Shown here one piece after another: positions 1-31,632 of a stretch of DNA of 31,632 bases. Source of the stretch: a virus (lineage: Duplodnaviria; Caudoviricetes). Both the position numbers and the translations under genes were made by a program. The stretch spans positions 1 through 31,632 of the IMG/VR virus record IMGVR_UViG_3300032227_001423, one strand, 5' to 3'. How positions within the stretch are numbered: the stretch's first letter is position 1; every line of letters starts with the position of its first letter. Below the pieces are notes generated by a model, which saw nothing but the letters and a program-made list of their open reading frames with translations, searched no databases and was not told where the DNA came from.

Positions 1-14
1 TTCTGTATTGTTCA

Positions 15-156
15 GTACTCAATTGATCGAGCACTTATGTTTTACATCTTTATGGATGCTTTACTAAGTGCCCACACTTATCGATTGTCTAATTTTTAAA
101 GAGCAGATAAGATAGTTTGTAACTTCTTGGTTATCGTTCACGCCGTTATGCGGAAC
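15..156 (-). promoter_or_regulatory. rRNA-operon-like leader: boxB-like hairpin (136-156), boxA (91-105), boxC / processing-stem strand (~65-90) and downstream hairpin
   Basis: The minus strand reads TGCTCTTTAAAAATTAGACAATCGATAAGTGTGGGCACTTAG, matching the proteobacterial rrn boxA (TGCTCTTTAAcaA) followed by boxC (GTGTGGGCAC). GGGCACTTA (73-65) can pair with TAAGTGCTC (37-29). Confidence 0.75.
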
Positions 157-187
157 AGTTGTGGTTGTTATTTGTTACTAGTCTACT

Positions 188-216
188 AGTGTAACAGCAT
201 TTACAATTAAAGTCAA
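188..216 (-). promoter_or_regulatory. sigma70-type promoter (P2-like)
   Basis: TTGACT (216-211), 17-bp spacer, TACACT (193-188), with an extended -10 TGn and an A/T-rich upstream region. Confidence 0.75.
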
Positions 217-294
217 GTCTTTTACAACTTTATTTTACCGATTTAGTGTCGTCTTTAAACAACACTTTTCTGTTAAACTTCTTACTAGTTTGTT

Positions 295-323
295 AGTATA
301 GCACCAGTTGATTAGATAGTCAA
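295..323 (-). promoter_or_regulatory. sigma70-type promoter (P1-like)
   Basis: TTGACT (323-318), 17-bp spacer, TATACT (300-295), with an extended -10 TGn and an upstream A tract. Confidence 0.8.
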
Positions 324-438
324 CCTTTTTGTGCCTTTTGTTACAATGAAATGCGTAGATATGTCGAGGGTTTTTGTCGTGCTTTTTACTTAGTGATACT
401 ATTTAAGTATAATACACGTACTTAATGATAAAATCAAC

Positions 439-1569
439 TCAATTGGTAAAACTGCTGTAAACTTCTGGCCAAAGTTCAGCAAAAGATTTGGATGGGGGTA
501 AAAGAGCTTCTTGCTGCGCGGTCCATTCTAAAAACTCAATGTGTTTGTCTGGTTTAACCGTGTCGCGTTTTAGATGGGCTTTGATATCTTGAAGAGACGC
601 ATCAGCGTTGTATTTTTCTGTGACCAGATCAATCTGTTCAATGGCCAACTGTTTAAATGTTTCGTTGTAGCCATCAGGAATAACGCCATAAGATTTTGTA
701 CGCCCGCCGGCTGGTTGGGCAAAACGCCAGTGTTGAGATCCTATTGGGTATTGAGAAATAAAATCATAATATTCAACCAGTCTAGTAGCACTCCAAATAC
801 TGTAAACAGGAATGATACTAATGTGTTGATTTTCTTTAACTAATAAATCTAAATTATGAACAAGTTTATCCCAGCTGGCTCCAGCTCGCACGTATTCAAA
901 TCTATCTCCAACATTTTCAAAGCTCACATACCACCGAACTTGAGATTTTTCTTTTAGTAATTTGTATATTGCATTATTTTCTAGATTAGTAGCTAAATTG
1001 GTAAACACAGTAACTATTACATCTTCTCTACAACTTTTTAGCAGTTCTTCATTTTGTTTTTGTAGCAAGGGCTCGCCACCTAATAAAAATACTTCTTTTA
1101 ATGAATCGTAAGAGTTTTTTACTTCTTCTAAAATACTGGCATGATAATTGCGATTTACTGATTCGGGCGCATCACCTTCTATTTTTGCCCAGGTTGAACT
1201 GTATCGAGAATTGCAATAACGGCAAGACAAATTACATACATTACTCCATCGTAAATCAACGTGTTGTAGGCTGCGGTAACCTGGACTAGTGTGTTTTGTT
1301 GTAAATGCGCTGTATTGGCTGTGTGTTGGTGTAATTTTTTCTGCTTGAACACAACTTGAACAGTATTCAGGAAATCGTTGCTCTGCCAACTCCTGTCGAA
1401 TTTCAATGTATTTTTTGTTGTAGGGGGTGAATATTTCCGACAGCGGTTGTTTATTGATATTGCCCAAGGCACCCTCGCCCATTGGGCCACCAGAACAACA
1501 AGTTTTAATATCACCATTGGTTTCTAAATACAAGCCCACATCAATGGCTGGGCATAAAACATTTGACAT
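439..1569 (-). CDS. radical SAM protein with N-terminal SPASM/twitch-like Cys domain
   Basis: CxxxCxxC motif (CNLSCRYC), GGEP motif (LGGEPLL), and N-terminal C...KTCC...CSSC. Confidence 0.9.
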   Translation of the reverse strand: MSNVLCPAIDVGLYLETNGDIKTCCSGGPMGEGALGNINKQPLSEIFTPYNKKYIEIRQELAEQRFPEYCSSCVQAEKITPTHSQYSAFTTKHTSPGYRSLQHVDLRWSNVCNLSCRYCNSRYSSTWAKIEGDAPESVNRNYHASILEEVKNSYDSLKEVFLLGGEPLLQKQNEELLKSCREDVIVTVFTNLATNLENNAIYKLLKEKSQVRWYVSFENVGDRFEYVRAGASWDKLVHNLDLLVKENQHISIIPVYSIWSATRLVEYYDFISQYPIGSQHWRFAQPAGGRTKSYGVIPDGYNETFKQLAIEQIDLVTEKYNADASLQDIKAHLKRDTVKPDKHIEFLEWTAQQEALLPPSKSFAELWPEVYSSFTN

Positions 1570-1791
1570 TTAGAATAATTTTTTAGGTAGTTGCTGACTA
1601 CGTAGTTGTTTGCGCCAACGTGCTTTGGCAGCACCTTTTTTACGCTTACGTTCTGTGGTGGGCTTTTCGTAGGTTTGACGTTCGCGAAGTTCTTCAAGCA
1701 GACCAGATTCTTGTACTTTTTTCTTAAATTTACGTAGAGCCTTCTCTACATTGCCGTCCTTGACCAATACGCCGTTACCGTAAAAACTCAT
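1570..1791 (-). CDS. rpsU: 30S ribosomal protein bS21
   Basis: 73-aa basic protein with [12 protein letters not shown]...[19 protein letters not shown], the bS21 signature. Confidence 0.95.
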
Positions 1792-2975
1792 TCATTCTCC
1801 TGTGCCAGTGTTGTAGGAGTATTTACCAGGGTTGGACTAATCGCTACTCGTAATATGCTCTGTTTATTGTACCTTTTTAAATCAAACATATGAGGCAACA
1901 AAATACGCTCTAATTCTGAATGCAGGCCACGGGCACCTGTTTTTGTTTTTAATGTGTTCTCTGCTATTAATTCTAAACTTTCTAGGTCAAAATCAAGTTC
2001 TACGCCATCCTGGTCAAACAACCACTGGTATTGTTCTACAAAATTGTGTTTTACTTTGGTTAAAATACTCACCAGTTGTTCTTTGGTTAAATCGTGTAAA
2101 CTGACCACACTACTAAATCTACCTACAAATTCTGGAATCATTCCATACTTGACTAAATCGTCCGGGCCAACCTGGGCGTGTTCTACTGTAGTGTCAGCGG
2201 TCAGTTGAGCGCCAAACCCCATAGAGGTACCTTGAATACGAGTTTTAAGTATTTTATCTAGGCCCACAAACGCACCTCCAGCTACAAACAGTATGTCAGT
2301 AGTATCAATTTCCACTGTGGCATCGGACTTGCGTCCTCCATTGGGACTAATTTTAATTTTTGTGCCTTCTACCAATTTAAGCAAGGCCTGCTGAACACCT
2401 TCGCCACTTACATCTCGACTAACAGTAGCAGATTCACTCTTGCGAGCAATCTTATCAATTTCATCTAAAAATACAATACCACGTTGACACCGATCAATAT
2501 CACAGTCAGCAGCTTGATACAAACGAGATATCAATGAATCTACATCGTCGCCGACATACCCTGCTTCTGTAAGTGTAGTGGCGTCTGCTACTACAAATGG
2601 TACATTTAAATATTCTGCTACAGTTTTAGCCATTAGGGTTTTACCGGTGCCGGTTGGACCAATCATTAGAATATTACTTTTAACAACTTCGTTATCAGGA
2701 TTACTGATACGCTTGTAGTGATTGGCGATTGCTACCGCTAATACAATCTTGGCTTCGGGTTGTCCTACAACATACTCGTCGAGAAAATCGCGAATATCGC
2801 GTGGGTCAGGAATTTTAATAGTAGATGCTTTTGTGATAGATTTTTTGTCTTTGAGAAGACCGCTACATAAATCCACACACTCGTTGCAGATGGCAACATT
2901 GTGACCTACAATTAATTTACCTACTACGTCTTTGTGTTTGGCACAAAACGAGCAATGATGAATGGTATCAGCCAT
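1788..2975 (-). CDS. clpX: ATP-dependent Clp protease ATP-binding subunit ClpX
   Basis: Zinc-binding domain CSFC...CNEC, Walker A GPTGTGKT, pore loop GYVG, Walker [25 protein letters not shown] docking loop, TGARGL. GGAG SD upstream. Confidence 0.96.
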
Positions 2976-2983
2976 ACGGCTCC

Positions 2984-4507
2984 TTATAGGTTGTTTTTAA
3001 GTTTTAAAGCAATTTGTTCACGCTCAGCATCGCTGAGTAAATCTGGATCATACTGGCCTTCGCCAATCTTATCGATAAGATGATCAATGTAAGCTTCGTC
3101 GTGAGCATAACTATCTGTTAATGTCTTATCTACTTCTATCCATTGTGTACCGTTGTATTTGTACAGAACAGTTGGTAATTGATCTACACGTAAAAATAAA
3201 TCGCCGCGGTTGGCATTAGGAGGAAATGAAATGCCAAAGCCAGTTATTGTACCTAATGCTGGTGGTACATTGTCTGCTTGGAGGCCTGACTGCTGTTTTA
3301 ATTTAGCACGTTCCCCGTCACTGATAGGTAAAGTTTCAATGTGTTCCGTATTATGCCACGGTAACTGATCAATTTCGCCGGCAGCGTGAGCGGCATGGTG
3401 AATATCTAGGTCTTCCTCAGGATGACTAGCGGCATAAACTTGTTTGGCCAATTTGTCAAGAGGATCTTCATCTGTCGCTTCGGTAGGCTGACTAACAGCT
3501 GGAGTCGTGTTACTGTTGTCAACCACTGGTGGTTCAACAGGTTCTTCAACTGTAGGCTCTGTATTACGATTAAACATCCATGCTCCACCAAAGCCAGAAA
3601 ATTTGTGTTTGGGTTTTTCTACTGCTTCTTCTTCTAACGGTATTGCTTCTTTGTCGTCAAACACAGGAACATCGCCTTCAGGTTCAGGTTCCGATTTGAG
3701 TTTGACTTCTTCGTCTTCGTCGCGTTTTTTGTTTAGATTGAATATGTTAATGCCACGTTCCCACTCAAGCGACTTGGTAGCGGCCAACAATAAGGTAAGG
3801 GCCAAAGGATCAAACACAATAACAATAAGAATAATAACCCAACGCACAGATTTTTCTAGTACGTTCTCCTCAGGATTATCACCGTAGATTAATGCTGCTA
3901 TGTATTTGATAGGTCCAACCTCGGCTTCAATCTTACGATTCTCTGCGGCCAGCGGAGCACGTTCTTCGTTAAGACCTGTAATCTTTTTCTGTTCCGCTTC
4001 AATTTCTTTAAGCAAACGACCACGTTCTGCCTGTTGACCACGACGGATTGCTACCGCTTTGTCAGCACCTTTTTCATCAGTACTACGACCCATGACTTGA
4101 TCCACGGCTTCGTCCATCTGTTTAAGTGCCTTGCGATTGGCGTCAATGTTTTCACGACTGATCTTGATTTTTTCATCGTAGATAGCAATCTTTGCTCCGG
4201 CATCTCCGGATACTAAACTTTGATCTGAATGTGCCTTACTCAAGAAGCCAAATACACCCATGCTTGTTAACAACATGAGAATAGCCACCGCTGAACACAG
4301 ATACAGTTTGTACTGTATTTCAGCTCGATCCCAGTATTTGTGTAGCCATAAAGTAGTAATAATTTTACCTACTTCTAATGAGCCGCCCATGATAACAATA
4401 GGCCAAAAGGCCGCGGAGAAAATTGCTGTTAATCCCAGTATGGAATAGACAGCGGCACTTAAACTAATAATAAGTGCGGTTAAAAGGGTTATATATCCGA
4501 ATGCCAT
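2984..4507 (-). CDS. membrane-anchored coiled-coil phage protein
   Basis: Three N-terminal hydrophobic helices, a long heptad-rich region, another TM segment, an acidic/Pro-rich linker and a compact C-terminal domain. Confidence 0.8.
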   Translation of the reverse strand: MAFGYITLLTALIISLSAAVYSILGLTAIFSAAFWPIVIMGGSLEVGKIITTLWLHKYWDRAEIQYKLYLCSAVAILMLLTSMGVFGFLSKAHSDQSLVSGDAGAKIAIYDEKIKISRENIDANRKALKQMDEAVDQVMGRSTDEKGADKAVAIRRGQQAERGRLLKEIEAEQKKITGLNEERAPLAAENRKIEAEVGPIKYIAALIYGDNPEENVLEKSVRWVIILIVIVFDPLALTLLLAATKSLEWERGINIFNLNKKRDEDEEVKLKSEPEPEGDVPVFDDKEAIPLEEEAVEKPKHKFSGFGGAWMFNRNTEPTVEEPVEPPVVDNSNTTPAVSQPTEATDEDPLDKLAKQVYAASHPEEDLDIHHAAHAAGEIDQLPWHNTEHIETLPISDGERAKLKQQSGLQADNVPPALGTITGFGISFPPNANRGDLFLRVDQLPTVLYKYNGTQWIEVDKTLTDSYAHDEAYIDHLIDKIGEGQYDPDLLSDAEREQIALKLKNNL

Positions 4508-4528
4508 AGAATAATATTTATCGTAATT

Positions 4529-4924
4529 TTACTGCCAAACACGGTGCTTTTCAGCTACCCATTCCTTGCCGTCGTAGTCGTCAACAAACCAATCTACACC
4601 AGCAGGAACTTCTACAACTCTTAGTGTAGCATATTCTCCATCAGCAGCTCTACCTAAACGGCGAACTGTAGATACCAGTGCTGGGTCATCTCGAGGAATA
4701 TCACGATGCTGAAATTCAACGCCATTGACCATGATTTTATCACCTATGCGATTTTGTGTATCGCGGTCTTCCTGCGGTTCAAAGGTGTATGTTGTGCCCG
4801 ATAGTTCAAGATACAACAAGATGGCTTCGCGACTTAGGCTAAATCCACCAAAGGCACGATTAATCACAATGTACTGAACACCCCGCAACTGGTTGATTAG
4901 TTCGTCGTGATCTAGTTCTTCCAT
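4529..4924 (-). CDS. hypothetical phage protein
   Basis: 131-aa ORF in the operon with globular composition (VINRAFGGFSLS...RDDPALV...YDGKEWVAE). Confidence 0.75.
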   Translation of the reverse strand: MEELDHDELINQLRGVQYIVINRAFGGFSLSREAILLYLELSGTTYTFEPQEDRDTQNRIGDKIMVNGVEFQHRDIPRDDPALVSTVRRLGRAADGEYATLRVVEVPAGVDWFVDDYDGKEWVAEKHRVWQ

Positions 4925-5133
4925 TTGGCAATGGTAATATTGTAGTCACGCTCGGCACTGATTAATCTATTTTCAAGTTGAACAATACGTCGAGTTAGTT
5001 TTAACACTTTTACACCTAAAAAGATAATAGCCGCAATCAGTAAAGTAACAGTGACTCCCCATCCAGCTACTAGGCTGTAGGTCCAAAACCATAAGTCGTT
5101 TACTGCGCTAGTTAATAGTGGGATAGGATTCAT
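4912..5133 (-). CDS. small membrane protein
   Basis: 73 aa with one TM segment followed by a short coiled coil; overlaps its neighbours. Confidence 0.65.
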   Translation of the reverse strand: MNPIPLLTSAVNDLWFWTYSLVAGWGVTVTLLIAAIIFLGVKVLKLTRRIVQLENRLISAERDYNITIAKWKN

Positions 5134-5264
5134 TTGTCGTTGTATTTTTTAGTAAGTACATGGGCTAGTATGGCGATTACTCCCATGATAGAAAAGTAAA
5201 TCGCTAGTACAATAGCGATTCGGATATTTAGCTCACTCAGATCGGCCGCCTGTACATGATCCAC
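5130..5264 (-). CDS. putative small membrane protein (44 aa, not in ORF track)
   Basis: GTG-started MDHVQAADLSELNIRIAIVLAIYFSIMGVIAILAHVLTKKYNDK. Its TGA overlaps the next ATG (ATGA) and it fills the intergenic gap. Start uncertain. Confidence 0.45.
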   Translation of the reverse strand: MDHVQAADLSELNIRIAIVLAIYFSIMGVIAILAHVLTKKYNDK

Positions 5265-5427
5265 CAGAGAACCAAAGTTCTTCGGCTTGCGTACGATATT
5301 GTGCTAATTCGTACTCGTCTTTTTTAACTCGATACTCGTCCTCGGTTAGAGCGTGCCAACCGCAGCACTTGCCGGTTGGGCTACGACCACATCCACATAG
5401 TCCTACGGTTCCTGGTTTGGCTTGCAT
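5233..5427 (-). CDS. CDGSH-like (NEET-type) iron-sulfur/zinc finger protein
   Basis: LCGCGRSPTGKCCGWH resembles the C-x-C-x2-S...C-D-G-S-H motif. Likely start is the ATG at 5427, just after the upstream stop. Confidence 0.7.
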   Translation of the reverse strand: MQAKPGTVGLCGCGRSPTGKCCGWHALTEDEYRVKKDEYELAQYRTQAEELWFSGGSCTGGRSE

Positions 5428-5428
5428 G

Positions 5429-6106
5429 TTAGTCGTCCTTACGTCCGCCAAACAACTGTAGTAAATTTAAGAACAAGTTAATAAAGTTTAGGTACAGACT
5501 AAGTGCGCCCATGACTTCTTCACGCCCGGTATCGTTATCTTGAGATACTATCTCACGAATATTTTGCGTATCGTAGGCGGTTAATCCCAAGAACACAACA
5601 ATAGCAATGGCACTGATAACCATCTGCATCACTGAGCTACCAATAAAGATATTAATGATACTGGCAATCACAATGGCGATTAAACCAATAAACATAAAAG
5701 AACCAATACTGGATAAATCTTTTTTGGTAAAGTAACCATAAATGCTCATAGTACCAAATAACACAGCGCCGCCCATGAAGGCTGTAAAGATACTGCTTGC
5801 GGTGTAAATGACAAAGATTGTAGCAAAGCTCAGTCCCATAAGCGCACTAAACGCATACAAAAATAACTGTAGCCCAGTCTTGCTAAATCGTTCTGAGGCA
5901 AATGTCATTGCTAGGATACACACCAACGGAGCAAAAATAACAATCCATTTTGTTAGTCCTGTAAAAAAGAATCTTACTAACTCAGGACTGGATCCTACAA
6001 AAAAACTTACCAGCATACTGATAACTACGGCAAGACTCATGTGTCCATACACACGACCCATTGCTTCGTTGATTCCTGAGGCGCTACGATATATTGCTGT
6101 TGTCAT
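5429..6106 (-). CDS. Bax inhibitor-1/YccA family membrane protein
   Basis: About 7 TM helices; YGYFTKKDLS, LTAYDTQNI and GALSLYLNFINLF motifs. AAGGAG SD. Confidence 0.92.
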   Translation of the reverse strand: MTTAIYRSASGINEAMGRVYGHMSLAVVISMLVSFFVGSSPELVRFFFTGLTKWIVIFAPLVCILAMTFASERFSKTGLQLFLYAFSALMGLSFATIFVIYTASSIFTAFMGGAVLFGTMSIYGYFTKKDLSSIGSFMFIGLIAIVIASIINIFIGSSVMQMVISAIAIVVFLGLTAYDTQNIREIVSQDNDTGREEVMGALSLYLNFINLFLNLLQLFGGRKDD

Positions 6107-6120
6107 AATTTCTCCTTAAT

Positions 6121-7107
6121 TTAAAATGGCCAACCGCGAGGATCAGCTTTGATTTCTTCCAATACTTCACTGTGTTCTAAAATAATCTTATCTAACTCTG
6201 CTGCTGGATCCCAGTATTCGGCATCTGGATTGTACGGAATACCGCGCCAATGCTTAATCTTAATTTCCTTATCAGGATCGTTGTATTCAGACTCGTCAGC
6301 ATAAGTGCTAACCCATTTATTGCCTGTCCACTTGGCTTGATGTTGGTAGGCATTTTTGCCGGCAGTTTCAATTTCGTAGGTGCCAACATACACAGGGTCA
6401 ATCTTTTTAGGGAACCAAGCTGTTGTAGGGTATTCAATACTATCGTAGTCAACATACTTTTCCCAATCCTTGTTTTCATCAACTAGACAAAAACAAAATT
6501 CTGAACTCTTGCCATTTGTATTGCTGCCAAAATTGTCAATGTCTTCGCCGTCGTACATTACACTATGGACAATGTCTTCGCCGTCAATGTCATCGTAAAT
6601 CAATTCTAACTTCTCTGGATCAAACGGAGCAGTGAGATCAATTTCACCTTCGAAGAATGTGCCTTTTTCGTTTGAGCGGCCGACAAATACCGCTTCGCCC
6701 GGTGATGCCATACCTACCCAGGCTTCGTTGTCACAGCACAAGCCAATGTCGGTACCGTCTAGTGAATCTAGTGTGCGTTGTAGCACTTCGTTGCCATGCT
6801 CGTCTTCAATTTGTAGTGTGCCGCTATCTCTGCTGACACCGCTGGTATGTGCCAAGTCATCACATTCGTACCACGAGCCTGGAGAGAACGGTTGTAATTC
6901 TTCGGGAATTTTAAGTTCTTCTACTGCATCATAATCCCAGGCATAATCTGGAACAGATATTCTACGATGTTTAAAGTAATCAAAAATTTTCTTATCTACT
7001 GTACCCATGGCAATCTCTCCGCCGTATCCCCATAACGAGATGCGATACTTGCATGGTGTAAATTTTAATTTTGCGATTAAATCTTCTTGTTCTTTAATTG
7101 TTGCCAC
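6121..7107 (-). CDS. hypothetical acidic phage protein
   Basis: 328-aa ORF with GTG start and AAGGA SD; no recognised family. Confidence 0.8.
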   Translation of the reverse strand: MATIKEQEDLIAKLKFTPCKYRISLWGYGGEIAMGTVDKKIFDYFKHRRISVPDYAWDYDAVEELKIPEELQPFSPGSWYECDDLAHTSGVSRDSGTLQIEDEHGNEVLQRTLDSLDGTDIGLCCDNEAWVGMASPGEAVFVGRSNEKGTFFEGEIDLTAPFDPEKLELIYDDIDGEDIVHSVMYDGEDIDNFGSNTNGKSSEFCFCLVDENKDWEKYVDYDSIEYPTTAWFPKKIDPVYVGTYEIETAGKNAYQHQAKWTGNKWVSTYADESEYNDPDKEIKIKHWRGIPYNPDAEYWDPAAELDKIILEHSEVLEEIKADPRGWPF

Positions 7108-7219
7108 TTTTTTCCTTGTCGCATTCGTTGAATAACCATCCGATACCTATTGCTATGATAAAACCAATGCTGATACATACCACTGCTTCAATTAACCAGT
7201 CTTGTAAGATAAAATCCAT
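7094..7219 (-). CDS. small membrane protein (41 aa, not in ORF track)
   Basis: MDFILQDWLIEAVVCISIGFIIAIGIGWLFNECDKEKSGNN, with a GGGG SD-like sequence and a promoter directly upstream. Confidence 0.6.
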   Translation of the reverse strand: MDFILQDWLIEAVVCISIGFIIAIGIGWLFNECDKEKSGNN

Positions 7220-7240
7220 AAGTATCCCCGTAATATTTTT

Positions 7241-7269
7241 ATTTTACACGAAATACCGGATTAAATCAA
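7241..7269 (-). promoter_or_regulatory. sigma70-type promoter
   Basis: TTGATT (7269-7264), 17-bp spacer, TAAAAT (7246-7241). Confidence 0.55.
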
Positions 7270-7514
7270 TCTATGAATTTACCTTTTAGCACAATTAGAG
7301 CACCTCGATATGACCAATCACCGCCAATGGGATCATCGTGCCTGCCGGTAATTTTCTTAAATGAGGTATGTCGCCGATTGTGCGCATCTAAAATGAATTC
7401 TTTGAATTCTGCCGGTGTAAGGATGAATTCCTCAACTGGTCCTTCGTCGGTATTTTTGAGCCACTCTATTTCAAGTTGTTCAAAAATATTAAATTTTCTA
7501 CGTTTTACTTTCAT
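7266..7514 (-). CDS. hypothetical protein
   Basis: Likely start is the ATG at 7514 (MKVKRRK...) with an AGGA SD, which avoids overlap with the ligase gene. Confidence 0.65.
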   Translation of the reverse strand: MKVKRRKFNIFEQLEIEWLKNTDEGPVEEFILTPAEFKEFILDAHNRRHTSFKKITGRHDDPIGGDWSYRGALIVLKGKFID

Positions 7515-7533
7515 TGTTTTCCTATTATCTTTT

Positions 7534-8904
7534 TCATATTTTTTCTCCTGGCTCAAATCCACGGAAACGAACAAAGCGAGGAAATCTTAAACTGTAAGTC
7601 CCGTCTTGGTTTTGGGTGACTGCGTCTGCCATAACTTCAACCACATCCCCAAGTAATTTATCTCTGGAATTCCAATACCCATCACGATCAGAGTCGGAAA
7701 AACCAGAGCCAACATTAACACGTATATTACGATCATCATCTATTCCTTCACAAATTATAGCACCCAACCTGCCGGCATTGCGACCAGTGCCTTCTTCAAA
7801 CCCCACAATATTAAGATCAACTGTTATGGTAGGTTTCCATTTCATCCAAAAGGTTGACCTGCGGCACTCGTATGGTGCGCCCAAATCCTTGATCATGATG
7901 CCTTCAAATCCAGCATCAACTGCGTCTGTAGCATAACGACGCATGACATCGTGTCCTTCTGCTGTGTCTAAATCTACTTCAATACCGTCCATGATACGAA
8001 CACAATCTGTAGAATCAAATACACCGCGGTTTTCTTCAAGGGTAGCAAGTCGTTTGTATTGTTGAGCATTCCAATAACCACGCTCAAAATCATCCATTGG
8101 AATAATATCAAATATGGAATAGACCATATCAGTGGTTTCAACATCACTCTTGCGCTGTGCTTGTTTCATTAGGGCCTGGAACGATTCACCAATGATTTCG
8201 CCGTCAAGTACAATGCCTTTTTTGTATGTTATGCCTATCAACTTGGCTTTGATCTTATCAAGTTGTTCAACAATATGCGGGAAGTTTTCAAAGGCCTTGC
8301 CATTACGCGAGTAAAGGTTGGTAGTATTTCTAGTCAATACAGCCAAGACACGAACGCCATCCAACTTCTGTTCAATGCGTTTTTTACCTACCATCTTGCC
8401 CAGGTGTTTTTCCGAGTCGGTGGCTAACTGACATTCAAATACAGGAATCCGCCACTCTGTATTTTCTAATACTTTGTTAAGTGTACGCTCTGTGATACCG
8501 CAACGCAAGTCTTTGATAATGACTCTGCGACATAGGTTGTTCCACTCTACCGAATCAAACTGCTCACTCATAAACTCAATCGCCGTCTTGGCATTGTGGC
8601 CTGTGAGAGTGCGAGTGCGTAGACCTTCTAGCATGGCCCAGAATTTTGGCCAAGGGTTTGGTTTGCCTTCTAATCCTTCAGTTTCTGGAACTTTCTTAAC
8701 GCCAAAAACATAATAGGGGTTGTAGGCTTGGTAGCAGTTGAACAAGAAACATTGAGCATTAGCACTACCTAACCTGGCTGCCATTAGGGCTTTCTCAATC
8801 ACTGATTCTTTGTGTAAACGGCTGTCGCTACTTTCTAAGTCTCTTATCCAGTCTGCGGCCACTTTGATCTCGTCGAATTGTTCCGATGTGTAATCTATCG
8901 TCAT
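7534..8904 (-). CDS. ATP-dependent DNA ligase
   Basis: Motif I KLDGVR, III LDGEI, IIIa IFDII, IV EGIMIK, V WMKWK, VI SLRFPRF. Confidence 0.95.
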   Translation of the reverse strand: MTIDYTSEQFDEIKVAADWIRDLESSDSRLHKESVIEKALMAARLGSANAQCFLFNCYQAYNPYYVFGVKKVPETEGLEGKPNPWPKFWAMLEGLRTRTLTGHNAKTAIEFMSEQFDSVEWNNLCRRVIIKDLRCGITERTLNKVLENTEWRIPVFECQLATDSEKHLGKMVGKKRIEQKLDGVRVLAVLTRNTTNLYSRNGKAFENFPHIVEQLDKIKAKLIGITYKKGIVLDGEIIGESFQALMKQAQRKSDVETTDMVYSIFDIIPMDDFERGYWNAQQYKRLATLEENRGVFDSTDCVRIMDGIEVDLDTAEGHDVMRRYATDAVDAGFEGIMIKDLGAPYECRRSTFWMKWKPTITVDLNIVGFEEGTGRNAGRLGAIICEGIDDDRNIRVNVGSGFSDSDRDGYWNSRDKLLGDVVEVMADAVTQNQDGTYSLRFPRFVRFRGFEPGEKI

Positions 8905-8905
8905 G

Positions 8906-9070
8906 CTATTTACTCAGTTTCTGTTGATGTTTATACTCTCGCTTTAACCACCATTTGTAACGGCGGAAGTACTCTTCCAATGGCATGGCAAGCTGACCTA
9001 TTTCTGCGTATTCTTCCTTGTTCTCCATCCAGATGTTGTTTAACCAAATACGGAACGGGGTTGATTTCAT
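8906..9070 (-). CDS. hypothetical protein (54 aa, not in ORF track)
   Basis: MKSTPFRIWLNNIWMENKEEYAEIGQLAMPLEEYFRRYKWWLKREYKHQQKLSK. ATGA overlap with the upstream gene; ends 1 nt before the ligase start. Confidence 0.7.
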   Translation of the reverse strand: MKSTPFRIWLNNIWMENKEEYAEIGQLAMPLEEYFRRYKWWLKREYKHQQKLSK

Positions 9071-9306
9071 TTCTTTTCCATGATATGCTTAATTACCACA
9101 GATGCCTCAGGGAAGCCTTCTTTTTCCTTCTTTGCTACTACAGTTTCAATCATATCCAACTGTACAGTATGTAAACCGCTGACAAAAGTCATAACATCTT
9201 CTGGTTTCATCCTATAGGAGATTTTGTATTCCTTTGCGGCCTGCGCTTTTTCGACTTCGTTTTTGATTGCGTCATACCAAACAAATTTAGGAGTTTTCTT
9301 TTCCAT
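9067..9306 (-). CDS. hypothetical protein
   Basis: Likely start MEKKTPK at 9306 (TAATG overlap, GGAG SD). Confidence 0.65.
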   Translation of the reverse strand: MEKKTPKFVWYDAIKNEVEKAQAAKEYKISYRMKPEDVMTFVSGLHTVQLDMIETVVAKKEKEGFPEASVVIKHIMEKK

Positions 9307-9440
9307 TAGTTGCTCTCCCAAACTGCCACAAGGTCTTCCAACTCAATGTAGTCTTTGAAGTAAATGTAAGTGTCTTCAATGCTACGACCACGAGCCTTAC
9401 ACTCAAGAATTTCTTCGTAGATTCTTTTAAATGCGCCCAT
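9306..9440 (-). CDS. hypothetical protein (44 aa, not in ORF track)
   Basis: MGAFKRIYEEILECKARGRSIEDTYIYFKDYIELEDLVAVWESN, with an AAGGAG SD and TAATG coupling at both ends. Confidence 0.7.
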   Translation of the reverse strand: MGAFKRIYEEILECKARGRSIEDTYIYFKDYIELEDLVAVWESN

Positions 9441-9820
9441 TATGCTAACTCCTTAATTTTACGATTAAACACTATCTCTGTGCTCTTAGAGTTCATAACC
9501 TGTGCTTCCATTTCGTCCCAGCTCAAGTATGGCTCGCAAAAATAAATCTCGCCATCATACTCTAACTGTGACTTTTCGAACGCTGACAAGTAGTCATCCG
9601 ACTCAAAGGAGTAGCTCACAATGTATTCGCGAGCACCAATGTCATTGAACTCAACACCGGCAATGTTGATGTAATCTTCGGGATCTGATGTAGGGTCTAC
9701 ACCAGTAATCTTGTACTCGCTACCGCCCTTCATCTTCCAATGCTGAGGGCACTCACCTGTGCCGTCCCAATCATGTGCGCCGTAGTTTTCCATAAACTGT
9801 GTACGAATAACAAACATCAT
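9440..9820 (-). CDS. hypothetical early phage protein
   Basis: 126 aa with a strong AAGGAG SD and a sigma70 promoter upstream. Confidence 0.8.
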   Translation of the reverse strand: MMFVIRTQFMENYGAHDWDGTGECPQHWKMKGGSEYKITGVDPTSDPEDYINIAGVEFNDIGAREYIVSYSFESDDYLSAFEKSQLEYDGEIYFCEPYLSWDEMEAQVMNSKSTEIVFNRKIKELA

Positions 9821-9851
9821 TTTTGAGCTCCTTATTATTAACTATGCTGCT

Positions 9852-9880
9852 AGTTTAACAAATAATGATTAAATGGTCAA
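9852..9880 (-). promoter_or_regulatory. sigma70-type early promoter
   Basis: TTGACC (9880-9875), 17-bp spacer, TAAACT (9857-9852). Confidence 0.75.
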
Positions 9881-9909
9881 CCTCTTTTAAAACAATAGGT
9901 TAGTGCGTA

Positions 9910-10116
9910 CTAACCTGGAACTGTATCTTTAAATACTGTGACAGTGGTAGGTGTACCTAATTTTACTTGTCGGGCTGGTCGACACTCTGCTTTCATCGAG
10001 GTAAATTTTTCAGCATAATAAGCCTGTTTTGCTTGGCAGTTGTCCTGACTCAAATAAACCGAGTGTACGGTGTAGTTGGTAGGTTGTACTGCCCAAAAGA
10101 TTAGTGCCCATTTCAT
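9910..10116 (-). CDS. small hypothetical, possibly exported protein
   Basis: 68 aa with a hydrophobic N-terminus, two Cys, a GGAGG SD and an ATGA overlap. Confidence 0.65.
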   Translation of the reverse strand: MKWALIFWAVQPTNYTVHSVYLSQDNCQAKQAYYAEKFTSMKAECRPARQVKLGTPTTVTVFKDTVPG

Positions 10117-10652
10117 ATGTAACCTCCTGAAGTTTTGGCCTTGTTGTAGAAAATGTGCTGGCCAATTTGTACAACAAACTGCGTCATGTCAGCCCACTTG
10201 GGTGGTCGAATATAATCTGCGTGATAGAATAAACTCTGTTCAAGACCCTTTACTCGAGCACCGTTTAGTACATTTATTGCTACCTCTCGAGATTCGGCCC
10301 AAACAGTAGGATCGGGCTTGTGTAATTTTTTCTTGAGTGTCCACGAAAATTGCTTAGGAGCATACACTACCTTGCACAAGTTGTTGCCCCACCGGCCGGT
10401 CTTCATACGATTAACAGTTACATGAGCAACCGCATACTTGCCTTTGATATCTTCGACGCCGGCTTCATAATAAATGTTTTTAATTAAACATTCTCGATCA
10501 GCAGGAGTGTGCTTGATAGTTTCGTTTGTGGTAATAATGTTAGTAATGGCATCAACCTTGTCTGACAAGGTGCTGATGCGATATTCAATGTGCAAGATAG
10601 CGCCTACTACAATAACGCCGGCAATGATGGCTAACGTTCTGTTATTAAGCAT
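10113..10652 (-). CDS. SleB-like cell wall hydrolase (Hydrolase_2) with N-terminal membrane anchor
   Basis: CL..NIYYEA.....G..AVA.V..NR, KQFSW, FYHADY..P.W and IGQHIFY motifs. Likely start MLNNRT at 10652. Confidence 0.9.
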   Translation of the reverse strand: MLNNRTLAIIAGVIVVGAILHIEYRISTLSDKVDAITNIITTNETIKHTPADRECLIKNIYYEAGVEDIKGKYAVAHVTVNRMKTGRWGNNLCKVVYAPKQFSWTLKKKLHKPDPTVWAESREVAINVLNGARVKGLEQSLFYHADYIRPPKWADMTQFVVQIGQHIFYNKAKTSGGYI

Positions 10653-10899
10653 ATTTAGATCTTTCATAAAGCGAAGCATGAGTAGCATCTTTTTTCAGTG
10701 TGGTGTAGATACTATGAGTTCTAGGGCCGCGGAATTTAGTTCTGTTTTTGATGCCTATACGTTTTAAGATTTGACGAGCACGATCTACTTGGTGTAGTGG
10801 CACTTGTTTGAGCAATGATGCTTCAAACTTACTACTACGATGGCGTTCAAGGAACGCTTGGTCGTCAAGGCTTAGACTGAATACCAGAAACTTATCCAT
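10645..10899 (-). CDS. hypothetical protein
   Basis: 84-aa basic ORF, TAATG-coupled to the upstream gene. Confidence 0.65.
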   Translation of the reverse strand: MDKFLVFSLSLDDQAFLERHRSSKFEASLLKQVPLHQVDRARQILKRIGIKNRTKFRGPRTHSIYTTLKKDATHASLYERSKYA

Positions 10900-11156
10900 T
10901 ATGAGTTTACTGTGGCGTATGGGCTAAAGTCTTCTGCCTTCTTCTCAACAAAGTCAAAAGCATACTCACCTGTGTCGCCGATGGCACTGACCTGTACTGC
11001 GCCCAGACCAAAAGTGTCACTTAACCGATGAAACACCGAGCGAGCTTGTGCTTCGGTAATGGTACTAACAAACAAGGTGCCATTGTAAAACTCTGTTTTA
11101 ACAGGCTCATTTGTAAGAGTAACCTTGACCAACTGATCTACTAAAGTGTTGAACAT
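10899..11156 (-). CDS. hypothetical early phage protein
   Basis: 85 aa with an AAGGAG SD and a promoter upstream. Confidence 0.75.
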   Translation of the reverse strand: MFNTLVDQLVKVTLTNEPVKTEFYNGTLFVSTITEAQARSVFHRLSDTFGLGAVQVSAIGDTGEYAFDFVEKKAEDFSPYATVNS

Positions 11157-11185
11157 ATCTGCTCCTTTTTATTGACTATGAACAC

Positions 11186-11214
11186 AGTATAGCCTGAAAA
11201 GAATTTATGGTCAA
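11186..11214 (-). promoter_or_regulatory. sigma70-type early promoter
   Basis: TTGACC (11214-11209), 17-bp spacer, TATACT (11191-11186). Confidence 0.8.
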
Positions 11215-11216
11215 CC

Positions 11217-11246
11217 AAAAGAAAACCCCGCATTTAGCAGGGCTTT
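11217..11246 (-). terminator. intrinsic terminator
   Basis: AAAGCCCTGC-TAAAT-GCGGGGTTTTCTTTT downstream of the 643-aa gene. Confidence 0.75.
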
Positions 11247-11271
11247 AGAGTGTTGTTTTTAGACTACACAA

Positions 11272-13203
11272 TCAAGGATATGGGTAAGTTGTAGGGCCTA
11301 ACTTGGCCTGCGATGGAGGCGGTGACGGGTCAACTGGTATGTTGTTAGAATTGGTAATACCCACGCTGTTGAGAGCGATTGTGGTATTACCTTGTCTAAA
11401 TAGGCCAACGATGGATTGCCCTGTTAAATTAGACTGGTCAGCTATTTTTGTAAAAAATTCCACTTGAGCGCCTACCGCTGTATCAGTTGACATACCAGGC
11501 AAACTTTGAGTCAAGCTAAAAAGACTTTGTTGATTGTTGGCTACTAAATTGGCAAATACTAGATTGGCCTTGGCTTGGAAGGCTGCCTCGTTGGTCAATG
11601 CTAATCCCATTTGATTCCAGTTTGAATTTAGTATTCCAGTTTGTGTTGGATAAGTGGCCACCAAACTAGACACAGTAGAATTAGACGCAGCGATCAATGC
11701 CGCCATGGCAAATGTAATGGCCGGTGTAACCACAATGTAGTTTGGCGGTGGTGACGGATTTATTGCTAGTACTGGCTGATATGTACCGGCTGCTGGCAAT
11801 CCGCTAGGTATAACTATATCGTTGGCAGTTGGTTCTAAGGCATTGGGTACATTGTAAACTCCATTCAATGCGTTGACCGTGGTTGTGTAACAGGCGGTCA
11901 TTGAGGATAAATCCATGGTGTTCATTTGAGCTACGGTGTTGGCCAATAAAACTGTACCAGGAACGCCAGCGGCGGTGCCTAAGAAATCGCAAATAACAAA
12001 TGTTCCGTTGACACTGGTACCTTTGGCAATGTTTCCGGCATAGTAATTTGCCACAGGGGCCGGTACCGCAGATGTTTGTGCGTTTACCAAAGGCAAGCCC
12101 ACCATTGATTGGATACCACTCACTGCTGCGGCAAAAGCTTCAAGCTTCATGTTATTAATGCCAGCAATTTGAGACATACTGTATGACAATGCCTTGTTGG
12201 CAGCGGCTTGATCTGGTGGAATAATTGTGCTTAATCTTGCGTAGGGTAGTGCCAATGGAGTACAAGCGCAATCATCACAGGTTGGCAGGCCTGATAAAAC
12301 ATTTAAATTAACTGTGCCTTGATTGTCAAGGTAAATCTTTTTACTCACGCCATCAGTAGTGGTAACTGTCAAGGTTAAAAAGCTATTTGGAAATATCTTG
12401 TATGGATTTAGTAAATCTGCCATGGTTGTGATGCCGGCAGTTTTGACTTTTAATACAGCCAGTACTTCTGTCAAACTAGTACCAGTAATTTTTGTCATGG
12501 CCGTGTACATGGATTTTTGAACGCTATCAGCGACTGCCAAATTAGGATCGCCAATATTGACCACAATATCCAGCGGAACATTGGCATCATAAAAGGCCAG
12601 TGCCAGTGACGGTGTTAGACTGCCGGCAGCGGCCAATTGTTTTGTCAAGGCTAGTGGCGATCCAAGAGCATCAAGGTCTTGTAGATTAATCAATCTGCCC
12701 AGGTTAACTAAATCTGCTCCCCACTGAGTGGTGGCTTTATTGACCGCGGTAATATCACCGGTGACCATGTTATTGGTGTCACTGAATGTATTTTTTAAAT
12801 ATGTTTGACTGTTAACAGAAGAATTAATAAAGGGATTAACTTGATCAATGTATCCTTGGCAAATTGCTTCGGCCTGCGCAAACTTTGATAAGTCACCGTT
12901 GCCAAGATATTTATTGGCCACTGTGATAAAACTGTTGACCCATCCCGATGATGAAGTAGGCAAAGAGGAATACGCGGCAGGCACAGCGTCACCCAACGCT
13001 GGGCAAGTGGCAGCACCAATGGTGTACAATCCCGGATAGGTATTTCCAGCAATAGCCATGGCTTGTCTTAGTGCAGTAATGGTTGGCGTATTGTTGTATG
13101 AATTAATAGCCACGGTAAATGTTGGGGCTATGATTAAACCTTGATTTTGTAGCAAGCCACTACCGGCATTCATTTGTAACGGTGTTAGTGAACTATTAGC
13201 CAT
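11272..13203 (-). CDS. large putative virion structural protein (Ala/Asn/Thr/Ser-rich)
   Basis: Likely start MANSSLTPLQ at 13203, overlapping the PAAR gene stop. Low-charge composition; adjacent to PAAR. Confidence 0.7.
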   Translation of the reverse strand: MANSSLTPLQMNAGSGLLQNQGLIIAPTFTVAINSYNNTPTITALRQAMAIAGNTYPGLYTIGAATCPALGDAVPAAYSSLPTSSSGWVNSFITVANKYLGNGDLSKFAQAEAICQGYIDQVNPFINSSVNSQTYLKNTFSDTNNMVTGDITAVNKATTQWGADLVNLGRLINLQDLDALGSPLALTKQLAAAGSLTPSLALAFYDANVPLDIVVNIGDPNLAVADSVQKSMYTAMTKITGTSLTEVLAVLKVKTAGITTMADLLNPYKIFPNSFLTLTVTTTDGVSKKIYLDNQGTVNLNVLSGLPTCDDCACTPLALPYARLSTIIPPDQAAANKALSYSMSQIAGINNMKLEAFAAAVSGIQSMVGLPLVNAQTSAVPAPVANYYAGNIAKGTSVNGTFVICDFLGTAAGVPGTVLLANTVAQMNTMDLSSMTACYTTTVNALNGVYNVPNALEPTANDIVIPSGLPAAGTYQPVLAINPSPPPNYIVVTPAITFAMAALIAASNSTVSSLVATYPTQTGILNSNWNQMGLALTNEAAFQAKANLVFANLVANNQQSLFSLTQSLPGMSTDTAVGAQVEFFTKIADQSNLTGQSIVGLFRQGNTTIALNSVGITNSNNIPVDPSPPPSQAKLGPTTYPYP

Positions 13204-13471
13204 TTGTATTACTACTGCCTTGAACTCGTTTGTGTCCGCACGTGTCGGTGTCGCCGACAAATATTAATCGTTTACCGTTGACTCTGATATTGTTCACCGA
13301 TGCTCGGCAGCGTGCATGAACGTGTTGGCTATTATTGGTAGGCGCATGGCAGGAGACAGGCGAGCCGTCAACTGCCACTGGTATGCCGTTGATTCGTACA
13401 GAGTTGTCGCCGGTTAACACCTTGCCGCCGGCGCTGTTGACATCTCCAACACGAACTATCTGCTTACCCAT
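13196..13471 (-). CDS. PAAR-domain spike tip protein (T4 gp5.4-like)
   Basis: VRVGD...V.INGIPVA..G..VSCH...H...VNGK....VGD..TCGH...GS pattern. Confidence 0.85.
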   Translation of the reverse strand: MGKQIVRVGDVNSAGGKVLTGDNSVRINGIPVAVDGSPVSCHAPTNNSQHVHARCRASVNNIRVNGKRLIFVGDTDTCGHKRVQGSSNTNG

Positions 13472-13472
13472 A

Positions 13473-13775
13473 TTATCCCATAATAATAGAAGGCTTACGA
13501 ACTGGCTTTAAACCTGTTGTAGCTTCCAAGTAATGATCACCAACTTCTTCGCGAGTTTGGCAAATCATTGCTACTGCTGTTTTATTTATAGTAGCATTTT
13601 CCTTGGGATCTCCAGTGAATACGGTGTAAATCAACTGGATGCCTTTTTCTGTAGGAACTGCACTGAGTGGCTGTGATACAATGTATGCTGCGTCTGTGAT
13701 TTCTACTATTTTACCAACTACTTCGTCTGCGTTGGTCAGTTTAAATGTGTAAACCCGGTCTTTTTCAACTATCAT
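13473..13775 (-). CDS. hypothetical protein, possibly Sm-like fold
   Basis: TFKL...EVVGKI......YIVSQPL beta-rich pattern seen in myovirus proteins; the fold is an inference. Confidence 0.65.
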   Translation of the reverse strand: MIVEKDRVYTFKLTNADEVVGKIVEITDAAYIVSQPLSAVPTEKGIQLIYTVFTGDPKENATINKTAVAMICQTREEVGDHYLEATTGLKPVRKPSIIMG

Positions 13776-13776
13776 A

Positions 13777-14004
13777 TTATCCTTGTAAATGTTTTCGTAA
13801 TTCTGTAAATCCGCCTACTAATTTATCGTCAACAAAGATCTGGGGCAAAGTTCTTGCGTTGGGTACTGCTTCTAGCAACTGCTCCTTGGTCCAATCTTTA
13901 TTGATATTTCGCTCTTCAAATGTTATACCTTTTTGTGTTAATAATGCTTTTGCTTGAACACAGAATGGGCAGGAGTCTTTGCTCCATACTACAGCTTTAG
14001 TCAT
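13777..14004 (-). CDS. glutaredoxin
   Basis: CPFC active site, RTLPQIF and VGGF motifs; lies next to nrdB. Confidence 0.93.
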   Translation of the reverse strand: MTKAVVWSKDSCPFCVQAKALLTQKGITFEERNINKDWTKEQLLEAVPNARTLPQIFVDDKLVGGFTELRKHLQG

Positions 14005-14021
14005 ACTTGTTTCCTTTATTG

Positions 14022-15122
14022 TTATAGGTTTGGTAACGCATCGTAATCAAGGTTATCACTCATGACCCCAATTACGTAATTTGTTGATTCTGATTCTTGT
14101 AGTGCCGTTTGTTTGTTGCTGGTGTTCACGTGCTTGTTGAACCAGGGGATAGGCGTTGTTTTAGGAGCAGGAGTTTGATACTTGACTCCAATTTCTTTGA
14201 GCGCACCTACTGCCGTGTAGTCAACAAAGTCTTTGAGAATGTTGGCATTAAGACCAATCACAGGACCTTTCTGGAACAGGTAGTCAGCCCATTGTTTTTC
14301 TTCACGGATGACATCCAGGTACATTTGATACACTTCTGCTTCACACTCGACCTTGGCTCTAGCAAAGCGTGGATCTTCTTTGACCACTTGGTTAATCATC
14401 CAGGCAGTCCAATCCTTGTGTAGGATTTCGTCTTGTAGGATCAGGCTAATAATGTTACCATTGCCGATGAAGATACGATTTTCAACCATGGCCAAACTTG
14501 TGGCAAAGCTAACCATGAAGCGGAATGCTTCTAGGCCGTAGCTGGCATTAAGCGCCAACCAGATGGCATTGATATGTAATTGTTCGTCAAACTTTTCCAA
14601 CAATTCTTTACGACAGTTAATCATGTGCAAGCGATCATAGTAGAGGCCGATGCTTGACGCCATGCCTACAATTTCTTGTATGTCATGAATCTTGTTGAAT
14701 TCTTCTTTGGGCACGTTGTAAATGTTACGAATGATGTGACTGTAACTACGACTGTGAATGTTTGTCTCAAAGAAGCCCCAGTTGTACATGAGTGCTTCCA
14801 GTTCAGGAATACTACACACAGGTGTAAACACTTGTGTAGGACCACGTCCTTGTAAACTGTCCAAGGCTGTTTGGCGTAACAAGTTACTAGTGAAGATATG
14901 ACGTACTGTGTCTGTGGCTTCTTTGAAGTCGTTGGCATCTTTGGTCAGACTGATTTCTTCCGGAACCCAAAAGAATCCACGTGCTTCTTGCTCAAACTTT
15001 GTAAGTTTGTTGTACTTGACTTCTTCGAAGCGTTGAATAGTAACAGGACCTGCTGGGTCAAGAAACATTTTACGGTGTAGGTAATCTGTTTTGGTTTTTA
15101 AATTATATTGTTGTTGGCTCAT
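14022..15122 (-). CDS. nrdB: ribonucleotide reductase class Ia beta subunit
   Basis: FFWVPEEI, LDSLQ, ETNIHSRSY (E/H ligands and radical Tyr), LEAFRF, DEILH, and C-terminal QESE..NY. Confidence 0.96.
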   Translation of the reverse strand: MSQQQYNLKTKTDYLHRKMFLDPAGPVTIQRFEEVKYNKLTKFEQEARGFFWVPEEISLTKDANDFKEATDTVRHIFTSNLLRQTALDSLQGRGPTQVFTPVCSIPELEALMYNWGFFETNIHSRSYSHIIRNIYNVPKEEFNKIHDIQEIVGMASSIGLYYDRLHMINCRKELLEKFDEQLHINAIWLALNASYGLEAFRFMVSFATSLAMVENRIFIGNGNIISLILQDEILHKDWTAWMINQVVKEDPRFARAKVECEAEVYQMYLDVIREEKQWADYLFQKGPVIGLNANILKDFVDYTAVGALKEIGVKYQTPAPKTTPIPWFNKHVNTSNKQTALQESESTNYVIGVMSDNLDYDALPNL

Positions 15123-16278
15123 AATAGTTTTCGATAAGTTTTGTTAAGTGGGTATTTCTAATGCTATCCAAAGTATCAAGATATTTGTTACGTTCTTCTT
15201 TTAACTTGGGATTAAATTTGTGTTCGTTTACTAATTTTAATGCTTTATCTACAGTCTGCTGATTAAATATTGATTTGGTATTCATCAACTGATTTTTAAA
15301 GCGATTAATAATTTCTACATCAACACTATTTATATGTAAAAAGTTAGGCTCAATTAGTGTTAAATCAACTATTTTTACATGGTGCTGATCGCACCAAGCT
15401 AGTACAGGTATTAATGTTCTTACGCTGAAACACTGCAATATGTAATGTAAATGAAATAGTACATTAGGTAATGCTTTTATATTTAAAATATTTTGTTCAA
15501 CCTCTTGCCAATTGGACAGATATCTGAGTTGATCATTATCTTCACCAATACCTTCTATGCTGGCCAATATTTGAACATGATTAAATTTACTTAGGATGTC
15601 AAGTAGTCTTTGATTGATGCGAGTAGCGTTGGTTACAATGACTATCTTAACCATGCTTGGATCAGGAATGCCGGCTAAAAAATCAATAACATATGGAATC
15701 ATAGTAGGTTCGCCGCCTGTAAATTTGATCCATCTAATATTTGCTTTAATCTTATTTAAAAATTCATTAAACGAAGGATCATCTGGCCATGCATAATCTA
15801 CTCCCAATCCCGGCGCCTGATAAGTTTTAATATTATCAAACTTTTCTTTGTTAAGTTTGTATTCTGTCATTAGCTGACTAGATATGCTTGGATTGCACAT
15901 TACACATTTTAAATTACAAAGATTTCCTAGTCGTAAATCAAAAGTAACAATATCGTTGTCTACGCTGTAGTTATCGGTTATGTCTAGCTTGCTAATAACT
16001 TTTTTAAATTCTCTATTGTAAGAAAGTCTAGCACTTGTAGTTCCAATTTTTTCATCTGTCCAACATCTAGTGCATTCAGGGATTTGTTTTCCTTCTAACA
16101 TATCCTTGCGAACTTGCCGTAACTGATCAGAATTAATCCACTGATCAAATTCTGCGTATCTAGTTGTAGATTTACCCATCCATTGGCAGCATGGTGCCAA
16201 GGTAGAATCAGTTCTCACACAAGCATGGACCCACGGTGCTAAACAAAATGTTGGCGATGCCGGTAACACAATATTCAT
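15103..16278 (-). CDS. radical SAM protein with N-terminal SPASM/twitch-like domain
   Basis: CNLKCVMC, FTGGEPT, and N-terminal FCLAPW...PCC...CTRCW. Confidence 0.9.
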   Translation of the reverse strand: MNIVLPASPTFCLAPWVHACVRTDSTLAPCCQWMGKSTTRYAEFDQWINSDQLRQVRKDMLEGKQIPECTRCWTDEKIGTTSARLSYNREFKKVISKLDITDNYSVDNDIVTFDLRLGNLCNLKCVMCNPSISSQLMTEYKLNKEKFDNIKTYQAPGLGVDYAWPDDPSFNEFLNKIKANIRWIKFTGGEPTMIPYVIDFLAGIPDPSMVKIVIVTNATRINQRLLDILSKFNHVQILASIEGIGEDNDQLRYLSNWQEVEQNILNIKALPNVLFHLHYILQCFSVRTLIPVLAWCDQHHVKIVDLTLIEPNFLHINSVDVEIINRFKNQLMNTKSIFNQQTVDKALKLVNEHKFNPKLKEERNKYLDTLDSIRNTHLTKLIENYYEPTTI

Positions 16279-16306
16279 ATTATTGTTTTATGTCAATGAC
16301 TAGCAA

Positions 16307-17386
16307 TTATTGAAAGGCTCCAATTGGAATCGCAATAATACCTTGCTCTTTGTGACCCTTATGGTCATGTCCTTTGCCGGGTACTCCGTGAGGTTTGTTG
16401 TGTGCTTTTAAATCAGCTGACCCGAGGGCTTGTTCATAGTTGACTTCGCCTCTGAAACAGCCAATAGCATAGGGAAATTCACGGTTCAAGTGATAGTGAT
16501 AGATATTCTGCATCTTGCCGTCCCACATCACAGGATGAGTGTGTCCGTGGCATTCATCCAGTTGGGCATTGGTGACCATTTTGCCATCGTCGCCTCTGGG
16601 ACCATAGATACCAAATCCGTCTAGGGCATAGCCAAACAAGGGCGAGTGACCTTCTGTTCCTTGATTAGGAAAGCACTTCCAACTATAACCATGTAAGTGA
16701 TATTGTTGGGCATAAGGATGTCCCCAGCACTGATCAATAGGCAATATCGAAGCAGGTGGATACCATGCTGTGGTGCTGGCGTTGGCGATCTCAGCGTGCC
16801 ATACTGTACCTGTGAGTGTGACACCAATTGGCAATGCGGCAATGGGATTGGGCTTGGCACTCAGCTTTGGGATTTTAGGTAGTTGAATATTTAACTCATA
16901 AGGACTAATGCCAATGGCCGCGGCACTTGAATAGTCGCGACCAGGAAGACCTGTTCTAAAATCGTGTCCACCTGGAGCTGCTTGATAATATTTGTAAGCA
17001 GGAGTGCCAGGTTGTACAGGGAAGTCGCCCATTGCGGTGTTTGGTAATCCGTTGCCTACAAAATAACGATACTGGGCATCTTCGGTAATGGCAAACACAC
17101 TACCTTCTTTTGCGTAATCCTTGGCATACTTGGTGCCACTCACATATGGCATCTTTTCAATAACAACGGTGTTGTTTGTGGTATCCATCCAGGGCTGTGT
17201 GCTGATTTCAAATCGCGTGTTGCCAGGAACTGCCGCAAGAAAATCTGCAGCCATGAATAGTCCATTGCGCTGAGCCTTATAAGGGCTTATGGTTCCTGAG
17301 CTTAACAAGGTCTTTGGCGCATCTTGTGCTTGAGCACCACTCGCTAATACGATGCCAAGCATTAATGATATTAATATTTTTTTCAT
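16307..17386 (-). CDS. secreted YHYH-domain protein
   Basis: Signal peptide (MKK...AQA), DQCWGHP...YHLH, GYALDGFGIYGP, LDECHGH, YHYH and FPY..GCF.G motifs. Confidence 0.85.
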   Translation of the reverse strand: MKKILISLMLGIVLASGAQAQDAPKTLLSSGTISPYKAQRNGLFMAADFLAAVPGNTRFEISTQPWMDTTNNTVVIEKMPYVSGTKYAKDYAKEGSVFAITEDAQYRYFVGNGLPNTAMGDFPVQPGTPAYKYYQAAPGGHDFRTGLPGRDYSSAAAIGISPYELNIQLPKIPKLSAKPNPIAALPIGVTLTGTVWHAEIANASTTAWYPPASILPIDQCWGHPYAQQYHLHGYSWKCFPNQGTEGHSPLFGYALDGFGIYGPRGDDGKMVTNAQLDECHGHTHPVMWDGKMQNIYHYHLNREFPYAIGCFRGEVNYEQALGSADLKAHNKPHGVPGKGHDHKGHKEQGIIAIPIGAFQ

Positions 17387-17397
17387 AATTTTTCTTT

Positions 17398-19716
17398 CTA
17401 CAATTTACAACTTTCGCAATCTTCCTGGTCGTCAAAGTCGACCGCTTCTAATTTGTCTTCTACTGGTTCGTCTTGACCTTTTGAACCTTGCTTGTTGATT
17501 AGGCTATAGTAGAATGTCTTGAGTCCCCAACGATGTGCCAACATTAAATTCTTAGCAATCAGGGTGGTAGGTACTTTGCGGTCGACAAAGTGCGCGGGAT
17601 TATAGAAGGTGTTGGTTGAGATACTCTGATCCACATAGGCTGCGATCACCGACGCTGTTTTAAGATAACCGTCACAGTCTTTTTGTTCCCACATGAGCTG
17701 ATACTTGTTTTTTAACTTGTTGTACTCTGGAGCCACTTGAATTAAGCTACCTGCTTTGGATTCTTTGACAGTGATCAAACTCATTGGCATTTCAATACCA
17801 TTGGTTGAATTAATTACAACGCTTGAGCTTTCAACCGGAGCCACGGCCATCAAGGTGGCATTACGCACACCATACTGTTTCATGTTGGTGCGCAAGGTTT
17901 CCCAGTCCAACTCAGGTTTAAAGTCTGCTAATTCGTTAACAGCACTGGCACGTAACTCCCAAGGGAACGTGCCTTGGCCGTAGCGTGTCTTGTCTGAGTG
18001 TAGGCAAGGACCACGTTCTTTAGCAAGTTCAACTGTGGCCTGTGTCAAATAGTATGCTTGATGTTCCATCCAAGTTTTAACTTCTTGTAAGGCATCTTTT
18101 TCGCCATACCGTAAACTGCGTTTGGCGTGCCAGTAGGCTAGGTTAGTAATGCCTATGCCCAAGGGCTGAATTTCATCATTACTCAACTGACTTTGGATAC
18201 TCAGGAAGTCTTGATAGTCAAGAATATTACAAAGACTGCGTTGTAAGATACGGCAAGCACGACGCATATCCTCTGGATTACGGAAAGCACCCCAGTTGAT
18301 ACTGCCTAGTGTACATAGGGCAATGCGTCCTTCTGGATCGTCCAAGCGTTTAAAAGATTTGGTTGGCAATAAAATTTCACAACACAAGTTTGACTGATAG
18401 ATTGTGTGTACTTCAGGATCAAACGGCCCTTGATTCATCACATTGTCAATAAACACTAGATAGATACGGCCTGTATCTGTACGCTCTTTTAGGATGCCGC
18501 CTTTGAATACATCTTCGGCTGCCATTTGTTTCTTGCGTAAGTCCTTGCGTTTTTCATACTTGACATACAGTTCTTCAAACAGTTTTGTATTACTGTAAAA
18601 TGCTTGATACAAATCAGGTACTTCGTTAGGATCAAAGAATGTTATTTGTTCTTTGTTTTTGAATCTACGCCAGAAGAAAGAGTTGAGAACCACTCCGTAA
18701 TCCATGAAGCGAACTCTAGTTTCATCCGTACCTTGATTATTCTTGAGCACAATAAGATCATCAAACTGATAATGCCATATAGGATAAAACACAGTGGCAC
18801 TAGCATTTCTAATGCCGCCTTGACTACAACTACGCAGGTCACCAAACCACTTTTTGAGGAATGGAACCATGCCTGTGTGCATGACTTCCCCACCGCGGAT
18901 AGGAGCACCCAACGGACGCAAGCGGCCAATTTCTAAACCAATGCCAGCTCTTTTAGCGGCATATTTGGCCATCATCTCCCCCGAAGCAAAAATACTGTCA
19001 AGATTGTCGTCACTACGGATAAGCACACAACTACTAAACTGTTTAGTAGGAGTACCAAGACCAGCCAGCACAGGAGTGGCAAGAGTAAATAGGCCATCAC
19101 TGGCACAGTTGTAGTATTCTTTGATGTAGCGCATACGGGAGGTGTTAGGCTCTTCTTTATGGAAGACTGTAGCCGCCGCAATGATGTAACGAATTTGTGG
19201 AGTTTCATAAATTTCCTTTGTAGCACGATTGCGTACAAGATATTTTTCAATTAATTGTTCAATGGCCGCATAACTGTAGCCTTCATCTTTGTCGTGATCC
19301 AGCATATCATTCATGCGGTTCCAATCTTCTTCAGTGTACCACTCAAGAAGTTCTGCGGTGTAAAGACCAGTGGATACATTTTTCTTTACAATCTCGTACA
19401 GGTGTGGGACCTCATATTGACCATAAACATCCTTACGCAACATTGATAGGCGCTGTTTACCTGCCACGTACTGATAGTTGGTGTGGCCCACATCAGGATT
19501 AGATTCAACGTCAATTAGGTCAACAATAGCACGGAGAGTGATGCCATCTATCTCTTGTGTTGTAATGCCATCGTAAAAATGTAATTGTGCTTTGATTTCA
19601 ATCATGGACTGACTGACGTCAGCGATTCCTTGGCAGACTTTTGCGACTTGTGCTTGCCATTTTTCAATGGTAAGTGGTTCACGTTGTCCGCTTCTTTTGA
19701 CTACTGTAATTTGCAT
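17398..19716 (-). CDS. nrdA: ribonucleotide reductase class Ia alpha subunit
   Basis: ATP cone VVKRSG, QFSSC, SCSQGGIR, SNLCCEI, LCTL, KTFYY and C-terminal CESC. Confidence 0.97.
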   Translation of the reverse strand: MQITVVKRSGQREPLTIEKWQAQVAKVCQGIADVSQSMIEIKAQLHFYDGITTQEIDGITLRAIVDLIDVESNPDVGHTNYQYVAGKQRLSMLRKDVYGQYEVPHLYEIVKKNVSTGLYTAELLEWYTEEDWNRMNDMLDHDKDEGYSYAAIEQLIEKYLVRNRATKEIYETPQIRYIIAAATVFHKEEPNTSRMRYIKEYYNCASDGLFTLATPVLAGLGTPTKQFSSCVLIRSDDNLDSIFASGEMMAKYAAKRAGIGLEIGRLRPLGAPIRGGEVMHTGMVPFLKKWFGDLRSCSQGGIRNASATVFYPIWHYQFDDLIVLKNNQGTDETRVRFMDYGVVLNSFFWRRFKNKEQITFFDPNEVPDLYQAFYSNTKLFEELYVKYEKRKDLRKKQMAAEDVFKGGILKERTDTGRIYLVFIDNVMNQGPFDPEVHTIYQSNLCCEILLPTKSFKRLDDPEGRIALCTLGSINWGAFRNPEDMRRACRILQRSLCNILDYQDFLSIQSQLSNDEIQPLGIGITNLAYWHAKRSLRYGEKDALQEVKTWMEHQAYYLTQATVELAKERGPCLHSDKTRYGQGTFPWELRASAVNELADFKPELDWETLRTNMKQYGVRNATLMAVAPVESSSVVINSTNGIEMPMSLITVKESKAGSLIQVAPEYNKLKNKYQLMWEQKDCDGYLKTASVIAAYVDQSISTNTFYNPAHFVDRKVPTTLIAKNLMLAHRWGLKTFYYSLINKQGSKGQDEPVEDKLEAVDFDDQEDCESCKL

Positions 19717-19733
19717 TAATAACTCTCTAAATT

Positions 19734-20159
19734 TTAATTGTACTGCTGTTTAATTTCTTCTTGCTTCAATCGCCGCTTGATATTTACTACTGAGCGAGTA
19801 TTTACTATATTATTGTGTTCCCAATTAAGTATGTATTTTTCTTTGTTCACTTGGACTAAATTATATCCATCTTCTGTTAAAACCAGTTCAGCAGAGGCGA
19901 TTTCTGGATGATCGATCATACTAATAGTATACAGTATTCCCAAGCCTCTTGCGACCTCGCAGAACACATTATCTGATAATAATTGCCATGGATCTGGCCA
20001 TTTTGCTTGATCGTCCCAATGTAGGTAATAGGCTTGCCAAGGTGAGTTAAACCACCATTGGTTGACAAGGTCAAGTGCTTGTTCTAATGGCTGAGATTGA
20101 GCGGCGGTACGAAGACCGTGCCAGGCATCTAACCTATCACTAAAATCTGGATACCACAT
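19734..20159 (-). CDS. hypothetical phage protein
   Basis: 141-aa Trp-rich ORF (WPDPWQLL...FC) in the operon. Confidence 0.75.
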   Translation of the reverse strand: MWYPDFSDRLDAWHGLRTAAQSQPLEQALDLVNQWWFNSPWQAYYLHWDDQAKWPDPWQLLSDNVFCEVARGLGILYTISMIDHPEIASAELVLTEDGYNLVQVNKEKYILNWEHNNIVNTRSVVNIKRRLKQEEIKQQYN

Positions 20160-20160
20160 C

Positions 20161-21750
20161 TTAAGACAAATAAGTGATAGAGTAGGTCATCTGGGCTGAG
20201 GAGCCCGAAGCGGTTGAGGTGTATTGCACAGACATATCGGATCCTTCAGCTGATTGAATTACACTCAAGGCAATGCCTATGTCGGTATTTTCTACATAAT
20301 CGTCCATGTACTGAACGGCAGTTGATGTTCCCATTGATGTTACAATCAAACTACCTGTGCGATATCCTTCTCCGCGAAGTGTAGTGTAATTAACTGTGAA
20401 TGCGCGAGTAAGCAATGGACTCACTGTAAAAATTGTTTGTGCTGTTGGTTGATTGTCTGCTAGGGTGGCTACGATACCAGATTTTATTGTGTAGTCACCC
20501 AATGACAATTGGCTACCGTTGGTAGTGGCAATACTTAAGGTATTATTTAAATCAACTCGAGGATGAATAGTTGAATAAGCATCAGTGCGTTCAAACATAT
20601 CGCCAATACTAACATTATTGTTGCCTTCAAAACTAATGATAGCAGTAGATGGATTGGTGGTACCTTGTAAATCGTTACCTACATCATAAAAAATATTGTA
20701 ACCAGACGCATTAAGACTTACTGATCCGAAAATAATACCTTCAGCATAAATGTTATCAAACGTATTGTTGGTAACACGAACACCAGTGGCGCCGCCACTG
20801 ATAACAACGCCTTGGCCTAAAATTACTCCAGAATAAAGAATATTAAATTTAGACTTGTCAATGTTAATACCTTTGACCGGATCGTTGGTATTGAAGCCCC
20901 ATACAGTTCCAGTAAATGCGCAACCTTGGAAAATAACGTCGCTGGTTACGACTACGTCACTGCTCAATGTCACACAGTGAGTTGCCGCTGCGTCAGATGT
21001 AACTTGGCTAGTGGTAAGAGGGCCAATAAAACTTACATTTTGAAAACGGCAAGCTGTGGCACTTTGTAATAAAAACACATCGGAGGCGCCATCCAAACTT
21101 TGAAATGCCAGGTTAGCAATGGTGATTTCTGTTGGTGGAGTTGCTCCACCGGAACCAATGTTAACACCAGTTTGTTGTAAACTATCAGCGGTTTGTGCTA
21201 CCTGCTGAACAGCACCGGCGCCGTCGACTAATCGAATAATTGAGCTGTCGGCGCCTTCGCCAATAAGCATGGCATATGGTGGAATATTGATGCTATCACT
21301 GACAACATACACACCGGCTGGAAAGAATAGCGAGCGACGAATTTGTGGATTTGACTGGCGGCAATACAATTGAAACAATGCGCGATTGATAGCATCAGTA
21401 TCATCAGTCAAGCCATCGCCTGTTGCGCCAAAATCTTTAACGGACGCATATTGGTCCAACCATGATTGTAAACTTTGAACAATAGGGTCGCCTGGTGTTG
21501 GGCCTGTTTGTACAATGTAACCGGCTGCTGTGCCTTTGTAAGTGTAAGCAGCGCCAATATTAATAATATCACTAAATTCAGTAAGAATTTCTGTGTTACC
21601 AATAACGGGAGCGCCTTCGGCCAACGTGCCGTTGCCAATCCAAAGCTGGCGAGTATCTGTACTCCAACCAAGTTCTGCGCCTGCTAATTGTGGTAAATCA
21701 ACTGCTAACCCTTTGCGGTTAGTAATTTGAGAGATTTGGACGATTGCCAT
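20161..21750 (-). CDS. tail/baseplate-associated beta-helix protein (pectate-lyase-3-like domain)
   Basis: SVKDFGATGDGLTDDTDAINRA and LFFPAGVY motifs. N-terminal LPQLAGAELGWSTDTRQLWIGNG is a tail-fibre-type motif. Confidence 0.8.
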   Translation of the reverse strand: MAIVQISQITNRKGLAVDLPQLAGAELGWSTDTRQLWIGNGTLAEGAPVIGNTEILTEFSDIINIGAAYTYKGTAAGYIVQTGPTPGDPIVQSLQSWLDQYASVKDFGATGDGLTDDTDAINRALFQLYCRQSNPQIRRSLFFPAGVYVVSDSINIPPYAMLIGEGADSSIIRLVDGAGAVQQVAQTADSLQQTGVNIGSGGATPPTEITIANLAFQSLDGASDVFLLQSATACRFQNVSFIGPLTTSQVTSDAAATHCVTLSSDVVVTSDVIFQGCAFTGTVWGFNTNDPVKGINIDKSKFNILYSGVILGQGVVISGGATGVRVTNNTFDNIYAEGIIFGSVSLNASGYNIFYDVGNDLQGTTNPSTAIISFEGNNNVSIGDMFERTDAYSTIHPRVDLNNTLSIATTNGSQLSLGDYTIKSGIVATLADNQPTAQTIFTVSPLLTRAFTVNYTTLRGEGYRTGSLIVTSMGTSTAVQYMDDYVENTDIGIALSVIQSAEGSDMSVQYTSTASGSSAQMTYSITYLS

Positions 21751-21751
21751 T

Positions 21752-21779
21752 TACACGATTCCTTAATATCGTGTATTTA
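21752..21779 (-). promoter_or_regulatory. putative late promoter (TAAATA) overlapping an RBS-enclosing hairpin
   Basis: TAAATA at 21779-21774; TACACGAT-ATTAAGGA-ATCGTGTA stem-loop ending 1 nt before the ATG. Confidence 0.6.
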
Positions 21780-21782
21780 GTG

Positions 21783-22499
21783 TTATTGTGTCTGCGAGTA
21801 ATATTGCTCTAGGCGCTTCCACCATTGCTGTTCCCAGTGGTCAAAATCCTGGGGATTTAGCGTAAATTCCTGGTATTGTGGGTCTGTAGTTAAATTGCCC
21901 ATGGCATCTGTTTCAGGTTTTACGCACATTAAAACCACACCCTTGCGAATGTTAGTTTTGTACACTTCGTTATGGGCTAGGGCATAAGCTACTAGCTGTA
22001 AATAATAATCTTCAATCCAGTCCTGGCGCTTGGGCTTGTTGGTTTGTTTAAAGTCAATGATACTTTCGTCGCCTTGATGTAACCCTACACAATCTGTAGT
22101 GCCTGCGTACAAACTTGGAAAATACAAAGGTATTTCTACTCCCCAATATTCATCCACGTGCTTGAGTCCGTCACGAATAACAGTTTCTGCCATGGCATGA
22201 CTTGCCCAACTAAACGGGTTGCTACCTTTATCTTTCATCTCACCTGTTTTAACATAGTGTTCAAGGTACGTGTGCATACGTGTTCCGCGGTTGGCGGCTT
22301 CTGTAGTGATCTGTTGAGCTTTGTCTACGCCCACACGATTACGCCAGTTTTGTAGTGCCTGCTTTTTTTCTTCTGGTTGGGTAGCGGAAAGAATAGTGGT
22401 TACACTAGGAACCTTTTTACCATCGGGGGTGAGGTAAAGACGCTGTCCTTCTTCAGAAGTGCGTGATAATTCGTGATACGGAAATTTTGGATTGTACAA
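21783..22499 (-). CDS. PD-(D/E)XK exonuclease (Cas4/MGME1-like phage nuclease)
   Basis: PSVTTIL, RGT.MH..LE, E..LY, YAGTTD, IIDFKQ and QLVAYA motifs. TTG start. Confidence 0.88.
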   Translation of the reverse strand: MYNPKFPYHELSRTSEEGQRLYLTPDGKKVPSVTTILSATQPEEKKQALQNWRNRVGVDKAQQITTEAANRGTRMHTYLEHYVKTGEMKDKGSNPFSWASHAMAETVIRDGLKHVDEYWGVEIPLYFPSLYAGTTDCVGLHQGDESIIDFKQTNKPKRQDWIEDYYLQLVAYALAHNEVYKTNIRKGVVLMCVKPETDAMGNLTTDPQYQEFTLNPQDFDHWEQQWWKRLEQYYSQTQ

Positions 22500-22528
22500 A
22501 GTTAGTGACCATTTACAGTTAGACTACT

Positions 22529-22557
22529 ATTATACTAAATTATTAATAAAATGTCAA
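22529..22557 (-). promoter_or_regulatory. consensus sigma70 promoter
   Basis: TTGACA (22557-22552), 17-bp spacer, TATAAT (22534-22529). Confidence 0.85.
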
Positions 22558-22572
22558 CCTACAATTTAATCA

Positions 22573-22893
22573 TTAAATTCTAAAGGATTCGCCGCATCCG
22601 CAACGGTCTTTTTCTTGTGGGTTATTAAACTCAAAACCTTCGTTGAGCCCTTGGCGCACATAGTCTACTTCTAAGCCGTCCATCAAGGTCAGGCTTTTGG
22701 GATCAACTACTACAACAAAACCATCTTGCTCAAAGGCTGTATCCTCGGGTGCCAGTGTGTCTACGTATTCTAACACATAAGCAAGACCACTACAGCCAGT
22801 GGTTCTTACACCAAGACGAATGCCCATACCACTGCCACGTTTAATTAAATTTTTGCGGATTTTATCACCCGCTACTGATGTCACTGTAATCAT
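22573..22893 (-). CDS. iscA: A-type iron-sulfur cluster carrier IscA
   Basis: RLGVRTTGCSGLAY and F.NP....CGCGESF. Likely start at 22893 (ATGA overlap). Confidence 0.93.
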   Translation of the reverse strand: MITVTSVAGDKIRKNLIKRGSGMGIRLGVRTTGCSGLAYVLEYVDTLAPEDTAFEQDGFVVVVDPKSLTLMDGLEVDYVRQGLNEGFEFNNPQEKDRCGCGESFRI

Positions 22894-23840
22894 CGTCCAC
22901 ATACTCCACTACAAGCTTGCATTTGTTCAGGTGTATCGAGAGCATTGAGTATTTTATTGTACCACCCAATACCATTATCTAATGTGGTAGGATACTGCCC
23001 TAGTCTTAATTCAGCATCGCCTGCCCACCAAATAAAGTCTGGCTTGTTCATACCAACATGACAACACGGATCAATAGTTCCTTCGGCACTTATGTACATT
23101 GAACGTTGTTCAAGTGCTTCACAAACAGCAGGCCGGTACTTGGCGGTCATTGGTCTAATTCTGTTGCTCTGAGCAAATGTATCGTCAATTTTTTCTGGAA
23201 AGTCGTTGCGAAGATCTTTCATTACAAATACTCTATTGCCTTGCTTGTCGTACACAGGACCTGTGTTACGAACACTGGCCCTGCGATTAAATCCATAAAA
23301 TCCCAAGGTCTGGCTGATACGTTCTGCCTCTTCAAACTGATGCAAATTATGATCAAACTCTGTCATACACCATAAAGCAACTCCGCCGGCATTGATAAAT
23401 GTTTGTGCGTTTTTAATCACTGTGTCATACACCGTATTTTGTCTGTACAAGGAATGAGTATCTTCTAACCCGTCAATACAAAAAGAAACTATTGGTCGAT
23501 ATTCAGCCAGCTTGGTCCAGAATTCGCGATCTCTTGCTCCGCCATTGGTACTGATGTCTATCTTTAAAGCAGGATTATGCTTGCGAAACCACGCAACAAT
23601 TTCTATGCTCTCAGGGTTCATTACAAAATCACCGTAATTGCCGTTGATTAATATTTCATCCAGCTGTGCTACAAATTCTACAGGCAACAATGATTTAATT
23701 TTTTCCAATGACAGGTTCGTTACCTCGTATCCAAAATTGAATGGATAGCCGTGAAAATTTCTTGGGCATTGGGGGCAACGAGCATTACAATCTGAACTTA
23801 CTTCAAGGTGTAAATGCCTAACATCTGATAATTTTATCAC
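22890..23840 (-). CDS. radical SAM protein with C-terminal twitch-like domain
   Basis: CNARCPQC, STNGG, IDGL, and C-terminal C...PCC...C..VC. Confidence 0.88.
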   Translation of the reverse strand: MIKLSDVRHLHLEVSSDCNARCPQCPRNFHGYPFNFGYEVTNLSLEKIKSLLPVEFVAQLDEILINGNYGDFVMNPESIEIVAWFRKHNPALKIDISTNGGARDREFWTKLAEYRPIVSFCIDGLEDTHSLYRQNTVYDTVIKNAQTFINAGGVALWCMTEFDHNLHQFEEAERISQTLGFYGFNRRASVRNTGPVYDKQGNRVFVMKDLRNDFPEKIDDTFAQSNRIRPMTAKYRPAVCEALEQRSMYISAEGTIDPCCHVGMNKPDFIWWAGDAELRLGQYPTTLDNGIGWYNKILNALDTPEQMQACSGVCGR

Positions 23841-24211
23841 TGGTGTTTCTTTTTGTAATCTTCTACAGCGGCCTTGATTGCGTCTTCAGCAAGTATTGAG
23901 CAATGGATCTTGACTGGAGGAAGTGCGAGTTCCTCTGCAATCGCGCTGTTCTTAATCTCGCCTGCTTGCTCGAGCGTTTTGCCCTTGACCCATTCCGTGA
24001 CCAGCGAGCTTGACGCAATCGCTGAACCACACCCATACGTCTTAAACTTGGCGTCCACAATAATTCCATCTTCTACCTTTATCTGTAGTTTCATCACGTC
24101 ACCACAGGCAGGTGCGCCGACCATGCCAGTGCCTACTGTGTCGTCAATTTCCATCTTGCCCACGTTGCGTGGATTTTCATAGTGATCTATGACTTTTTCT
24201 GAGTATGCCAT
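23837..24211 (-). CDS. iscU: Fe-S cluster scaffold IscU
   Basis: YSEKVIDHYENPRNVG, GAPACGDVM, GCGSAIASSS and LPPVKIHC. Confidence 0.97.
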   Translation of the reverse strand: MAYSEKVIDHYENPRNVGKMEIDDTVGTGMVGAPACGDVMKLQIKVEDGIIVDAKFKTYGCGSAIASSSLVTEWVKGKTLEQAGEIKNSAIAEELALPPVKIHCSILAEDAIKAAVEDYKKKHQ

Positions 24212-24519
24212 TAGTTAGGTACCAATACTGTGCGATAACAATTACAATTACTATCAAGAATATTTTCTTGACGATATCCAACCGGAATTGGATTAGCTTG
24301 CTGAACATAAGTTACCTGTGGCTGTACATACACCACCTGTGGCGGATAATACACTGGTTGTACATAATATTGGCGGTTAGCCAGGTAACCAATGCCTGCT
24401 CCCACTACAAAAGGTGCCACCCAGTTGTTGCGGTATCCATTGTTGTAATAGCCGTTGTTGTGCCAGGCAAAGGCTGATGCCGATACTGTCATTAATGCTA
24501 GTGCGAGAATCTTTTTCAT
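24211..24519 (-). CDS. small exported Tyr/Pro/Val-rich protein
   Basis: Signal peptide ending AFA, short Gly-rich hydrophobic stretch, YVQP repeats, AGGAG SD. Confidence 0.75.
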   Translation of the reverse strand: MKKILALALMTVSASAFAWHNNGYYNNGYRNNWVAPFVVGAGIGYLANRQYYVQPVYYPPQVVYVQPQVTYVQQANPIPVGYRQENILDSNCNCYRTVLVPN

Positions 24520-24549
24520 TTACTTCTCCTATTTGTACTACTAATAGTA

Positions 24550-24578
24550 ATTATACTATTTTTTGATTTTTTTGTCAA
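24550..24578 (-). promoter_or_regulatory. consensus sigma70 promoter for the iscU-radical SAM-iscA unit
   Basis: TTGACA (24578-24573), 17-bp spacer, TATAAT (24555-24550). Confidence 0.85.
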
Positions 24579-25453
24579 ATCTTATTGGGTTTTAGGTTAG
24601 TAAACTCAATTTTATGCCATTCGAACGATTCTGGGCAAAATTTACATTGCGGAATTGGGTTATCTATGTTGGCAAAGAATTCGGCTCCGCGTGTGTCAAA
24701 ATCATCAAAACTCAAGCCCGGGTCTGTGTACAATAGTGCCCGATCTTCATCGCTAAGGTCAAACGGATACTGTTGATCAAATTCCACCATCAACGGAGCA
24801 GGTCCGCACTTGTAAACCTTGCCCTTGATCATGTGATAATTTTTATGTAACACCTGTGGACAGGCCTTGTGTGCTTCTATTGGGTCGCTTTGATACAAGG
24901 TGCGTGTTCCGTCAGGTCGTTCAATGATATTATTTTGTAAAAATTCTGTAGTCATCCATACATGCACTTGGACATAATTGGCGTCAATAAACTGATAATC
25001 AGAATTCATATCTGTTCTTAGCTGTGGCCCTTCTTGTATGGGATGTTTTAAAAAATTTCTAATTCTACGGAAAACTATTTCCTTATCTTCGTCTCGGTGT
25101 AAACTTATGCCAATAAACGTATCTGTTTTTTGACATGATTCGTACAGCCCTTTGACTTGATCAATGCGAGCACCGTTACTGATAATTTGTGGAGAGAACG
25201 TGTCAGGCCATGCTGCTCGAATACCCTCAACCCATTTATTGATAGAGGGATTGAGCAAGGGTTCTCCACCGAGAATAAACGGTTTTATTACTTTAATTTT
25301 TTTTGCCCAGGCTTGAATGACATTGGCGTAGTCGTCGTAGTCTTGCCAACCAGAAAATTTGTAGTTATTGTATCGGTTACATCCGGAGCAGGTTAAATTA
25401 CAAACATTTGTAATGTAGAATTCGAGCTTGTCGACAACAATGCGATTATCCAT
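24575..25453 (-). CDS. radical SAM protein
   Basis: CNLTCSGC, LGGEPLLNP, SNG, and C-terminal C...YKC...CKFC. Confidence 0.88.
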   Translation of the reverse strand: MDNRIVVDKLEFYITNVCNLTCSGCNRYNNYKFSGWQDYDDYANVIQAWAKKIKVIKPFILGGEPLLNPSINKWVEGIRAAWPDTFSPQIISNGARIDQVKGLYESCQKTDTFIGISLHRDEDKEIVFRRIRNFLKHPIQEGPQLRTDMNSDYQFIDANYVQVHVWMTTEFLQNNIIERPDGTRTLYQSDPIEAHKACPQVLHKNYHMIKGKVYKCGPAPLMVEFDQQYPFDLSDEDRALLYTDPGLSFDDFDTRGAEFFANIDNPIPQCKFCPESFEWHKIEFTNLKPNKI

Positions 25454-25490
25454 AGGATGTATTTACAACTAATTGGTAGAAGAGTTTTAT

Positions 25491-25838
25491 TTAGGAACGG
25501 CGATTCATTGCCGATTTGGCATTTGAATTTACTACTTTTTCTGCTTGGGCGGTGTCCATTGGTTGTTCGCCTGGCTCATCGTTGCCCTTGAAGGTGACTT
25601 TGCCAGAATTTGGATCGTATGGTTGTAATACATTTGAAAGTGGTTCTTGAGCAATCAAGTCGCCGATGTTGTCAGGAGTAACATTGACTCCGAGACTTTT
25701 GGCCATTTGGATAAATGCCTGTGTAGAAATTTGTTTTTTGGCGTTGGTATCGCCGGCGCGACCAGATAAGAATGTTGTCAATGCCATTAACTTACCTGCG
25801 TCGTTGGCGCCGGAATTTTCAACTTCAAAGATTAACAT
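25491..25838 (-). CDS. hypothetical (putative virion) protein
   Basis: 115-aa ORF starting 1 nt after the upstream stop. Confidence 0.7.
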   Translation of the reverse strand: MLIFEVENSGANDAGKLMALTTFLSGRAGDTNAKKQISTQAFIQMAKSLGVNVTPDNIGDLIAQEPLSNVLQPYDPNSGKVTFKGNDEPGEQPMDTAQAEKVVNSNAKSAMNRRS

Positions 25839-25839
25839 A

Positions 25840-26781
25840 CTAGCGTTTTGCGCGGCCTAAACCTGCGCCGCCGGCTGGTTCTTCAATGTCAATTTCAGCA
25901 TCAATGTCATCAACGCCGCCGAGGTCTGGCTCAGCATCAAGTTCGCCTTCAGGAGGCATTTCACCAGCCATGCCGTCGTCGCCAGGAATAGTAGGAGCAG
26001 CTTGACCTGTTACTACACCAAGTGCCTGATCTAATTGTTGACGTGCGCCTTGTAAGTTTTGTAACAAGCCAGCCAATGCTGCTGTTGCGTCTGTGTTGAA
26101 CTGCATAGCTTGGTCAACACCAATTTGATTTTTGATTTGATCAACCAGGGCTGGCAAATCTTTAAACTGCATGGCTGATACCTGTTCACTCATTTTTTGT
26201 ACTTCGTCAACCATGTCTTGACTTGCCAACACCACTTGAGCTTGTTGTACTTCTGACTCACGGAGTAGGTTGTAAAGTTGACGACGAATTTGTTTGCTTT
26301 CAGTTTGCATAGCGGCTGCCGCTACCAACTGTTGATCTTGTGTATTCAATGCTTGACCTTGACTGGCCTTGGTAACTGCTTGTTTCAACTTAGGATCTTT
26401 GATCATTGCAATCTTGGCAGCGTTAATTGCCTGACCTTGCTGAATAGTAGCATTAGGTTTAGCCATTGCGTTCTGGCCAGCTGTCTGTGCTTGATTGAAT
26501 GTGGCACCGGCAGTGGCACCAACTGGGATTGTAGAAGTTTCTTTGACTTTGGTAGCAAGAACACGTTCCATCATCATTAACTTTAAGTAAGTTGGGTTCT
26601 TTTCACTTTGATGAAATGCTGGAGTAGCACGATGCTCATTTACAAGTTTCTGTACTTTGCTGAGCATTACACGTGCCTGCTTAGGGGAGATTACATCAAC
26701 ATTGATGCTGTCTCCAAAATAGCTTTCAAATACCTTAGCGGCGCTCTTTGTTGGGTTGGCGGCTAGTTCGAATAGTTTCAT
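25840..26781 (-). CDS. hypothetical helical protein, putative head/internal virion protein
   Basis: Likely start MKLFEL at 26781 (GAGGA SD, TAAATA upstream). Gln/Ala-rich with an acidic tail. Confidence 0.75.
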   Translation of the reverse strand: MKLFELAANPTKSAAKVFESYFGDSINVDVISPKQARVMLSKVQKLVNEHRATPAFHQSEKNPTYLKLMMMERVLATKVKETSTIPVGATAGATFNQAQTAGQNAMAKPNATIQQGQAINAAKIAMIKDPKLKQAVTKASQGQALNTQDQQLVAAAAMQTESKQIRRQLYNLLRESEVQQAQVVLASQDMVDEVQKMSEQVSAMQFKDLPALVDQIKNQIGVDQAMQFNTDATAALAGLLQNLQGARQQLDQALGVVTGQAAPTIPGDDGMAGEMPPEGELDAEPDLGGVDDIDAEIDIEEPAGGAGLGRAKR

Positions 26782-27229
26782 TATTAAATCCTCGTTGTTG
26801 ACAGTATTTAGCATAGTTGATACATTTGGTTAATTCCTGCTCTACTTGTTTTTTGCGTATAATCTTGGTTTCTAGTTTAGTTTCAATAGTTTCGCGAAAT
26901 TGTGGCTCTTTACTGCGGTCTGCAATATTGGCTCTAGTATTGATATCGTTTGTTAAACTGCGTAGTTTTACGTCTAAATTAAAAATATCACGGGCAAGAT
27001 TGTATGCTTGATTTTTATCTGCAATACACCAGCTGAGTGCTGTTCTTGTAGAGCCAAATAAGCCCACGTCTGTTGCTGAACAAAGTACACGAAATCCGAT
27101 TTGCTCGTTGACAATGCGGTAACGATCAAACACACGATAACTGTCATCTTCATCACGAAATATTAAATTTTTCATAATGTCAGGAAATTCCTGACGCATT
27201 ATCTGATCAAACTCTTTTGTGATTTTCAT
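26735..27229 (-). CDS. hypothetical protein
   Basis: 164-aa ORF with a C-terminal coiled coil. Confidence 0.7.
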   Translation of the reverse strand: MKITKEFDQIMRQEFPDIMKNLIFRDEDDSYRVFDRYRIVNEQIGFRVLCSATDVGLFGSTRTALSWCIADKNQAYNLARDIFNLDVKLRSLTNDINTRANIADRSKEPQFRETIETKLETKIIRKKQVEQELTKCINYAKYCQQRGFNNETIRTSRQPNKERR

Positions 27230-27489
27230 TTAATTATGTAATGGGTAACAAGATAAATTACCGAAGCAGATAACGCACCAATTATACCTATGCCCCATGA
27301 TATTAATCTGTCATTGTTTTTTTCAGCCATTTTGCTTACAGCTGACTTTACTTCACTTATCATTGCACCAAGGGCTGTTAATTTTTCGTCAACGGTTTCG
27401 ATCTTGATTTCGAGCGCATTGTAACGTTCAGCGCATAGCTCAACGTGAGCTTCTAGGCTCTTTTTTTCAATATCTGTGGTTTCAACCAT
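27226..27489 (-). CDS. small coiled-coil protein with C-terminal TM helix (XhlA/holin-like architecture)
   Basis: LEAHVELCAERY..LE heptads followed by a hydrophobic C-terminus. Confidence 0.7.
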   Translation of the reverse strand: MVETTDIEKKSLEAHVELCAERYNALEIKIETVDEKLTALGAMISEVKSAVSKMAEKNNDRLISWGIGIIGALSASVIYLVTHYIIK

Positions 27490-27512
27490 AATTTTTTTCC
27501 CGTATCATTTAT

Positions 27513-27917
27513 TTATGGTATTTGTTTAAACCAGGTGTTGTAATCTGGGACCAATCTTGGATTTAAAATTGCTTCGTTGTCGAGATCAACCAACATTGGT
27601 ATGCCAATAGAATCGTTTTGTAACACAGATACTGGATTATCTTCAGGGCCAAAAACTGCCGGGGTTTCGACTTCAAATTCAAAATACCACTTGTTATCTT
27701 GTTTAATAGGCGTAGTTAATCGTTGTATTTGAGTACGCATACCGATCAACTGAGTAATAGTTTCCCAATTTCGCTGTTGATTACGAGCATGATTCCATGC
27801 CTGTGCTGAGTCTATTACATGGCCGGCAGCATCGGTAAATGGAATACTTGTAGATTTGAAGTGGCCAGTTACGCCAGTGGCTGTGATATCAAATAGGGTC
27901 AAACAAGAAAATCTCAT
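27513..27917 (-). CDS. hypothetical protein
   Basis: 134 aa (TLFDIT.TG...RNQQRNWET); ATGA-coupled. Confidence 0.75.
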   Translation of the reverse strand: MRFSCLTLFDITATGVTGHFKSTSIPFTDAAGHVIDSAQAWNHARNQQRNWETITQLIGMRTQIQRLTTPIKQDNKWYFEFEVETPAVFGPEDNPVSVLQNDSIGIPMLVDLDNEAILNPRLVPDYNTWFKQIP

Positions 27918-28177
27918 CGTGGTTTCTTAGTCAATTCATACAGCAGTTCGGCTTGTTCACAGATGTGATTTAGCTCTGAGTTATTTTTACGTTCAGCCAA
28001 GATGAACTGCCACCGTTCTTGTTGTTTCATATCAGCTAATTCTTTTTCTAACTCAGGATCTTTCAAATGTAGTTCGCGATGATTGCTGCCAGGGCGACGA
28101 GCATAAACTGTGCGGCCGCCATCGGGTGACTCGTAAATTGTTAGTTCGGTAATTTTACTAATATTGCTGACTGTCAT
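27914..28177 (-). CDS. hypothetical protein (YESPDGG motif)
   Basis: Likely start MTVSNIS at 28177, because the longer tracked start crosses a terminator and the upstream gene. Confidence 0.7.
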   Translation of the reverse strand: MTVSNISKITELTIYESPDGGRTVYARRPGSNHRELHLKDPELEKELADMKQQERWQFILAERKNNSELNHICEQAELLYELTKKPR

Positions 28178-28212
28178 GATAGGAGTATTTAAGCTATTAA
28201 TCAACAGCCAAC

Positions 28213-28236
28213 AAAAAAGCTCCTTGCGGAGCTTTT
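28213..28236 (-). terminator. intrinsic terminator
   Basis: AAAAGCTCC-GCAA-GGAGCTTTTTT: GNRA loop and U tract. Confidence 0.88.
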
Positions 28237-28259
28237 GTGTGTTACTAAAACTTCTAAAA

Positions 28260-28700
28260 TTAAGAAGCTGTAGTAGCTGTACTTGCCAAACGGAAACCAA
28301 CATTAGTTACTGTTGCGCCAGAAGCGTCGTAACCTGTGCCAGCAACGTTTGCACCCAAAGCACGAATACTAGCTTGCAATGTTGCAGCTGTGTATGCGCC
28401 CAATGGATAAAGAGCAACGCTCATGTTTGTTACGTTAGCAGTCGCAGCAACTTGATAAATTGCTACAGTACTTGTTTGCTGAATAGTTTGCAAAATAGTC
28501 TGGATTGCGCCGTTAACACCTGCTTGAGCTGAAGGATCAGCACCTAGATCGATACCAAAAAAGTCAAGAGCTGGGCCCATGAAGTTTGTTGGTGTGCCTG
28601 CTGGTGCGTATGTTGCGTTTGCAGCTAATTGTGGGCCATTGAGTGTGTCAATAGCGAATACTGGTTGTGAACCACCTGATACTAATGGAATTGAAGCCAT
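28260..28700 (-). CDS. putative abundant virion structural protein (Ala/Thr-rich)
   Basis: 146 aa, nearly uncharged, strongly biased codons (GCT/GCA, ACA/ACT), with its own TAAATA motif, AGGAG SD and terminator. Confidence 0.75.
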   Translation of the reverse strand: MASIPLVSGGSQPVFAIDTLNGPQLAANATYAPAGTPTNFMGPALDFFGIDLGADPSAQAGVNGAIQTILQTIQQTSTVAIYQVAATANVTNMSVALYPLGAYTAATLQASIRALGANVAGTGYDASGATVTNVGFRLASTATTAS

Positions 28701-28707
28701 GATTTAA

Positions 28708-28770
28708 ATCTCCTATATATGTGGACCTTACGTCCTACAAGTATTTACCATTTGAGGTAAAAAAGGAGAT
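28708..28770 (-). promoter_or_regulatory. structured leader: anti-SD, putative late promoter, hairpin, SD
   Basis: ATCTCCT (28770-28764) is complementary to AGGAGAT (28714-28708); TAAATA at 28747-28742 lies between them. Confidence 0.65.
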
Positions 28771-30624
28771 CTAGGTGGCGGGTTTAGGATTGTTTTGGGC
28801 TCGGTTTGCGGCGCTAAAGCCAAACCGGTTTACAAACTTAGCACGTCCTGAATCAGTAGCAGATACCCAGCCTTCGTGTCCTGGTTGTTGACGATCTAGT
28901 TGCTGTAAGATGTCCATTTTTAAGTCATGCAGCCCTAAAAATGCTGTGAATACCGCAGAGATACCATCCATGTTAGATCGTGGGCTTTGTAGGTATTCTA
29001 CGATGTTGTTGTATTTACGTGGGGTTACCGACTTTTGCAGCCAGGCACCAAAATCTGGCAATAAATTTTGAAAATGTGTGTTGATACGTGAGTTGATGTA
29101 TTTTTTACACAAGGCTGGTAGGTCAGAGACTTGCATTCTACGCAATTCTGCTGGATTGAATAATAAATCAATATCTTTGCCGTGCGCTGAATTGAGTTGT
29201 TTGATCTGTTTGATCAACTTACTTTCAGGTTGAATATTTTTAATAGTTTTATCTGTGGGTTCAATCAATAATAATCCTGGAACTAAATTAAGATCTAATT
29301 GGCCAATTGGTTGTTCCTTGCCACTTTCTTCGGCGATGCGTGTATGAGCGGCAATGCCAACTTCACTGTTGGCGATGCGCTGTCCTAGCTCACTGGCTGC
29401 TGGAATTTTGTATTCTACAGTATTAGGTTTGAACACAAAGGCACCGGCCACCTCTGGTGGGGTGTTGATGTAAAGTAAGTCGCCTTTGACAAATCCGCGA
29501 TAGTTTTCAGGCACAGATGCTTGTAGTATGGGAAATAACTTTTCATAGATGCCAATGAGTTCGCCGCGATCGCCACCGCGGTTGGTCATCATCTGTGCCA
29601 GCGCCACTGGGCTGGTGGCAAGTCCATCGTAGCCTTTGGCAGTAAATCCTGCTTTGTCTGTTAGTACAAATTGACCGTTCGCTTTTCGCCCCCAGATAAT
29701 GGCTGGTTTGCCATCCCACTTGACCGATGTGGTACCAGATGTATTGGCAGCTACTGCTTGGGCGATAGCGATGGCTTCACTGATGCCACGGCTACCTTTT
29801 TCAAACACTAGGTCTTCCAGATGTTCAATACGAGCATCAGATCCTTCCAACAGTTTTTGTTCTACTAGGGGTTGCATGCCTTGGTTAACAATGCGATCAC
29901 GCAAGCGAGCCATAAAGCTGACTTCTGTGTACAATTCAGTGGTTTCAAAAAATGGAACACCAGTTCGAGCAAAGTATTCGCGGGCAGTGGCTAATTTTTC
30001 ATCGCGCTTAGGATCTTTGGCCAGTGCTTGTATAATAGTTTCTACAGAATACAAATCGTCTTTGGTAGCTTTAGATGACAATAATAATTTGGCAATTTTG
30101 TCTGGATCGGTTTCTACTACCTCTTCTGTGGCACGATCAATGATGCCGCGGCGTTGATCTAGCTTGTAGCCCAGTGCTTTGGCAACAGAATTTACCAATA
30201 CATTACGATCCTGTCCTTTGTACTTGGAATCAGCAGGTGCTGTTAAGAAAAACTTACCCACGCCCATGTTTTTCATAAACATAAAATCTGTTTGTACATA
30301 TCCCTTATCAGGATTGCCAGCGATAGGACTTTTGAAATGCACGTTGGTTCCAGATTTTTTAATGTATTCTTTGGGATCTAATTTATGACTGGCACACCAC
30401 TGTGTAAGTTCAGCGGCCAGTTGATCTGGTGATATTTGCTCAATATCGACAGCGACATCCATGTCGCCCGAGGTAGGTTTAAGTCCGGTTGAGCCCAATG
30501 TATTATTTTGCAAGTCAATGTCTAACATTTGCTCAAGCCAGGACAGGGTTGTTTTAACGTCGGTTTGATTGATACGTTGCGTGGCAGCCTGGCCATCTTT
30601 GTTTTTGAATACGTTGCCGCCCAT
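28771..30624 (-). CDS. two-domain protein: Pol-beta-like nucleotidyltransferase fused to a ligase-like (DUF6267-like) domain
   Basis: N-terminal LGSTG....SGDMDVAVD...VQTDF; C-terminal HLED, SVKWDG, KGDLL, EGWV and AKFV. Confidence 0.65.
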   Translation of the reverse strand: MGGNVFKNKDGQAATQRINQTDVKTTLSWLEQMLDIDLQNNTLGSTGLKPTSGDMDVAVDIEQISPDQLAAELTQWCASHKLDPKEYIKKSGTNVHFKSPIAGNPDKGYVQTDFMFMKNMGVGKFFLTAPADSKYKGQDRNVLVNSVAKALGYKLDQRRGIIDRATEEVVETDPDKIAKLLLSSKATKDDLYSVETIIQALAKDPKRDEKLATAREYFARTGVPFFETTELYTEVSFMARLRDRIVNQGMQPLVEQKLLEGSDARIEHLEDLVFEKGSRGISEAIAIAQAVAANTSGTTSVKWDGKPAIIWGRKANGQFVLTDKAGFTAKGYDGLATSPVALAQMMTNRGGDRGELIGIYEKLFPILQASVPENYRGFVKGDLLYINTPPEVAGAFVFKPNTVEYKIPAASELGQRIANSEVGIAAHTRIAEESGKEQPIGQLDLNLVPGLLLIEPTDKTIKNIQPESKLIKQIKQLNSAHGKDIDLLFNPAELRRMQVSDLPALCKKYINSRINTHFQNLLPDFGAWLQKSVTPRKYNNIVEYLQSPRSNMDGISAVFTAFLGLHDLKMDILQQLDRQQPGHEGWVSATDSGRAKFVNRFGFSAANRAQNNPKPAT

Positions 30625-30625
30625 A

Positions 30626-31630
30626 TTATGCCTTCATCGCAATTAATGCTGCCATGCGATCTTTGAGATAATCTTCTTGGCCTGTGTTAAAGATTTTAGC
30701 ATTTTGTAGTTGATTAAATGTGTCTTGAATTTGTGCGTTTAAGTTATTAACCTGTTGTACTCGCATCATGGTAGACAGGTGCTGTTGATCTGCCATTTGT
30801 TGAATTGGGTCTGCTGGTAGCTCAGGTGCCGGTGGCACAATTGGTTCTGCGTTGGCTATGCCTGTATCGCTGCCTTTGCTATTGACAGCATCTGCTTGAT
30901 ATCTTGCTTGTGCCTGCGGAGTCGCATCTAATTTAGCAATGTATTCAGCATACTTGACTGGGTCAATTGCGGTGCCATTAGGATCATACCACAGTTGATC
31001 GCGATGATTTTTTACATAATTTCCACTGGCTGTTTTGACAACAATGTCTTTAGTGATGAATATTTGTGCTTCGTTCATTAACAATAATGCTTGATTTAAT
31101 TTTTGCTCAAGTGATTCTTTTGTAATAGTAGCCAATGCTTGCTTGACCTGTGGATTTGTTTCGGCTGCCTGCGCAATCTTTGCGCCATCTTGGCCGGTCA
31201 TTTTAGAAATAGTTTGGACTGCCATTGCTTTTTCAGTTTGTGATGCTGGTGTGTTGGCTACCTGATTGTCTGCTGGTGCGCCTTGCCCGCTGGCGCCAAG
31301 AGCACTGGTCAATGCCGCTGTAGCATAATCAGTAAATGCCTGAGATACTTGTTGTTTTTTAACCTTGCTAGATTTAATTTTACTAACAGTGGCCTGTGAT
31401 AACTTGTTTAATTTATCAAGTGCTTTTTTAGTTGATGGATCACTTGCTATTTGATTTGGATTTATTTTATTTTTTGTTGCCAACGGAATTACATTTTTAG
31501 CTACTAGATCTTTAGCTTGTTTAATAGCAATAGCTCTACGATTGAATCCACCAGCTGCTTCTTTTAACGCTGGCGCAGGTGCTGCTGATGCTGTTGTTGG
31601 TGTCGCGGCGGGTGCTGCTGTTGTTTGTTG
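30626..31630 (-). CDS. hypothetical Ala/Gln-rich putative virion protein, 5'-truncated by the window edge
   Basis: The frame stays open upstream of the tracked TTG at 31483 to the end of the window (QQTTAAPAATPTT...LKEAAGG...). Confidence 0.75.
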   Translation of the reverse strand, partial: QQTTAAPAATPTTASAAPAPALKEAAGGFNRRAIAIKQAKDLVAKNVIPLATKNKINPNQIASDPSTKKALDKLNKLSQATVSKIKSSKVKKQQVSQAFTDYATAALTSALGASGQGAPADNQVANTPASQTEKAMAVQTISKMTGQDGAKIAQAAETNPQVKQALATITKESLEQKLNQALLLMNEAQIFITKDIVVKTASGNYVKNHRDQLWYDPNGTAIDPVKYAEYIAKLDATPQAQARYQADAVNSKGSDTGIANAEPIVPPAPELPADPIQQMADQQHLSTMMRVQQVNNLNAQIQDTFNQLQNAKIFNTGQEDYLKDRMAALIAMKA

Positions 31631-31632
31631 AG

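Follow-up and report, generated by a model that had tools for sequence, protein, structure and literature searches.

The phage DNA studied here, a window of 31,632 nt that constitutes one virus record in full (G000), very probably belongs to a phage with its own 16S rRNA gene, which starts 2 nt outside the window, to the left of position 1, and directly follows an rRNA-operon-type leader on the minus strand. The original prediction had placed the start of a long non-coding RNA just left of the window, and of the options it named the rRNA gene was the right one: six of seven metagenome contigs with this leader continue into 16S (RF00177), starting 2 nt past the base that matches window position 1, the seventh stops short of the 16S start, and the sequence following the leader rules out a tRNA array, a CRISPR array and a leader-only decoy. 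In two of these contigs, L014 and L015, the full 1,539-nt 16S gene was found between phage bS21 and hsp20-clpS, in the order bS21-leader-16S-trailer-hsp20-clpS, followed by a metallophosphoesterase gene. On every sequence test the RNA is a 16S rRNA, yet the unit is not an rrn operon.

The gene content of the window is that of a large tailed phage, here one from fresh water, and includes ligase and ribonucleotide reductase besides virion structural proteins, a tail spike, PAAR and an endolysin. The nearest IMG/VR relative (the L001 record) encodes T4-type UvsX, UvsY, ssb, primase and endonuclease VII, and a terminase was found in one of five relatives (G002, itself without the cassette), so that virion, T4-type replication genes and terminase of a T4-like large tailed phage are all present across the window and its relatives; the sheath family was found in none of the five relatives, all of which are fragments. 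Directly upstream of the leader lie clpX (1788–2975, minus strand; Pfam zf-C4_ClpX and AAA_2, with synteny in relatives) and the bS21 gene rpsU (1570–1791, minus strand; PF01165, E 2e-17). ClpX forms the upstream anchor of a conserved block, clpX-bS21-[variable slot]-hsp20-clpS. The bS21 protein is 55–59% identical to five Burkholderiales bS21 proteins and has an identical counterpart on record, encoded on a 361,177-bp contig; with the CheckV completeness of 43–45% obtained for relatives of 152–159 kb, this makes a phage genome size of about 350 kb likely. The radical SAM/SPASM gene between bS21 and the leader (439–1569, minus strand) is a variable filler which differs or is missing in relatives, and lies outside the cassette proper. 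Over the window, ARAGORN returned no tRNA and Rfam no RNA, the latter because the 16S gene lies outside it.

All elements of the original prediction were located on the minus strand, and the predicted rrn-leader architecture in a phage is borne out as one of Burkholderiales type. A predicted sigma70-like promoter with an extended −10, P1 (295–323), has a −10 hexamer identical in all seven phage leaders. The promoter-like site P2 (188–216), flanked by 8-nt direct repeats at 282–289 and 175–182, was present in three of the seven, and accordingly both sites of the proposed tandem P1/P2 exist, whereas the tandem arrangement itself is variable, with P2 missing from four leaders. To these we add a third predicted sigma70-like promoter, P0 (409–437), with a consensus −10 in L001 and L013–L015, and an element antisense to 16S helix 23 (340–369), which the position of P0 would place inside the P0 transcript. 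By themselves, promoter matches are at chance level (8 against 6.1 ± 2.2 in shuffles of 1–2000). A GC-rich discriminator is the mark of stringently controlled rrn promoters. The phage promoters are AT-rich after the −10, unlike the bacterial rrn promoter compared, and look phage-type, with no apparent homology to that promoter; stringently controlled P1/P2 promoters are not what was found. On the plus strand, a promoter-like site at 385–413 stands back to back with P0 and is aimed at the radical SAM gene, towards its 3′-end.

Upstream of boxA, a hairpin with an invariant AUAACG loop (136–156) was supported by covariation, 41 of 41 cells being paired and four of seven pairs changed on both sides, a level reached by none of 500 shuffles, with the alignment consisting of just six distinct related rows. 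The hairpin called "boxB-like" is thus present, but the name is a positional label, given the loop AUAACG. It is followed by a conserved A-rich block, and neither feature occurs in the four bacterial leaders compared. The boxA element (91–105) is identical to that of E. coli rrnH and of Burkholderiales leaders, and the block of boxA and boxC (65–90) is invariant across the seven aligned leaders. The boxA-boxC pattern occurred at 120 genome loci and was of rrn-leader type in all 80 listed with titles and in all matches listed, nearly all of the listed matches being Burkholderiales. The remaining pre-16S leader (1–73) contains a local hairpin at 73–29. A "mini" precursor closed by this hairpin was considered and rejected, as the bacterial leader has a hairpin in the same position and the true trailer follows 16S. 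Binding of NusB/NusE to boxA and cleavage of the helix by RNase III are predicted from the sequence match.

A search with ClpX returned 11 viral loci, among them L001, in which the leader is conserved at 78% over 436 nt and breaks off exactly where the window does; the expected conservation of the leader in related phages was thereby confirmed. The seven metagenome contigs came from a scan with the boxA-boxC 33-mer. Three of them are partly misassembled, and hence both flanks of the gene are visible in just two, L014 and L015. The tRNA and 23S genes of L013 were set aside, since this contig equals L015 up to about nt 1200, beyond which a chimeric join leads into 16S, tRNA and 23S genes of foreign origin; likewise set aside were a strand flip in L012, as a misassembly, and the upstream genes of L017, a contig joining two related phages. 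In L014 and L015 the complementary arm that had been predicted downstream immediately follows the 3′-end of 16S, and their trailer pairs with the 5′ arm of the leader-trailer helix in the window (97–55, including boxC) over about 41 bp at −56.4 kcal/mol, compared with −18.0 ± 3.5 kcal/mol for 500 shuffled trailers. A boxA-boxC leader and a leader-trailer helix around 16S, both features of bacterial rrn units, are thus in place. The succession of spacer tRNA, 23S and 5S is missing from L014 and L015, in which no tRNA or 23S gene follows 16S, the next gene being hsp20, or a homing endonuclease and then hsp20. The homing endonuclease is encoded between the 16S trailer and hsp20 at L015:3476–3970, where the hairpin region upstream of hsp20 is partly duplicated.

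The joining of a bacterial rrn operon to phage DNA, either as an assembly chimera or at a provirus border, would also place such a gene beside phage DNA, and it draws some support from the chimeras encountered here (L012, L013 after about nt 1200, L017), from the classification of the L001 record as a provirus by IMG/VR, and from true host rrn borders on other viral records (L236, L246 and L249). It is nevertheless very improbable, as two contigs, each assembled separately, have phage genes on both flanks, the synteny with the empty sites is exact, and both junctions are crossed by unbranched contigs. In a public run that is possibly the source of the window (X1), one unbranched contig covers 1–1800 at a depth of 19.1 with 0 differences and extends the window by 27 nt, so the depth is even over the region in which a coverage jump had been a concern. 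In a second run of the same study (X3), an unbranched 131-nt contig identical to window 1–104 reaches 16S nt 25, and another unbranched contig spans the junction between the 3′-end of 16S and the trailer. In X1, pieces of phage-type 16S had depths of 26 and 16, the window having 19; for the window's own lineage, 16S was seen as such pieces and not together with the trailer in one contig, and X1 contigs gave no cover of the L014 hsp20 side at 88% likeness. Also speaking against a chimera, a 42-nt signature of the phage 16S had no match in the genome collection, and the best identity to bacteria was 84%, as determined from 401 Burkholderiales genomes (270 matching), 81 genomes of the nearest genus (61 matching) and plasmids.

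The phage-16S signature had 0 matches in IMG/VR, RF00177 was found in none of five viral records, all fragments, and the first viral pattern scan, a search for the radical SAM locus and a leader blastn against 50,697 phage records returned no match. Relaxed leader, trailer and antisense patterns retrieved from IMG/VR only the L001 record and L139/L230; of 45 pattern loci in IMG/VR, two were from among these records, three were the bacterial rrn borders mentioned above and 40 had no link. A further 34 phage records matched 16S, with 79.8% as the best full-length identity, and, to judge by title and length in the 30 listed, they seem to be host contigs that were entered as phages. IMG/VR records end exactly at the 16S 5′- or 3′-end, L139 beginning just past the 3′-end, and we infer that such ends result from trimming of rRNA as host DNA.

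The phage 16S sequences match RF00177 over full length (model 1–1533) with 1,532 bits for L014 and 1,536 bits for L015, within the 1,526–1,580 bits of 20 bacterial 16S sequences, and retain the conserved secondary structure and functional nucleotides. Prediction from 56 bacterial sequences gave 467 pairs; between L014 and its nearest bacterium, 360 of these are unchanged, both sides have changed in 61 and one side in 27, and 19 are broken, whereas random placement of the same 249 substitutions (1,000 runs) gave 6, 43 and 100 for the last three classes. The 61 compensatory changes against six expected demonstrate that the 16S structure is under selection. Several of the 19 broken pairs look like mispredicted pairs, and in the 3′ half non-standard pairs by the Rfam model were confined to the V6 helix. 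Variants of the phage 16S are 90–98% alike, their differences being compensated changes. A decaying relic of transduced host DNA is, for this reason, hardly credible; generalized transduction does package host 16S genes, going by the title of a 2005 study by Beumer and Robinson, but the compensatory change far exceeds the random model, which largely refutes this reading, and promoters, boxA and both helix arms have been kept across lineages with widely differing ClpX.

In the phage 16S, 54 positions at which all 56 bacteria agree are changed, most of them pairwise (such as 291-309, 784-798, 930-1387 and 1509-1526), whereas any single Burkholderiales sequence has at most six such private changes. 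A few conserved unpaired positions are changed as well. This, together with the long branch described below (0.30–0.34) and the lack of a 23S partner downstream, would suit an RNA that folds like 16S without translating and acts as a decoy that titrates away ribosomal proteins, factors of ribosome assembly or rRNases directed against phages. Such a role is improbable, however, since the decoding centre, the anti-SD, the central pseudoknot and the processing helix have been kept at full length, beyond the needs of a sponge: the anti-SD, the 530 loop, A1492/A1493, C1054 and G926, positions with established roles, are all unchanged. Use of the phage 16S in ribosomes is, judged from these sequences, likely. 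There was no sign of an orthogonal mRNA code, the anti-SD being canonical and a Shine-Dalgarno-like site preceding only 12 of the 36 window genes. The 16S of L014 has compensated swaps at E. coli 1409/1491, by the decoding site, and at 1509-1510/1525-1526 in helix 45; U1409-A1491 is common to two of 55 Burkholderiales.

The 16S gene is of Burkholderiales origin. It forms a single long branch within this order, the position of which differs between two trees, and a clade of the phage with the G177 genus was not rejected (p-AU 0.34). Leader and trailer align over their full length with those of the G177 genus, the phage leader being a shortened form of about 107 nt as compared to about 167 nt in Burkholderiales rrn, and this alignment points to the same genus as origin. 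The genus is also the likely host of the phage. The genomes of this nearest genus (G177, G095, G318) are 1.1–2.9 Mb in size and are placed beside Cupriavidus; presumably they belong to Polynucleobacter.

In relatives, the slot between bS21 and hsp20 varies. The cassette was missing from nine of the 11 ClpX loci, in which bS21 and hsp20-clpS are kept (L008 is too short to tell), and it is consequently dispensable. In three cassette-free relatives the bS21-hsp20 spacer is only 111–113 bp long and can be aligned to the sequence that follows the trailer in L014, while five loci (L003, L004, L005, L009 and L010) have in this slot genes resembling dnaK or groES/groEL, as judged by eye from their N-termini. 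A gene pair resembling CsgF/CsgG of curli secretion was observed downstream of clpS in L015 (3–1305) and in L003, L004, L005 and L010.

The antisense element is located upstream of P1 and is complementary to the 690 loop and the 3′ strand of helix 23. Its 23-nt core, at about 342–364, is invariant in all seven leaders, absent from all ten loci L002–L011 and not seen in the four bacterial leaders compared. Complementarity of the core to the L151 16S extends to 22 of 23 nt (E 4e-4), and the longest exact match of the element was 18 nt, with at most 16 nt in 500 shuffles. When the window was tiled into 903 35-mers, only one paired comparably (−44.1 kcal/mol, the next −25.8), and this is presumably the tile over the element. 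The element is unstructured, and the two invariant departures of the core from its target become U-G wobbles in the antisense sense; a conserved, unstructured complement downstream of a promoter-like site is what is expected of an antisense RNA. Of 25 loci from the G177 genus, 23 pair with the element at −47.0 kcal/mol, versus −39.6 kcal/mol for the phage's own 16S, in which the pairs 681:709 and 682:708 are swapped at the target. After opening costs the gap between host and own target is 3–6 kcal/mol (net −33.6 versus −27.9, own helix 23 being weaker). Since strong pairing of the element with helix 23 of the phage itself is retained, the modelled discrimination between host and phage is partial, and a role in cis would fit too. 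Guidance of a radical SAM enzyme by the element was dismissed, this gene not being conserved among cassette carriers. In 30S assembly, helices 23–24 are described as a folding barrier, on failure of which uS11 and bS21 are missing (10.1101/525360).

The explanation which we favour, and consider fairly probable as a whole, is that of a hybrid 30S cassette combined with an antisense RNA hampering host pre-16S. T4-like jumbo phages would carry a stand-alone 16S cassette between bS21 and hsp20, to be transcribed by host RNA polymerase from P0, P1 and P2 under boxA antitermination, and host RNase III would free the pre-16S from the leader-trailer helix. The phage 16S would then join host proteins, and perhaps the phage bS21, in a hybrid 30S working with the host 50S, the latter because no 23S follows the phage 16S. 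The freed leader would let the antisense element hamper helix-23 folding in host pre-16S, favouring the phage copy. Transcription, processing and assembly of the phage 16S are likely. That the antisense element acts in trans on host 16S is a tentative proposal, with chances slightly short of even, and more doubtful still, though possible, is a full knock-down-and-replace scheme in which the element would block host helix 23 while the recoded 16S and bS21 would form a phage-type 30S with the host 50S.

Alternatively, the phage 16S may be a functional supplement or spare, providing extra 30S or substituting for host 16S cut by a defence system, with the antisense element working in cis, where it would time or switch the folding of the nascent phage helix 23. 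In favour of this, the element belongs to the same predicted transcript as the phage helix and is still able to pair with it, the slot is filled by chaperone genes in other relatives, and the 54 altered otherwise-invariant positions could confer nuclease immunity. This seems rather unlikely, since a cis partner should track the phage sequence, whereas the element retains the host letters where the phage 16S has changed.

Compared to known systems, the phage cassette shares with the Burkholderiales rrn operon boxA, boxC, the leader hairpin, the leader-trailer helix and a full 16S with anti-SD, and differs from it by being located in a phage, without tRNA, 23S or 5S after 16S, by its own promoters, by an identity of at most 84% and by the upstream anti-helix-23 element. 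Known phage translation genes encode proteins and tRNAs, including bS21, other ribosomal proteins and initiation factors (PMC6375957, PMC9723584, PMC7162821, PMC6802176); within the portions available, the rRNA passages of PMC6375957 and PMC9723584 concern host 16S, and PMC7162821 does not contain the word rRNA. The logic of 30S platform takeover in a large aquatic phage is alike, here with bS21 1.2 kb upstream, whereas the parts described in those sources are proteins or tRNAs, as opposed to an rRNA. 16S matches of near-full length were also present in 621 plasmid records, and rRNA genes off the main chromosome are a likeness to plasmid and chromid rrn operons. Plasmids and chromids are cellular replicons, with rRNA genes close to those of their host, in contrast to the viral, lone and diverged 16S described here. 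The generalized transducing phage SN-T, the subject of a 2005 study by Beumer and Robinson, reportedly carries acquired 16S genes of several host genera; 16S DNA is thus tied to a phage in both cases, and the difference, going by the title of that study, is the fixed locus, own lineage and structural selection of the present gene.

In the full-text literature, a scope outside which most subscription papers fall and in which supplements might list rRNA-bearing contigs, there was no report of a phage-encoded 16S or of an anti-helix-23 RNA. To our knowledge, the absence of rRNA genes is among the last lines dividing viruses from cells. rRNA on a viral contig is routinely taken as contamination, and with trimming at the 16S ends such genes would escape the notice of surveys. 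With its structure under selection, the phage 16S constitutes a natural experiment in hybrid ribosomes, and the leader element offers a testable anti-rRNA antisense mechanism. Five of six common 16S primers match L014 and L015 with zero mismatches, 1492R having three in L014, and amplicon surveys could therefore log the virus as an unknown deep-branching betaproteobacterium.

Elsewhere in the window, IscA-like and IscU-like Fe-S genes occur alongside four radical SAM genes (22573–25453, 15103–16278 and 439–1569). A membrane protein of the Bax inhibitor-1 family is encoded at 5429–6106, and the region 27226–27489 gave a weak PHROG match (E 7e-5) to a family named hemolysin.
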